The notes below the pieces were generated by a model that worked only from the letters and a program-made list of their open reading frames with translations, was not told where the DNA came from and did no database searches. The translations under genes were made by a program, and so were the position numbers. A stretch of 64,000 nucleotides of DNA from Obrimoposthia wandeli (taxonomy: Eukaryota). This document shows positions 1 to 64,000 of the stretch, piece after piece. Numbering within the stretch: the stretch's first letter is position 1; every line of letters begins with the position of its first letter. The stretch is from contig CDROCS010003797.1 of NCBI GenBank assembly GCA_977020255.1, forward strand, positions 248,001 through 312,000, given 5' to 3'.

Positions 1-3000
1 ACGTTAACGTTAATCGGTTGGCGGGTTGTTCCCACTGACATCAGCACCTTAGGTGAAATAGCAAAAGGTAATTTGCCCGGTATAGAACAAGTTTTTGTTA
101 ATGCTCCTCCGGGCTGGCGTAACCGAGATCTAGAACGTCGACTATATATGGCACGAAGACGTGCAGAAAAACGCATCAGTGATGAGTGTTTTTATGTCGC
201 AAGCTTATCGTGTTTAGTCACTATCTATAAAGGTTTAATGATGCCGGTAGATTTACCGAATTTTTATTTAGACCTAGCAGATATCCGTATGCAAACGGCT
301 ATTTGTGTATTCCATCAACGTTTTTCAACGAATACCTCTCCTCAGTGGCATTTGGCGCAACCTTTCCGTTATTTAGCTCACAACGGTGAAATCAATACAA
401 TTAAAGGCAATAGACAATGGTGTCGTGCTCGTACCAACGGCTTTCGCTCGCCATTACTACCCGATTTAAAAGATGCCGCCCCTTTTGTTAATGAAAGCGG
501 CTCAGACTCTTCATCACTCGATAACATGTTAGAGCTTTTTCTTGCCGGTGGTATGGATCTTTATCGTGGAATGCGTCTATTAATGCCACCTGCATGGCAA
601 AATAGCCCTTTGATGGACGATGACTTAAAAGCTTTTTACGAATTTAACTCTATGCATATGGAGCCTTGGGATGGACCAGCCGGTGTTGTAGTCACTAATG
701 GTCGCCATGTTGCCTGTAACTTAGATCGTAATGGTTTACGCCCTGCTCGCTATGTTATTACTCGCGATGGCTTTATTACTTTAGCCTCAGAAGTCGGTAT
801 TTGGGACTATGGCGAAGATGAGGTGATCGAAAAAGGTCGTGTCGGTCCTGGTGAAATGCTAGCAATTGATACCTATACCGGTAAAATTTTTAACTCTAAT
901 GCTATCGATGATGAGTTAAAGGTTCGTCACCCTTACCGTGAATGGCTAGACAATAATATTCGTCGTTTAGTGCCTTTTGATAAGTTGGATGCTAGCTTAA
1001 TCGGTCAACGAGTTTTTAGTGACCAAGAAATTGCTCAATACCATAAAATGTTTAACTACAGCTATGAAGAAATTCATCAAGTAGTAAAAACATTAGCAGA
1101 AAATGGCCAAGAAGCAACGGGTTCTATGGGTGATGATACCCCGATGGCCGTGTTATCGAGTCAACCTCGTTCGCTTTATGATTACTTTCGTCAGCAGTTT
1201 GCTCAAGTAACAAACCCACCGATAGATCCACTGCGTGAGCGTTATGTTATGTCACTTGGTACCTGTATCGGTCGTGAACATAATGTTTTCAACGAAACAA
1301 CGGGCCATGCAAATCGCATTCTATTTGGCACTCCAGTACTAATGTACACAGGATTAAAACAATTACGTGAATTAGATCCTGAGCATTATCGTTCAGATAC
1401 CTTAACCTTGAATTATGATCAGGAAGAAGGGCTAGAAACCGCAATTTTACGCTTATGCGATGAAGCTGAAACGCTAGTCAGAGATAAAAACACCGTTATT
1501 CTGGTTTTGTCAGATCGCCAAATACATCAAGGCATGCTGCCTATTCCTGCTGCGATGGCGGTGGGAGCCGTACAAAAACGTTTAGTTGACCAACAACTAC
1601 GTTGCGACTCTAACATTATTGTTGAAACAGCTTCTGTACGAGATTCTCATCAATTTGCGGTACTGCTTGGTCTTGGTGCTACCGCTATTTATCCATTCTT
1701 AGCTTATGAAACGATTGAACAATTAGTTGAGCAAAAGCAAATTGATCTTACTGCTCGTCAAGCGGTAGTAAATTACCGTGAAGGTATTAATAAAGGTTTA
1801 TTAAAGATTTTATCTAAAATGGGCATCTCAACGATTGCGAGTTACCGTTGTGCTGGCCTGTTTGAAGTTATTGGTCTTAATAGCAATATCATGAAAATTT
1901 GTTTTCCTGATTTGCCTAGCCGTATTCAAGGTGCAGATTTTTCAGACATTGAACAAGACAGCATTAACCTTGCCCGTAAAGCCTTTATGCCACATCAAAA
2001 AATGAGTCACGGTGGCCTGTTAAAATATGTACACGGCGGTGAATACCATGCCTATAACCCTGATGTGGTGAGCACATTACAAACCGCAGTTCGTAGTGGT
2101 GACTATAGTGATTACAGAATATTTGCCGATCATGTTAACAACCGACCCGCTGCTGCCCTGCGTGATTTATTAGCTTTTAAAGAAGATCAAGAAGCTATCG
2201 ATATCTCAACTGTCGAACCGGAATCCGAGCTATTTAAACGTTTTGATAGTGCAGCAATGTCTATTGGCGCTTTAAGTCCAGAAGCGCATGAAGCGCTAGC
2301 TATCGCGATGAATCGCTTAGGTGGTTTTTCAAATTCGGGCGAAGGTGGCGAAGACGAACGTCGTTTTGGAACGGTAAAAAATTCACGTATCAAACAAATT
2401 GCCTCTGGACGTTTTGGTGTTACCCCTTACTACTTAGTTAATGCTGACGTTCTGCAAATTAAAGTCGCTCAAGGAGCCAAACCTGGTGAAGGTGGCCAAT
2501 TACCAGGTGATAAAGTTACCCCTTTAATTGCGAAACTACGTTTTTCGGTCCCTGGTGTCACGTTAATTTCACCACCACCACATCATGATATTTATTCAAT
2601 TGAAGATTTGGCTCAGTTGATATTCGATTTAAAACAAGTTAATCCAAAAGCCATTATTTCGGTGAAATTAGTTTCTGGTCCTGGTGTTGGCACTATCGCT
2701 TCAGGTGTTGCAAAAGCTTACGCTGACTTCATTACAATCTCTGGTTATGACGGCGGCACAGGTGCAAGCCCGTTAACCTCAGTTAAATATGCCGGCTGTC
2801 CGTGGGAGCTAGGTTTAGCAGAAGCCCATCAATCATTAGTGACCAATGGCTTACGTCATAAAGTACGTTTACAAGTTGATGGTGGTTTAAAAACCGGTAT
2901 TGATATTGTTAAAGCCGCTATTTTAGGGGCAGAAAGCTTTGGTTTTGGTACGGCGCCTATGGTCACGCTTGGCTGTAAATTTTTACGTATTTGCCATTTA

Positions 3001-3804
3001 AACAACTGTGCTACAGGTGTGGCAACTCAAGACGAAGTATTACGTGAGCAATTTTTTAAAGGCTTACCTGATCAAGTGATGAGCTACTTTAAGTTTATCG
3101 CTCAAGACGTGCGAGAAATTCTAGCGCGTTTAGGTGTTGAAAGCTTAACCGCAATTATTGGCCGTACCGATTTACTCGTGCCGCTAGCGGGCATTACGGC
3201 AAAACAGCAAAAGTTAGATTTACGTCCTATTATTGCGCCGGTTATTGCTGGTGAAAATACTGCACTGCATCAAACGGATACTAATGAACCTTTTGATAAA
3301 GGTGAATTAAACCAGCGTTTACTGGCATTGGCAGCTAATGATATTGCGCATAGTTCAGGCGGTGAATATCGCGTGAATATTCAAAATACTGACCGCTCTG
3401 TTGGCGCTTCGTTATCAGGTGAAATAGCACGTCATCATGGCGATCAAGGTATGGCTGCAAATCCGATTAAAATCGACTTTTGTGGTACTGCTGGTCAAAG
3501 TTTTGGGGTTTGGAATGCTGGTGGTTTAGAACTGACATTAACGGGTGACGCTAATGATTACGTTGGTAAAGGTATGGCCGGTGGTAAATTAACGATTAAA
3601 CCACCCAAAGGCGTGGAATATTTAAGTCACGAAACAATGATTATGGGTAACACTTGTTTGTATGGTGCGACTGGCGGTAAATTATACGGTTGTGGTCGTG
3701 CAGGTGAGCGTTTTGCCGTAAGAAACTCTGGTTGTCATGCGGTTATTGAAGGTACTCGGCGAATTGCTTGTGAATGGGCGACGGTGGTATTGTCACTATT
3801 TTAG
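1..3804 (+). CDS. gltB: Glutamate synthase large subunit, main part (5' end outside window; frameshift near 3757-3790)
   Basis: Frame 1 is open from base 1. GltB motifs [34 protein letters not shown] and Fe-S cluster CHLNNCATG are present. Confidence 0.95.
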
Positions 3805-4130
3805 GTCACGTTGGTGTTAATTTTGGTGCTGGTATGACAGGTGGTTTCGCTTATGTTTATGATGAGCATGACGATCTAGCAATACGTTTAAATAATGAAT
3901 CCATTGAAATGCTAGCCATCGATGAACTTAATATTCATCAAGAACATTTACGTGGCATTATCAATCAGCATTTAGATGAAACGGGGAGTTTAAGAGCTGA
4001 AGAAATTTTAACAAATTTTTCTACTTATGCACCACGCTTTAAATTAGTAAAACCCAAAGCCGTTGATGTTAAAACCTTATTAGGACATCGCAGCCGTTCA
4101 TCCGCAGAACTACGTGTTCAAGCGCAATAA
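3774..4130 (+). CDS. gltB: Glutamate synthase large subunit C-terminal fragment, out of frame with the upstream part
   Basis: [25 protein letters not shown] is the continuation of the GltB GXGXG domain. Confidence 0.9.
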
Positions 4131-5414
<1,284 letters not shown>

Positions 5415-5494
5415 ATAGCCAAGAGGCTAATAGCGCTGAAAAATAATAAGTAAATGTCGATACAAAATTGACCATATTGATGATCTACAATACT

Positions 5495-5728
5495 TAACCT
5501 GAACTCTGGATAATGAGTGCTTGATACTCAAGTGAATCAAAAGCTTAGGTGGCAAAGTAAATGTTATAGCAAGGTGAACACCACTAATAGACACCATCAA
5601 TGCTTCATTTTATGCCATTTCCAATGGCAAAACGTTGATGAATAGCGCGCTATTTATCGACGTTTTAACGCAGATAATGGCTTAAAAGGGAGGATTGAGC
5701 AAGCGCTGCTTATCCAGTGTTCAGGTTA
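5495..5728. mobile_element. MITE-like element, family A
   Basis: Terminal inverted repeats ACCTGAACTCTGGATAA / TTATCCAGTGTTCAGGT (16/17 match), flanked by TA on both sides, no ORF. Confidence 0.75.
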
Positions 5729-5735
5729 TTAATAA

Positions 5736-5776
5736 ATAAGCCCGATTGGTAGTGTACCCGTCGGGCTTATTTTTTT
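5736..5776 (+). terminator. Rho-independent terminator of gltBD
   Basis: ATAAGCCCGA...TCGGGCTTAT stem followed by a T-tract. Confidence 0.75.
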
Positions 5777-5894
5777 AACGGCTTACCATAAGAGTACTGA
5801 TTAAAAATAATATAGTGTCGTACTAAACTTACTATAATAACGAAATTAGCAATCATTTAGACTCAAAAGCCCCTGTTTCAACGAAGGTCTTATG

Positions 5895-8096
5895 TTAAAT
5901 ATTTAGCTCTGTCACATGGTTAACCGACAGTTGATTTCGCCCCTGATCTTTTGCACGATATAACTGCTCATCGGCCAACCTGATCCAATCATCGATGTTT
6001 TCTGAAAATTTAGCATCCGCGCTCACAACACCAATAGATATAGAAATTCTCACCTGCTGATCATCTACGGCAGAGCAACAATGCTCTGCTATTTCTTCTC
6101 GTAATTCTTCAAGTTTTTGCACAACACCATTTTGAGCATCAAACTGCGCAACAATAATAAACTCTTCACCACCAAAACGGGCAACAATATCGCTACGGCG
6201 ATCAAACTTACCTTTCATTAAGTCACTAACGTAGGTTAGGCAGTTATCGCCGATCAAATGGCCAAATTCATCATTAAGCTTTTTAAAGTGATCTAGATCC
6301 AACATGGCAACCATCATACTTGCATCATTTCGTGACAATATCGCTTGTAATTCACTGAATTTTGTTTCGAGGTATCGGCGATTATACAAGCCTGTCAAAC
6401 TGTCCTTATTCGCTAGCTCTTTCAATGTTTTATTGGCTTTATTCAATTCTTTTGTGCGTTTTTCGACTTTTTCTTCCAAAATAAACTGTTCTTTTAACAG
6501 CTTATCTTTAGATTGCAGCAATTCATCATAGAGTGTTAAAAATTCAGTTGGGGCGTCATAAGGCACTGCTTTATAACCTTTTTTACCATCACCGTGCGCC
6601 AGTTCATTTAGCACAAATGCTAACGGTCGATTCAAGGCATAAGAAAATTGATTTGCTAATACAATAACAAAAATAAAGATGAGTGCTAATGACATAAAAA
6701 TAGTCAAATATTGTCGTTCAATTAATTGTAAAATTTGCATATGTTCAATTAAAACATAAACTTTCCAACCATTGCTCAACTCAGTTTTACGGTACAAATA
6801 ACGGTTTTTATTAGAGCCATAAGTCTCAATCGTCATCAACGTATGTTTCAACCTTTCTTGCTCAAAAGAAAAGTTAAATTTAGACATTGTTTTTAGGCCT
6901 AGTGCTTGCCCAGCATAAATAACGTTATCATTTTTATCAGTTAACACTAAATCTATCTGTCGATTACCCAATGTATGACGGTTAACTTGTTCAAATAAAT
7001 TAAGATTTAAAGATCCTTCTACTATACCTACGGGTTGAGAGTTATTACCAGTATAGATAGGAGCGCTAATCGCAATAATAGGATCACTGCCGAAGCCTCG
7101 CCCAAGAAAAACGGGTGAAATATAAGATGATTGATTAAAAAATGCTTGGGTAAAATAAGGCCGATCAGCAACTGTAAAGCTACTACTAGGTAATGTTTCC
7201 ATTAAAGTACGGGGTGAAGACGTTACAATGTGGGCATCTTCATTTGCAATTAGCATGGTCAGAAAACCAGGATAGATTTCGTGAGTTTTTGCCAATGCAT
7301 TATCATAACCAGTCGGCCCAATAACAGACAGTTCATTGGCCACTTGGTCAATAGCCTTTCTGTGGTCATCAACGTGATTTTCAATAATACGACTTAAATA
7401 TTGACTGCCAATATCAAGCTTGTCTTCAAATTGTTGACCTTGCGCATCACTTAAACTACGGCTTAAAATTAAGCAAACACTGACGACAAAAAATGCTGAC
7501 ATCACCCACAAAATGTAGTGTAAATACTGTTTAAGATTTTTAACTAAGGGGGGTTGTTGCGATTTTATGCACCGGTTGAGTTTATCACCAAAGACAAAAA
7601 TTAAGATAACCGCTAAGGCCGTATAAAAAATAGCGTTAATACTTTGTTTAAATAAAGAGAATAACAAGTATTCTTGCGAACCAGACATATTTGACCAGAG
7701 GATTATGGCCGTTAGAGGCATACCAATAACTAGCCAATACAAAAAATCTGCCGTCGGTAAATACCAGCCTCGCCCTCGCATATAGGAGACAAAAAGGGCT
7801 TCCAAACCAAAGGTAATAAAGGCGAATGGGTGCCCCCAAACGATAAGTAAAGGGGTAACACAAATAAAAGCAGATAGCAGGGTTAATGCCGGACGTAGAT
7901 AGGCTGCTGCGATAATGAAAGTAAGATTACCAATAACGAGAGAGATACTATAAGCAAGTTCAATAGGTATGCTATTAAGTAAGGCACCTAGCAAACCTAA
8001 AATTAAGGCAAATAATATGGTACGACCCTGACTAGGCTTTGACTCTGCTGTATTATTATTGAGCTTTACAGCGACTTCTATCGGCGATTTCGCCAT
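5895..8096 (-). CDS. Membrane diguanylate cyclase (N-terminal multi-TM region, Cache-like periplasmic sensor, GGDEF domain)
   Basis: DSLTGLYNRR, LDLDHFKKLNDEFGH and ARFGGEEF, preceded by an RxxD I-site (RRSD). DRPYF and IAISAPI are Cache-like motifs. Confidence 0.88.
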   Translation of the reverse strand: MAKSPIEVAVKLNNNTAESKPSQGRTILFALILGLLGALLNSIPIELAYSISLVIGNLTFIIAAAYLRPALTLLSAFICVTPLLIVWGHPFAFITFGLEALFVSYMRGRGWYLPTADFLYWLVIGMPLTAIILWSNMSGSQEYLLFSLFKQSINAIFYTALAVILIFVFGDKLNRCIKSQQPPLVKNLKQYLHYILWVMSAFFVVSVCLILSRSLSDAQGQQFEDKLDIGSQYLSRIIENHVDDHRKAIDQVANELSVIGPTGYDNALAKTHEIYPGFLTMLIANEDAHIVTSSPRTLMETLPSSSFTVADRPYFTQAFFNQSSYISPVFLGRGFGSDPIIAISAPIYTGNNSQPVGIVEGSLNLNLFEQVNRHTLGNRQIDLVLTDKNDNVIYAGQALGLKTMSKFNFSFEQERLKHTLMTIETYGSNKNRYLYRKTELSNGWKVYVLIEHMQILQLIERQYLTIFMSLALIFIFVIVLANQFSYALNRPLAFVLNELAHGDGKKGYKAVPYDAPTEFLTLYDELLQSKDKLLKEQFILEEKVEKRTKELNKANKTLKELANKDSLTGLYNRRYLETKFSELQAILSRNDASMMVAMLDLDHFKKLNDEFGHLIGDNCLTYVSDLMKGKFDRRSDIVARFGGEEFIIVAQFDAQNGVVQKLEELREEIAEHCCSAVDDQQVRISISIGVVSADAKFSENIDDWIRLADEQLYRAKDQGRNQLSVNHVTELNI

Positions 8097-8291
8097 ATGT
8101 TATGTACCACTTCAATCGTTATTAATTTAATCTTTATAAAATTATATCGTTATAATATTGATAAATTTAACGCGCCAACTATTGAGCAAACCCGTTGATA
8201 GTTAAGTTTATCAGTAACACACAATAAAGTCCTTTTGATCGAACATTCAATACACAATGTCCACCATAAAATAAACCAACGTTTATCTTAT

Positions 8292-8333
8292 TATACCCAA
8301 GTCACTTGAAGATGCAGGATTGGTTTGGGTGTA
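8292..8333. mobile_element. Collapsed 42-bp mini copy of MITE family B
   Basis: TATACCCAAGTCACTTGAAGATGCAGGAT joined directly to TGGTTTGGGTGTA, i.e. the two ends of the 8449-8714 element. Confidence 0.65.
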
Positions 8334-8396
8334 GTTGTACAACACCAATATCTCAAAATAGTTATTCAAATCATCGTCTAATATCCATAGTGCATG

Positions 8397-8432
8397 AAAA
8401 ACAAAAGCCCTGTCAATAAAATTGCAGGGCTT
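8397..8432 (-). terminator. Probable terminator of the fabY-like gene
   Basis: AAGCCCTG...CAGGGCTT stem with a T-rich tail on the minus strand. Confidence 0.6.
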
Positions 8433-8448
8433 AAGCAGTACAGGTATA

Positions 8449-8714
8449 TATACCCAAACCACTTGAATATGCAGTTTCAGAGCTAAGCTAGGAAATCAGG
8501 TCAAGGCGCAGCACGAAGACAATGGTTATTCCCTTATCAAGTGCTGCAACGCGGAGATGGTTTTCTAGCTTAGCTCCCTTCGGGCAAGGCGATAAAGGGT
8601 CATCTCCGGCGTTATTGATTTCGACAATGGAACAACCATTTTCTTCAATCAATGCCTTGGTGTTAACCCTTTCTCGACTTGCTGAATCCTGCATCTTCAA
8701 GTGGCTTGGGTATA
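8449..8714. mobile_element. MITE-like element, family B, full copy
   Basis: Terminal inverted repeats TATACCCAAACCACTTGAATATGCAG / CTGCATCTTCAAGTGGCTTGGGTATA. A homologous copy lies at 44849-45113. Confidence 0.85.
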
Positions 8715-8724
8715 TTATTCAGAT

Positions 8725-10623
8725 TTACATCATATCAGCGAACGGATTCTTTGTTGGTAACACTATTTTATTAGCAAATCCTGTCACACTAATATCAGCG
8801 TCCGTTAGGGTAACGTCGTCATCCGTTAATGTACCATCACCAAAACGGTAAATAACTTGAAACTCGCCGTGATCGGCTAGTGTTTGATATTTCACTCTTG
8901 CTTGCTGAACAAGTTCGCTCTTATCACGATAACTTGCCATCACATCGCTACCATGACGTTTTTCCATCATCGCTAATGTTACCGCAGGAGAAAGCAAAGT
9001 CGCTGTTGCATTATTGCCACCAAAACCTTTTGAGTTAATAAAAGCAACGTCCATGCTTTGACAGTCCCAGTGCTCTGTCGCAATATTTAAGCGTTCGTTA
9101 TAAACATCATCTGCCACTTTATCAATAGTGGTAATGCCCGGCATAATATTATGCGCGAAAATACCCAGTGCCATTGCCACCTGATCGCCACTTGCTGGAC
9201 CAATAGTGTGACCAACAAATGCTTTAGGCGCTGCGACTGGCCAATCATTAATATCAAAACTTTTCGCCACTCGATCATAAATTAACGATTCAGTGACCCG
9301 GTTTTGCGGTGTACTTGAACCATGCGCCAATATAAAACTACGCTGTTGAATCGACTCAGCGCCAACAATAGATTGTGCCAATGAAACAGATTTAGCCATA
9401 GTAATGTAATTACCTGGACCAGGCGCGGTAATTGACTTTTTAATGCCATCAGCATTGGTAAATACGTCAGCAACTGAACCCAGAACGTTAGCGCCAAGCT
9501 CCATAGCCAAAGTATCATCAACCAAAATAATAAACTGCGCCGCTTCACCAATGGTAAAACCACAGTTATCACCGAACGGACGACTCGTACGGCGGTGATC
9601 AGCTATGCCATTACCATCAATTTTCTTCAAGCCTTCTTCATTAGCAAGCGCGCTCATATTACCAAAGCCTTCAACTACTTCAGGAGTGATAGCACAATCA
9701 TTACTACCTACAATGGCTAAACGAATTCGACCTGCTTGCATATCTTGTACTGCTGCTTTTAAATTATATAAAAACGTTGCACAAGCCCCCGTAGAAGTAA
9801 ACGTTGTGCCGACATTGCCAGTCACATACGCATTAATAAAATCCGTTGACATAGTATTTAAGCCAAGCGCTAAATTTTTAGTAGAAACACGTTCGCCTTT
9901 TAGGCGATTTTGCATCATGCCACCAACACCTTCAGCTTGTGTTTGACCGAAAACAGACGCTGAATAAGTGCCTATTTCGTCTGGGCTCACTTTGTCCGCA
10001 ATTTCGTTCCAGCTGTAACCTGTAGAATGGATAGCATCAGCTGCACCAAATACCGTCGCTTGCAAACCGCGCGGCTGATAACGGCTGTTATACAAACTTG
10101 CGGGTTTAAAGCCGGTAGGGAATTGTCCAGCAGCTTTAATTGGGTTATCGCGAGTTGAGTCATGTTTCACTTCAATCTCGCCAGCAATATCAACACGAAC
10201 ACGTTTTTCGGCTAACTCGGTAATTTTCCATGTCCGTGGCAATGGACTCGGCAAATCACGGGCACGTGTTTCAAAGCTAATACCTTTGTCGCCAGTGTCC
10301 ATGGTTAATTTTTGCTGCCAAGGTGTTGCGTCTGGATCAAAGTGCTCATGCTCAATTTTACGAATCAAGGTACCCGCTAAAATTTCTTTCGCAAAGCGTT
10401 GTTCTACATCTGATTTTTCAACCGCATTACCTTCACTATCAACCAGTTTGCCATCTTCGCTAGTTAATAAATTCATTAACGTGGCTAAGCCAACAAAAGT
10501 CTCCTGACGGGCTTCAGCATTTAATTTGTCGATAACAATGCGGCGAAAGCCTTGGTGAAATGATGTTCTACCAGCAGCGTTAATGCCACCCATGCCAATT
10601 ATAATCGGTAATGCAGTCATGAA
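8725..10623 (-). CDS. fabY: FabY-type beta-ketoacyl synthase (KAS I/II-domain initiation enzyme)
   Basis: N-terminus MTALPIIIGMGGINAAGRTSFHQGFRR resembles Pseudomonas FabY. Catalytic Cys (TGACATF), His (AHGSSTPQN), His (VGHTIG) and NSKGFGGNNA. Start taken at the ATG at 10623. Confidence 0.8.
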   Translation of the reverse strand, partial: FMTALPIIIGMGGINAAGRTSFHQGFRRIVIDKLNAEARQETFVGLATLMNLLTSEDGKLVDSEGNAVEKSDVEQRFAKEILAGTLIRKIEHEHFDPDATPWQQKLTMDTGDKGISFETRARDLPSPLPRTWKITELAEKRVRVDIAGEIEVKHDSTRDNPIKAAGQFPTGFKPASLYNSRYQPRGLQATVFGAADAIHSTGYSWNEIADKVSPDEIGTYSASVFGQTQAEGVGGMMQNRLKGERVSTKNLALGLNTMSTDFINAYVTGNVGTTFTSTGACATFLYNLKAAVQDMQAGRIRLAIVGSNDCAITPEVVEGFGNMSALANEEGLKKIDGNGIADHRRTSRPFGDNCGFTIGEAAQFIILVDDTLAMELGANVLGSVADVFTNADGIKKSITAPGPGNYITMAKSVSLAQSIVGAESIQQRSFILAHGSSTPQNRVTESLIYDRVAKSFDINDWPVAAPKAFVGHTIGPASGDQVAMALGIFAHNIMPGITTIDKVADDVYNERLNIATEHWDCQSMDVAFINSKGFGGNNATATLLSPAVTLAMMEKRHGSDVMASYRDKSELVQQARVKYQTLADHGEFQVIYRFGDGTLTDDDVTLTDADISVTGFANKIVLPTKNPFADMM

Positions 10624-10697
10624 AAATCTCTTTAAATTCAAACCAAATATTTATGCTGCTCAGTGTAAAAGTAACTACAAATAAATAATGTTCATAT

Positions 10698-10725
10698 ATA
10701 GCCATAAAACATGTCAAAATAGCCA
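10698..10725. promoter_or_regulatory. Candidate AraC-family operator, ATAGCCA direct repeat at 21-bp spacing
   Basis: ATAGCCA at 10698 and 10719 in the divergent fabY/regulator intergenic region. Confidence 0.45.
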
Positions 10726-10755
10726 AATAAAAATAAAAGGATAAAATTAAGCCTG

Positions 10756-11775
10756 ATGAAAGCTACATTAAAGCGCAAAAAAGACACCACGATTAACATT
10801 GCTTTACTCCTTTACGATCATATGTTGGCCACTAGTGTTAGTTTACCAGTTGAAATGTTACGTGCCGGTGAAGCGGTAGCCTTGCAAGAAAACCGTCATG
10901 CACCTCGTTTAGCTATTCAAATGGTGGCTGAGACTATCAAGCCAATCTCCACTCGTGCCTTAATAAAGCTGCTGCCTGACACTGATATTGCCCATGCCCA
11001 GCGTCCTGACTTTGCTTTTATTCCAAGTTTATGGCGCAACCCTAGGCCAACCATAGCCAAACAACCCAAAATGTTACAATGGTTAAGTGATATTTGGAGC
11101 CAAGGCTCGACCTTAATTGGTGGTGGTACCGGTGTATGTTTAATGGCGGAAACAGGTATTTTAGATAATCATCCTGCCACCACGCATTGGCACTATGTGG
11201 AACAATTTAAACGTGACTACCCTAAAGTAGATTTGAAACCCGACTTCTTTATCACCCAATCAGAACGCACTTATTGTGCCGCTAGCTTAAATGCTTTAGC
11301 TGATATTGTTGTGCATATTATTTTTCAAATTTACGGACAAAATGCCGCTCAACAGGTTGAGCGAAATTTTTCACACGAAATTAGAAGGCCTTACGAAGAG
11401 CAACGTTATTTGGAAGGAGCCGTTGATCGCCATCCCGACGAATTAATCAGCCAAATTCAATTTTGGTTAAAAATTAATGTCAATTCGTCATTAACGCTAA
11501 ATGACATTGCGCAACAATTTGGCATTAGTCAGCGTTCATTTACCCGCAGGTTTAAACTTGCCACGGGTATTAATGCTACGCAATACTGGCAAAAATTAAA
11601 AATACAAACGGCAAAAGATTTACTCGCAGCCAGTAATTTGTCGATTCAAGAAGTGGCTTTTCAAGTGGGCTATCAAGACCAAGCGAACTTTACTCGGCTA
11701 TTTAAAAAAATGCTGAACTTAACACCAAAAGCTTACCGTGCCATGGTGCGAAAAAAGCTCTTTAGCAACAGCTAA
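10756..11775 (+). CDS. GlxA-family (DJ-1/PfpI + AraC HTH) transcriptional regulator
   Basis: HPATTHW in the N-terminal domain. C-terminal SQRSFTRRFK and VAFQVGYQDQANFTRLFKK double HTH. Confidence 0.9.
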   Translation: MKATLKRKKDTTINIALLLYDHMLATSVSLPVEMLRAGEAVALQENRHAPRLAIQMVAETIKPISTRALIKLLPDTDIAHAQRPDFAFIPSLWRNPRPTIAKQPKMLQWLSDIWSQGSTLIGGGTGVCLMAETGILDNHPATTHWHYVEQFKRDYPKVDLKPDFFITQSERTYCAASLNALADIVVHIIFQIYGQNAAQQVERNFSHEIRRPYEEQRYLEGAVDRHPDELISQIQFWLKINVNSSLTLNDIAQQFGISQRSFTRRFKLATGINATQYWQKLKIQTAKDLLAASNLSIQEVAFQVGYQDQANFTRLFKKMLNLTPKAYRAMVRKKLFSNS

Positions 11776-11829
11776 AAATTAAAGCTCCGCGGTTAAACAT
11801 GGGAAGGTGTGCTTAGTTTATTTAAAAAA

Positions 11830-12141
11830 TTACGCGCAAAATTCACTATGCAGAAAACTAATCAACTTCACGACTGAAGGATTTGCGATACTGTAAAATA
11901 TGGTTTGTGATTCACGGCGCGTTTTAACTAAATTGTCTTGACGAAGGCGGGCTAAATGCTGTGAGAGGCTAGATTGACTTAAATCGACAAAGTTATTCAG
12001 TTCATTAACCGACATTTCCTTTTCCCCTAAATGACACAAAATCAATAGTCGATGCTCGTTACTCATGGCTTTTAATAAGTCAGCAGCTTGCGAAGCATTC
12101 TCTCGCATTTCTTTGATATCAATGGTGGCTAACTCGGTCAT
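11830..12141 (-). CDS. ArsR/SmtB family repressor, BigR/SqrR/YgaV/HlyU-like with two Cys
   Basis: LKAMSNEHRLLILCHL...SQSSLSQHLARLR...RRESQTIFYSI...EFCA, with Cys36 and Cys102. Confidence 0.88.
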   Translation of the reverse strand: MTELATIDIKEMRENASQAADLLKAMSNEHRLLILCHLGEKEMSVNELNNFVDLSQSSLSQHLARLRQDNLVKTRRESQTIFYSIANPSVVKLISFLHSEFCA

Positions 12142-12208
12142 GCGTCACTCTCTATTATTTATTGCTAACGTTATTTAATCAGGAGGATTATTTCTAGTTG
12201 GATATTAC

Positions 12209-12252
12209 ATTAGATACTGCTAATATAAAAGTATATTACAACTTTCTAATAT
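12209..12252. promoter_or_regulatory. Twin palindromic operator candidates (AT)ATTAG-N6-CTAATAT
   Basis: ATTAG-atactg-CTAATAT (12209-12226) and ATATTAC-aacttt-CTAATAT (12233-12252). Confidence 0.55.
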
Positions 12253-12313
12253 AAGATAGAAAGTAACAAATTGAGACTTTGACTTCGGTCTCACCGCTAA
12301 ACAAGGAAGCATT

Positions 12314-14899
12314 TTGAACTATCAACGCCTGTTAAACTTTGCCATTGCAAAGCCCAAAATTATCTATAGCTTAGTGTTGATGGCCGCACTCGTTAGTTTA
12401 GCGATGCTGCCGCAGATTACTATCGATACTGATCCTGAGAATATGCTCAGCCAAGATGCTCCTGCACGCGTATTTCATAATCAAATAAAAACTGACTTTC
12501 TAATGCGCGATATGATAGTCGTCGGCTTAGTCAGCGACACCAGTATTTTCACACCCGAAACATTAACCACCATAACGCAATTAACTAATGATATTCTGCT
12601 CATTGAAGGTGTCATCAAACAAGATTTACTCTCACTCAATGTCGTCGACAATATTAGTCAGTTAACCGACGAACAAGGCGTTAACCAAGGTGTTTTGTTC
12701 GAATACCTCATGAAAACTGCACCAACAACAGCGCAAGCAAGTGATGAAATTCAGCAAGCGGTTAAGCGCTTGCCTATGCTAGATAACACCTTGGTTTCTG
12801 GCGATGATAAAGCCGTTGCTATTTATGTACCGATTATCGCCAAAGATCAAAGCTATATCATCGCAGAAAAAATCCGAGCCTTGGCTGCTAAACTACCAAC
12901 TATTGAACAAAACAATTTAACTTTTCATATTACCGGATTACCCGTCGCTGAAGACCAATTTGGCTATGAAATGTTTGTACAAATGGGCGTTGCTGCACCA
13001 TTAGCCGGTTTAGCTATATTTGTATTACTGTGGTTATTCTTTCGAAACCTTGCCTTAATCATTGCGCCAATGGTAGTTGCAATGGCAACGGTTGTGATCA
13101 TTATGGGCAGCTTGATCGGCTTAGGATTTACCGTTCATATTATGTCTTCGATGATCGCGATATTCCTAATGCCCATCGCCGTGGTCGATTCAGTGCATAT
13201 TTTGTCTGAATTTGCCGATCGTTTTAAAAGTGGTGACGATGCAGCTAAAACCATCAAAAAAGTCATGGGGCATTTATATAAGCCGATGTTATTTACCTCA
13301 ATAACTTCTGCCGTGGGTTTTTATTCCTTAATGTTGACCCCTATTCCGCCAGTAAAAGTTTTTGGCGCCTTTATTGGCAGCGGTATTTTGTTAGCCTTTG
13401 TCTTAACCATTACGTATATCCCGGCTTACATTGCACGCATGAAGCCAGAAACCTTAGCTAAATTGCAACGTGCTGTCGCTTTAATGGAAGAAAAAGGCCG
13501 CTTAGCGAACATGCTAGAGCAACTCGGCATTTTTTCAGTAAAACGCAGCAAATTAATTTTAGTGGCTTTTATCGCTTTATTTGCCTTCAGCGTGGTCGGT
13601 GTTAATCGTATTATCATTAATGACAACCCAGTGAACTGGTTTAAGGCCGATCATGAAATTCGTCTTGCTGACAAAGTCCTTAATCAGCACTTCGCCGGGA
13701 CTTACGATGCATGGTTAGTTTTTAGTCATAACAATCCTCAACAGCAAGCGGCTCTCGATACTTTTACCAAAATCCTTAACACCGCCGATGACAGTCAAAC
13801 AAAAAGCACTATTTCACAGTTGTATCAGCAATGGCTAAACAACGATGAAAGTGAGAAAGTTAGCTTTTTCAGCCAAGAGTTATTAATAACAATTGATGAT
13901 TTTAGCTTTAGCGCTAGCGAAAAAGAGCAACCTTGGCTTGAACAACTCTATAAAGTCAGTGAGCAAGCAAACAACGACCAAAAAATATTTACTGATCCCA
14001 GCATGCTTAATTGGCTAGCAAAGTTACAAACAGCCATTGTTAATCAAGGCGATGTTGGCAAAATAAACAGTTTGACCGATATTGTAAGCACAGTGAACCG
14101 TGAACTAAACTCTGGCGACGATGAAGACTTTGCTATCCCTCAAAGCAGCAATGGAGTCGCACAAACCTTATTGCAATTTCAGTCTTCTCATCGTCCACAA
14201 GATTTGTGGCACTTTGTTAGTCAAGATTATCAACACACGCTTTTGTGGCTACAAATGAATAATGGCGACAATCAACATATGGCTAATGTGGTCAGTTGGG
14301 TCGACAACTACATCAATAAGAATCCACCACCGGTCGACGTTACGCATCAGTGGGCAGGTAAATCCTACCTCAATGTTGTCTGGCAAGACGCAATGGTTAG
14401 CGGCATGATCGACAGCCTACTGTCCTCATTTGTGGTGGTGTTTTTTATTATGGTGATACTGTTTAGATCGCTAAAATACGGCTTATTGGCCATGCTACCA
14501 CTCACCTTTACCATCACCATGATTTATGGTCTAGTTGGCTGGTTTGGTAAAGCTTATGACATGCCTATTGCGGTGCTATCAGCATTAACATTGGGGCTAT
14601 CGATTGATTTTGCGATTCATTTTCTGCAACGTGTACGTGAATTAGAAGTTGAGCAACAAAGCTTACGCTTAGCACTAAAAGCGATGTTTCAAGAACCTAG
14701 CCGTGCAATCACTCGCAATGCCATTGTTATTGCCATTGGTTTTACGCCATTGTTATTGTCGCCGCTTATGCCTTACATCACCGTTGGTTTTTTCTTGGCT
14801 AGTATCATGATTTTATCGGCACTAGTCACCTTAGTGTTACTACCGGCAATATTGACGTTATTAGCCCGTGGCAATGACATTAGCACAACGAAAATTTGA
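12314..14899 (+). CDS. MMPL/RND-superfamily transporter
   Basis: Two repeats of 1 TM + periplasmic loop + 5 TM. ITIDTDPENML, and conserved Asp in PIAVVDSVH and GLSIDFAIHF. Confidence 0.88.
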   Translation: MNYQRLLNFAIAKPKIIYSLVLMAALVSLAMLPQITIDTDPENMLSQDAPARVFHNQIKTDFLMRDMIVVGLVSDTSIFTPETLTTITQLTNDILLIEGVIKQDLLSLNVVDNISQLTDEQGVNQGVLFEYLMKTAPTTAQASDEIQQAVKRLPMLDNTLVSGDDKAVAIYVPIIAKDQSYIIAEKIRALAAKLPTIEQNNLTFHITGLPVAEDQFGYEMFVQMGVAAPLAGLAIFVLLWLFFRNLALIIAPMVVAMATVVIIMGSLIGLGFTVHIMSSMIAIFLMPIAVVDSVHILSEFADRFKSGDDAAKTIKKVMGHLYKPMLFTSITSAVGFYSLMLTPIPPVKVFGAFIGSGILLAFVLTITYIPAYIARMKPETLAKLQRAVALMEEKGRLANMLEQLGIFSVKRSKLILVAFIALFAFSVVGVNRIIINDNPVNWFKADHEIRLADKVLNQHFAGTYDAWLVFSHNNPQQQAALDTFTKILNTADDSQTKSTISQLYQQWLNNDESEKVSFFSQELLITIDDFSFSASEKEQPWLEQLYKVSEQANNDQKIFTDPSMLNWLAKLQTAIVNQGDVGKINSLTDIVSTVNRELNSGDDEDFAIPQSSNGVAQTLLQFQSSHRPQDLWHFVSQDYQHTLLWLQMNNGDNQHMANVVSWVDNYINKNPPPVDVTHQWAGKSYLNVVWQDAMVSGMIDSLLSSFVVVFFIMVILFRSLKYGLLAMLPLTFTITMIYGLVGWFGKAYDMPIAVLSALTLGLSIDFAIHFLQRVRELEVEQQSLRLALKAMFQEPSRAITRNAIVIAIGFTPLLLSPLMPYITVGFFLASIMILSALVTLVLLPAILTLLARGNDISTTKI

Positions 14900-14918
14900 C
14901 CGTACAAAGGAAGCTATC

Positions 14919-15758
14919 ATGATGATTAACGTAAATAAGTACAGCAAAAAATTAGCACTATCATTCACCTTGTTAATAATCGCTAATATTAGCCTGCATG
15001 CTGAAAATTTTTCGATCAAGAGTAATGACAGCACAGCGAAAGAAGTCAGCGATATTATTGATCAAGCTAACCTTGCCTCATATTATGCCGGCGAAGACGG
15101 CAGTGCAGAAGCGCGAATGATTATTGTCGATGAAAACGGTAATCGCCAAATGCGGCAATTTACCATTTTACGTAAAGATGAAAAAGATCTCGGTGATCAA
15201 CATATGCTGGTGTTTTTTTCTCAGCCGAGTAATGTCAAAGACACTGTTTTCCGTGTCGAAAAACAATTAGCAGAAGACGATAATCGTTGGTTATTTTTAC
15301 CCGCACTCGATCTTGTTAAGCGTATTTCGGCTGGTGATAAACGCACCTCTTTTGTTGGCTCACATTTTTACTATGAAGATGTTTCTGGCCGTAATCCGAT
15401 AGAAGATAACTTCACCTTAATCAGCGAAGATAAAGACACTTACGTTATTAGCGCAATCCCAAAAGATCCACAAAGTGTCGAATTTAGTCGCTACACGGTA
15501 AAAATCGATAAAAGTAACTTTTTACCGATGGAAACCACTTATTTCGATCAAAACCAGCAAGCGATACGCAAAATGACTGTGTTAGAAGTAAAAACTATTG
15601 ACGGTATACCAACAGTAATGAAATCACGCATTAGCAATTTAAGTAATAATAGTTATACCGAAATGCAATTTCGAGGTGTTAAATACAACCTTGGTTTACC
15701 CGATAATATTTTTAGTGAGCGTAGCATGCGTACACCACCGAAAGCTTGGTTAAACTAA
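14919..15758 (+). CDS. LolA-like 'outer membrane lipoprotein-sorting' periplasmic protein
   Basis: Signal peptide, RWLFLPALDLVKRISAGDKRTSFVGSHFYYED motif, LPDNIFSERSM C-terminus. Start chosen at the ATG after the AAGGAAG RBS (ORF track starts at 14868). Confidence 0.8.
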   Translation: MMINVNKYSKKLALSFTLLIIANISLHAENFSIKSNDSTAKEVSDIIDQANLASYYAGEDGSAEARMIIVDENGNRQMRQFTILRKDEKDLGDQHMLVFFSQPSNVKDTVFRVEKQLAEDDNRWLFLPALDLVKRISAGDKRTSFVGSHFYYEDVSGRNPIEDNFTLISEDKDTYVISAIPKDPQSVEFSRYTVKIDKSNFLPMETTYFDQNQQAIRKMTVLEVKTIDGIPTVMKSRISNLSNNSYTEMQFRGVKYNLGLPDNIFSERSMRTPPKAWLN

Positions 15759-15791
15759 ATCACAGCAAATAGCCGGAGCTGGTCGTTTAAA

Positions 15792-17222
15792 ATGATAAAT
15801 ATCAATATATTGCTCTTATCTAAGACACTCGCGTCATATCAAGCGCTAGCACATCAGCCATCGCTAAATAAGCAAAAGGCAGCTAAGTTTGTGCTCAAAC
15901 TTACGTTGCTGTGCACGCTATTATTTATCACCAACGTATCATCGGCAGCTAATAGTGAAGATAATCAGCAAGCGAATCAAGAGGATAGTTGGGCTGATGA
16001 TTGGGCTGAAGAAGAAACCCAATCACCATGGCAATTAACCGGTTTTGTCGAAGCGGGCTATGGGCAATTTTTACAAACTAACATCGTCAAAAGTTCGGCC
16101 TCATTAAATGAACTAAGAGCGAGAATTAATCTCGATTACAGTCATGAATTATTCGATGTTAGCAGTAAAATAGACAGCTACTATGACGCTGTTTTAACAA
16201 AAACCGTATTGCAAACTCGAGAACTCAGTATTAGTGCAAGCCCTTTTAGTTTCTTAGACATAAAAGCCGGTAGACAAGTATTAACCTGGGGCACAGGCGA
16301 TTATTTATTTCTCAATGATCTATTTGCTAAAGACTGGCAAGCATTTTTTTCTGGTCGCGCTGATGAATACTTAAAAGCACCGTCAACGAGTATCAGAACA
16401 AATTGGTTTTTTAACGCGGTGAATTTCACTTTAGTATGGACGCCTGAATTTACTGCCGATAATTATATTAACGGCGAGCGCTTTTCATTTTATTCACCGC
16501 AAGCACAGCAAATAGTGGCACCCGCGCAGGACTTCTCTGTTGATAAAACGCAGCGCTCACAATGGTCTGCACGCTTAAATACCCGCATTAACGATATTGA
16601 AGTGTCGTTATATAGCTATCAAGGCTCATGGCCAACGCCTGTTGGCACTCAACTATCAACAGAGCTACAAACAGAAAATACCCAATTAAGGCAAAGCCAA
16701 GGCTACTTTCCAAAGTTAAATTCTTGGGGCATCAGCGCATTAACGCCATTTCAAGGTGGTATTATCAACCTTGAATACGCAAGCTATAACAGCACCGAAA
16801 ATAGTAACGGACAAAACAATAACATAGCGAATGGTCAACATAGATTCTTGATTGGCTATGAGCGAGAATTAGCGAAAAACCTCACCGTCAGTATGCAATA
16901 TTATCTTGAGCGCACTAAGCATTACCAAGCATTAGTTGCGCATAGTGCAACCCCTGAACAATTAGTTGATGAAAACCGTCAGTTAGTAACCTTACGTTTA
17001 AGCTATCGCGCCTTGCGACAAACCTTGGTTTATTCCATGTTTGCCTTTTATTCACCTAGCGATCGAGACGGCTACTTAAAGCCCTCACTCAATTATCAAT
17101 ATAACGACCAATGGTTGTTTAGCACGGGGGCTAATCTATTTTTTGGCGACAATGATTATTCTTTTTTTGGCCAACATCAAGACAATAGCAATGCTTGGTT
17201 ACGTGTGCGCTATCAGTATTAA
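15792..17222 (+). CDS. Outer-membrane beta-barrel protein (DUF1302-like)
   Basis: Signal peptide, alternating amphipathic strands, KAGRQVLTWG motif, C-terminal aromatic residue (RVRYQY). Confidence 0.7.
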   Translation: MININILLLSKTLASYQALAHQPSLNKQKAAKFVLKLTLLCTLLFITNVSSAANSEDNQQANQEDSWADDWAEEETQSPWQLTGFVEAGYGQFLQTNIVKSSASLNELRARINLDYSHELFDVSSKIDSYYDAVLTKTVLQTRELSISASPFSFLDIKAGRQVLTWGTGDYLFLNDLFAKDWQAFFSGRADEYLKAPSTSIRTNWFFNAVNFTLVWTPEFTADNYINGERFSFYSPQAQQIVAPAQDFSVDKTQRSQWSARLNTRINDIEVSLYSYQGSWPTPVGTQLSTELQTENTQLRQSQGYFPKLNSWGISALTPFQGGIINLEYASYNSTENSNGQNNNIANGQHRFLIGYERELAKNLTVSMQYYLERTKHYQALVAHSATPEQLVDENRQLVTLRLSYRALRQTLVYSMFAFYSPSDRDGYLKPSLNYQYNDQWLFSTGANLFFGDNDYSFFGQHQDNSNAWLRVRYQY

Positions 17223-17309
17223 ATAGCACTTAGAGCCAAAAAAAAACCTATAAATCAGTAGATAACTCATCATGGAAATATCAACAAACTCAGCCCATAA
17301 TTTGACGTT

Positions 17310-17642
17310 TTACAGAAAAATAAAATAGCCCCAACTCGCCAACAGCAATAACCAAGGCAATGCTAAAAGTGCTTTTGCACCGTTTGCAGAACTGCCTGAT
17401 TTCACATTTTCAGATGATAACGTATCAGTTGATTCAACTTTCACTTTTGCCGCAACAGTTTTTTTACGTTGTTTATCCCGCTCGCGTGACTTCACCTTTT
17501 GCTGTTTTTTATATTCGCTAATGCCTTTTTCAATACCTTGAGCAATCAATTTCGTTTGCTCTTTCGTTTGTGCTTTTTTCTGCGTGCCCTTAGCAATGCG
17601 TAACGCTTCATTTTGTACTTCGGTTGAAACTTGAGCTGTCAA
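17310..17642 (-). CDS. Small basic protein with C-terminal TM anchor (DUF2956-like)
   Basis: IAKGTQKK...QTKLIAQGIEKGI...YKKQQK and LPWLLLLASW. GAGGAG RBS before a TTG start. Confidence 0.7.
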   Translation of the reverse strand: MTAQVSTEVQNEALRIAKGTQKKAQTKEQTKLIAQGIEKGISEYKKQQKVKSRERDKQRKKTVAAKVKVESTDTLSSENVKSGSSANGAKALLALPWLLLLASWGYFIFL

Positions 17643-17817
17643 AACTGCACTCCTCTATATTTTTTAATTGATTCTTTTTAATCGATTATTTTAATTGCTT
17701 ATATAATGCCATTATTAGCGCGAGATTTTAAGCGCAAAGCTTGCCAGCTAGACTTGGCTGCGGCAAAATACGCGCAACGACTTTATGGTCACAAAATTTC
17801 ACTAAAATAGGAAAATC

Positions 17818-18450
17818 ATGAGCGATTTACTGAGCACCGCGAAAAACCAAATTACACAAATGCTTTCAATGCAAGATGCCATGAATTCACGTGTCAGTGA
17901 AACTTGGCGTGATAATAATTATGAATGGTACCGTGCCATTTGGGTTGAATGTGCAGAAATGCTAGATCACCATGGTTGGAAATGGTGGAAACACCAAGAA
18001 ATTGATGTCGCTCAAGTACAGTTAGAATTAGTCGACATTTTTCATTTTGGCCTAAGCTTACGTTTAATGACTGGCGAGTCAATTGAAGCTATTACCCAAA
18101 CGTTAGCTAGCGAATTAACTCACAATAGCGGTGAGCAAGATTTTAAAATTGCCTTAGAAGCTCTTGCCTCTTCAGCGGTCACCGATAAAGCTTTTAACGC
18201 CTTAGCACTAGCTGATTGTATGCGTTTAATGTCGATGGATTTAAACGAACTTTTCCGTCAATATGTTGGTAAAAACACCTTGAACTTCTTTCGCCAAGAT
18301 CACGGCTATAAAGAAGGCAGCTATATCAAAATGTGGCATGGTGAGGAAGATAACGAAGTACTAGCCAATTTAGTGACGACCCTTGATACTAGCGCTGATG
18401 ACTTTCAGCAGCAGCTTTACGCTGCATTAGAAGCTAAATACCCAAAATAA
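17818..18450 (+). CDS. Dimeric all-alpha dUTPase
   Basis: VECAEM, WKWWK, ELVDIFHF, YVGKNTLNFFRQDHGY and EDNE motifs of the dUTPase_2 family. Confidence 0.85.
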   Translation: MSDLLSTAKNQITQMLSMQDAMNSRVSETWRDNNYEWYRAIWVECAEMLDHHGWKWWKHQEIDVAQVQLELVDIFHFGLSLRLMTGESIEAITQTLASELTHNSGEQDFKIALEALASSAVTDKAFNALALADCMRLMSMDLNELFRQYVGKNTLNFFRQDHGYKEGSYIKMWHGEEDNEVLANLVTTLDTSADDFQQQLYAALEAKYPK

Positions 18451-18463
18451 CAGCATGATAAAA

Positions 18464-18508
18464 ATTAAGTAATACATTAAAAATCAATAAATTAATGTAT
18501 TACTTAAT
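18464..18508. terminator. Perfect 17-bp AT-rich inverted repeat after the dUTPase gene
   Basis: ATTAAGTAATACATTAA-N11-TTAATGTATTACTTAAT. Confidence 0.45.
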
Positions 18509-18616
18509 AAAGATAATACCTATTTATCAATCTTTAGCTTCATCATGTTATCTCTGGCTCACTTTTTGCTTTATCTGATTAACTAAGATAAACGTCAAGA
18601 ATTTGAACTGCCGGAG

Positions 18617-19282
18617 ATGTATATGGAACTTATTCTATTTGCCATGATCAGCCTTGTTGTTATTGTTGCGATGCTTGCCAGTCGCTTGAACGATAATAGC
18701 TTTCCTTTCCCTTTCGATCGTAAAACTGCTTTATTTACTCCTGCAGAAAAAAACTTTCAGAACCTAGTTGAACAAGCGCTGGGGGAAAGGTATCGTATTA
18801 TCAATCGTGTGAAACTTGCCGACATCGTTAGTATTCGTAACGGCGTATCGAGCAGAGCTGGCCAAACCGCAGTAAACAATGCTAATAGTAAATATTTAGA
18901 CTTTGTTATTTGTGAGCGCGATAGCATGAAGTTATTGGGCGTTATTGATTTAGTCGACACGCAAGGCAAAGGTTATAAAATCAAAAAAGATTGGTTTGTC
19001 AGCGGTGCGCTTGAAGCGGCTTCTATCCCACATATTCGTATCAAGGTAAAACCTAACTACACTATTGATGAAATTCGTGCCTGCATTAACAGCCGAATAT
19101 TAGGTAATAATGCACCTTCACCAAAAATTAAAGGCCGAATTATTCCAGCGCCTTTAGTTAAAGCACGCCCGAGATCGTCAGGTGTATTATCTCCTGCTGC
19201 GGCACAAGCTATGTTACCAAAAGATAACGGCGCTATGGCCGGACAGCTGTCTTCACCACAAGTGGCTGCTTTACCACACTAG
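18617..19282 (+). CDS. DUF2726 domain protein
   Basis: N-terminal TM, LFTPAE, KVKLAD-like RVKLAD, LDFVICE motifs. Confidence 0.75.
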   Translation: MYMELILFAMISLVVIVAMLASRLNDNSFPFPFDRKTALFTPAEKNFQNLVEQALGERYRIINRVKLADIVSIRNGVSSRAGQTAVNNANSKYLDFVICERDSMKLLGVIDLVDTQGKGYKIKKDWFVSGALEAASIPHIRIKVKPNYTIDEIRACINSRILGNNAPSPKIKGRIIPAPLVKARPRSSGVLSPAAAQAMLPKDNGAMAGQLSSPQVAALPH

Positions 19283-19325
19283 CGTTAATGACTTAATACA
19301 GGTGAGTAAAACGTAAATTAAAATG

Positions 19326-19350
19326 AAGCAGGCATCACGTCTGCTTTTTT
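19326..19350 (+). terminator. Terminator after the DUF2726 gene
   Basis: AAGCAGGC-atcac-GTCTGCTT followed by a T-tract. Confidence 0.65.
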
Positions 19351-19445
19351 GTTGACTGCGATAAAAGATTTTAAGGGCAACTCGCGCTATAATTCGCGCA
19401 TAAACTCAGGCGAAATGTCTTCGCCAAAATTTTACAGGATTGAAG

Positions 19446-20159
19446 TTCATGAAAGCAGGCATTATTGGCGCAATGGAGCCAGAAGTTGCAATTTTAAAAG
19501 CTAAATTAGTAAATTGCCAAACATCCACGCATGCTGGATACACATTTTATCAAGGGCAATTAAATAACGCAGACGTCGTTATTGTTCAGTCAGGTATTGG
19601 TAAAGTAGCCGCAGCACTCGCCACGGCAATACTTATTGATAAATTTCAGCCTGATTATGTCGTGAATACCGGTTCTGCCGGTGGTTTTGAGCAGTCTCTT
19701 AAGGTTGGCGATATCGTGATCAGCTCAGAAGTACGATATCACGATGTTGACGTAACGGCGTTTGGCTATGAAATAGGTCAACTACCGGCTAATCCACCAG
19801 CTTATATTCCTCATCCTGAACTTATTGCCGCAGCAAAAGTGGGCATAAATTCACTTGATAATGTGCAAACGTTAGTGGGCTTAATCACTACAGGCGATAC
19901 CTTTATGACCAAAGATGAAGATATTGCCAAAGCACGCGCTAACTTCCCAACCATGGCAGCAGTAGAAATGGAAGGCGCAGCTATTGCTCACACTTGTCAT
20001 CAATTTAATACTCCATTTGTTGTTATTCGTTCAATGTCAGATATTGCGGGGAAAGAGTCACCTACTTCATTTGAAGCTTACTTAGAAACAGCCTCGGTCA
20101 ACTCTTCTAAGCTAGTCATTAGCATGTTAAATGCGCTAGAAGGGAAAACACTAAACTAA
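19446..20159 (+). CDS. mtnN: 5'-methylthioadenosine/S-adenosylhomocysteine nucleosidase
   Basis: GIIGAMEPE, SGIGKVAAA, NTGSAGG, VEMEGAAIA, RSMSD motifs. Start at the ATG of MKAG. Confidence 0.95.
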   Translation, partial: FMKAGIIGAMEPEVAILKAKLVNCQTSTHAGYTFYQGQLNNADVVIVQSGIGKVAAALATAILIDKFQPDYVVNTGSAGGFEQSLKVGDIVISSEVRYHDVDVTAFGYEIGQLPANPPAYIPHPELIAAAKVGINSLDNVQTLVGLITTGDTFMTKDEDIAKARANFPTMAAVEMEGAAIAHTCHQFNTPFVVIRSMSDIAGKESPTSFEAYLETASVNSSKLVISMLNALEGKTLN

Positions 20160-21139
20160 TGGAACATTTGAGTAATATTCTCACCAGTCCGAATATGTAT
20201 TCTGCTGCCGTCACGCTCTTATTGCTGATCGCTTTGAAAGCACTAGTAGGCCAGTTTATTACTCAACAACCCTTAGCTTTCTATAGTTTTTATTGTCAAC
20301 GCCTAGCCGATAAAGTCAATAAACTCAGCAGTAGTCCTCGCCAGCAAAACATTTCAGGCCTCATCGCCATCTTGGTCACTTTAGTACCCTTATTGGTTAT
20401 TTTATGGCTATTTGAAGCATTTATTGAGGTCTATTGGCTTTGGCATGCTCTATTGCTCTACTTAGCGCTAGGCAGCTTTGGTTTGAGTAAAAACAACAAG
20501 TTAGTGGCGCGAGATTTAGTCGCTAATAATAACTATCAAGCTAAACAAAAAATTGCTCCTTTTTTATTACGGGATACCGAGCCATTGTCTGCATTAGGCA
20601 TTAGTAAGGCCTGTATTGAAATGCAACTTTTGCGCAGTTCTCAGTTACTGATTTGTGTTGGCTTTTACTATTTAGTTTTTGGTCCACTCGCCGCGCTAAC
20701 CTTTCGCCTATTATTGGAAATGCATTACGCTTGGAATATCAAGCTTGTTCGTTTTGTTCATTTTGGCGCTGCCGTTCATCATATCGTTAAATTGCTGCAA
20801 TGGTTGCCATCACGTTTATTTTCCTTACTATTATTACTGGGCACGGTTGGACAAAACACCTTGCTTAATTGGCGCTTAATTCGCGGTAAGTTTTTTCAAA
20901 CTGATAACAATATCTTATTACATATTCTTGCCTTAGGCTTGGAAATAAAGCTCAGTGGCGTTGCCATGTACAATGGCAATAAAGTGCGAAAAATTAGCTT
21001 TAATGACCAAGCAAGACAACCGCAAGCGACCGACATTATTCATGCCAGTAAACGCATAAACTACGCGCTTTATCTGTTTATGCTACTGGTCATGCTGCTA
21101 GCTATAATGTCATATGCCGTTTCAGGTTATGGTAAATAA
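20159..21139 (+). CDS. CobD/CbiB-family membrane protein
   Basis: Multi-TM protein with LLRDTEPL and LLQWLPSRL. Overlaps the mtnN stop (TAATG). Family call from overall resemblance. Confidence 0.65.
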   Translation: MEHLSNILTSPNMYSAAVTLLLLIALKALVGQFITQQPLAFYSFYCQRLADKVNKLSSSPRQQNISGLIAILVTLVPLLVILWLFEAFIEVYWLWHALLLYLALGSFGLSKNNKLVARDLVANNNYQAKQKIAPFLLRDTEPLSALGISKACIEMQLLRSSQLLICVGFYYLVFGPLAALTFRLLLEMHYAWNIKLVRFVHFGAAVHHIVKLLQWLPSRLFSLLLLLGTVGQNTLLNWRLIRGKFFQTDNNILLHILALGLEIKLSGVAMYNGNKVRKISFNDQARQPQATDIIHASKRINYALYLFMLLVMLLAIMSYAVSGYGK

Positions 21140-21309
21140 CGCCCTAACTTAGAAATAATTAAATGTCTTTGTTATTCATGTAATTCAGGTAAACTGTTGC
21201 TTACAGCGATATAAAAACTATCGTTAATCAACCATAAAATAAGCAACAATAGGCTTGGGATTATTGCTATAAATACCCATTATTTGTGATGGCGTCATAA
21301 GGACTTACT

Positions 21310-21699
21310 ATGAAACTTATTAAATCTACACTGATTGTTTTATTAAGTATTTTTTCATTTTTTACTTTTGCAGCACAAACACCGCTTATTTCACAACAAG
21401 ATTTATTAGCGCTAATGGCGACACCAACTAACAACGTTTTACTGCTCGATGTTCGCAGCGCTGAAGAGTTTGCTGAAGGTCACATTAAAGGCGCAGTTAA
21501 TATCAGTCATGAGCAAATTAACGCGAATCTCAGTAAAATTCTTGCTTTTAAAGATCAAACTGTTGTCGTGCACTGTCGTTCAGGTAGGCGTGCGCTAAGT
21601 GCAGAAACTGACTTACGAGCTGCAGGCTTTAGTAATCTTAGACACCTTGATGGTGATATGAATGGCTGGCAAGCAGCTGATTTACCTCTGATAAAATAA
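21310..21699 (+). CDS. Exported single-domain rhodanese (PspE-like)
   Basis: Signal peptide, LLDVRSAEEFAEGHIKGAVNI, active-site loop HCRSGRR. Confidence 0.88.
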   Translation: MKLIKSTLIVLLSIFSFFTFAAQTPLISQQDLLALMATPTNNVLLLDVRSAEEFAEGHIKGAVNISHEQINANLSKILAFKDQTVVVHCRSGRRALSAETDLRAAGFSNLRHLDGDMNGWQAADLPLIK

Positions 21700-21709
21700 A
21701 CTAAAACAC

Positions 21710-22351
21710 ATGCATGAATTACTTTATTGGCTAGACCTTTTTGGCGTAATTGTTTTCGCCTTCTCAGGGGCACTAATGGCTGGGCGCTATAAGCTCGATC
21801 CTTTCGGCGTGGTAGTGTTATCAGCCGTTACAGCCATTGGTGGTGGCACCATCCGCGATGTTATTTTACAAGTGCCAATATTTTGGGTAGAAAACCCGCG
21901 TTACCTTTATGTTATTTTAGCTACGGCCTTCCTCACTATTATTTTCATTCGTTGCCCAAAACGTATTCCTAAAAGACTATTACTGGTTTCAGATGCTTTT
22001 GGTTTAGCGCTATTTGCCGTATTAGGCACAGAAAAAGCGCTGGCCTTAGGTACAGCAATACCAGTTGCTGTGCTAATGGGCATGATGACAGGTGTCGTTG
22101 GTGGCATGCTTCGCGACGTATTATGTAATGTAATTCCGATGGTTTTACGACAAGAAATTTATGCTACCGCAGCTATTTTAGGCGGTGCATTATTTACCTT
22201 CTTTCTTTACCTAGAACTGCCTCAGCCTGTGGCTATTATTGGCGCTATTTTAGGTGCATTAGCATTACGCTTAGCGGCCATTTATTGGCGTGTGACTTTG
22301 CCCGCCTTTCAAATAATAGAACCGGAAGAAAGCACAAAAGATTCAAAATGA
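21710..22351 (+). CDS. TRIC/UPF0126 (YadS-like) membrane protein
   Basis: Duplicated TAIGGGTIRDV / TGVVGGMLRDV motifs. Confidence 0.88.
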   Translation: MHELLYWLDLFGVIVFAFSGALMAGRYKLDPFGVVVLSAVTAIGGGTIRDVILQVPIFWVENPRYLYVILATAFLTIIFIRCPKRIPKRLLLVSDAFGLALFAVLGTEKALALGTAIPVAVLMGMMTGVVGGMLRDVLCNVIPMVLRQEIYATAAILGGALFTFFLYLELPQPVAIIGAILGALALRLAAIYWRVTLPAFQIIEPEESTKDSK

Positions 22352-22377
22352 TAGTTCATTATGTATCGTGAACTAAA

Positions 22378-22833
22378 CTAGCTTAAATCCGCTGTACATT
22401 GTGGGCATTTTGACGCTTTAACGTTAATAGCTGAACAGCAAAACTGACAACTTTTCGTCGCCTTCCCTTCCTTCTTTGACTCTGCATCTTTTATACGGTT
22501 TATGCCTTTAACCAAAATAAAGGCAAACCATGAAACAATAGCAAAGCTGAAAACACTATTAATAAACAAACCATAACTTAATGTTACCGCACCATCTTTA
22601 TTTGCCTGCTCTAAGGTGAGATAAGGTACGCCATGTGCCCCTTCTTTTAATACAAAAAATAAATCAGCCATGTCAACACCACTAGTAAAAAGGCCAAACA
22701 CAGGCGCAATAACATTAGTAACCAAGCTAGTCGCAATGGTGGCAAAAGCACCACCAACAACTATCCCAATCGCCATATCTAAAACATTTCCTTTTAGGGC
22801 AAAGGCTTTATATTCCGCGAATATCTTCTTCAT
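22378..22833 (-). CDS. mscL: Large-conductance mechanosensitive channel with C-terminal CxxC...CxxC
   Basis: FALKGNVLDMAIGIVVGGAF and YGLFINSVFSF. The tail reads CQFC...KCPQCT. Confidence 0.9.
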   Translation of the reverse strand: MKKIFAEYKAFALKGNVLDMAIGIVVGGAFATIATSLVTNVIAPVFGLFTSGVDMADLFFVLKEGAHGVPYLTLEQANKDGAVTLSYGLFINSVFSFAIVSWFAFILVKGINRIKDAESKKEGKATKSCQFCCSAINVKASKCPQCTADLS

Positions 22834-22890
22834 ACCTTTATCATACCTTCGTTATATTAGTTCAGCTTAGTAACGTTACGTTTTTGAGTA

Positions 22891-23544
22891 TTATTTAGCT
22901 AATTTTTGTAATGCAATAATGATATCTTCTGGCTCTGCTCGCGTACGATAATCAATATCAACATAACGCCAAGTGACCACACCATCACGTGAAATGACAA
23001 ATGTAGCGGGAATAGGTAAAACAGCACCATTGCCATTGTTGATGGCTTCAAGATCGAGTTTTCGATCTTCTCGCATATGTTTTAATAAAAACTCAGGTAC
23101 TTCCCACGCCACGCCATATGTAGATGCCACTTTGGCATCTTGATCTGATAAAACAGTAAAATCCATGTCGGCAATATCATCTTTTGTCATTGAACCATCA
23201 GGAAACTGTGGACTAATAGCCACTAACTGAGCTCCCAACGTATGAATTTCACTTAGCCGTGCTTGTAATGCTCTCAGTTGTAAATTGCAATATGGACACC
23301 AGCTGCCACGATAAAAGGTTACTACAACTGGGCCGTTTACTAATAAATCAGACAATAACTGTAAATTACCTTTAGGATCTGGCAACTCGAAGTCTGGGGC
23401 TACTTGACCAATAGCGATAGCATTACCACCTTGTTGAAAAATTCTTTCTTGAGTAAGAATATCTTCAACACCTCGCATAAAATCAGGGTTCGCTTGTCGT
23501 GATTGCTCAATCTTTGCTTTGGTTTGCTCTTTTAAACTCTTCAT
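22891..23544 (-). CDS. AhpC/TSA-family peroxiredoxin-like protein
   Basis: APDFELPD, FYRGSWCPYCN, LPIPATFVI motifs. Confidence 0.85.
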   Translation of the reverse strand: MKSLKEQTKAKIEQSRQANPDFMRGVEDILTQERIFQQGGNAIAIGQVAPDFELPDPKGNLQLLSDLLVNGPVVVTFYRGSWCPYCNLQLRALQARLSEIHTLGAQLVAISPQFPDGSMTKDDIADMDFTVLSDQDAKVASTYGVAWEVPEFLLKHMREDRKLDLEAINNGNGAVLPIPATFVISRDGVVTWRYVDIDYRTRAEPEDIIIALQKLAK

Positions 23545-23684
23545 TTCATTCCTTAATAGCTAGGCTGATAAATCTATATTGCCTCAATAAAATCAATGAC
23601 ACCAGCATCATCGCTCCTTAACATATAAGCGAGTAAATGTGACGAAATCAGTCTCTAAAATACCGTTAATATAGCGGAGCCATT

Positions 23685-23999
23685 TTGGCAATAATTAAAC
23701 TACGGGAATATAAAATAAAACCCGGAAAAACTGAGCAGTGGTTGAATTGGATGCATGAAGAATTACTCCCGTATCAAAGGTCTAAAGGCATGCGGATAAT
23801 CAACACTTATCTGCATCAAGACCCTAATGGTACTGACTATTTTATTTGGCTGCGTGAATTTGATGACGAAAAGGCGCGTACAGAAATTTACGCATTAACC
23901 TATAACACTTGGTGGATAGAAGAAATTCGACCTAAAGTTTTTGAATTAATAGAACAAGACGCCATTAAGGTAAAATTAATTCATCAGCTAAGTATATAA
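23685..23999 (+). CDS. NIPSNAP-like small dimeric alpha/beta barrel protein
   Basis: LREYKIKPGK...YFIWLREFDD pattern. Confidence 0.6.
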   Translation: MAIIKLREYKIKPGKTEQWLNWMHEELLPYQRSKGMRIINTYLHQDPNGTDYFIWLREFDDEKARTEIYALTYNTWWIEEIRPKVFELIEQDAIKVKLIHQLSI

Positions 24000-24342
24000 C
24001 AAGAAAATAATGACCTAAAAGTGCTGTTTAGCCATCGATGATGGCGTAAATCGTTAAACAATTAAAGATCGCAATTAACTTTCAATTGCATTGAATTAAA
24101 CTCTCCATCAACTTACTCAACCAACCTCGAAGAGCAGCTGCGTGAATTAGGTGATTAAAATAGTCTTACCTCGATTAGCACAATAGCCTATCGTCATTCA
24201 TAATAAACACGCGTATATAGCCAAACGTCTTATTGTTATGGTGTACTGCTTTTGCTAGAGTTCGCCGAATTAGTTGAAAACGGTAAATGCGAGCGTGAAT
24301 TTATGCGCTCTATAATACAAATACACAAAGAGAGCGCGCTTT

Positions 24343-25821
24343 ATGATCATCTTTTTTATCTGTCTCACCATTTTGATATTGGGTTACAAGTTTTATAGTC
24401 CATTTGTAGAGAAACAAGCAGGTTTAGACTCAAAAATTGACACACCGCAAAAGCGCTTTAGTGAAGGTGTTGACTATGTTCCCATTCACCCTGTACGTGC
24501 ATTTTTAATACAATTTTTAAACATTGCTGGCGTAGGTCCTATTTTTGGTCCTATTCTTGGTGCCTTGTATGGTCCAATAGCCTTAGTTTGGATCGTACTA
24601 GGTAATGTTTTTGGTGGTGCTGTGCACGACTTCTTTTCAGGTGTCATGAGTATAAAAGAAGACGGTAAAAGTTTACCTGAAATAGCAGGAAAGTATTATA
24701 ACGTTGTTTTCAAAGGTTTTATGCTGATATTCACCGCTATGCTACTGTTTTTTGTTGGTGTAGTTTTTATTATGAGTCCTGCAGGTTTACTGAGTAATTT
24801 AAATTTTTTTGAAGGCACCATTTTAGCTAATAATACATTTTGGGTATTGGCAATTTTGGTCTATTACTTTTTAGCTACGCTACTACCTATCGATAAAATC
24901 ATCACTAAATTCTATCCTTTCTTTGGCTTGTTAATGATCGTAATGACAGTATCGATTGCCATTGCATTGCTGATCAATGCACCACACTTACCAGTGACAG
25001 GTGACTTTTTAGCTTACTTTGAAACCGACCACGCGCACGACTTTTTAGAGCCAAACCCTGATGGGCTACCAACTTGGCCACTGTTATTTATTACCATCAC
25101 TTGTGGTGCTATTAGTGGTTTTCATTCTACTCAAGCGCCAATTATTGCCCGCTGCTTAACGAACGAAAAGTATGTTCGCCCAGTATATTACGGCGCTATG
25201 GTATGTGAAGGTATTGTTGGTTGTGTATGGGCCTTAGCCGGTATTGCTGCATTTCCTGATGGCTATGAAGGTTTGAAACTATTACTTGATCAAGGCGGTC
25301 CCGGTTTAGTGGTTAACCATGTAGCCAATAGTTACCTTGGTGTATTTGGCGGTATTATGGCGATTATTGCTGTAGCAGTTTTCCCTATTACTTCTGGTGA
25401 TACCGCGTTCCGTTCATTGCGTTTAACCGTGGTCGATGCTTTCAATATTCCACAGAGTTTACGTAATAGATTATTACTTGCGGTACCGATATTAACGATT
25501 GCCTATTTTATGACTAAGTTAGACTTTACCGTTATTTGGCGCTATTTCGCTTTTTCTAACATGCTACTTTCTACCAGCGTATTATGGCTAGCAACTAAAT
25601 ACTTATTTGATCGCGGTACATTTCATTGGATAGTCAGTATTCCTGCAGTAATAACAACGGCAGTGACCCTCTCATATATCATGACCGCACAAATAGGCTT
25701 TAACTTATCAAGTGATTTCAGTAAGCCAATTGGTGTCGCTGCGACTATTATTGGTTTAATAGCGTTGGTGATTACGCACTTTTCCAAGCATAAAAAAGTA
25801 AATGTTTCAGGTGAGTTGTAA
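24343..25821 (+). CDS. Carbon starvation protein A (CstA) family transporter
   Basis: NIAGVGPIFGP, GGAVHDF, TITCGAISGFHSTQ, PITSGDTAFRS motifs. Confidence 0.9.
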   Translation: MIIFFICLTILILGYKFYSPFVEKQAGLDSKIDTPQKRFSEGVDYVPIHPVRAFLIQFLNIAGVGPIFGPILGALYGPIALVWIVLGNVFGGAVHDFFSGVMSIKEDGKSLPEIAGKYYNVVFKGFMLIFTAMLLFFVGVVFIMSPAGLLSNLNFFEGTILANNTFWVLAILVYYFLATLLPIDKIITKFYPFFGLLMIVMTVSIAIALLINAPHLPVTGDFLAYFETDHAHDFLEPNPDGLPTWPLLFITITCGAISGFHSTQAPIIARCLTNEKYVRPVYYGAMVCEGIVGCVWALAGIAAFPDGYEGLKLLLDQGGPGLVVNHVANSYLGVFGGIMAIIAVAVFPITSGDTAFRSLRLTVVDAFNIPQSLRNRLLLAVPILTIAYFMTKLDFTVIWRYFAFSNMLLSTSVLWLATKYLFDRGTFHWIVSIPAVITTAVTLSYIMTAQIGFNLSSDFSKPIGVAATIIGLIALVITHFSKHKKVNVSGEL

Positions 25822-25869
25822 CGAATTCTAATGACGTGTTAAATACTAAAGTACAATGACTAAATAAAC

Positions 25870-25909
25870 ATCCGCTGTTATTAATAATCGAATAACAGCG
25901 GATTTTTTT
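25870..25909 (+). terminator. Terminator after the cstA-like gene
   Basis: ATCCGCTGTTATT...AATAACAGCGGAT followed by a T-tract. Confidence 0.75.
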
Positions 25910-26159
25910 CTCTAAACGCTTTTATAAAAAATACCCTGCTGAGCATATTTGTGTCGGCTCACAAGGTATTGTCTTACATTCAAGCATTCTGGTTTTAGCA
26001 CTTATGTTTCAGCGCTCTAGTTTTAACTAGTTTAAATATCAAGGCTCTAAGCTCAGAGTTCTAGGACTAGAGCTCCAATCTTAAAGCTCTAATCTTAATA
26101 TGAAACAACAACGGTGAGGGTAGCGATAAAAGAGTGGCTTAGCGAATAATGTAAGTTAA

Positions 26160-26426
26160 CTATATTACCCCAGCAACTTTCAAAATAATGGCTGTGATCA
26201 CAAGTAATAATGTACCTGAATAAACCATCTTGCCAGAATATGCTGCTTTGTCCCAATTCATCGCGCAATAAACTAATGAGGCGGGAAGAAAGAGTATCAC
26301 CAGCCAACCAAACACTTGTTGTTTATTGCCCAGAGCAACAACAGCAGTAAAAATAGAGCCGATAATAAACAGCATTAACCCAATAGAGCCAGTTAACAAC
26401 GTCGCTATTACAATGTTGTCCATCAT
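26160..26426 (-). CDS. Small 3-TM hypothetical membrane protein
   Basis: Hydrophobic ORF. TAGGAG RBS precedes ATG ATG (MMDNIV). ORF track gives a longer 26160-26480. Confidence 0.6.
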   Translation of the reverse strand: MMDNIVIATLLTGSIGLMLFIIGSIFTAVVALGNKQQVFGWLVILFLPASLVYCAMNWDKAAYSGKMVYSGTLLLVITAIILKVAGVI

Positions 26427-26614
26427 AGTGAAGTCACTCCTATGTTTAAGATAAAAAATAGAGGCGATAACGTCTTGCAACCAACAACATTAATCAACAC
26501 CTCTTATTGAGAGCATATACGTAACTTATTACGGTGCTCGATATGCGCTATAAACTTAACATTTAACATCAGAGACTTAATGACAAGGCTTGATGATTAA
26601 GATCGTTATCAGCT

Positions 26615-26938
26615 TTAAGCTTCAATCCCCCAACCATCATTAAAGCCTTTAAACTTTGCCGCTAGCAACTCAAATTCAGCTTCTTGTGCAACAATAGCGT
26701 CATAGCTTGGGATCATCGCTACCGTACAGTTCAAGTCCCATACATTTGGCTGTTCATCAGGACTTAGTGTTACAGGCATATCAGGTGCTTTTTCAGCTAA
26801 ATGTTCGAGCATAGCTTTTGCTTGTGGCTCTTGTTCAAATAACTGAAAAAATACGACGCTGTGCATTTCATCTAAGTTAATGCCTGCAGCTTGCATTTCA
26901 GCTAAAACTTGGCCTGTTTCGTCATCGGGAAAGGTCAT
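26615..26938 (-). CDS. RraB-like (regulator of ribonuclease activity B) domain protein
   Basis: FPDDETGQVL...VVFFQLFE...FKGFNDGWG, acidic composition. Confidence 0.75.
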   Translation of the reverse strand: MTFPDDETGQVLAEMQAAGINLDEMHSVVFFQLFEQEPQAKAMLEHLAEKAPDMPVTLSPDEQPNVWDLNCTVAMIPSYDAIVAQEAEFELLAAKFKGFNDGWGIEA

Positions 26939-27043
26939 ATCACATACAAATAATTAAAAACAATACGCTATTATATACCCAAAATAGCTCATTGTGATCG
27001 TTTGCATGATAATTAAAAACCATATAAATAAAGTAGGCAAAAG

Positions 27044-27514
27044 CTACTCGCTGCTGTTCGTTAACGTACAAATATTTTGCTCGCATGCAAGTTGGCTTTG
27101 TGCGTTTATTATCGGACAGGTAGTTATATTAATACTTTCAGTCGCGATTTTTTTCAGTTGCGATACACCGATAATATTACTGGCGAGTTGGCAGTTAATA
27201 TTTTTAAATTTAATCGTGACTATTTTACATTGTGTTAGGCTTACGCAAGTTAAATTGTTTGTTAAGGTATTTTCAAACATTTTCATTATATTAGCGTCTA
27301 TTTGTACTGAATCATCAAGGTCTAGGGCCGGTGGATAATCACTAAGATTACGCTGTTGACGAATTTTCTCTTCGGAGAGCTGTGCTGCTTCAGCTAATTG
27401 GTTTTTCAATAACGTGGTCGACTTTTCATTTTCTGACAGTAAGTAACCTAAACCAAGCAGAATAACCATAAAGGCACTTATGGTCACCAGCGTAATAATC
27501 GCCCATTTGTACAC
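27044..27514 (-). CDS. Membrane-anchored hypothetical protein with a six-Cys C-terminal domain
   Basis: N-terminal TM and 6 Cys in the last 70 aa. GTG start overlaps the upstream stop (TAGTG). Confidence 0.6.
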   Translation of the reverse strand: MYKWAIITLVTISAFMVILLGLGYLLSENEKSTTLLKNQLAEAAQLSEEKIRQQRNLSDYPPALDLDDSVQIDANIMKMFENTLTNNLTCVSLTQCKIVTIKFKNINCQLASNIIGVSQLKKIATESINITTCPIINAQSQLACEQNICTLTNSSE

Positions 27515-28107
27515 TAGGTTGACTCACGTTTGGCGTTAGTGTCGATACCTATTGTTTTATCTCCTGGGTAGTGGCGCAACATACTATTGACCGCATGGCT
27601 GATTTTTTCTTGCATCTCACGACTGTTATCGTCTTCTTTGAACTTCAACGGATAAACACTGCGCCATACTGTACTTTCATTTTTAGGGTTAATAATATCA
27701 AGGATCAAGCTACCTGAACGTAGCTCTTTTAGTAACTCAGCACGAGAAGCTTGCCCGGCTCTAAAACAATAAGAACAATATTTTACTTGTTGATTATACT
27801 TATCTAAATCAGCAATACGATTACTAAGCAGGTGATAAGCAATAATAATATCTGCCTTTTGGAAGGTTTTATAATTAAAACCATTACGTTCAAAACCTTG
27901 CTCAATCGCTAATTCAATAGTGTTACGTGTTGTATCACTGAGGTTTTGTGAATCACCAAAGCTAGAGTTGCGACCATAAGTGCTATAACTTTTAACTGAT
28001 GAAAAATCAAAGCCGTCACGAAAAGACGTCGTCGCTTCAAGAAATGATGAACAGGCGGCAAGGCTGATGATAAAAGCCAAGCAGCTAAGTAATCTAGTAT
28101 TTATCAT
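27514..28107 (-). CDS. DUF4136-family lipoprotein
   Basis: Lipobox LAAC, FDFSSVKSYS, GSLILDIINPK...VWR motifs. Confidence 0.75.
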   Translation of the reverse strand: MINTRLLSCLAFIISLAACSSFLEATTSFRDGFDFSSVKSYSTYGRNSSFGDSQNLSDTTRNTIELAIEQGFERNGFNYKTFQKADIIIAYHLLSNRIADLDKYNQQVKYCSYCFRAGQASRAELLKELRSGSLILDIINPKNESTVWRSVYPLKFKEDDNSREMQEKISHAVNSMLRHYPGDKTIGIDTNAKREST

Positions 28108-28214
28108 GAAGACTGCAAATAAGAAATATTGCCCTTAGATTACCTAGCTGTGTTTAAATTACAACTTTTCCTCAGTATATAATGCCTTAAAATGGATTAT
28201 TTCCAATACAGAAT

Positions 28215-28715
28215 TTATTGTAATGACTGATAATTCACCCTATCAAAGTCGATAACGCTACCGCCGAACTCTGTCGCAAAGGCATCCGCATCAGTTTTCG
28301 CTGAAAAGCTCGCTAGCGTTTTACCCATAGCACCCATTTTACTTGAACCAACTACGTACCATGCTTGGCGGGCATCAATAAAGTAGCCATCGTTTGGCGC
28401 ATCCCACGGCGCTTTACTCATGTCATGCACTAAAATAGTGGTGACGTTACGCTTATTTTCTGGGTCGAGATAAAAGCTAAACATGTCACGTGTTGAACAG
28501 AATTTTTTTACCTGATCGCCATCTGCTTGCGTAATACCTTTGCGAAATAGCTCCGCTTTTGGACCTGAAAAATTACTGATTAACATGCCACACAAATGGC
28601 ATTCATCAGCACTTTCAATCGCCACCGCTTGATGGATAATTTGTTGTTGCTCTGATTGCTCTGAACAACCAACGATAGCGACAAAGAGAAGCGAAAATAA
28701 AATCTTACGGAACAT
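28215..28715 (-). CDS. nosL: Copper chaperone lipoprotein NosL
   Basis: Lipobox VGC, CHLCGMLI, FCSTRDMF, GAMG motifs. Start at MFRK (28715). Confidence 0.92.
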   Translation of the reverse strand: MFRKILFSLLFVAIVGCSEQSEQQQIIHQAVAIESADECHLCGMLISNFSGPKAELFRKGITQADGDQVKKFCSTRDMFSFYLDPENKRNVTTILVHDMSKAPWDAPNDGYFIDARQAWYVVGSSKMGAMGKTLASFSAKTDADAFATEFGGSVIDFDRVNYQSLQ

Positions 28716-28726
28716 GATAAATACCT

Positions 28727-29545
28727 TTAAAGTTTTTTGTTTTTGAAAATAACAGATGCAATTGCTAAGGGCCCGATAACCCAAGCCAACAAAATAGCGA
28801 ATAACTGTGTCTGCGATAAGTTTGCATTAATGGCAACGGCCAGTGCGCCATTAACATCGGCACTGTCTAAACCAGCAAGGTTAACTAAACGGAAAATATC
28901 AGCCGGATTCAACATCATTAATTGCGTTAATGCGCCTTGACTTAAGCTAGAATCAGTACCAACTAACAAGGCCAGTAAAGCAAGATCGAAAACGAGTGCA
29001 AAGAAAAACCATGTGATCAATGCCACACCCGCCGCTTTTGATTTTTCACTCGCCACTAGGCTTATCATATAAGCAATAGCGGTGAAACTTAAGCCCAGTA
29101 ACGTGGCGCTAATAATGAAATAAGCAAAGGTTTCAATAATGGCGAAATCACCGTATTGGATAAATAAAAGCAAAGCTGAGGCGCCAAAACCCAGTAACGT
29201 TGCCAAGGCAATAATGCCGCCCTGACCGAAAAACTTGCCGAGTAATAATTGATTCTTACTTAAGGGATAAGTCAGTAGCAACAGTAAAGTACCGCCCTCT
29301 TGCTCACCCACAAAACTGTCATAACTTAACAGTAAAGCAATTAGCGGGATTAAAAATACCGCTAAACTCGCTAAACTGGCAATGGTGGTAGATAGCGAAG
29401 TGATACCGACAGTCCCTGAGGCAGCAGCACCGAAATAAGTTAGCCCCACCGACAATACGGCAAAAATTAACGTTATGGATAATAACCAGCGGTTACGTAA
29501 ACCGTCATGAAATTCTTTATTGGCAACGGTAATAATTTCTCTCAT
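28727..29545 (-). CDS. nosY: ABC permease NosY
   Basis: KEFHDGLRNRW, VGEQEGGTLLLLLTYPLS, LNPADIFRL motifs. Confidence 0.92.
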   Translation of the reverse strand: MREIITVANKEFHDGLRNRWLLSITLIFAVLSVGLTYFGAAASGTVGITSLSTTIASLASLAVFLIPLIALLLSYDSFVGEQEGGTLLLLLTYPLSKNQLLLGKFFGQGGIIALATLLGFGASALLLFIQYGDFAIIETFAYFIISATLLGLSFTAIAYMISLVASEKSKAAGVALITWFFFALVFDLALLALLVGTDSSLSQGALTQLMMLNPADIFRLVNLAGLDSADVNGALAVAINANLSQTQLFAILLAWVIGPLAIASVIFKNKKL

Positions 29546-30507
29546 TACACACCTACCTTTTTACTTGAAGTTTTATTTGAAGTCTTGCTGTTATTTTCAG
29601 ATTTAACTTTCATCTGTTCTGCTTTCGCTAAGTAGTGTTGATAAACCTGCTCTAAATTGGCTGACTCAACGCTAATATCATCTAAGTTTTCATCAGCAAG
29701 TAAGTGGCGTAAAACCTTAACTTTGTCTTGCTCTGGTACTTGTAAGTTACCTAATGCGTCCAAATAGGGTTGCAATAACGTGTCGTCAGCTAGCGCTGTG
29801 CTTACACCTTGTGGTTTAATTTTAGTGGGTAAGTTAGCTTGCGCTCTAAGCTCGGCAATGGTGCCAAGCGCGAGTGTGTTACCACCTGAAATGATCATGG
29901 CGCGGTCAATATGCTGTTCAACCCCTGGCAGTACATGTGAACATAAAATAACACTGGTGCCTTGTGTTTTCAGTTGATCAACACTGAGATAAAAGTCTGC
30001 TGTCGCGCTAGGATCAAGCCCTACGGTAGGTTCATCAAGCAATAATAACTTCGGCTCACCAATAAAAGCTTGTGCTAAACCTAAGCGTTGGCGCATACCT
30101 TTAGAGTACGTTTTTACTGGTCGCATCATCGCATGAGCAATACCGACTTGTTCTAATAGCGCTTTAGCATGTGCTTTTGACTGACCTTTTAAGCGTGCGA
30201 AATAGCTGATAACTTCTAAACCCGTCAATTGCTCATAAAACATAACATTTTCAGGTAAATAACCCATTTTTGTCCGCATATGCCATGCTGACTTATCGTC
30301 AGGCTTCACGCCCATAACCGAAACATTGCCGGCATCAGCAGAGATAACACCCAAAATAAGCTTCATCATGGTGGTTTTACCTGCGCCATTATGACCAAAT
30401 AGGCCAAGCACTTCACCTTGTGCGAGTTGTAAATTAATGGCTGACAAAACCTGTAAGTTTTTATAATGCTTACTAACATTTTCAAGAGAAACTAAAGCTG
30501 TTTTCAT
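29545..30507 (-). CDS. nosF: ABC ATPase NosF
   Basis: Walker A GHNGAGKTT, YSKGMRQR, LLDEPTVGLD, located in the nos operon. Confidence 0.92.
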   Translation of the reverse strand: MKTALVSLENVSKHYKNLQVLSAINLQLAQGEVLGLFGHNGAGKTTMMKLILGVISADAGNVSVMGVKPDDKSAWHMRTKMGYLPENVMFYEQLTGLEVISYFARLKGQSKAHAKALLEQVGIAHAMMRPVKTYSKGMRQRLGLAQAFIGEPKLLLLDEPTVGLDPSATADFYLSVDQLKTQGTSVILCSHVLPGVEQHIDRAMIISGGNTLALGTIAELRAQANLPTKIKPQGVSTALADDTLLQPYLDALGNLQVPEQDKVKVLRHLLADENLDDISVESANLEQVYQHYLAKAEQMKVKSENNSKTSNKTSSKKVGV

Positions 30508-31940
30508 TGTGCTTGCTTGACCTTATTCACGTTAACTGCGGAATATTCATCGCTTGTTTTTAGCGACGAAGCAATATGACTTACCATTTTGGCTGTTGAT
30601 GATGATTGCATCAGTGGGAAACTATCTTTAACCCCTGGAGGCTTTAATACCGGAAATTCTTTTTGTATCCAGCGCAATATGAGTACTACGGGACTGTCCA
30701 TGATCATTTTCATTTCAGGGTATTGCCAAACCAGTTGGTCGATACCGTCGTTAGGTTCGAAAATAACATCACCAATAGTATCGCCGTTCATATCCCAGCC
30801 TAAATAGTTACTCCAATAGTTGCCTCTGCCTTCAAAGCTCCACTCTTGTTTTTTATTGGAAACATATTTCACTTGTACCGGATTATTAATAAAACTATTG
30901 CCATACACTTTGACATTTTCAGAACCTGCCGTTAAATGAATACCGATTTCTGCTGTGTCGATACGATTATTTTTGATGGTGTTGTAGCCAGAGTTATAAA
31001 CGAACAGACCTTTACCGTCTCGACCGAGCACCTTATTTTCCGGCTTGGTCCAAACATCTTTAATGTAGTTATCTTCAAAAGTAGACTCGGTAATAAAATT
31101 GAGTAAAAAACCATAATCTTCTGAATCGGTTGTTTTATTACCGGTAATGGTTAATCGGCGTGAACTCATTAAGGCAAAACCTGCGCGAGTACGATAAGCC
31201 GTGTTGTTCGTAACAACATTGTCGTACGAATACATATAATGAATACCATAGCGTAAGTCGTGCATGGTATTACCTTCAATAATATTATTTTTACTGGCAA
31301 TAACATAAATGCCATCGCGCACTTCGCTGGTTTCATTATTAAGAATATGCGCATTTTCGATACTCGATAATTGAATACCATTACCGCGGTCAGCAGAACG
31401 AATACTCAAATTACCTTTGACGATATTATTAAGCACTTTGGCGTGCTTAATTTTGTGCAGCCAAATGCCGAAACCATCACCGGTGAGTTTATTATTTTTT
31501 ATCTGAATATTTTCAGCTTTCGTTGACGAATAAATACCTGCATTTTCTTCAGTTAAGTCATGTCCCCAATTGATGATATTCAGGTTTTCAACACTAATAT
31601 TTGAATTTTTCAGCAGCAGAACATTGCCTTGACCATTACCGTCGATAATAACGTCTTTCGTTCCTATCAAAGTCAGTTGATGGTTAATAACAAAATTACC
31701 AATATAACGCCCTGCAGTTAATTGCACGATATCGCCATCGACACTAGCGTCTAATTTTTGCTGTAGGTTGTCTTCGGGAGAAACCCAAATAGTGCTAGCG
31801 ATAACACCGAACGAAAACGGTAGAAAAAGCATCGCTATCAGGAGTTTTTTAAATGATTGCATCATCCATTTCACTCTCAACTTCCCTCTCAATTTCACTA
31901 TCCATTTCACTCCCAATGGCACTGTCAATTTTACTATCAA
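30504..31940 (-). CDS. nosD: Periplasmic maturation protein NosD (start at TTG 31940 or ATG 31865)
   Basis: Beta-helix repeats, RGNGIQL, RYGIHYMYS, GNYWSNYLGWDMNGDTIGD motifs. Confidence 0.92.
   Translation of the reverse strand: MIVKLTVPLGVKWIVKLRGKLRVKWMMQSFKKLLIAMLFLPFSFGVIASTIWVSPEDNLQQKLDASVDGDIVQLTAGRYIGNFVINHQLTLIGTKDVIIDGNGQGNVLLLKNSNISVENLNIINWGHDLTEENAGIYSSTKAENIQIKNNKLTGDGFGIWLHKIKHAKVLNNIVKGNLSIRSADRGNGIQLSSIENAHILNNETSEVRDGIYVIASKNNIIEGNTMHDLRYGIHYMYSYDNVVTNNTAYRTRAGFALMSSRRLTITGNKTTDSEDYGFLLNFITESTFEDNYIKDVWTKPENKVLGRDGKGLFVYNSGYNTIKNNRIDTAEIGIHLTAGSENVKVYGNSFINNPVQVKYVSNKKQEWSFEGRGNYWSNYLGWDMNGDTIGDVIFEPNDGIDQLVWQYPEMKMIMDSPVVLILRWIQKEFPVLKPPGVKDSFPLMQSSSTAKMVSHIASSLKTSDEYSAVNVNKVKQAQ
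31864..31935. repeat. Six degenerate 12-bp tandem repeats at the 5' end of nosD
   Basis: atccatttcact/ctcaacttccct/ctcaatttcact/atccatttcact/cccaatggcact/gtcaattttact. Confidence 0.7.
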
Positions 31941-32078
31941 AAGCTTGACCTTTTAAAATTGAAAATGCGGTAATAACAAAATTGCTATTACCGCTGATTT
32001 ACGCTGATTAAGTTAAGCGCCTTAGTAATAGCACTAAGCCGAGATAACTTCAGTTAGAAATAGCTTAAAGTTTAAAAA

Positions 32079-33983
32079 CTAAGCTTCAACTAGCATACGG
32101 CCGCGCATTTCCATGTGAAGTGCGTGACAGAACCAGTTACAGTAATACCATTGAACGCCTGGTTTGTTAGCCGTAAACGTTATAGAAGACGTTTGCTGTG
32201 GGCTAATTTCCATTTGTACACCATGGTTAGTCATACAAAAACCATGTGTTACATCTTCCACTTGGTCAAGGTTAGTAATAACCACGGTAACTTCATCGCC
32301 TAATTTAACTTTAAATTCAGACAAACCGTAAGTTGGTGCAATAGAAGTCATATAAACAGTAACTTTGTTTTTGCCTTTACGAATAACTTTGCTGTCGCTC
32401 ATTAAGTTAACGCCATCAGCTTTTGCGGTTGCTACTGTAGTCGCAAACATACGATCATCACGATCCCAAACTCTTTTCGTTTTGATTTTACTACGGTGTA
32501 CCATAATACAATCATGCGGTTCAGCGAATGTTGGGCCATCGTGTACCAATTTCATTTCGTCGCCAGAAATATCAAATAATTGATCGTTTTCTGGTTTAAG
32601 TGGGCCAGTCGGTAAAAATCTATCTTTCGAAAATTTACATAAAACCACTAACCATTTACCATCAGCATCACGTGACTCACCTTGTGACGTATGGTTGTGT
32701 CCCGGCTGGTAATGCACATCTACTTTTTGACGTAAGTAATTAACTTTTTCGCCGTTATGCGCTTTAATCGCATCTTCAACATTCCATTTCGCTACTTGGC
32801 TATCTAAAAATAGTGTGGTGTAAGCATTACCACGACCATCAAAGGCCGTATGTAGTGGACCTAAACCTAATTCTGGCTCAGCAATAACCGCATCACGTGG
32901 TTTGATTTTATTCGCAAATAAGTCATCAAATTTCGCAATAGAAATAATAGAAACCGTTGGTGATAATTTGCCATTAGCAACGAAATACTTGCCATCTGGT
33001 GAAGCGTTGATACCGTGCGGTGATTTAGGCACTGGGATATAACGTGTCAGTTCAGAGCCTTTACGACCATCTAAAACCGGGACGTTATTGCCATTATAAG
33101 TTTTAAATTTACCGGCTTTAACAGCAGCTTCACAACGCGCAAGACTAAAAACAACCACATGGTCACGTTCAGCAGTGATCATTTCACCTAAAGTCATACC
33201 CATTTCTGAGTTATATGAAGTTGACGCAAAATATTTGCCATCAAAGTCAGCGTCAGTGTTATCTAAGTTACCGTCAACCATGACTTGGAAAGCCACTTCC
33301 ATTGATTCGGCGTCAATCACGTTAAACAATGAACGGTAAGTGCTGACGTCTTCCATGCCACCTTTACCATCGTTATTCATCGGAATTTCAAATTCGCCAT
33401 TACAAATAACGTACTTAGTGTAAGGTACTTTTTGTACACGTAAACCGTGGATAGCTTGTACGTTAGGTACATGCAAAATTTTATCGGTTTTCATTACGTC
33501 ACAACGAATACGCGCTACACGGGTATTGGCTTTGTCATTAATGAAAACATATTTACCGTTATAGCGACCGTCAGTCATCGACATATGCGGATGATGACAA
33601 TCACCGGTTAAATATTCACTGTTGAGAATTTCTTTTGATTCGTTAGTTAAACCGTAACCCGTGGCATTATCAAGATTAAACACAGGAATACGCATCAGTT
33701 CACGCATTGACGGAACGCCCATCACACGTATTTCGCCGGAATGGCCACCCGACCAAAAGCCGTAATATTCATCTAAATCACCAGGGGCTACATGTGGCGA
33801 GTTCGCCGCTTCAGAGGCTCTTGCTTGTGCCATTGAAGTGAACATAGCGGCCGTCATTGGCGCAGCAACGGCACCAGCACCAATTAAGGCTGTTTTACCG
33901 AAAAATTTACGTCTGCTTTCACTTTCCAACTCAGGTTTGTTGGCATCGTTCATTGCGTTGGTATTGTTGTCATCATTAATCAT
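32079..33983 (-). CDS. nosZ: Nitrous-oxide reductase, clade I (Tat-exported)
   Basis: Tat motif SRRKFFG, CuZ His motifs (DCHHPH, PHG, EPHD), Cu[13 protein letters not shown]. Confidence 0.97.
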
Positions 33984-34025
33984 CTGTTTTCTCCGTTGAT
34001 AGATTCTTTCAGTACTAATAAAGGG

Positions 34026-36155
34026 TTAACCGACATTGACTGCCGCTATTTCTTGTTCTTTATATTTGTTCTTTTTGTATTTTTGTTTTTTCAATGGTGG
34101 ACATTTGTCGTCATTGAAATACGTTACTTGGCAGTCCAAGCAGTAGTGACATTCGCGCATATTGATTTCACCGTCAGGATTAATCGCTTGAATTTCACAT
34201 TCTTTGGCACAGGTTTTACAAGGTTGACCACATTCAGGGCGGCGTCTTAACCAGCTAAATAAACGCACACTATTACTGGTAGAAAGCGCAGCACCTAGCG
34301 GACATAAGTAGCGACAGAAAAACTTACGATTAAAGACGTTAATGGTCAGTAAGATCAGCGCATATAAAATAAATGGCCATTCACGATCAAACTTCAGTAA
34401 GAATGTGGTTTTAAAAGGCTCAATTTCAGCAAACTGCTCAGCTAAGGCTAATGAGTCAAGCGACAAGGCAAATAGCCCGAGTAAAATTAAATATTTAATC
34501 GCCCATAAACGCTCATGCACCGCCCAAGGTAATTCAAATTGAGGAATTTTTATGTGACGAGCGAACACATTGATCAACTCTTGTAAGGCACCAAAAGGAC
34601 ACAACCAACCACAATACACCGCGCGTCCCCAGAGCAACATGGTGACAGCCGCAGCGCCCCACAGCATAAAGATCACAGGGTCGAGTAGGAATAAGTCCCA
34701 AGAGAAATCAGACACCAGTGCTTGCAAGAAAGTAAAGACGTTAACAATGGATAATTGTCCGCCCCAACTCCAGCCGATAAAAACAACCGTTATCACTAAA
34801 AAGCTATGGCGGAAATTGTGCATAAAGGTTGGGTGTCTAACCAAAATATCTTGAAAGAATAATGAAGCGAGTAACAACGTCATCAAAATAGATAAAACCA
34901 CCACTTCCGTGCGTTTATCCTGCCAGACTTGCTGCGTTAGTGTCAGCTCAGGCTCAGGCAAAATAAGTGGCGGACGGTTTAGGTATTGATCTAAGCCGTG
35001 GTAGCTACCTTTGAAGCTGGTAAATACACTATCTACTGCACCTATTTGACGACGAACGAGTAATTCGAACTGCCAATCAACACCTGGATTAAACTCTTGA
35101 TGCTCACGAACAATAAATAAGGACATTTCTTTGAAGCGTGGCACACCTTCGATGAATAAATCAGTGACGCGAATTTGGTCTAGATCACGAAAAGCAAAAG
35201 CACCGTCGTTTTGGAGAATTTGAATACGATCAAAAATACCGCCACGCACATAACCAGAGCCTTTAAACGAGTAGCCGTTCCCTAAAACAATAATGGCATG
35301 CTCATTAGGTTTTAACGTGTTCATCAGCCATTGATATTCACTATCACCGAGTAAGTTTCGCCCAACGGTTGGAATATCGGCCTGCGCATAATACACCTCG
35401 GCAAACATATCTGACTTTTGCTCAGGCGTAGCTTGTTCAATCGTTTCGGCTTCAGTACCAACAAAAGCTTCATCAACAGTTTTACGATTTAAATATAATT
35501 TTCGAACCGAACCATCACCCACCAGTGTTTGCCAGTCTGCTTTTTTATAAACCTCCGGCAATACCGTAGCCATCGGTTGTTTAATTTCTTCCGCTTCTTC
35601 GATAATACCTAATGAGCGTGCGACGATGGTGGCTGATTTAGTAATAGCAACGTTCATCACCATTACAGTTACTGTCGCACCAGATAAACCATCAAGGTGA
35701 ATGGTGTTACCTTTTTTATTACCACCAACTTTTAAGCGGTCGCTAACATTTAAGCCTGAGTATTGGTCTGAAAAAGCCCATAATTTTTTCTCAGGAATTC
35801 CCGCCAAAATAATAGGTTCATGATGCTCTAAAACTTTCGCGCCAACATAAACACCTTTAGGGTCTATGGCGACAAGCATATTAACCGGTTCGCCTGAGTA
35901 GGCTGGAATTCGGGCTAAGTCATTAGTTTCAAATGCATAGCCAATAATTTCTGTTTGTTGATAAATAGTCCAGACCAGCGGATCACCGACTTTGCCTGAA
36001 ACTTTAGTCGCTTGCGGGAAAATTTCATTGATCAGTGGCAGCGGATCTCTAGGCTCACTAACAAATAAGGCATGAGCAGAAAATTGCACTAAAAAAAGAA
36101 ATAGCACGGTAAATAACGATAACTGCTTGTTACGATACGACAAGGAAAATAGCAT
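34026..36155 (-). CDS. nosR: Membrane flavo/Fe-S protein NosR
   Basis: FMN-binding DGLSGATVT, YCGWLCPFG, FCRYLCPLG, CxxCxxC C-terminal clusters. Confidence 0.95.
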   Translation of the reverse strand: MLFSLSYRNKQLSLFTVLFLFLVQFSAHALFVSEPRDPLPLINEIFPQATKVSGKVGDPLVWTIYQQTEIIGYAFETNDLARIPAYSGEPVNMLVAIDPKGVYVGAKVLEHHEPIILAGIPEKKLWAFSDQYSGLNVSDRLKVGGNKKGNTIHLDGLSGATVTVMVMNVAITKSATIVARSLGIIEEAEEIKQPMATVLPEVYKKADWQTLVGDGSVRKLYLNRKTVDEAFVGTEAETIEQATPEQKSDMFAEVYYAQADIPTVGRNLLGDSEYQWLMNTLKPNEHAIIVLGNGYSFKGSGYVRGGIFDRIQILQNDGAFAFRDLDQIRVTDLFIEGVPRFKEMSLFIVREHQEFNPGVDWQFELLVRRQIGAVDSVFTSFKGSYHGLDQYLNRPPLILPEPELTLTQQVWQDKRTEVVVLSILMTLLLASLFFQDILVRHPTFMHNFRHSFLVITVVFIGWSWGGQLSIVNVFTFLQALVSDFSWDLFLLDPVIFMLWGAAAVTMLLWGRAVYCGWLCPFGALQELINVFARHIKIPQFELPWAVHERLWAIKYLILLGLFALSLDSLALAEQFAEIEPFKTTFLLKFDREWPFILYALILLTINVFNRKFFCRYLCPLGAALSTSNSVRLFSWLRRRPECGQPCKTCAKECEIQAINPDGEINMRECHYCLDCQVTYFNDDKCPPLKKQKYKKNKYKEQEIAAVNVG

Positions 36156-36228
36156 TGTAGTGTGGTACCTTCACGTGAATAATGAGCCTTAAATTCAGAG
36201 AAAATTAAAAATCTCTAACTTAGTCAAC

Positions 36229-36245
36229 TGCGACAATATGTCGCA
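36229..36245. promoter_or_regulatory. Perfect palindrome TGCGACA-N3-TGTCGCA (RegA/PrrA/RoxR-like site)
   Basis: Seen 74-90 bp upstream of the nosR start. Resembles the GCGNC...GNCGC consensus. Confidence 0.55.
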
Positions 36246-36273
36246 CATATTACGCTTCTCAAAATTTACAATG

Positions 36274-36287
36274 ATGACGTAGATCAA
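36274..36287. promoter_or_regulatory. FNR/DNR-like box upstream of nosR
   Basis: The minus strand reads TTGAT-CTAC-GTCAT, an 8/10 match to TTGAT-N4-ATCAA. Confidence 0.55.
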
Positions 36288-36599
36288 TAAACTCATGCTA
36301 TTACTGGACTAATAAACACACATTTTTTGTAGGGATATTTGATACTTAGCGCACTAAACTTGATGAATAAGTGCTATGTTGAAATGGGGAAAATCAGGTA
36401 ATTTAACTGAATTTTTATGAGGTTATCATGATATGAAACGACTCAAAAGACGCTTTAACTTTGCTTATTTCACATAAAAAAGGCTAATTTACAAGCAGAA
36501 ATTCACTCGGCTATTAAAGCCGAACATTGATGAACATAATTTATGACAATAGTTTATGCCAGAAATTTATAGCATATATTTATAGTAATAATTCACGGC

Positions 36600-36628
36600 A
36601 AAAAAAAGCCAATCACGATGATTGGCTT
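36600..36628 (-). terminator. Terminator of tyrS
   Basis: AAGCCAATCA-cga-TGATTGGCTT stem with a T-tract on the minus strand. Confidence 0.75.
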
Positions 36629-36687
36629 ATCTAAAAACACGCCAGCAAGTTTTGCTGACATGCTGATCGGCGTGTTTACCAGCGTAG

Positions 36688-37887
36688 TTACTTAAGCGTA
36701 ATCTTGGCAAACTTACGTTTACCCACTTGATAAACAGCGGTTGAACCGGCGCTGATCACTAATTTACTATCAGTGACTTTATCGCCATCAATTTTTGCTG
36801 CGCCTTGTTTTATCATGCGCAAGGCATCAGAGGTACTGGTTACTAAGCCGGCTTCTTTTAATAAGTTAGCAATGGCAATTTCACCATTTTCAGCTACGAT
36901 TTCCATTTCTGGCATATCGTCAGGTAAGGCACCTTTTTGGAAACGATTAATAAACTCTTGATGAGCAGCTTCTGCCGCGGCCGTGTCATGAAAGCGTGCA
37001 ATTAACTCTTTTGCTAAGTCAATTTTTACATCACGAGGGTTCGAGCCAGCAGCAATAGCTTCTTTGTAGCCATTGATAGTTTCAATAGGCTTAAAGCTTA
37101 GTAATTCATAGTAACGCCACATTAAATCATCAGAAATCGACATGATTTTGCCAAACATATCGTTTGGCGCATCCGTAATACCAATATAGTTATTTAATGA
37201 TTTAGACATTTTTTGTACGCCATCTAAACCTTCCAACAATGGCATCATCAGAACAGTTTGCGGGCGCTGACCTTCCGACTTTTGTAACTCACGGCCCATC
37301 AATAAATTAAACTTTTGATCGGTACCGCCTAATTCAACATCAGCTTCTAAAGCAACCGAATCCCAACCTTGCACAAGCGGGTACATAAACTCATGAATAG
37401 CAATGGCTTGGCCGCCTGCGTAACGCTTTTTAAAATCATCGCGTTCCATCATGCGGGCAACCGTTTGGCGCGAAGCCAATTTTAACATGCCTGCAGCGCC
37501 TAGTTTGTCCATCCAGGTTGAGTTAAAGGCGACCGTTGTTTTCGCTGGATCTAAAATTTTAAACACTTGCTCTTTGTAAGTTTCAGCATTCGAGAGAACG
37601 TCTTCTTTGGTTAGCGCTTTACGTGTTACGTTTTTACCGGTTGGATCGCCAATCATGCCAGTAAAGTCACCAATTAAGAAAATAACTTCATGGCCCTGCT
37701 GTTGAAACTGGCGCAGTTTGTTGATTAATACCGTATGACCAAGATGTAGATCTGGTGCTGTTGGATCAAAGCCCGCCTTGATTTTTAATGGCTTACCTTT
37801 TTTCAGTTTTTCCAACAATTCATCTTCTAACAAAATTTCTTCTGCACCGCGTTTTATTTCTTCAAACGCTTGGCTTACATCTGACAT
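36688..37887 (-). CDS. tyrS: Tyrosyl-tRNA synthetase
   Basis: [26 protein letters not shown] and a C-terminal S4 domain. Confidence 0.97.
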
Positions 37888-37956
37888 TTACTAAGCTCCA
37901 AAAGGCATGTTTATCAAACGGGACAACAAATTAGCCCACTTGGTATTAATAATTAA

Positions 37957-39477
37957 TTGACGAATTCTACTGCAATTTTCACTGTGGTGAAAACCCTATC
38001 ATTGTTTAGAAGGATATTATTTTGTTATAGTGAGCAACAAACGTCGTTTCAAAACTTTATCTATAGGTCTAGCTTTTTGAAAAATATAAAAAATTTATAT
38101 TTTGCCTTACCAAAACAGCACCAAATAATTATTACTTCGTGCGCCGCAGTGGTGCTCTTGTTATTAGTGGTTCCGTTAAAAAGTAGTAAGCAAGTATCAT
38201 CGAACAGCAATGGTGAATTTAAAATTGGCCAGCGCTACCAAGTAGCTATGCCTGAACAAGCCACCAATGTCATCACATCAACTCCTAGCATTCAATTACC
38301 CGTGAGACCAACTGACGCATTAGAAAATGAACAAGCACCGGAGCGTGATTTACCTAGTAATATTGAAGAAAGCGCTGCACAGTTACAATGGCAGTCGGTC
38401 AAAGTTAGAGGTGGTGATTCTCTAGCAAAAATATTCAAACGTAATGGCCTCAACGCCACTACAACCCATAAAGTGATCACGGCTCAAGGTGAAGGCAGTA
38501 AATTACTGAAAAAGATTCAAGTGGGCGATGTTATGCGCATAGGTAAAGACGATAACGGCAGCTTGGTTTCGCTTGAATATCCGCTGTCAAAAAACGAAAC
38601 CTTATTCGTTAATTTACAGAATGATCAATACCATGCTTACACTGAAAGTAAAACGGTTGAAGTACGTGAAGCTATTGCTCAAGGCGTTATTAAATCAAAC
38701 TTTTGGAATGCCGCCGCTGCCGCAGGCTTAAATGATGGGCAAATCATTAATTTAGCTAATGTATTTGGCTGGGATATAGATTTTGCTTTGGATATTCGTG
38801 CAGGTGATAGTTTTAATGTTATCTATGAAAATCAGTATATTGAAGGTGACTTTATTGGTACTGGTAACATAGTTGCCGCTGAATTTATTAACCAAGGCGA
38901 GTCTTTTCAAGCCATTCGTTTTACTGACGGTGAATATTACTCTGGTGAAGGCAGAAGTATGCGTAAAGCATTTTTGCGTGCGCCTGTGAGCTTTAAATAT
39001 ATAAGCTCTAATTTTAAACCTAAACGTTTTCATCCAGTACAGAAGCGTTGGAAGGCTCATCGTGGCACAGACTACGCGGCAAAAACAGGCACGCCAGTTG
39101 TTGCCGCAGGCAGTGGTAAAGTTACCCATTCCACTAAAAACAAATACAACGGAAATTATGTTTTTATTCAACATGGCAATGGCATAGTCACCAAGTATTT
39201 ACACTTTTCAAAGCGTGCGGTAAAACAAGGGCAACGTGTTAAGCAAGGCCAAGTTATTGGCTATGTTGGCTCAACAGGCTTAGCTGCAGGCCCGCATTTA
39301 CATTATGAATTTTTGCTGAATGGCGTGCATCGCAACCCGAGAACAGTAAAATTACCTGACGCAAAACCTATTAGTCAAAAATATAGAAAAGCCTTTGATC
39401 TGGTCGCGAAACAGCGACTTGCAGAGTTAACAGGTTCACGACGTATCATGCTCAGCATGCAACCAAGCGCAGAGTAA
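37957..39477 (+). CDS. M23 peptidoglycan DD-endopeptidase with OapA/LysM-like domain (MepM-like; true start may be TTG 38077)
   Basis: HRGTDYAA, YLHFS and GPHLHYEF zinc motifs. Lies between tyrS and anmK. Confidence 0.88.
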   Translation: MTNSTAIFTVVKTLSLFRRILFCYSEQQTSFQNFIYRSSFLKNIKNLYFALPKQHQIIITSCAAVVLLLLVVPLKSSKQVSSNSNGEFKIGQRYQVAMPEQATNVITSTPSIQLPVRPTDALENEQAPERDLPSNIEESAAQLQWQSVKVRGGDSLAKIFKRNGLNATTTHKVITAQGEGSKLLKKIQVGDVMRIGKDDNGSLVSLEYPLSKNETLFVNLQNDQYHAYTESKTVEVREAIAQGVIKSNFWNAAAAAGLNDGQIINLANVFGWDIDFALDIRAGDSFNVIYENQYIEGDFIGTGNIVAAEFINQGESFQAIRFTDGEYYSGEGRSMRKAFLRAPVSFKYISSNFKPKRFHPVQKRWKAHRGTDYAAKTGTPVVAAGSGKVTHSTKNKYNGNYVFIQHGNGIVTKYLHFSKRAVKQGQRVKQGQVIGYVGSTGLAAGPHLHYEFLLNGVHRNPRTVKLPDAKPISQKYRKAFDLVAKQRLAELTGSRRIMLSMQPSAE

Positions 39478-39478
39478 C

Positions 39479-40618
39479 ATGGCCAATAAATTACGTTATA
39501 TTGGCTTAATGTCTGGCACCAGCGCTGACGGCATTGATCTCGCCTTGGTCGAGTTTGATGATAATGCATCGCAACAAGCTAATGGCGCAAAATTAGTCGC
39601 TAGTTATTATCAGGCTTACGACAACGAAACTCAGCAAAAAATAATGAGTTTGTATAATACCAGCGATCATGAAATTGATCGCGCGGGCAGCCTAAACAGA
39701 GAATTAGCACAGCAATTTTCTCAAGCCATTTTACAATTTTTACAACAAGAAAACCTGTCTGCCCAAGATATCACCGCTATTGGCTCACATGGCCAGACTA
39801 TTCGTCACCGCCCAGTAAAAAGCCAACAAACAACAACACCTTTTACCCTGCAAATAGGCTGTTTACAAACTTTAGCCTTGTTAACTGGCATTCGGGTGGT
39901 AGGTGACTTTAGAACGAAAGATATTGCCTTAGGAGGCCAAGGTGCCCCCCTAGTGCCGGCTTTTCATCAGGCTATTTTCGGCTCCACTGAAAAAGACGTT
40001 TTTGTCGTCAATATTGGTGGCATTGCCAACATTACTTTTTTGCCGAAAAATAGTCCGGCTAAAACCACAGGTTTTGATACTGGGCCCGGTAATGCATTGA
40101 TGGATTACTGGTTTGCGCAACATCAAATTGGCCGTTATGACGCCGAAGGTCAATGGGCTAATTCGGGCAAAATATGTCCTGTGCTTTTACAAGCTATGCT
40201 CAGCGATCCTTACTTTATTCAACCCGCCCCTAAAAGTACGGGTCGTGAGTACTTTAATAGCCAATGGCTAACAAATTTTACCGATAATAGCCGCTTAGCA
40301 CCCGCCGATATTCAAGCGACATTAACCGCGTTAACTGCCGAAACTATCGCGCAAGAAATCAATCAATTAAGTACGAAGTCAGACGTATATATATGCGGTG
40401 GCGGCATTGAGAACAATTTCCTTATTTCACTTTTAAATCATAAACTTAACAAGCACAATATAGTGAATACTCATACAAAAAATATAAATAGTGATTCATT
40501 AGAGGCGATGGCATTTGCCTGGTTAGCCTTAGCATTTGATAAAAATATTTATGGCAACATTCCAGCAGTAACGGGGGCTAGCAAGCCAGCTGTTTTAGGG
40601 ATTAGTGTTCAGCCTTAA
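39479..40618 (+). CDS. anmK: Anhydro-N-acetylmuramic acid kinase
   Basis: GLMSGTSADGID, GSHGQTIRH, GGQGAPLVP, FDTGPGN, EAMAFAWLA motifs. Confidence 0.95.
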   Translation: MANKLRYIGLMSGTSADGIDLALVEFDDNASQQANGAKLVASYYQAYDNETQQKIMSLYNTSDHEIDRAGSLNRELAQQFSQAILQFLQQENLSAQDITAIGSHGQTIRHRPVKSQQTTTPFTLQIGCLQTLALLTGIRVVGDFRTKDIALGGQGAPLVPAFHQAIFGSTEKDVFVVNIGGIANITFLPKNSPAKTTGFDTGPGNALMDYWFAQHQIGRYDAEGQWANSGKICPVLLQAMLSDPYFIQPAPKSTGREYFNSQWLTNFTDNSRLAPADIQATLTALTAETIAQEINQLSTKSDVYICGGGIENNFLISLLNHKLNKHNIVNTHTKNINSDSLEAMAFAWLALAFDKNIYGNIPAVTGASKPAVLGISVQP

Positions 40619-40790
40619 AAATGACTAGATTTGCATAGTTTTCTGTTTATAATGATCGGTTCCTGTTGAAAAAAAGCACGTTATTTGCAGAATATTTGAA
40701 CTATCCTCACAAGGGTATTTCTAAGTAAATAATAGTATTTGCTTAATCGAATGCACTGTTCGATGTTCAACAATAAATGAGGAGGAAACT

Positions 40791-40982
40791 ATGGAATTTA
40801 ACGACATTCATATTGGCATGAAATGCGGTAGCAAAAAAGGTAGCGGTACCGTTACTTGGATTGATGGCTCAACCCGCACTATTTACATGGCAAATACCGA
40901 TAGCAATAACAGTTTTGAAGTCGACTTCGAAGAAATTATTGAAGACCCTCAAGCCCATAACAAAGAAGATATCTACTATTAA
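40791..40982 (+). CDS. Small acidic hypothetical protein (63 aa)
   Basis: Strong GAGGAGG RBS and its own terminator. Confidence 0.7.
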   Translation: MEFNDIHIGMKCGSKKGSGTVTWIDGSTRTIYMANTDSNNSFEVDFEEIIEDPQAHNKEDIYY

Positions 40983-41010
40983 GTTATTTTTAATTTGACT
41001 GTTTAGTGAT

Positions 41011-41035
41011 AAAAAAGCTCCTACGGGAGCTTTTT
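41011..41035 (+). terminator. Terminator after the small protein gene
   Basis: AAAAAGCTCC-tacg-GGAGCTTTTT. Confidence 0.75.
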
Positions 41036-41249
41036 ATTGTCTAAATTTTTATTGTTAACCAAAACTATGATGATAGTTTTTTACGCTATAGTGATCTATC
41101 AACTGCTTTGAACTGTATAACTACAATGAATAGGAATAGCACTGTTAAATAGCCAAAAAATAACGCTCTACACCACGAAAGAATAACGATCAAAACAATC
41201 AATCTTTATAGAAATTAAAGTCATCAATCGAAATACCCAAGGAGCAATA

Positions 41250-42146
41250 GTGAATATTCTTATTACTGGCGGTAGCGGCCTAATAGGCCAGGCATTGATT
41301 AAACGCTTGCAAGCCGATCGTATTATTGTTTTAACACGCAATCCTGAAAAATCTGCAAATATACTTCCTGATAATATTGAAGTAACAAGCTCTCTTGCTG
41401 AGGTCGACTTTAACAACCTTGATGTCGTAGTAAATTTAGCGGGTGAAGCTATTGTCGATAAACGGTGGTCGTCAACACAGAAAAATATTATTTGCCAAAG
41501 TCGCTGGCAGGTAACTCAAAACCTTGTTGATAAAATACATGCAGCAACGACGCCACCACATAGCTTTATATCGGGTAGTGCCATTGGCTTTTATGGTCGC
41601 CAAGGACCATCAGTAATTGATGAAGCTCATCAAGATATTCATGATGAATTTAGCCACCAAGTCTGTCAAAAGTGGGAAGCAATTGCTCAACAGGCTAGCT
41701 CTGATAAAACACGTGTGTGCCTGATCAGAACAGGTATAGTGCTAGCAAATAATGGCGGTGCATTGAGTAAAATGCTCCCCCCGTTTAAATTCGGTTTAGG
41801 TGGGCCAATTGCCAACGGAAAACAATTTATGTCGTGGATACATATTGACGACATGGTTTCGGTGTTACTAGCGGCTATTGAAAATCCGGCTTTATCAGGT
41901 GCTATTAATGCAACAGCACCTAAAGCGGTATCTAATCAGGAATTTTCAGAAACCTTAAGCACTGTGCTCTCACGTCCTTGTATCTTCAGAGTTCCGGCCT
42001 TTGTCTTACGTATGTTATTAGGCGAATCAGCAGACTTAATCTTATACGGGCAAAATGTACTGCCAAAAAAGCTATTAGATAATAACTTTGAATTTCAACA
42101 TCCTTCTTTACAGAAAGCCTTAACACAGCTACTACTTAAGTCATAA
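41250..42146 (+). CDS. TIGR01777-family epimerase/oxidoreductase (YfcH-like)
   Basis: ILITGGSGLIG, VNLAGE, SGSAIGFYG, QFMSWIHIDD motifs. Confidence 0.9.
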   Translation: MNILITGGSGLIGQALIKRLQADRIIVLTRNPEKSANILPDNIEVTSSLAEVDFNNLDVVVNLAGEAIVDKRWSSTQKNIICQSRWQVTQNLVDKIHAATTPPHSFISGSAIGFYGRQGPSVIDEAHQDIHDEFSHQVCQKWEAIAQQASSDKTRVCLIRTGIVLANNGGALSKMLPPFKFGLGGPIANGKQFMSWIHIDDMVSVLLAAIENPALSGAINATAPKAVSNQEFSETLSTVLSRPCIFRVPAFVLRMLLGESADLILYGQNVLPKKLLDNNFEFQHPSLQKALTQLLLKS

Positions 42147-42173
42147 AAAAATTGATGTCATCTAGGTTGTGCT

Positions 42174-42578
42174 TTGGAAACAGCTTTTATTCCACACGGA
42201 AAATGTACTTATAGCGTTGACGGGGACATTATCACCATCAATGCTATCGGTCCTTGGAATTTAGAGTTTTTTATGCAAATGCATATCGAGCTTGCAGATA
42301 TAATTTTAACGAAAGTCGATATTAAAAATTTTGCGATATTACTGATATTAGAGGGAGATTCATTAGCCGCACAAGATGGTTTAGATTATCACCTGAATTT
42401 AGTCAGAACTGGGCCAACAAAAGCGATTGCGATTAACTCAGCCCTAAGTAATGCACCAAAAATAACACAAAGTGTTTTCAAAAAAGTTTATGATCAAGCA
42501 AGGCTAAAAAATAACGTTTTTGACTGCTGCGAAGTAGCAAAAGTCTGGTTAGCAACGCAATTAAATACAAAGCATTAG
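42174..42578 (+). CDS. Hypothetical protein, possibly STAS/SEC14 (SpoIIAA-like) fold
   Basis: 134-aa ORF with HGK...INAIGPWN and a terminal A..WL pattern. Fold is inferred. Confidence 0.55.
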   Translation: METAFIPHGKCTYSVDGDIITINAIGPWNLEFFMQMHIELADIILTKVDIKNFAILLILEGDSLAAQDGLDYHLNLVRTGPTKAIAINSALSNAPKITQSVFKKVYDQARLKNNVFDCCEVAKVWLATQLNTKH

Positions 42579-42605
42579 CGCTTATTGCTCATTATTACTT
42601 ATCTG

Positions 42606-42974
42606 CTATTTACCAAAAATAGTATTGCCTGCCCAAGCGCGTATTAATGCCCAAACAGCCATAACAATAAACAGAGTGTGCACTAGTACAAAGTAAGTAA
42701 TAACAAAAACCCAAGTCCAGCCAGAATCAAAGCCACCTAGCAATATCATCAAGATGCTAACCAAAATCAACGCACCTGCCGCCAACAGGTTCAATTTAAC
42801 CGCAAACTTCAAATGACAATCAGCCAAACTATTATTGTCAACTTTACCTAATTTTAGCAACAGCATAATAAATGCTAGTGCTGGCAAAAATGTTAGGTTT
42901 AATATCGACCATAAGGCAATACTAGACGCTTGCTTTATCTGTTCTTTAGTTTGTATTCTTGCTTGTAAATTCAT
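42606..42974 (-). CDS. 3-TM hypothetical membrane protein, third gene of the norE/F-like operon
   Basis: Hydrophobic 122-aa ORF, co-oriented, with an AAGGAG RBS. Confidence 0.7.
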   Translation of the reverse strand: MNLQARIQTKEQIKQASSIALWSILNLTFLPALAFIMLLLKLGKVDNNSLADCHLKFAVKLNLLAAGALILVSILMILLGGFDSGWTWVFVITYFVLVHTLFIVMAVWALIRAWAGNTIFGK

Positions 42975-43024
42975 GGCTAACTCCTTGTTAAAAAATATAA
43001 CTAGCTAATTAATTTTTAACCTTG

Positions 43025-43279
43025 CTAGAAAAATATTGTCGCTATAATCATCGCTGGAAAAATAATAAAATATAAGCGCATTAGTCGCCGTAAATTTTTA
43101 TTCGCATGCTTCAATTCCATAAAATGATCAACAATAGCAAAGCCTTTATACATTACAGTTAACCCAACTAAAACACTGACAAATGCGGTGGAAGTAAACT
43201 GCTCACCTAAAAAAGTATTAAATAAAGTCATGACGATTAATATAACCCAGTACCATTCTAAACTAAGTGATTTATTCAT
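43025..43279 (-). CDS. Cytochrome c oxidase subunit IV-like / NorF-like protein
   Basis: KGFAIVDHFMELKHA motif and 3 TM. Start at MNKS (43279). Confidence 0.75.
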   Translation of the reverse strand: MNKSLSLEWYWVILIVMTLFNTFLGEQFTSTAFVSVLVGLTVMYKGFAIVDHFMELKHANKNLRRLMRLYFIIFPAMIIATIFF

Positions 43280-43287
43280 TTGAACCT

Positions 43288-43941
43288 CTAGCGCAATACG
43301 TACAGCAACGGGAATATTAGAATCCACATCAGATCAATCATATGCCAATAAACAGCGAGCGCTTCAAGACCACTATGCTCTTTAGCTGAATATTGCCCTG
43401 CCCGTAAACGAAATATTACCCACAAAACTGCACATGAAGCCCAACCTACATGAAGAAAGTGATTAAAAGTCATATAGTAATAAACAGTATAAAATTCGTT
43501 CGTATTCGTGCTTAAGCCTTGTAGATTATTACTATAAAATTCCCAGGTTTTAACAATGAGATAAAGACAGCCGCAGCTCAGTGCCAGCCATAAATATCGT
43601 TGACACTTATCGCGTTCGTCCAAACGAATATACGACATCGCTTTTGCCATGAAGTAACTGCTCGACAACAAAATAATTGTATTAGCAACACCCAAACTCG
43701 TATTCAGCTCTTGCGGGCCTTGTGCAAAAACATCAGGGTAATGGTATTTGGCAACAAAATAAGCAACAAAAAAAATAGCAAACTCGGTTAGCTCAGAAAG
43801 AATACCAACCCAGATAGGAATATTGCCTGGAATTCTGCCAGCACGATCTTCACTCCATGAGCGCGGAAAAATCCCCAAAGAGCCACTTATTCGGTCATTA
43901 TTCATCAGTTTTTTCAGGCTATCACTCGATAATATCGTCAT
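43288..43941 (-). CDS. Cytochrome c oxidase subunit III-like / NorE(NirO)-like protein
   Basis: IPGNIPIWVGILSELTEF, NTIILLSSS, HFLHVG, YWHMIDLMWILIFPLLY motifs. Confidence 0.85.
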   Translation of the reverse strand: MTILSSDSLKKLMNNDRISGSLGIFPRSWSEDRAGRIPGNIPIWVGILSELTEFAIFFVAYFVAKYHYPDVFAQGPQELNTSLGVANTIILLSSSYFMAKAMSYIRLDERDKCQRYLWLALSCGCLYLIVKTWEFYSNNLQGLSTNTNEFYTVYYYMTFNHFLHVGWASCAVLWVIFRLRAGQYSAKEHSGLEALAVYWHMIDLMWILIFPLLYVLR

Positions 43942-44017
43942 AGCATAACCAGTTGCTCTTTTTTTTAAGTGACATAAATCAAGTTAAGCGCATTATTGTG
44001 TGCACAGGTTAACTACC

Positions 44018-44031
44018 TTGATATGAATCAA
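44018..44031. promoter_or_regulatory. Perfect FNR/ANR/DNR box
   Basis: TTGAT-ATGA-ATCAA, 10/10 match, 77 bp upstream of the norE-like start. Confidence 0.8.
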
Positions 44032-44183
44032 CTAGCGCGCTGAATGGGCTTTAAGGCGGAAATTATTTTCATTACTGTAAGGTGTAGCTTTAAAGAAATA
44101 GATGATTAATGCACAACACTGAATCACATGTGTTAATGATATCTAAAGTTGTGTAAATCTGGTTTTACCTTCAGGAGAATAAA

Positions 44184-44621
44184 ATGAAAAAACTTTTATA
44201 CCTTGTGGCTGTAAATGGAAGCGAATGGAATCAAAGAGCCGTCGAACGTGCAGTTCAACTCGCGGTGCAAACGGATGCTAGTCTTACGTTATTAACCGTA
44301 AAAGATTGGTCATATTTACAACCTATGATCCTTTAAGGTGTTGCACCTAGAGTAATAGATCAAGCTGTTGAAGAACAAAATACCCGTGACAATGTGTTAG
44401 CACCACTGATTACAAAGTACAGTCACCTAGACGTTGAAATGTCCGCTGAATTACTCTGGGACGCTCCTTCAGTAGTGATACGTGAGCAGATTAAAGCGCT
44501 GCACGCTAACATGCTCTTTGTCGGCCGCCAAGGCCGCTCTCGTCTGGCGGATATTTTGTTAGGTAGTGTGGCAAACAAGCTTGCTCATCAAGCTGGAATA
44601 CCTATTGTACTAGTACCTTAA
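44184..44621 (+). pseudogene. Universal stress protein with an in-frame TAA at codon 51
   Basis: AGGAG RBS and ATG at 44184 (LVAVNGSEWNQRAVERA). TAA at 44334-44336, then the same frame continues to GRQGRSRLADILLGSVANKL...PIVLVP. Confidence 0.88.
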
Positions 44622-44848
44622 TTAATAACGTAAGCACTCGGTACAGCATGTAAAGCAGCGTTAGTCAGTTTGTATGCTAGTGGTAAGAATTAAGCAGACT
44701 GATGCTGATTTACTTTTATATCGCGGTGACCCAATAGCGTAATACTGAACTATATTGTCGAACAATAATATACTTCTGATTGAGAACAGCACCGCATTAA
44801 ATAATTTTAATCCGCACATGTGAACCATTACTTTCTGACACAAGGATA

Positions 44849-45113
44849 TATACCCAAGCCACTTGAAGATGCAGGATTGTGCAAGTCGAAAAAGGGTTAG
44901 CACCAAGGCATTGATTGAAGAAAATGGTTGTTCCATTGTCGAAATCAATAACGCCGGAGATGACCCTTTATCGCCTTGCCCGAAGGGAGCTAAGCTAGAA
45001 AACCAGCTCAGCGTTGCATTCTAAATGTGCATTGATAAGGAATAACTTGTCTTCGTGCTGCGCCTTGAGCTGATTTCTAAGCTCTCTGACAAGTGGTTTT
45101 GAGAGTAAGTATA
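44849..45113. mobile_element. MITE-like element, family B, second full copy (inverted relative to 8449-8714)
   Basis: About 170 bp are near-identical to the reverse complement of 8545-8714. The other end has diverged (...AAGTGGTTTTGAGAGTAAGTATA). Confidence 0.85.
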
Positions 45114-45119
45114 CGTTTC

Positions 45120-45803
45120 CTAAAACGGAATATCGTCATCAAAATCAATAGTTGGTTCTTGTGGATTCACTTTAGGTGCGTTTTGTTGAAAACCACCTTG
45201 TTGTTGCTGAAAGCCACCAGATTGTTGTGGTGCAGACTGCTGTTGGAAGCCACCAGATTGTTGCGGAGCTTGCTGTGGAGCTGACTGCTGTTGGAAACCA
45301 CCGCTTTGTTGTGCTGGCTTATTATAAGCTTGCTGTGGCGCCGCTTGCTGTTGGAAACCACCACCTTGTTGAGGTGCTGGTGCTTGCTGTTGTTGGAAAC
45401 CGCCGCCTTGTTGAGGTGCTTGCTGATTAAAGCCACCTGCTTGAGCGCCACTTCCGCCGCGTGAATCTAACATTTGCATAGTGCCGTTAAAACCTTGCAC
45501 AACAATTTCAGTGGTATATTGATCTTGGCCTTGCTGGTTTTGCCACTTACGTGTTTGCAAAGCACCTTCAATATAAACTTTTGAACCTTTTTTCAGGTAT
45601 TCACCTGCAATTTCAGCTAATTTGCCGAACATAACCACACGGTGCCATTCAGTTTTTTCTTTTTGTTCACCCGTTTGCTTGTCTTTCCAACTTTCAGAAG
45701 TTGCAATAGTGAGGTTAGCAACACCACCACCGTTAGGCATAAAACGCACTTCAGGGTCTTTCCCTAAGTTACCTAAAATTATTACTTTATTGACACCAGC
45801 CAT
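45120..45803 (-). CDS. ssb: Single-stranded DNA-binding protein with a long Q/G-rich linker
   Basis: [26 protein letters not shown], and acidic tip DFDDDIPF. Confidence 0.97.
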
Positions 45804-45980
45804 GAACAAAATCCTATATTTACAGTAAAGCCTAGCTTTACCTATTTAACACTTTCTAAGCGTCAGCTCGCTCAGAAGATTTATTTTTAATAATGATGAG
45901 AGATTCTATCATTACGGGTGATAAATTACGCTAGCTTTACACTATTTTTCTTAAATATTTTATCAAAGAAAAAGTAATTT

Positions 45981-46379
45981 CTACTCTGCTGAATATAAGT
46001 GTTTTTCCATTTCACATCGCACGTCAGCAGGTATTTTTAAAGAGCTCTGATTTTCATAGCAAAAATTCACCATAACAGAAGTGCCTGAGGCGCACTTAAT
46101 ATCGTTTTGCCATAGTTCCTGATATACATCAAACGATGAGCCACCAATTCTGCCGATATAAGTACGCAGTTCAACCGCTTTGCCATAGAATATTTGTGCA
46201 TGAAAGTTAACATCAATTTTAGCTAAGATTAATCGCCATTGTGCTAAATTTAGCTCTGGCATAAAAATTTTAAAAACGGGCTCTCTTGCCCCTTCAAACC
46301 AGATAGGTAGCATAGTATTGTTAATGTGCCCAAGCGCATCCGTGTCACAAAATCGAGGGGTTATCACTTCACTAAACAT
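45981..46379 (-). CDS. 4HBT-family acyl-CoA thioesterase
   Basis: RFCDTDALGHINN hotdog-fold motif. Confidence 0.88.
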   Translation of the reverse strand: MFSEVITPRFCDTDALGHINNTMLPIWFEGAREPVFKIFMPELNLAQWRLILAKIDVNFHAQIFYGKAVELRTYIGRIGGSSFDVYQELWQNDIKCASGTSVMVNFCYENQSSLKIPADVRCEMEKHLYSAE

Positions 46380-46497
46380 AAAAAATCCTTAATAAATGCA
46401 AATTGTTTCAACATTCTACAGAGATTTATCAACAAGGTAATTAAATTAGTGCCAGTTTGTTGTATGCTGAGAACAGATTAATAATAAGAATATAGCC

Positions 46498-47199
46498 ATG
46501 ACCGATTTTATTGAAGTATACCCTAATGCACTTAGTGCTGAATTTTGTGAAAAATTTATTTTAGACTTTGATCAAAGCCAACACCAAGTAGCGGGAAGAA
46601 CAGGCAACGGTGTCGATACAAGTAAAAAAATAAGCCAAGATATTTACTTAAATCAACACGCAGAATTTCAACCCGCGTTGCAAACAATATTGCAAACCTG
46701 CGGTGAGCATATTACTGACTATATTGGCAAATATCTATTTAGCTTGATCAGTGGTATTTCATTAACCGTGCAACATCCAGAAACTAAAAAACCGGTCGTA
46801 TTAACCGTTGATAACTTTGAAGAAGTTGGCAAACCTAATTTATTTAATTTAGTGAAGTATTTATTTAATTTAGCCCCTATTAACGCGCAACGTTATGAGC
46901 AAGGTAAGGGCAATTATGGCTACTGGCACTCAGAAATTTATCCACAATTAGGTGAAAATAAAGCGCTGCATCGTGTTTTATTATTTTTGATTTATTTAAA
47001 TGATGTCGAAGACGGCGGCGAAACAGACTTTTACTACCAAAATAAAAGTATTAAGCCCAAAGCTGGCACTATGATCATTGCACCGTGTGGCTTCACTCAT
47101 ACCCACAGAGGTAACATCCCGATTTCGTCCAATAAGTATGTGTTAACGTCTTGGGTAAGCTTTAACCCAGCAAACCAGATTTACATTTCAGGTAAATAG
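46498..47199 (+). CDS. 2OG-Fe(II) oxygenase
   Basis: WHSE, IYLNDVEDGGETDF, PKAGTMIIAP, THTHRG, KYVLTSW motifs. Confidence 0.85.
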   Translation: MTDFIEVYPNALSAEFCEKFILDFDQSQHQVAGRTGNGVDTSKKISQDIYLNQHAEFQPALQTILQTCGEHITDYIGKYLFSLISGISLTVQHPETKKPVVLTVDNFEEVGKPNLFNLVKYLFNLAPINAQRYEQGKGNYGYWHSEIYPQLGENKALHRVLLFLIYLNDVEDGGETDFYYQNKSIKPKAGTMIIAPCGFTHTHRGNIPISSNKYVLTSWVSFNPANQIYISGK

Positions 47200-47433
47200 C
47201 AGAATACCGTTAGATAGAATAAGGCATCAGCCACAAATCATGGTTGGCTATAATACTTGTATTTAAACGCTTTAATTAAAATCTTAGCTGCCGTGCACTG
47301 TTTTTTTCCATCACTTTAATAGGTTTGAGTCATCGTTTTAGGCAGTGGCTTTATATAACTAAATTACATAAAGCTATGCTTGGCTCATTTGTGCTTATAT
47401 ATTTCAGCCTATTAAAACGTCAGAAAAAGCCTT

Positions 47434-47465
47434 AAAAAAAAGCATAATGACATCATTATGCTTTT
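47434..47465 (-). terminator. Terminator of the 647-aa membrane protein gene (possibly bidirectional)
   Basis: AAAAGCATAATGA-ca-TCATTATGCTTTT with a longer A-tract on the left. Confidence 0.6.
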
Positions 47466-47507
47466 AATAAACTAATCAGCTAGCTTCTGATACCATTTTT
47501 GATACCA

Positions 47508-49451
47508 CTAAGATGATATTTTATCTTGTTCTGGCGTGCTTTCATCACCAATTTGTTCATCATTTTGCTGCTCATTACGCAAAAAACCCGCAGCTTCATC
47601 GTCTGCATTTGCTATTTGATTAGGATTATAACGAGAGGCATTGTTGACCTTTAAAATGTTCTCAGCGTGTTGCAAGTCGGCGGTATTAGAAAACCCAGCA
47701 ATATTTTCACGTGCACGAAGAAACGCTTTGATCTCTGCGACAATGGCATTTAATTCATCGTCATTTTTTGACATCGACATAACGTATCTTGGCATTTCAA
47801 CGTTATTAGCACCGCTAGTAGCAAAGGTGCTGGTATTAATACGAGAGCTAACCACCCATGGCGTAATCGATGATTTAACAATAACATTCTCACTACGTGT
47901 TGAGTCATGAATGGACATACCGGTTGATACTTTCGACTCAGCAAATGTGCCTTCGGTTTTCATATACATCAATAGTGAATTAAAACGCAATTCAGCCCAA
48001 AATATATGTGAAAAATTCTCCAGCATACGACCAATAGTGGTCACTATCTGCCAGAAAAACAACGTGCTCACAAAGGCAACAATTAAACCCGAGCTATCAG
48101 AAATCAAGCCTTGTAATGGTGCTAATTGACCATTATTTGCCGCACGTGAAGCTCCTTCAATATTGCTAGCAAAGTATTGAAAAAATTCGATACCTGATGA
48201 TATTTGTGCTGCAAAACTAAAAAACAAATAGCCGCCTATCACAATTAGCACTTGTGCCAAAATAGTGCTGATCAACCGTGCCATTTTATAGTTAGCGGGC
48301 TGTACTGCTGAAGCAAATTCAGGTTGAGTTTCAATTAACAATTCGCCGGCAAATGATCCTTTACCTTGGCTTTGTTCTTTTAATACCGGGTCAAAGTTCA
48401 TGTAAGTTCGGTTAGGTATTTCTTTATAACGACGATTAGCTAAAACAATATTTTCAATATTGATAAATATTTCATTAGGATGCACTGACTCTTGCAAGTT
48501 TTCGCGATACTCGCTGACTTCAGTCTCGGTCGAGCTTTGTTTACTGCGAATGCCCACTAAATAAAAAACCAACGCGGCAGTAATAATACCTAAACCAAGT
48601 AAGGTTAACAAACTTGGCCAAGCTGAGAATAAATTAACTTTATCAATGACTTGGTAAAACTCACCATCAGGACTAATATTTTGATTTACATAGTGATAAC
48701 CGACGCCAATAGCAACGGGGAATAAAATAGAGAAGCTAATAATTTTAGCAACACTGGCTGCCCCGGCACTATTCAATTGTTTTACTTTATTCAGGCTCAC
48801 CGCGTTGGCTGCCTTGCGCCATGCAGCAATAAGATAAATGAGAATAAACAGAGAGAATACCGGCATGATGATATGACCCGCTTCTCCGGCTAAGCCACTT
48901 GAAGAAACAAAGTATGTTAAACCAAATGCGATAAAGGCAACGATCGTGGTGGCTAATACTGAAATAATTTCTTGGGAAATATTACGAATAGGGTAAGGCA
49001 AGAAAATAAGTTTAGGAAATATAGAATGAACAAAGCGTCCCATCCAACCTAGCGGTTCAGTGAATGTAGCGTTTTTTCGTCCCATCAACATAGATTCAAG
49101 TGTGCCGGCTTTGTAAGCTAGCACATTTTCTTTACGCTCAATTTTGGCATTTTCTGATTCACTTTTCGTTAAATTATTTGCAAGTGATGTTGGTACAGAG
49201 CGACCAACAAAAAATTTAAATAATTGAAATAAACCACTGCCTGCGCGTTTAAAACCGGTAATAAGTAAAATCAAACCAACAACAGCATAAACCCATGCGG
49301 TTGTTATGTTTTGTTCAATGATATCGGTAACATTAAATATGCTATATAAACCAATACCTGCGACCACTATTCCACCAACGGTGCGGATCAACCCTTCCTG
49401 CTTAAAAGGATTACCTATGCCTAATCCTTTCGAGCCAAAATCATACGCCAT
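47508..49451 (-). CDS. Large hypothetical multi-pass membrane protein
   Basis: 647-aa ORF, GGAG RBS, roughly 8 hydrophobic segments, soluble C-terminal domain. Confidence 0.8.
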   Translation of the reverse strand: MAYDFGSKGLGIGNPFKQEGLIRTVGGIVVAGIGLYSIFNVTDIIEQNITTAWVYAVVGLILLITGFKRAGSGLFQLFKFFVGRSVPTSLANNLTKSESENAKIERKENVLAYKAGTLESMLMGRKNATFTEPLGWMGRFVHSIFPKLIFLPYPIRNISQEIISVLATTIVAFIAFGLTYFVSSSGLAGEAGHIIMPVFSLFILIYLIAAWRKAANAVSLNKVKQLNSAGAASVAKIISFSILFPVAIGVGYHYVNQNISPDGEFYQVIDKVNLFSAWPSLLTLLGLGIITAALVFYLVGIRSKQSSTETEVSEYRENLQESVHPNEIFINIENIVLANRRYKEIPNRTYMNFDPVLKEQSQGKGSFAGELLIETQPEFASAVQPANYKMARLISTILAQVLIVIGGYLFFSFAAQISSGIEFFQYFASNIEGASRAANNGQLAPLQGLISDSSGLIVAFVSTLFFWQIVTTIGRMLENFSHIFWAELRFNSLLMYMKTEGTFAESKVSTGMSIHDSTRSENVIVKSSITPWVVSSRINTSTFATSGANNVEMPRYVMSMSKNDDELNAIVAEIKAFLRARENIAGFSNTADLQHAENILKVNNASRYNPNQIANADDEAAGFLRNEQQNDEQIGDESTPEQDKISS

Positions 49452-49905
49452 TTTACTTCTCCATAATGTAGTTTAGCGTTAACAGCTAAACTGACCCAAC
49501 ATAAAACATGTTGCTAAATTAACTTAAATCACCGTTAAATAACAGATTTTTTTAGATGTAAAGCTGATGTAAGGCTAACAAACTTGCTTGCAACAGCGCT
49601 ATTTTCAAGCTGTTATTTTAGGGGTATAACGCGGGATAAATGATGGTTACACAGCGCTGATTAAGTTTAGGCTCGCGTTGTATTAAAGAAAAAATTTCAG
49701 TACCTAGCGCTCAATTGAATAGATTAAGTAACCGCCGGCTATTAGAAATAAACACGAGGTAGAAGTTGGCTAGGCAGAGTATTTGTAGGTGAGCAAAAAA
49801 CAAGTCTGTTTGCTATGCGTTTATCGCTAGATAAGCTTGAAACAATGCTCACTTTGCGTTTTATCACAAACACAAAGCAAGCACGTTGTTAAGTAAACAA
49901 ATCTC

Positions 49906-49930
49906 TATACCCGATCCACTTCAAAATGCC
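49906..49930. mobile_element. Solo terminal-repeat remnant related to MITE family B
   Basis: TATACCCGATCCACTTCAAAATGC matches TATACCCAAGCCACTTGAAGATGC at 20/24. It lies next to the pssA stop. Confidence 0.5.
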
Positions 49931-49931
49931 G

Positions 49932-51263
49932 TTATAAAAAACGTTTTAATAACCGATCAATTTGCGTCATACGAAGCTTTTTCAATAATTTACGAGGTTT
50001 ATCTGGGTAATCTTGCGCACTTTCAATATCAGATGCTCTATTAACTATTTTGGTATGCTGAGTGATGCGTTGAAACTCAGCACTAAATTTATCCGCTAAA
50101 CTGCCTTGTGCATCATCAAGTAAAATACCGTTTTCTAAATCTAACGCCCACGCTCTCGGGTTTAAGTTACTGCCCGTTAATAGATGGTAGCGTTCGTCAA
50201 CAACTAAGCCTTTTAAATGGAAGCTATTATCATCATCTTGCCATAACCTCAGTGACAAACTGCCATTGTCTAAATATTTCTGACGACGCGCTAAGAAGCT
50301 TGCTAGTAAACGTTCATAAATATAAGGTACAATTTCAACGGTAGAAAATGTCGCTTCATCAGGGTTATAAAAGTCATTCGCTTTTTTATCACCCACAATT
50401 ACTGTGACTTTAACACCGCGTTTTAATGCTGCATCTAAATCTCTTAGTAACGGCTTAGGTAAGTTAAAATAGGGCGTGAAGATAATCAATTTTTCTCGAC
50501 TGCTGCGCACTAAATCCCGGATCACTCGATTAAGTTGGTTGCCGCTACGACCACAGCCAACAAACATAGCAGCTTGAATATCGGTACTTTTACTGACACT
50601 TTCATCAGAACTAAACAAACGATATTTAGACGATTTCAACAATTTGGTTAAACGAATAATATTACGTTTAACTAGTTTTGCATCCGGTAGTAAACCGCGA
50701 TTTAAGCGTGGCGCTAAGCCTGAATCAATAAAGCAGCGTTGTAAGTATTCACAAAAATTATCAGCTAATGCCTTGTTATTTAAACGGTAATAACGGTCAA
50801 GACGATAACGGCCAGACTGTTGTAAGTATACGTCGTTGATACTAGCACCGGTATAAAGCAATACGTTATCGACCACCATACCTTTTAAATGTAATACGCC
50901 AAGTAATTCCTTGCGTTTAACGGGCACGCCATAAATATTAATTGATACAGCATGTTGCTCTTCAAGCGCTAGGTAGAGATCACGATTACCGCCAGACTCT
51001 TTTTCGCCAATTAAGCCGCGTTGTGCGCGATGAAAATCAACAAACAAGCAAATATCCAAGCTCGGGATTTTTTGTTTAGCCTTATACAGTGCCGCCAGTA
51101 TTTCTCTCCCGGCGGCATCGTCTTGAATATAAAGCGCTGAAATATAAATGCGTGACTTTGCTTGAGCAATTTCTGCCAACAGCATTTGCTTAAAGTCAGC
51201 CGCTGAAGCGGCAATAGCTATATCGGAGGCTGCTATTCCAACCATGGAATTAACGACGACCAT
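49932..51263 (-). CDS. pssA: CDP-diacylglycerol--serine O-phosphatidyltransferase (PLD superfamily)
   Basis: Two HKD motifs (HLKGMVVD, HLKGLVVD), DFHRAQRG, GSNLNPRAW. Confidence 0.92.
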   Translation of the reverse strand: MVVVNSMVGIAASDIAIAASAADFKQMLLAEIAQAKSRIYISALYIQDDAAGREILAALYKAKQKIPSLDICLFVDFHRAQRGLIGEKESGGNRDLYLALEEQHAVSINIYGVPVKRKELLGVLHLKGMVVDNVLLYTGASINDVYLQQSGRYRLDRYYRLNNKALADNFCEYLQRCFIDSGLAPRLNRGLLPDAKLVKRNIIRLTKLLKSSKYRLFSSDESVSKSTDIQAAMFVGCGRSGNQLNRVIRDLVRSSREKLIIFTPYFNLPKPLLRDLDAALKRGVKVTVIVGDKKANDFYNPDEATFSTVEIVPYIYERLLASFLARRQKYLDNGSLSLRLWQDDDNSFHLKGLVVDERYHLLTGSNLNPRAWALDLENGILLDDAQGSLADKFSAEFQRITQHTKIVNRASDIESAQDYPDKPRKLLKKLRMTQIDRLLKRFL

Positions 51264-51331
51264 ATTAGCGATTACTCGCAGATGTAATGGTTAAATTAGG
51301 TGTATTATTATTATTCATTCAATCTAGATAA

Positions 51332-53269
51332 TTATTTCTTCAAAGTAAACTGAGCTAATTGTACCGCAAGATCTTCTGCAAGTTGAGAAATATTAGCACC
51401 CGCGCTTGCAGCGTCTTCAGCTGACTGTAATAAATTGTCGGTACTTTCCGCAATATCATGGGTATTTCCAGTGATGCCAACGACCATACTACGTTGTTGC
51501 TCAACCGCATTAAATATTTCTGTGGTCGCGGCAACTATCTCAGTAACGTTCTGGCTAACTTGATGGAAAGTTTCTGCGACTTGTGCTGTTTTTTCCACAC
51601 CTTGCTCAGCTTGTTCAACACCGCTCTTCATGGCGTCTACTGAACGACTGGTGCCTGATTGCAGCTGTTCGATGATACGTTGGATCTCGCTGGTTGAGTC
51701 TTGTGTTCTACTGGCTAACGTTCGAACTTCATCAGCAACAACGGCAAAACCTCGGCCTTGCTCACCTGCTCGTGCAGCTTCTATAGCTGCATTTAATGCT
51801 AATAAGTTTGTTTGGTCAGCAATTTCGCGAATAACGTTAACAAACTTGCCAATTTCTGAACTATGTACCGCGAGTTCATTAATCACTTCTGCCGAGTTAT
51901 GCACTTGTGAAGAAATTGCCGTGATGACACTGGCGGTGTCATTGATCACTTGTTCACCTTCATTAACACTAGCGCAGGCTTGTTCGGTCAATGCCTTCGC
52001 ATCGGTTGTGTTTGAGGAGATAACTTGCACTGAATCATTTACTTGATTGATAGAGCTAACCACTTGATGCGTATCTTGCTGCTGTTGAGCAATATTTCTT
52101 TCCATAAATTCTGTTAGCGTATTGATGTTAGCTGCCGCTAATTTTAACACCGACACTTCGCTGTCTACATTTAATAAAAGATCATGAATTTTGCGCTGCA
52201 TTTGACTAAAGCAACGAGTAATATCACCTAACTCATCTTTAGCACTGCTGGTAATTTCTAGCGAAAAGTCACCATTACCTAAGCGTTCAGCCGCTAAACT
52301 TATTTTCTTAACGCTATCATTCAATGACTGATAAATGCCAACCAACAAGTAGCTTATTGCCAACATAATAATCACTAACATAATTGATAGTAACCACAAT
52401 GCTTGCATGCTATCGGTATGTAAGGTGTTAATACGTTGCACGAGTAACTGTTCAGACATTGTCATTAGCGTTTGAAGATTTTTATATTGTGCATCGCCTA
52501 AACTCTCGGCTTGAGCTGCACGCCATTGAATACTATCAGGCTTAATCACTTCATTGCGCAGTGATGCTTGAAAACCATCTAATGAGCGTGTGACTTGCTC
52601 ATATTCGGCTAAGTATTCATTAAACACTTTTGGCGCAACACGTTTTAGTTGTTCAATGGTTTTTGCGTATTGTAATTGTAATTCGTCAAGACGGTTGTCT
52701 AAGGCAACGAGTAAAGTGTAGGTTTCGGCGCTAAAGCCGCCATTATCAATAATACTACGTGTTAAATCTTTAATTCGTCCAGCATACTCGACTAGCGCTG
52801 GCATTCTCATGACGGTAGCTTCAGCAAGGTAGAAAGCTTGAGCATCCGGTTCGCGAGACAAACCACTAATGGCTGATAAACTTTCTCGTTCAGCAAACGT
52901 TTTGTCATAAAACATGGCAAAATCAGTGAATTTTCGCTCACTTGCTTGTAAGCCTTTCCAACCATCTAGCAATAGTTGTTTATTTGATGATGTTAACATC
53001 AAGGCATCTATTTTTGCCTTAACATCGTTAGTGCGATTCAGTGATAAGCGGTTCTTTCCTACCAATTGCTCTAATTCAGCAATGGCCATTATTTGCTTAT
53101 TGCCAGATAATTCTTGTTCATACTGGCTTAAGTCATGAAACTGCTGTTTTACAATCCAGACAAAACTGACAATAAGTGGAATATAAAACATTAAGGCCAA
53201 TAGAGAAAATTTAGCTTTGAATCTTAATGAGTTAGAAATAGCTATCGCGGGTTTAAATATTAGCGTCAT
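51332..53269 (-). CDS. Methyl-accepting chemotaxis protein
   Basis: Two TM segments, HAMP domain, [34 protein letters not shown]. Confidence 0.95.
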
Positions 53270-53587
53270 AATTACTCTTCGTCAGTTTATTATCTAGAAA
53301 GTACTATTTATAAGCATATCACTTGACCAAGATAAGTTAATAATTATTTCAATTTCATCTAAATCAAACTTTACCCAACACTCAAATTAAAATTTAAACC
53401 CTATAATTTCAAGACCTTAATGGCAAAAACCATTCTATGAGACGACTATTTTCTCTGGATAAAAAATATGGATAAGAAAAACATTCACAAGGTTAAATCA
53501 TAAAACACGGTTAGATAATCGTAAACAATACCTGTAAATAAGACCTTAGCCATAGTCTATGGTTAAGATCTATCTTTTTGGGACGAC

Positions 53588-53637
53588 AAAGAACAAAAGG
53601 TACATTGCAGTAAGTTTGTATATACCCACTGCAATGT
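53588..53637 (-). terminator. Probable terminator of fadH
   Basis: ACATTGCAGT...ACTGCAATGT stem with a T-rich tail on the minus strand. Confidence 0.55.
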
Positions 53638-53673
53638 CAGCTAACGTTAATGATGATGGTTGAATGATGAGAA

Positions 53674-55710
<2,037 letters not shown>

Positions 55711-56080
55711 TCACTTCTAGTTGTCATATTTAATTGTATTTAAAACTAGTTCATATTTTTTATCACGACTAGCTAGTGTATAAAATATCTGCTGAGAAGC
55801 TAAAACTCAAGCTTTATTTTGACACCTGTCAGATGATAAGTTACATGATGGATTTATTTGCTAGCTCATTGATAGCTGATCACCGATTTAAATGAGGATT
55901 AACAAGGTAGCAAACATAATTTATTTACTTTCTATGCGATCTCCGTATGCTGCGCGATATAATTGATATTTTCAAAATACTTGTGGGTATATTCTAGTAT
56001 TTAATAATTCATGCATTGCGACGTATAATTTTATAAAAATCAAAAAATGCAGCTAGCATCACCAGGGGAGCATTCTCTAC

Positions 56081-56605
56081 ATGAATAAAACTAACATCGA
56101 CAAAACGGCCATCTGTAAAAACAGTATCGTTGCGCAAGTCACTGCCCAGTTACAAGAGGAGTTATCGCTAGCTTTAGTCGCCGCAGATAATGCTCATAAG
56201 GCCGCAACTGACGATCAGTCGGTTGCAGAAACGCAATATGACACCTTAGCGATAGAGCAAAGTTACTTAGCTGAAGGGCAATCAAGGCGGGTAGATGAAA
56301 TTCGTTATGCAATAAAGTGTTTAACGGATTTACCGCTTGAAGCTTCGCTAAACGCAGACAAAGTCGTGATGGGGTCACTGGTGCAAATGGAGCAAGATAT
56401 TGCCAAGCAGCAATGGTTTTTTATCGCGCCTGCAGCCGGTGGCTATCGTTGCCAAGTAACGACGGAAAAAACACCTGTCAATATTACCGTTATTACTCCA
56501 CATTCTCCTATGGGAGCGGCGTTATTAAACAAAGTGGTCGATGATGATGTGATTGTCGCTGTCGGTACTAAAAAGATATGTGATTACATTGTTGCTATAA
56601 AATAA
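56081..56605 (+). CDS. GreA/GreB C-terminal-domain protein (non-canonical)
   Basis: N-terminal coiled coil (ETQYDTLAIEQSYLAEGQ) plus VITPHSPMGAALLNKVVDD. Confidence 0.7.
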   Translation: MNKTNIDKTAICKNSIVAQVTAQLQEELSLALVAADNAHKAATDDQSVAETQYDTLAIEQSYLAEGQSRRVDEIRYAIKCLTDLPLEASLNADKVVMGSLVQMEQDIAKQQWFFIAPAAGGYRCQVTTEKTPVNITVITPHSPMGAALLNKVVDDDVIVAVGTKKICDYIVAIK

Positions 56606-56630
56606 CCGTTTGAGCAGCAAACGGTTATTT
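56600..56630. terminator. Bidirectional terminator between convergent genes
   Basis: AAATAACCGTTTG-agcag-CAAACGGTTATTT. Confidence 0.65.
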
Positions 56631-56653
56631 CCTAAGTGTTTTTATTAAATACT

Positions 56654-58018
56654 TTAGCTATTCAATAAAGCTTTAATACTCGTCAAATCTGCCGTTTTAT
56701 CATCTAGCTTTAGGTAAGCAACCGCTTCATCGTGCATGATAATCGCTTCAATAACACCCGGCATTTCACTCAGTTTTTGTGCCACTTCACGTGCTTTTTT
56801 GTCGTTCGCGATGCTAGTAGCAAAACTATAGGCTTTAGACTTTTTCAATGGCTTCATGCCAAACGTTAATAACAACCACACTAAACCAAACAAGCCAGTC
56901 ACCAAAAATATAGTTTGTTCACCAAATTCACCGGCAATAAAACCACCTAGCATACCACCAGCAAAAGCGCCTAAAAACTGGCTGCTAGAATAGATACCCA
57001 TCACACTACCTTTAACGCCTGCAGGGGCAATACGAGAAAGTATTGATGGCATAGTGGCCTCTAAATAATTAAACGCAGTAAAAAACATCATTACAAGCAC
57101 CACCAACGAAGTCATACTCGTCGGTAAATACCAAAGCAATAACAAGGCAAGGGTCAGCAAAGCAACCGCTACGCTAAACATTTGTTTCTCTTTTTGTTTT
57201 TTCATCGCGATGATCATAAATGGCACCATCAGAAAGAATGATCCGATCAACGTGGGTAGATAAAGCTGCCAATGCTGTTCAAGTGCTAAACCACTAGCAA
57301 CAAATTGTTTCGGTAACGTCACAAAACACGCGGTTAACGCCATGTGCAGAATAAAAACACCACCGTTTAAACGTGATAATTGTCCATCACGCATTAAGTT
57401 GCCTAGCTTAGAAGGCAATGCGACATTATCACCTTTGGGCGCGGTAGTAATTGAGTTAGGTACAATGAACTGGATGGTCAGCATAGCAAAAACAGTCAAT
57501 ATGGCGATAAACCAGAACAAGCCACTTAAGCCAAAGGCTTGTGCGACAATCGGGCCGATAATCATCGCAATGGTAAACGATACACCAATAAACATACCAA
57601 TGGTTGCCATCACTTTAGGACGTTGTTCTTCACGACTTAAATCGGCAGCTAAGGCTAAAATAGCACTGGCTATTGCTCCCATACCTTGCAATGCACGGCC
57701 GATCACCACGCCATAAATAGTGTCAGACATTGCAGCGACAATACTGCCCAATAAAAAGATCAGTAAGCCGGCTAAAATTACCGGCTTTCGGCCAAACTTA
57801 TCTGACAAAATGCCCATGGGAATTTGTAAAAGTGCTTGTGTTAAACCATAAGCGCCAATGGCTAAGCCTATCCATATAGGGCTGTAACCCATGAGTTGTT
57901 CACCATAAATGGCAAACACAGGTAAGATCATAAACAGGCCTAACATCCGTAGGCCGAACACTGAGGCTAGCGAAAATGCTGCCTTTTTCTCAATACTATT
58001 TAAACCGGACGCGCTCAT
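56654..58018 (-). CDS. yajR: MFS transporter, YajR-like
   Basis: RMLGLFMILPV, LSDKFGRKP, 12 TM plus a C-terminal ferredoxin-like domain. Divergent from uvrA. Confidence 0.85.
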   Translation of the reverse strand: MSASGLNSIEKKAAFSLASVFGLRMLGLFMILPVFAIYGEQLMGYSPIWIGLAIGAYGLTQALLQIPMGILSDKFGRKPVILAGLLIFLLGSIVAAMSDTIYGVVIGRALQGMGAIASAILALAADLSREEQRPKVMATIGMFIGVSFTIAMIIGPIVAQAFGLSGLFWFIAILTVFAMLTIQFIVPNSITTAPKGDNVALPSKLGNLMRDGQLSRLNGGVFILHMALTACFVTLPKQFVASGLALEQHWQLYLPTLIGSFFLMVPFMIIAMKKQKEKQMFSVAVALLTLALLLLWYLPTSMTSLVVLVMMFFTAFNYLEATMPSILSRIAPAGVKGSVMGIYSSSQFLGAFAGGMLGGFIAGEFGEQTIFLVTGLFGLVWLLLTFGMKPLKKSKAYSFATSIANDKKAREVAQKLSEMPGVIEAIIMHDEAVAYLKLDDKTADLTSIKALLNS

Positions 58019-58197
58019 GAAATGTTAACTCTTAATTAAACGGTACATTAAACGAAAAGTGAAAGTCGAAATTTGGCTGTAAAAACGGGCGTATCTTAAC
58101 ACGGTCACCTAATGAACAAAAATAGAGATTTAAGATGAATAAGCATTAAAAACTATGCGATAATATTTGGTTCTAACGTTATGTTCAGGTGGAAATA

Positions 58198-58356
58198 ATA
58201 CCAATCGCATTAAGTTAGTGATCAATTTTTAGCATGAATAAATTTTCAATAATATGCCGCTTGATTGAGTAATAGCTGGCTATTATGATTGAAATCAACG
58301 CAGGTATTGGTATTTAGGTGTCTGAAAGTGATCCATTAATTAATAGCATTGGTATA
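58198..58356. mobile_element. MITE-like element, family C
   Basis: Imperfect terminal inverted repeats TACCAATCGCATTAAGTTAGTGATC / GATCCATTAATTAATAGCATTGGTA, non-coding. Confidence 0.55.
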
Positions 58357-58526
58357 ACACCTTGTGTTATTCGCTGTAAAAACCGCTTTATTCAGATAGC
58401 ATTCTATCGCTTCTCATTATTTTAAATCTTGATATAGCGTAAGGTAACTTACAATCAGTCTAGCAATTTTCATACTGGAAATATCAGATAAAAGTTGTTG
58501 GGCACTAAACTGGTCACAATGTCATT

Positions 58527-61385
58527 ATGAAGAAAATTGAAGTCAGGGGTGCCCGCACTCATAACTTAAAAAATATTAACGTCGATATTCCTCGCGACAA
58601 GTTAGTTGTTATCACCGGGCTTTCTGGCTCAGGCAAGTCTTCATTAGCCTTTGATACTTTATATGCTGAAGGGCAAAGACGCTACGTAGAATCACTTTCG
58701 GCTTATGCACGCCAGTTTTTATCATTGATGGAAAAGCCCGATGTTGATCACATCGAGGGCTTATCTCCTGCGATTTCCATTGAACAAAAATCAACATCGC
58801 ATAATCCACGATCTACCGTTGGTACAATCACCGAAATATACGATTACTTACGCCTACTTTATGCCCGTGTCGGTGAACCGCGTTGTCCAGATCATCACCT
58901 TCCTCTAACCGCACAAACAATTTCTCAAATGGTCGACCGCGTTTTGGAACTCGACGAAGGCACTAAAGTGATGGTTCTCGCGCCAGTATTACAAGAGCGC
59001 AAAGGTGAACACACTAAATTATTAGATAACCTGGCATCACAAGGCTACATTCGTGCTCGTATTGATGGCGAAGTATGTGATTTATCTGATCCACCGACCT
59101 TAGAATTACATAAAAAACACACCATCGAAGTCGTGGTTGATCGCCTAAAAGTGCGTGAAGACATTCAATTGCGTCTTTCTGAATCTTTTGAAACCGCACT
59201 TTCACTGACCTCAGGTACCGTGAAAGTCGCGTTTATGGACGAACCGAATAAAGAAGAATTAATTTTTTCAGCTAATTTTGCCTGTCCACAATGTGGCTAT
59301 AGCATGCAAGAATTAGAGCCGCGTTTATTCTCGTTCAACAATCCTGCTGGCGCATGCCAAACCTGTGATGGCTTAGGCAATCAACAGTATTTTGATGAAA
59401 GTCGCATTATTGCTGACCCTACATTAAGTTTGGCGGGTGGCGCTATTAGAGGTTGGGATCAGCGTAATTTTTACTATTTTCAAATGCTACAAGCATTAGC
59501 TGAGCATTATCAGTTTGATTTGGACTTGCCGTTTAATAAACTGAAAGAAAAAACTCAACAGTTGATTTTAAAAGGCAGTGGTAAGCAAGAAATCGAATTT
59601 AAATACATGAATGATCGTGGCGATATTGTTATTCGTAAACATCCATTCGAAGGTATTTTAAATAACATGGATCGCCGCTACCGCGAAACGGAATCGAACG
59701 CCGTTCGTGAAGAGTTAGCAAAGTATTTGAATAGCCAACATTGTCCAGACTGTAACGGCAGTCGACTTCGCCTAGAAGCGCGTAATGTTTTTATTGGTGA
59801 TACGCCCTTACCTGAAGTCGCAGAATATGCCATTGCCGATGCCTTAGCTTTTTTCCAAGGTTTAAAGCTAACGGGTCAAAAAGGCCAGATTGCAGAGAAA
59901 ATTCTTAAAGAAGTTTGTGACCGTTTAGGCTTTTTGGTTAACGTTGGTCTAAATTATCTTAACTTGTCACGCGCTGCTGGTACTTTATCGGGCGGTGAAG
60001 CGCAACGCATTCGCTTAGCAAGCCAAATAGGGGCCGGTTTAGTGGGTGTAATGTACGTTCTTGATGAACCATCGATTGGTTTGCATCAACGTGATAATGA
60101 ACGTTTGTTAGAAACCTTGATCCATTTACGTGATTTAGGCAATACCGTTATCGTGGTCGAACATGACGAAGATGCGATTCGCGCTGCCGATTATGTGATT
60201 GATATTGGCCCAGGCGCAGGCGTGCATGGTGGTCATATTATTGCCGAAGGTAATGTCGATGATATTTTAGCATGTGAAGACTCACTTACCGGTAAATACC
60301 TGTCAGGCAGAGAACGTATCGAAATACCTGACGTTCGTGTTCCTTTTGACAAGAAAAATGTGGTTAAACTTAAAGGCGCAACCGGCAATAACTTAAAAAA
60401 TGTCGATTTAGTCATTCCTAATGGCTTAATGACTTGTGTTACAGGCGTTTCCGGCTCAGGTAAATCAACCCTGATTAACGATACCTTGTATAAACTTGCT
60501 CACATCGAATTAAACGGAGCAACCACGCAAGAGCCTGCTCCACATAAAGAAATTGTTGGTTTAGATTTACTCGATAAAGTTATCGATATTGACCAAAGCC
60601 CCATTGGGAGAACACCACGCTCTAATCCAGCCACTTACACCGGTATTTTTACCGCTATTCGTGACATATTTGCCGCAACGCAAGAGTCTCGCTCACGCGG
60701 TTATAAACCAGGCCGCTTTAGCTTTAATGTTAAGGGTGGCCGCTGTGAAGCGTGCCAAGGTGATGGTTTAATTAAAGTCGAAATGCACTTTTTACCTGAT
60801 GTTTACGTTCCTTGTGATGTTTGTAAAAGTAAGCGTTATAACCGTGAAACTTTAGAAGTAAAATATAAAGGCAAGAGCATTCATGAAGTGCTCGATATGA
60901 CTATCGAAGATGCGGTTGATTTCTTCTCGCCAATTCCAGCCGTTAAACGTAAATTACAAACCTTAATGGATGTTGGCTTAAGTTATATCAAGCTTGGACA
61001 ATCTGCGACAACGCTGTCTGGTGGTGAAGCTCAACGGATCAAGTTATCAAAAGAGCTATCGAAGCGCGATACCGGTAAAACACTTTATATTTTAGATGAG
61101 CCGACCACGGGCTTGCATTTCCACGATATTAAACAGCTATTGCAAGTGATCCACCGTTTGCGTGATCATGGCAATACCGTGGTGGTGATTGAACATAATT
61201 TAGATGTGATAAAAACCGCTGATTGGATAGTCGATTTAGGCCCTGAAGGCGGTTCAGGGGGCGGTGAAATACTCGTCACTGGTACACCTGAACAAGTGGC
61301 AAAGCATAAAAATTCGCATACCGCGAGATTCTTAAAGCCTTTATTAGCAAAAGAAAAATTGGCGAAAGCAAAGCGCGCTAAATAG
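58527..61385 (+). CDS. uvrA: Excinuclease ABC subunit A
   Basis: Two ABC domains ([16 protein letters not shown]), LSGGEAQRI twice, zinc-finger Cys motifs. Confidence 0.98.
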
Positions 61386-61424
61386 CCGACAATCGCTCTG
61401 ATTTACTCACGCCATGTCTCCATC

Positions 61425-61454
61425 AAAAGGCTTGTTTTTTAACAAGCCTTTTTT
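61425..61454 (+). terminator. Terminator of uvrA
   Basis: AAAAGGCTTGTT-tt-TTAACAAGCCTTTTTT. Confidence 0.75.
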
Positions 61455-61578
61455 ATGCCCGCTCGATTATAGAATATTGCTTTGCATTTAGTTTCAACAA
61501 TATACCCACTAGTATCTACAAGAAGTTATGTTTACTATGTTTGACTAGTAATCAATTAATAGTGAAGAAATAAGCTAC

Positions 61579-62292
61579 ATGACTCATAAAAAAAATAACA
61601 TTCAGCAATGGCAAAACCCTTTAATCTATTTACTCGCCTTTAGCAGCGGCTTTTGTATTATGGGCATTGAACTATTAGGTGGCAGAATTTTAGCGCCTTT
61701 TTTCGGCAGTAGCGTGCATATTTGGGGCAGTATTATTACCGTATTTATGCTGAGTTTATCTTTTGGTTATCTAGCCGGTGGTAAGTTATCAACCAAAGCC
61801 GCTTCTTTAAATCGTTATGGTCTCATTTTTATCTTTGCTGGCATTGCCGTTTTACCTGTCGCTTTCTCTTCACAATGGATAATGGAAGCTATTTTCCTTG
61901 CCGTTGAAGATACACGTTACGGTTCATTATTAGCTTCAATGGCCTTGTTCTTCATACCAACAGTGATTCTAGGCATGATTTCACCTTATTCCGTGCGCTT
62001 GCTCGTTACCGATAAAGATAAAAGTGGTCAAGTGGCAGGCTTCCTCTACTTTGTTTCAACACTAGGCAGTGCTTTGGGTACAATCATCACCTCGTTTTAC
62101 TTGGTTTTACTGTTTGAAGTTAACGATATTATTATTGTTTTTAGCGCGACATTAACAGTGCTTGGTATCAGCGCGATGATATTTAATCGTATCAATCAGA
62201 AAAAACACACCGCAGATGGTGTAGATAGTATCGATGATACAAACGGTGCAATAAACAATAAATTGAGCAACTCAGGAGCTGTACATGAATAA
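61579..62292 (+). CDS. Membrane protein similar to the N-terminal part of fused MFS/spermidine synthases
   Basis: FSSGFCIMGIELLGGRILAPFFGSSVHIWGSII, PTVILGMISPY, GSALGT motifs. Confidence 0.8.
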   Translation: MTHKKNNIQQWQNPLIYLLAFSSGFCIMGIELLGGRILAPFFGSSVHIWGSIITVFMLSLSFGYLAGGKLSTKAASLNRYGLIFIFAGIAVLPVAFSSQWIMEAIFLAVEDTRYGSLLASMALFFIPTVILGMISPYSVRLLVTDKDKSGQVAGFLYFVSTLGSALGTIITSFYLVLLFEVNDIIIVFSATLTVLGISAMIFNRINQKKHTADGVDSIDDTNGAINNKLSNSGAVHE

Positions 62293-63205
62293 ATTACTGC
62301 TACCCCTTTTAATCGCTCTATTGAGCAATGTATTGATTAGCACCGTATTAAAAACACAAGCAAACGCTAAAACTATTCACAGCGAACGCTCGCTATACCG
62401 CAATATATTGGTAGAAGAAAACAAGGGCTTACGATGTTTAAAGTTCAATGTTAAAAGCTCAAAAACCCAACAAAGCTGCATGCTAGTCAACGACCCCGAT
62501 CGCTTAGTTTTCAACTATACAAAAATGTTATTTTCAAGCTTATTACTTAACCCGAACCCCGAGCGAATATTAATTATTGGTTTGGGCGGCGGAACAATGT
62601 CAAATACGCTACATCAAATTTTTCCTACCGCGGTTATTACCAATGTGGAAATAGATCCCGCGGTTATTAAAGTTGCACGCAACTATTTTGACTTTTATGA
62701 AAACGAACATGTCACCTCAGTAGCACAAGATGGGCGTATATTTGTCAAACGTGCAGCCATCAAAAAGCAAAAATACGATTGGATAATTTTTGATGCTTTT
62801 AACGGCGACTACATACCAGAGCATTTAATGACCCAGGAATTCTTGCAAGAAACTAAGCAGTTGTTAAGCGAAAATGGCGTATTAGCGGCAAATACTTTTT
62901 CGGTCAGTGAATTATACAATTATGAATCAGCAACTTATAAATCAGTGTTTGGTGACTTCTTCAATGTTAGAAATAACAACAATAGTAATCGCATCATTTT
63001 AGCTAGCGTTAAAGCTTTACCGCAAGCCGATGTGATTGCCCGTCGCGCAAAAGCCTTAAATGAAAAGCTATTGCCCTACAATGTCAATATTAACGACATC
63101 AGCCGCCAAATGATCTCAACAACCGTAGTGCAAGATTGGCCGCAAGAGACCAGAATATTAACCGACCAATATTCACCGGCGAACTTACTTAACTTAAAAA
63201 ATTGA
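62285..63205 (+). CDS. Spermidine-synthase-like SAM-dependent protein with an N-terminal signal/anchor
   Basis: ILIIGLGGG, VEIDPAV, DGRIFV, YDWIIFDAF, LTDQYSP motifs. Overlaps the upstream gene by 8 nt. Confidence 0.8.
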   Translation: MNKLLLPLLIALLSNVLISTVLKTQANAKTIHSERSLYRNILVEENKGLRCLKFNVKSSKTQQSCMLVNDPDRLVFNYTKMLFSSLLLNPNPERILIIGLGGGTMSNTLHQIFPTAVITNVEIDPAVIKVARNYFDFYENEHVTSVAQDGRIFVKRAAIKKQKYDWIIFDAFNGDYIPEHLMTQEFLQETKQLLSENGVLAANTFSVSELYNYESATYKSVFGDFFNVRNNNNSNRIILASVKALPQADVIARRAKALNEKLLPYNVNINDISRQMISTTVVQDWPQETRILTDQYSPANLLNLKN

Positions 63206-63257
63206 ATTTAAAGCAGCTAACTCAGCTAAACTAATGACGCCGAAGTCGACCTTAAAA

Positions 63258-64000
63258 TTAGTCTTTTTTCTTCAGACTTAAACGTTTTTTGCCTGTGGAT
63301 GTAGCTGCTGGTTTTTTCACATCAATACGAGTTAGCTTTCTTGGCTTAGCTGTATTTGCTGTTGATTCGATAGTTTTATTAGCATGTTGAATATTTGTAA
63401 AATCAACCTTTTTAGCTTCAACAGCAGGCTGAGACACGGACAATTTTTCATCCGAGGTGTCATGGACTTTTTCAACAAAATCATCATCAAGCGCGGTTTT
63501 ACGAGAACCCGCCACTGCTGTATTGATTTCAGCCATTTCGCTTGCGGTTAAGTCACGCCATTGTCCTGGGCGTAAGTTATCTAATTCAACATTCATAATG
63601 CGCGAGCGCTGCAGCTCAGTCACTTCATAATCAAGATGTTCGCACATGCGACGAATTTGACGATTTAAACCTTGAGTTAAAATAATACGAAAAACAAACT
63701 TACTTTCAGGCGTAACAATACAGGGTTTGGTGATCGTGCCTAAAATAGGTACGCCTTTCGACATACGTTCAATAAAACGCTCACTGATCGGCTTATCTAC
63801 CTTAACAATATATTCTTTGTCATGAGCGTTTTCTGCTCGCAGTATTTTATTGACAATATCGCCATCGCTAGTCAGAAATATAAGTCCTTCAGAGGGTTTA
63901 TCTAAACGGCCAATCGGAAATATGCGTTTAGTATGACCAATAGCATCAATAATATTACCTTTGATGTGTCGCTCAGTGGTGCACGTAATACCAATGGGCT
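63258..64000 (-). CDS. rluF: 23S rRNA pseudouridine synthase F (5' end outside window)
   Basis: The frame is open past 63764 and reads [10 protein letters not shown]...[13 protein letters not shown]...HDKEYIV, then [14 protein letters not shown]. Confidence 0.9.

What the first reader, a model, noticed from the sequence alone, without database searches (positions are those of the whole stretch)
11830..17222. Candidate undescribed redox/persulfide-controlled trans-envelope transport system: two-Cys ArsR divergent from MMPL + LolA-like + beta-barrel
Seen in sequence: three co-oriented, closely spaced genes encode an inner-membrane MMPL/RND transporter (Asp kept in both TM4- and TM10-equivalent helices), a periplasmic LolA-fold protein and an outer-membrane barrel. 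Together they span the envelope with no MFP or TolC. The divergent 103-aa ArsR has Cys36 (LILCHL) and Cys102 (EFCA). Established: this Cys pair matches BigR/SqrR, which form a tetrasulfide bridge on persulfide exposure and usually control sulfur-detoxification genes. MMPL and LolA-fold proteins move lipophilic cargo. Inference: this is a sulfide/persulfide-inducible route for a hydrophobic molecule (sulfane sulfur, a lipid or a lipoprotein) across the envelope. I know of no characterised example of this coupling.
Basis: partly seen in the sequence, partly recalled or inferred. Interest (0 to 1): 0.75.

Follow-up and report, generated by a model that had tools for sequence, protein, structure and literature searches.

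The report
Sulfide-controlled trans-envelope lipophile exporter operon
A marine Colwellia-type bacterium carries a three-gene machine spanning both membranes (pump, periplasmic carrier, outer-membrane barrel) that comparative genomics ties to reactive-sulfur sensors and sulfide-oxidising genes, making it a candidate route for expelling oily sulfur species, for which I know of no established route.

Summary
The window holds a 103-aa ArsR (Cys36, Cys102) divergent from a co-oriented MMPL/HAE3 RND pump, a secreted LolA_like protein and a β-barrel. The barrel is a divergent DUF1302 relative.

In 73 related loci from about 10 gammaproteobacterial families the three-gene core never varies. In 71 of the 73 it carries a reactive-sulfur regulatory signature:
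- a two-Cys ArsR in four arrangements, both Cys invariant in all 55 copies;
- a tandem ATTAG-N6-CTAAT operator upstream of the pump. It persists where the ArsR lies elsewhere, and it also precedes Blh-type persulfide dioxygenase genes;
- a σ54 promoter next to a FisR-like activator, most of them also beside type I SQR;
- a two-Cys CsoR-family gene.

A more distant locus encodes ArsR, SQR, a YgaP-like TM protein, pump, carrier and barrel in one co-directional array.

The most likely function is sulfide/persulfide-induced, proton-driven export of a lipophilic sulfane-sulfur species (S8 or organic polysulfanes). The regulatory link is strong. The cargo is inferred.

The pump–carrier–barrel architecture is already known (AmeABCD; DUF1302/DUF1329/RND). 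The sulfur coupling was not found in the searchable literature. Verdict: new variant of a known kind.

The parts
11830..12141 (-). Two-Cys ArsR-family regulator (Cys36 in α2, Cys102 at the C-terminus) of the BigR/SqrR/HlyU/YgaV persulfide-sensor type
   Evidence: Pfam HTH_5 9.4e-11. NCBIfam BigR model 87.9 bits, below its cutoff of 155. Best solved relatives are HlyU, SqrR, NolR, YgaV and BigR, with both Cys aligned. Both Cys are invariant in 55 syntenic homologues.
12195..12253 (.). Invariant block of about 55 bp in the divergent control region; the flanking intergenic DNA is poorly conserved
   Evidence: Alignment of 10 Colwelliaceae intergenic regions.
12198..12226 (+). Putative σ70 promoter of the pump operon: TTGGAT, 17 nt, TAATAT, with TG upstream of the -10 (inferred)
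   Evidence: Read from the sequence and conserved. In relatives the -35 reads TTGATA. The consensus scanner did not list it, so this is inference only.
12209..12224 (.). Operator site 1, a perfect palindrome ATTAG-N6-CTAAT that overlaps the putative spacer and -10
   Evidence: The loci hold 83 perfect sites in 1.21 Mb against 2.3 expected. Of these, 73 fall within -250..+70 of the pump start.
12235..12250 (.). Operator site 2, ATTAC-N6-CTAAT (one mismatch), 26 bp after site 1
   Evidence: The pair spacing is 25-26 bp in 37 loci.
12314..14899 (+). Inner-membrane RND pump of the MMPL/HAE3 (COG1033) type. It has two large periplasmic loops, Asp292 and Asp765 in the TM4/TM10 equivalents, and no Cys.
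   Evidence: The TTG start is preceded by a conserved AAGGAAG.
14868..15758 (+). Soluble periplasmic LolA-fold carrier (PF17131). Probable true start at ATG 14919. No lipobox and no Cys.
   Evidence: Pfam 6.6e-53. PDB relatives 4z48, 9tp6 (P. gingivalis LolA3) and 3bk5. N-termini compared across loci.
15792..17222 (+). Outer-membrane β-barrel, a divergent relative of DUF1302. It has a signal peptide and a C-terminal aromatic residue.
   Evidence: AlphaFold2 model and Foldseek. More than 2,756 homologues and 1,605 representative clusters. Relatives P0180, P0185 and P0254 pass the DUF1302 gathering score.

Best explanation
This is a four-gene module: a sensor plus a three-part transporter.

In the reduced state, the ArsR dimer binds the two ATTAG-N6-CTAAT palindromes over the pump promoter and represses the operon (inferred). 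It probably also represses its own divergent gene. When sulfide is oxidised to sulfane sulfur (persulfides and polysulfides), Cys36 and Cys102 become bridged, as shown experimentally for SqrR, BigR and HlyU. The protein then leaves the DNA and the operon is transcribed.

The MMPL/HAE3 pump would use the proton gradient (Asp292, Asp765) to extract a lipophilic molecule from the inner membrane or periplasm. It would hand the molecule to the soluble LolA-fold carrier, which delivers it to the DUF1302-like barrel for release into or across the outer membrane. No MFP or TolC is involved.

The leading cargo candidate is zero-valent sulfur, as S8 or organic/inorganic polysulfanes made by SQR and related chemistry.

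Shown here: the gene content, conserved synteny, conserved Cys, the conserved operator shared with persulfide dioxygenase genes, and the alternative regulators. Inferred: repression, induction by sulfide, direction of transport and cargo.
For: 1. Core trio. It is invariant in 74-75 loci across about 10 gammaproteobacterial families. It is also invariant in the more distant relatives.

2. ArsR. A two-Cys ArsR lies adjacent in 54 of 73 loci, in four arrangements: divergent upstream; co-directional upstream; directly after the barrel; and downstream, paired with a rhodanese. Both Cys are invariant in 55 of 55 copies. The closest solved relatives are the persulfide sensors HlyU, SqrR, YgaV and BigR. 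HlyU was shown to react with persulfides and not with H2O2 (PMC10509353).

3. Operator. Of 83 perfect ATTAG-N6-CTAAT sites, 73 lie in the 1.9% of bases around the pump start, against 2.3 sites expected in total. The sites persist in Ferrimonas, Kangiella, L039 and L048, where the ArsR is distant or absent from the locus. The same site lies about 30-46 bp upstream of Blh-type persulfide dioxygenase genes in L027, L032 and L078. In Kangiella it sits in the intergenic region shared by PDO and the pump gene.

4. Alternative regulators. Six Alteromonadaceae loci replace the operator with a -24/-12 σ54 promoter. Five of them carry an adjacent σ54 activator with a conserved Cys-rich N-terminus, and four carry type I SQR (3sz0, 1.2e-163); three of those also carry cytochrome bd. 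FisR is a sulfide-turned-on activator (PMC7315123), which gives the sign of regulation. Three loci carry a two-Cys CsoR-family gene directly upstream.

5. Distant locus L084. It encodes ArsR (both Cys kept), type I SQR, a YgaP-like TM protein, pump, carrier and barrel co-directionally. L087 and L088 also carry a YgaP-like TM protein.

6. Cys depletion. The three transporter proteins hold 0.07-0.08% Cys against 1.1% in neighbouring ORFs. This fits proteins that handle thiol-reactive cargo.
Against: No experiment exists. The cargo is pure inference, and related cassettes are linked to monoterpenes, alkanes and fatty esters rather than sulfur.

The window itself holds no SQR, PDO or TauE.

The ArsR scores below NCBIfam's BigR cutoff. 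Its nearest solved relative, HlyU, acts as an activator.

The number of independent regulator switches is small: 3 broad changes on the pump tree. Much of the ArsR synteny is therefore shared ancestry.

The FisR-like and CsoR-like assignments rest on domain content, Cys patterns and neighbours only. The CsoR-like Cys56 is not at the CstR position.

Some distant relatives have a MarR or no sulfur gene nearby.
Confidence: 0.6

Rival explanations
1. Sulfide-responsive envelope remodelling. The regulation is the same, but the cargo is an ordinary lipid or outer-membrane component. It would be moved to the outer membrane to change permeability or biofilm properties under sulfide stress.
For: The related DUF1302/DUF1329/BNR/RND cluster was proposed to export a cell-wall component on the basis of cofitness. 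MMPL/HAE3 relatives move lipids such as hopanoids and mycolates (one search hits to HpnN and MmpL3). BigR-type regulons are tied to biofilm.
Against: No lipid-biosynthesis gene recurs beside the operon in 80 loci. The recurring neighbours are sulfur-oxidation enzymes.
Confidence: 0.15
2. Generic efflux of hydrophobic toxic organics, AmeABCD-like. The two-Cys sensors would respond to thiol-reactive electrophiles in general rather than to sulfide specifically.
For: AmeABCD confers monoterpene tolerance. TOL_3187/3188 is induced on C28 alkane. A FadL gene lies upstream in Ferrimonas. A MarR lies upstream in L081.
Against: The operator is shared with persulfide dioxygenase genes. The operon sits next to SQR and to a FisR-like activator. 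HlyU-type sensors were shown to be persulfide-specific.
Confidence: 0.1
3. The ArsR acts like HlyU, as an activator or anti-silencer. Reactive sulfur would then switch the operon off rather than on.
For: HlyU is the closest solved relative, at about 51% identity. The hlyA operator contains ATTAA-N6-CTAAA, two mismatches from the motif found here.
Against: Site 1 overlaps the putative -10 and spacer, which is typical of repression. In the sister clade the operon is driven by a σ54 promoter next to a FisR-like activator, and FisR is switched on by sulfide. The same operator precedes PDO genes, which BigR represses in known systems.
Confidence: 0.1
4. Uptake route. The barrel and carrier would bring extracellular hydrophobic sulfur (S8), or another hydrophobic substrate, inwards for oxidation.
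For: AupA/AupB- and FadL-type systems import hydrophobic substrates (from my own knowledge, not tested here). PDO needs sulfane sulfur as its substrate.
Against: Characterised RND/MMPL pumps work outwards. The proton-relay Asp residues are kept. No cytoplasmic-membrane importer is encoded in the operon.
Confidence: 0.05

Closest known systems
AmeABCD of Castellaniella defragrans, and the DUF1302-DUF1329-BNR(COG4447)-RND(COG1033) cluster of Shewanella, Kangiella and Pseudomonas
   Same: An HAE3/COG1033 RND pump is encoded with a LolA-superfamily periplasmic protein and a DUF1302-type outer-membrane barrel. No MFP or TolC is present. A trans-envelope route for hydrophobic cargo has been proposed.
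   Different: There are three genes here, not four, and no COG4447/BNR protein. The carrier is PF17131 rather than DUF1329 (only faint hits). The barrel is about 440 aa and fails the DUF1302 model itself. The gene order is pump first. The system is linked to reactive-sulfur regulators rather than to terpene or fatty-ester metabolism.
Thalassolituus oleivorans TOL_3187 (MMPL-LolA-like fusion) and TOL_3188 (domain-less porin)
   Same: MMPL plus a LolA-like module, followed by an outer-membrane protein without a Pfam domain.
   Different: There the pump and carrier are fused, and the genes are induced on C28 alkane.
BigR / SqrR / HlyU / YgaV persulfide-sensing ArsR regulators (SSN cluster 4)
   Same: Same fold, the same α2/α5 Cys pair, no metal site, and AT-rich palindromic operators. 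The relatives' genomic neighbours are rhodanese, Blh/PDO, TauE and a YgaP-like TM protein.
   Different: The known regulons hold sulfur-detoxification enzymes and small-molecule sulfur transporters (TauE, YeeE), toxins or photosynthesis genes. I found no report of an RND-LolA-barrel system as a target.
Aryl-polyene/xanthomonadin-type export sets (MMPL + LolA-like + LolB-like); from my own knowledge, not tested here
   Same: An MMPL pump and LolA-fold proteins move a lipophilic product to the outer membrane.
   Different: Those clusters sit inside biosynthetic gene clusters and use a LolB-like lipoprotein rather than a large β-barrel.
Tripartite HAE1 RND pumps (AcrAB-TolC)
   Same: Proton-driven RND export across the whole envelope.
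   Different: There is no membrane-fusion protein and no TolC-family duct. A soluble carrier takes the place of a continuous channel.

Membership tests
Persulfide-sensing ArsR regulators (BigR/SqrR/HlyU/YgaV type) | ArsR/SmtB winged-helix fold | tested here: met
   Pfam HTH_5 9.4e-11. NCBIfam HTH_metalloreg 89 bits, above its cutoff of 55.
Persulfide-sensing ArsR regulators (BigR/SqrR/HlyU/YgaV type) | Cys pair in α2 and α5 aligned with the sensing pair of SqrR and HlyU | tested here: met
   Cys36 and Cys102 align with the Cys pairs of HlyU and SqrR. Both are invariant in 55 syntenic homologues.
Persulfide-sensing ArsR regulators (BigR/SqrR/HlyU/YgaV type) | No α3 CXC or α5 metal site | tested here: met
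   The protein has only two Cys in total and no CXC motif.
Persulfide-sensing ArsR regulators (BigR/SqrR/HlyU/YgaV type) | Forms a tetrasulfide bridge and leaves DNA on persulfide treatment | not testable with these tools
   This needs mass spectrometry and DNA-binding assays.
BigR equivalog (NCBIfam NF040642) | Score above the curated cutoff | tested here: not met
   87.9 bits against a cutoff of 155. It is a relative, not an orthologue by that model.
MMPL / HAE3 RND transporters | Pfam MMPL domains, 12-TM layout with two large periplasmic loops | tested here: met
   PF03176 5.7e-38 in two stretches. The hydropathy profile shows TM1, a loop at 38-245, a TM cluster, a loop at 431-698, and a second TM cluster.
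MMPL / HAE3 RND transporters | Acidic proton-relay residues in TM4 and TM10 | tested here: met
   Asp292 and Asp765 align with the Dispatched TM4 and TM10 Asp.
MMPL / HAE3 RND transporters | TIGR00921 (HAE3) curated cutoff | tested here: not met
   179.7 bits against a cutoff of 351.9. It is a divergent member.
LolA_like (PF17131) | Pfam gathering score and a secreted protein | tested here: met
   179.5 bits against a cutoff of 30. Signal peptide without a lipobox. PDB relatives 4z48, 9tp6 and 3bk5.
DUF1302 (PF06980) outer-membrane barrels | Pfam gathering score | tested here: inconclusive
   The window protein has no hit. Five of 18 close relatives give weak hits. Three more distant relatives pass 23.2 bits. 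The β-barrel fold is supported.
AmeABCD / DUF1302-DUF1329-BNR-RND four-gene cassette | A COG4447/BNR β-propeller gene and a DUF1329 gene in the cassette | tested here: not met
   No such gene is present in the window or recurs in 80 loci. DUF1329 gives only faint hits on the carrier.
Tripartite RND (HAE1) pumps | Adjacent MFP and a TolC-family outer-membrane factor | tested here: not met
   None among the annotated neighbours or the recurrent neighbour families.

The most novel reading that the evidence does not exclude
This pump-carrier-barrel trio is the dedicated route by which sulfide-oxidising Gram-negative bacteria expel hydrophobic zero-valent sulfur (S8/polysulfanes) made by SQR across the periplasm and outer membrane. 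I know of no identified machinery for this step.
Probability: 0.25. Interest if true: 0.85.

Novelty: new variant of a known kind. Interest (0 to 1): 0.7.

Why it matters
To my knowledge, how lipophilic sulfane sulfur leaves a Gram-negative cell is not established. Known sulfide-stress regulons contain enzymes and small-ion exporters, but I found no report of a trans-envelope system among them.

HAE3 + LolA-fold + DUF1302-type cassettes are widespread, yet their functions remain unresolved. Here one clade of these cassettes is wired in different lineages to three different kinds of regulator associated with reactive sulfur, and it is sometimes fused into one gene array with SQR. That gives the orphan transporter family a concrete, testable physiological role, and it gives sulfur biology a candidate exporter.

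Kangiella aquimarina DSM 16071, for which mutant-fitness data were reported, and cultured Colwellia, Thalassotalea, Ferrimonas and Bowmanella species carry the system, so the tests are straightforward.

Tried and rejected
**Barrel family scans.** Pfam and NCBIfam scans of the barrel gave nothing usable, and a PDB sequence search gave nothing. The family link came only through relatives.

**Promoter and terminator scan.** Hits in the region were at chance level, and the scan missed the conserved promoter-like block.

**Operator elsewhere in the window.** The other three one-mismatch hits are at the chance level of 3.8, so no further regulon member is claimed in the 64 kb.

**Literature.** Searches pairing persulfide, sulfide, sulfane sulfur or SQR with MMPL, LolA, RND or the lipoprotein-sorting name found no relevant paper. 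A BigR operator search returned mostly unrelated papers. The HAE3 search was badly posed and uninformative. The original BigR-box paper (PMC1951920) is not held. I therefore could not compare the motif with the published BigR box, only with the hlyA operator.

**σ54 family representative.** The first one I scanned (L033) turned out to be an ordinary NtrC-type response regulator. It had been grouped with the Cys-rich FisR-like proteins by single-linkage clustering. I corrected this after alignment.

**Ruled out.**
- That the rhodanese 4 kb downstream (21310-21699) belongs to the module: it has no operator, and its position is conserved only within Colwelliaceae.
- That the AraC and KAS-like genes upstream belong to it: they are syntenic only in Colwelliaceae/Thalassotalea.

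**Other.** Rfam and tRNA scans of the window found nothing. The window contains no N and nothing human-like.
Full report
**What is in the window.**

The minus-strand gene 11830-12141 encodes a 103-aa ArsR-family protein (Pfam HTH_5, 9.4e-11). Its only two cysteines are Cys36 (LILCHL) and Cys102 (EFCA). Its best solved relatives are V. cholerae HlyU (3e-27, about 51% identity), V. vulnificus HlyU, R. capsulatus SqrR (1.6e-22, about 41%), NolR, E. coli YgaV and Xylella BigR. Both Cys align with the sensing pair of HlyU and SqrR. It scores 87.9 bits on NCBIfam's BigR model, below the cutoff of 155. So it is a member of the two-Cys group but not a BigR orthologue by that model.

Three co-oriented genes run divergently from it.
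- **12314-14899** encodes an 861-aa MMPL/HAE3-type RND pump (Pfam MMPL 5.7e-38; TIGR00921 7.5e-53, below its cutoff). It has the usual two large periplasmic loops. Asp292 and Asp765 align with the TM4 and TM10 acidic residues of Dispatched.
- **14868-15758** encodes a LolA_like protein (PF17131, 6.6e-53). It has a type-I signal peptide and no lipobox. Its solved relatives are 4z48, 3bk5 and 9tp6. 9tp6 is P. gingivalis LolA3, which does not pair with LolB and is thought to have a separate function (PMC13103446).
- **15792-17222** encodes a 476-aa protein with no family hit of its own. It folds as an all-β barrel (pLDDT 71, pTM 0.66). It matches porins, and AlgE best by TM-score.

The barrel family is large: more than 2,756 word-search hits and 1,605 representative clusters. 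Some relatives pass the DUF1302 gathering score, so it is a divergent DUF1302-type barrel. No MFP or TolC gene is nearby. The best matches are Colwellia/Cognaticolwellia. The window has no N, tRNA or Rfam match.

**Synteny survey.** A scan of one genome per species with a barrel profile returned 80 loci. They come from Colwelliaceae, Alteromonadaceae, Endozoicomonadaceae, Shewanellaceae (Parashewanella), Kangiellaceae, Ferrimonadaceae, Cellvibrionaceae, Microbulbiferaceae, Idiomarinaceae and others.

The order pump-carrier-barrel is kept in every locus with coverage. Clustering all flanking ORFs showed that the ArsR is the only gene family following the trio across families (52 loci by clustering, 55 copies by profile). 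The AraC, KAS-like, dUTPase and DUF2726 neighbours of the window are kept only within Colwelliaceae/Thalassotalea.

The ArsR occupies four different positions:
- divergent upstream (43 loci plus the window);
- co-directional upstream (Microbulbifer, L078);
- directly after the barrel on the same strand (L065, L068, L071, L074, L080);
- about 1 kb downstream, paired with a rhodanese (five Kangiella loci).

The equivalents of Cys36 and Cys102 are present in all 55 copies.

**A conserved operator.** The divergent intergenic regions share a palindrome, ATTAG-N6-CTAAT, usually as a pair 25-26 bp apart. In the window the sites are 12209-12224 (perfect) and 12235-12250 (one mismatch).

Across 1.21 Mb of loci there are 83 perfect sites, against 2.3 expected from composition. 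Of these, 73 fall within -250..+70 of the pump start, a region that makes up 1.9% of the bases. In ten Colwelliaceae the sites lie in an invariant block of about 55 bp flanked by unconserved DNA. Site 1 overlaps a plausible -35/-10 pair (TTGGAT or TTGATA, then TAATAT preceded by TG). That placement suggests repression by occlusion, but this is inference.

Two facts make the motif informative.

First, it is retained upstream of the pump where no ArsR lies within 8 kb (four Ferrimonas loci, L036, L039, L048, L055). It is also retained in Kangiella, where the ArsR is on the far side of the operon.

Second, most of the few perfect sites elsewhere lie just upstream of genes for a Blh-type persulfide dioxygenase (NF040641 C-terminal domain, 6.6e-111), the DUF442 sulfurtransferase or the ArsR itself. 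This is seen in L027, L032, L078, L022 and L026. In Kangiella the pair sits in the 102-bp region between the divergent dioxygenase gene and the pump gene. The transporter therefore appears to belong to the same regulon as a classic BigR target.

The V. cholerae hlyA operator used for HlyU binding contains ATTAA-N6-CTAAA, two mismatches away. In the 64-kb window no other convincing site exists.

**Other regulators in lineages without the operator.**

*σ54 clade.* Six Alteromonadaceae loci (L062, L064, L069, L072, L077, L079) have a -24/-12 σ54 promoter match (TGGC-N8-TTGC/T). In five of them it lies about 40-55 bp upstream of the pump start, and in L072 at -11. In five of the six (all but L069) a σ54 activator follows the barrel. 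Its N-terminal domain carries at least four conserved Cys (positions 60, 71, 78 and 83 in L062). In L064, L077 and L079 this activator is divergent from a type I sulfide:quinone oxidoreductase (1.2e-163 to A. ferrooxidans SQR). The SQR is followed by cytochrome bd genes in L064 and L079 and, in L077, by persulfide dioxygenase/TauE genes. L069 has the SQR without the activator, L062 has PDO and TauE instead of SQR, and L072 has the activator alone.

This matches the layout of FisR systems. FisR senses reactive sulfur through three conserved Cys and switches on sqr/pdo (PMC7315123, PMC9774590). The FisR identity here is not proven.

*CsoR clade.* Three loci (L060, L063, L076) have a CsoR-family gene immediately upstream on the same strand. 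It has two conserved Cys (32 and 56) and lacks the Cu(I) His/Cys ligands. The second Cys is not at the CstR position, so I call it only CsoR-family with a candidate thiol switch.

*Second ArsR clade.* The five loci with the ArsR after the barrel carry a different ArsR clade, 41-48% identical to the window's and with a changed recognition helix. They have different upstream repeats.

*No signature.* Only the two Endonucleobacter symbiont loci show none of these signatures.

On a tree of the pump, the broad regulator class changes three times and the arrangement changes twelve times. The independent events are therefore few, but they all point the same way.

**More distant relatives.** A profile search followed by context look-ups showed the trio intact in every contig with room for it.

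L084, a high-GC genome, encodes in one direction: cytochrome bd, a Tll0287-like protein, an ArsR with both Cys, a type I SQR (1.7e-158), a 67-aa YgaP-like TM protein, pump, carrier and barrel. L087 has ArsR (both Cys), pump, a YgaP-like TM protein, carrier, barrel and GFA. L088 has a YgaP-like TM protein after the barrel. L081 has a MarR instead. L089 and L090 show no sulfur gene. The sulfur link therefore extends beyond the close clade but is not universal.

**Mechanism.** The best-supported reading is a module induced by reactive sulfur.
1. The reduced ArsR sits on the tandem operators.
2. Sulfane sulfur bridges Cys36 and Cys102, chemistry that has been shown for SqrR, BigR and HlyU.
3. The repressor leaves the DNA.
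4. The pump, driven by the proton gradient, passes a lipophilic molecule to the soluble LolA-fold carrier and on to the barrel.

The σ54/FisR-like clade supplies the sign of regulation: on with sulfide.

The cargo is not known. Several observations make zero-valent sulfur (S8, polysulfanes, possibly organic polysulfanes) the leading candidate:
- co-regulation with persulfide dioxygenase;
- adjacency or fusion with SQR, whose product is sulfane sulfur at the membrane;
- the rhodanese and YgaP-like neighbours;
- the near-absence of Cys in all three proteins, 0.07-0.08% against 1.1% in neighbouring ORFs. Envelope proteins are Cys-poor in general, so this last point is weak.

I put about 0.75 on the regulatory link, 0.6 on the statement as a whole, and about 0.25-0.3 on sulfur itself being the cargo.

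**Comparison with what is known.** The architecture is not new. AmeABCD of Castellaniella combines an HAE3 pump, a DUF1302 barrel, a DUF1329 LolA-fold protein and COG4447, and confers monoterpene tolerance. A cofit DUF1302/DUF1329/BNR/RND cluster has been proposed to export a cell-wall component. Thalassolituus TOL_3187/3188 is an MMPL-LolA fusion plus a porin, induced on C28 alkane.

This system differs in four ways. It has three genes and no BNR protein. Its carrier is PF17131-type. Its barrel is shorter and divergent. And it is wired to reactive-sulfur sensors.

Reviews and primary papers on BigR, SqrR, HlyU, FisR and CstR list sulfurtransferases, dioxygenases and small sulfur transporters as neighbours or targets, not an RND-LolA-barrel system. 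Targeted full-text searches found no paper making the connection. The library is limited to open-access papers, so absence there is not proof of absence.

**Verdict.** I classify it as a new variant of a known kind, with interest 0.7.

Noticed in passing
window 12314-17222 and the orthologues in L001-L080: All three transporter proteins are almost Cys-free, at 0.07-0.08% against 1.1% in neighbouring ORFs. The window's pump and carrier have none. The barrel has one, inside its signal peptide.
   Followed up: partly
window 8725-11775: An AraC/FtrA-like regulator (10756-11775, +) and a 638-aa ketoacyl-synthase-like gene (8725-10641, -) sit next to the ArsR. The pair is syntenic in about 29 Colwelliaceae/Thalassotalea loci but not beyond, so it probably does not belong to the module.
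   Followed up: partly
window 21310-21699: A 129-aa rhodanese lies 4 kb downstream, between a CobD-like gene and a Gly_transporter (UPF0126) gene. It has no operator nearby. Rhodanese genes do sit directly beside the operon or the ArsR in Kangiella, Ferrimonas and Bowmanella.
   Followed up: partly
L084:4270-4473, L087:3001-3177, L088:8034-8276: A small YgaP-like TM protein (PF11127, 58-80 aa) is inserted in or beside the operon in distant relatives. Two of the three sequences were read and both have a conserved FCP motif. It is absent from the window.
   Followed up: partly
L060:3918-4181, L063:4265-4528, L076:4136-4423: These CsoR-family proteins have Cys32, His51 and Cys56 conserved but lack the canonical Cu(I) ligands. 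The second Cys is one helical turn away from the CstR position. This may be a distinct thiol-sensing subgroup.
   Followed up: partly
L065, L068, L071, L074, L080, upstream of the pump gene: The clade with the ArsR after the barrel lacks ATTAG-N6-CTAAT. Instead it shows CTAAATTAG-type palindromes and CGAAATA...TATTTCG inverted repeats. L068 also has a CCTCACA heptamer repeated about six times upstream.
   Followed up: no
L043, L045 (Candidatus Endonucleobacter): The trio is kept in these intranuclear mussel symbionts, but no regulator, operator or sulfur gene is seen within 8 kb.
   Followed up: no
L033, L051: L033 is labelled a Phenylobacterium MAG, yet its pump nests among Alteromonadales/Colwelliaceae sequences, so it is probably mis-binned. 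'Shewanella sp. OPT22' (L051) is nearly identical to Parashewanella.
   Followed up: no
L058, L061, L070, L075 (Ferrimonas): A FadL/Toluene_X outer-membrane transporter gene lies directly upstream of the pump gene, and a rhodanese gene lies directly after the barrel. The ArsR operator pair is present although no ArsR gene is in the locus.
   Followed up: partly
window 5895-8096 and 17310-19282: Other neighbours are a dCache-GGDEF diguanylate cyclase (-), DUF2956 (-), a dimeric-type dUTPase_2 and DUF2726. They appear unrelated to the finding.
   Followed up: no
L084:4181-4269: The short repeat TTTGCATAT occurs twice, with a third partial copy (TTTGCGTAT) between them, between the SQR gene and the YgaP-like TM gene. 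It may be an internal regulatory site.
   Followed up: no
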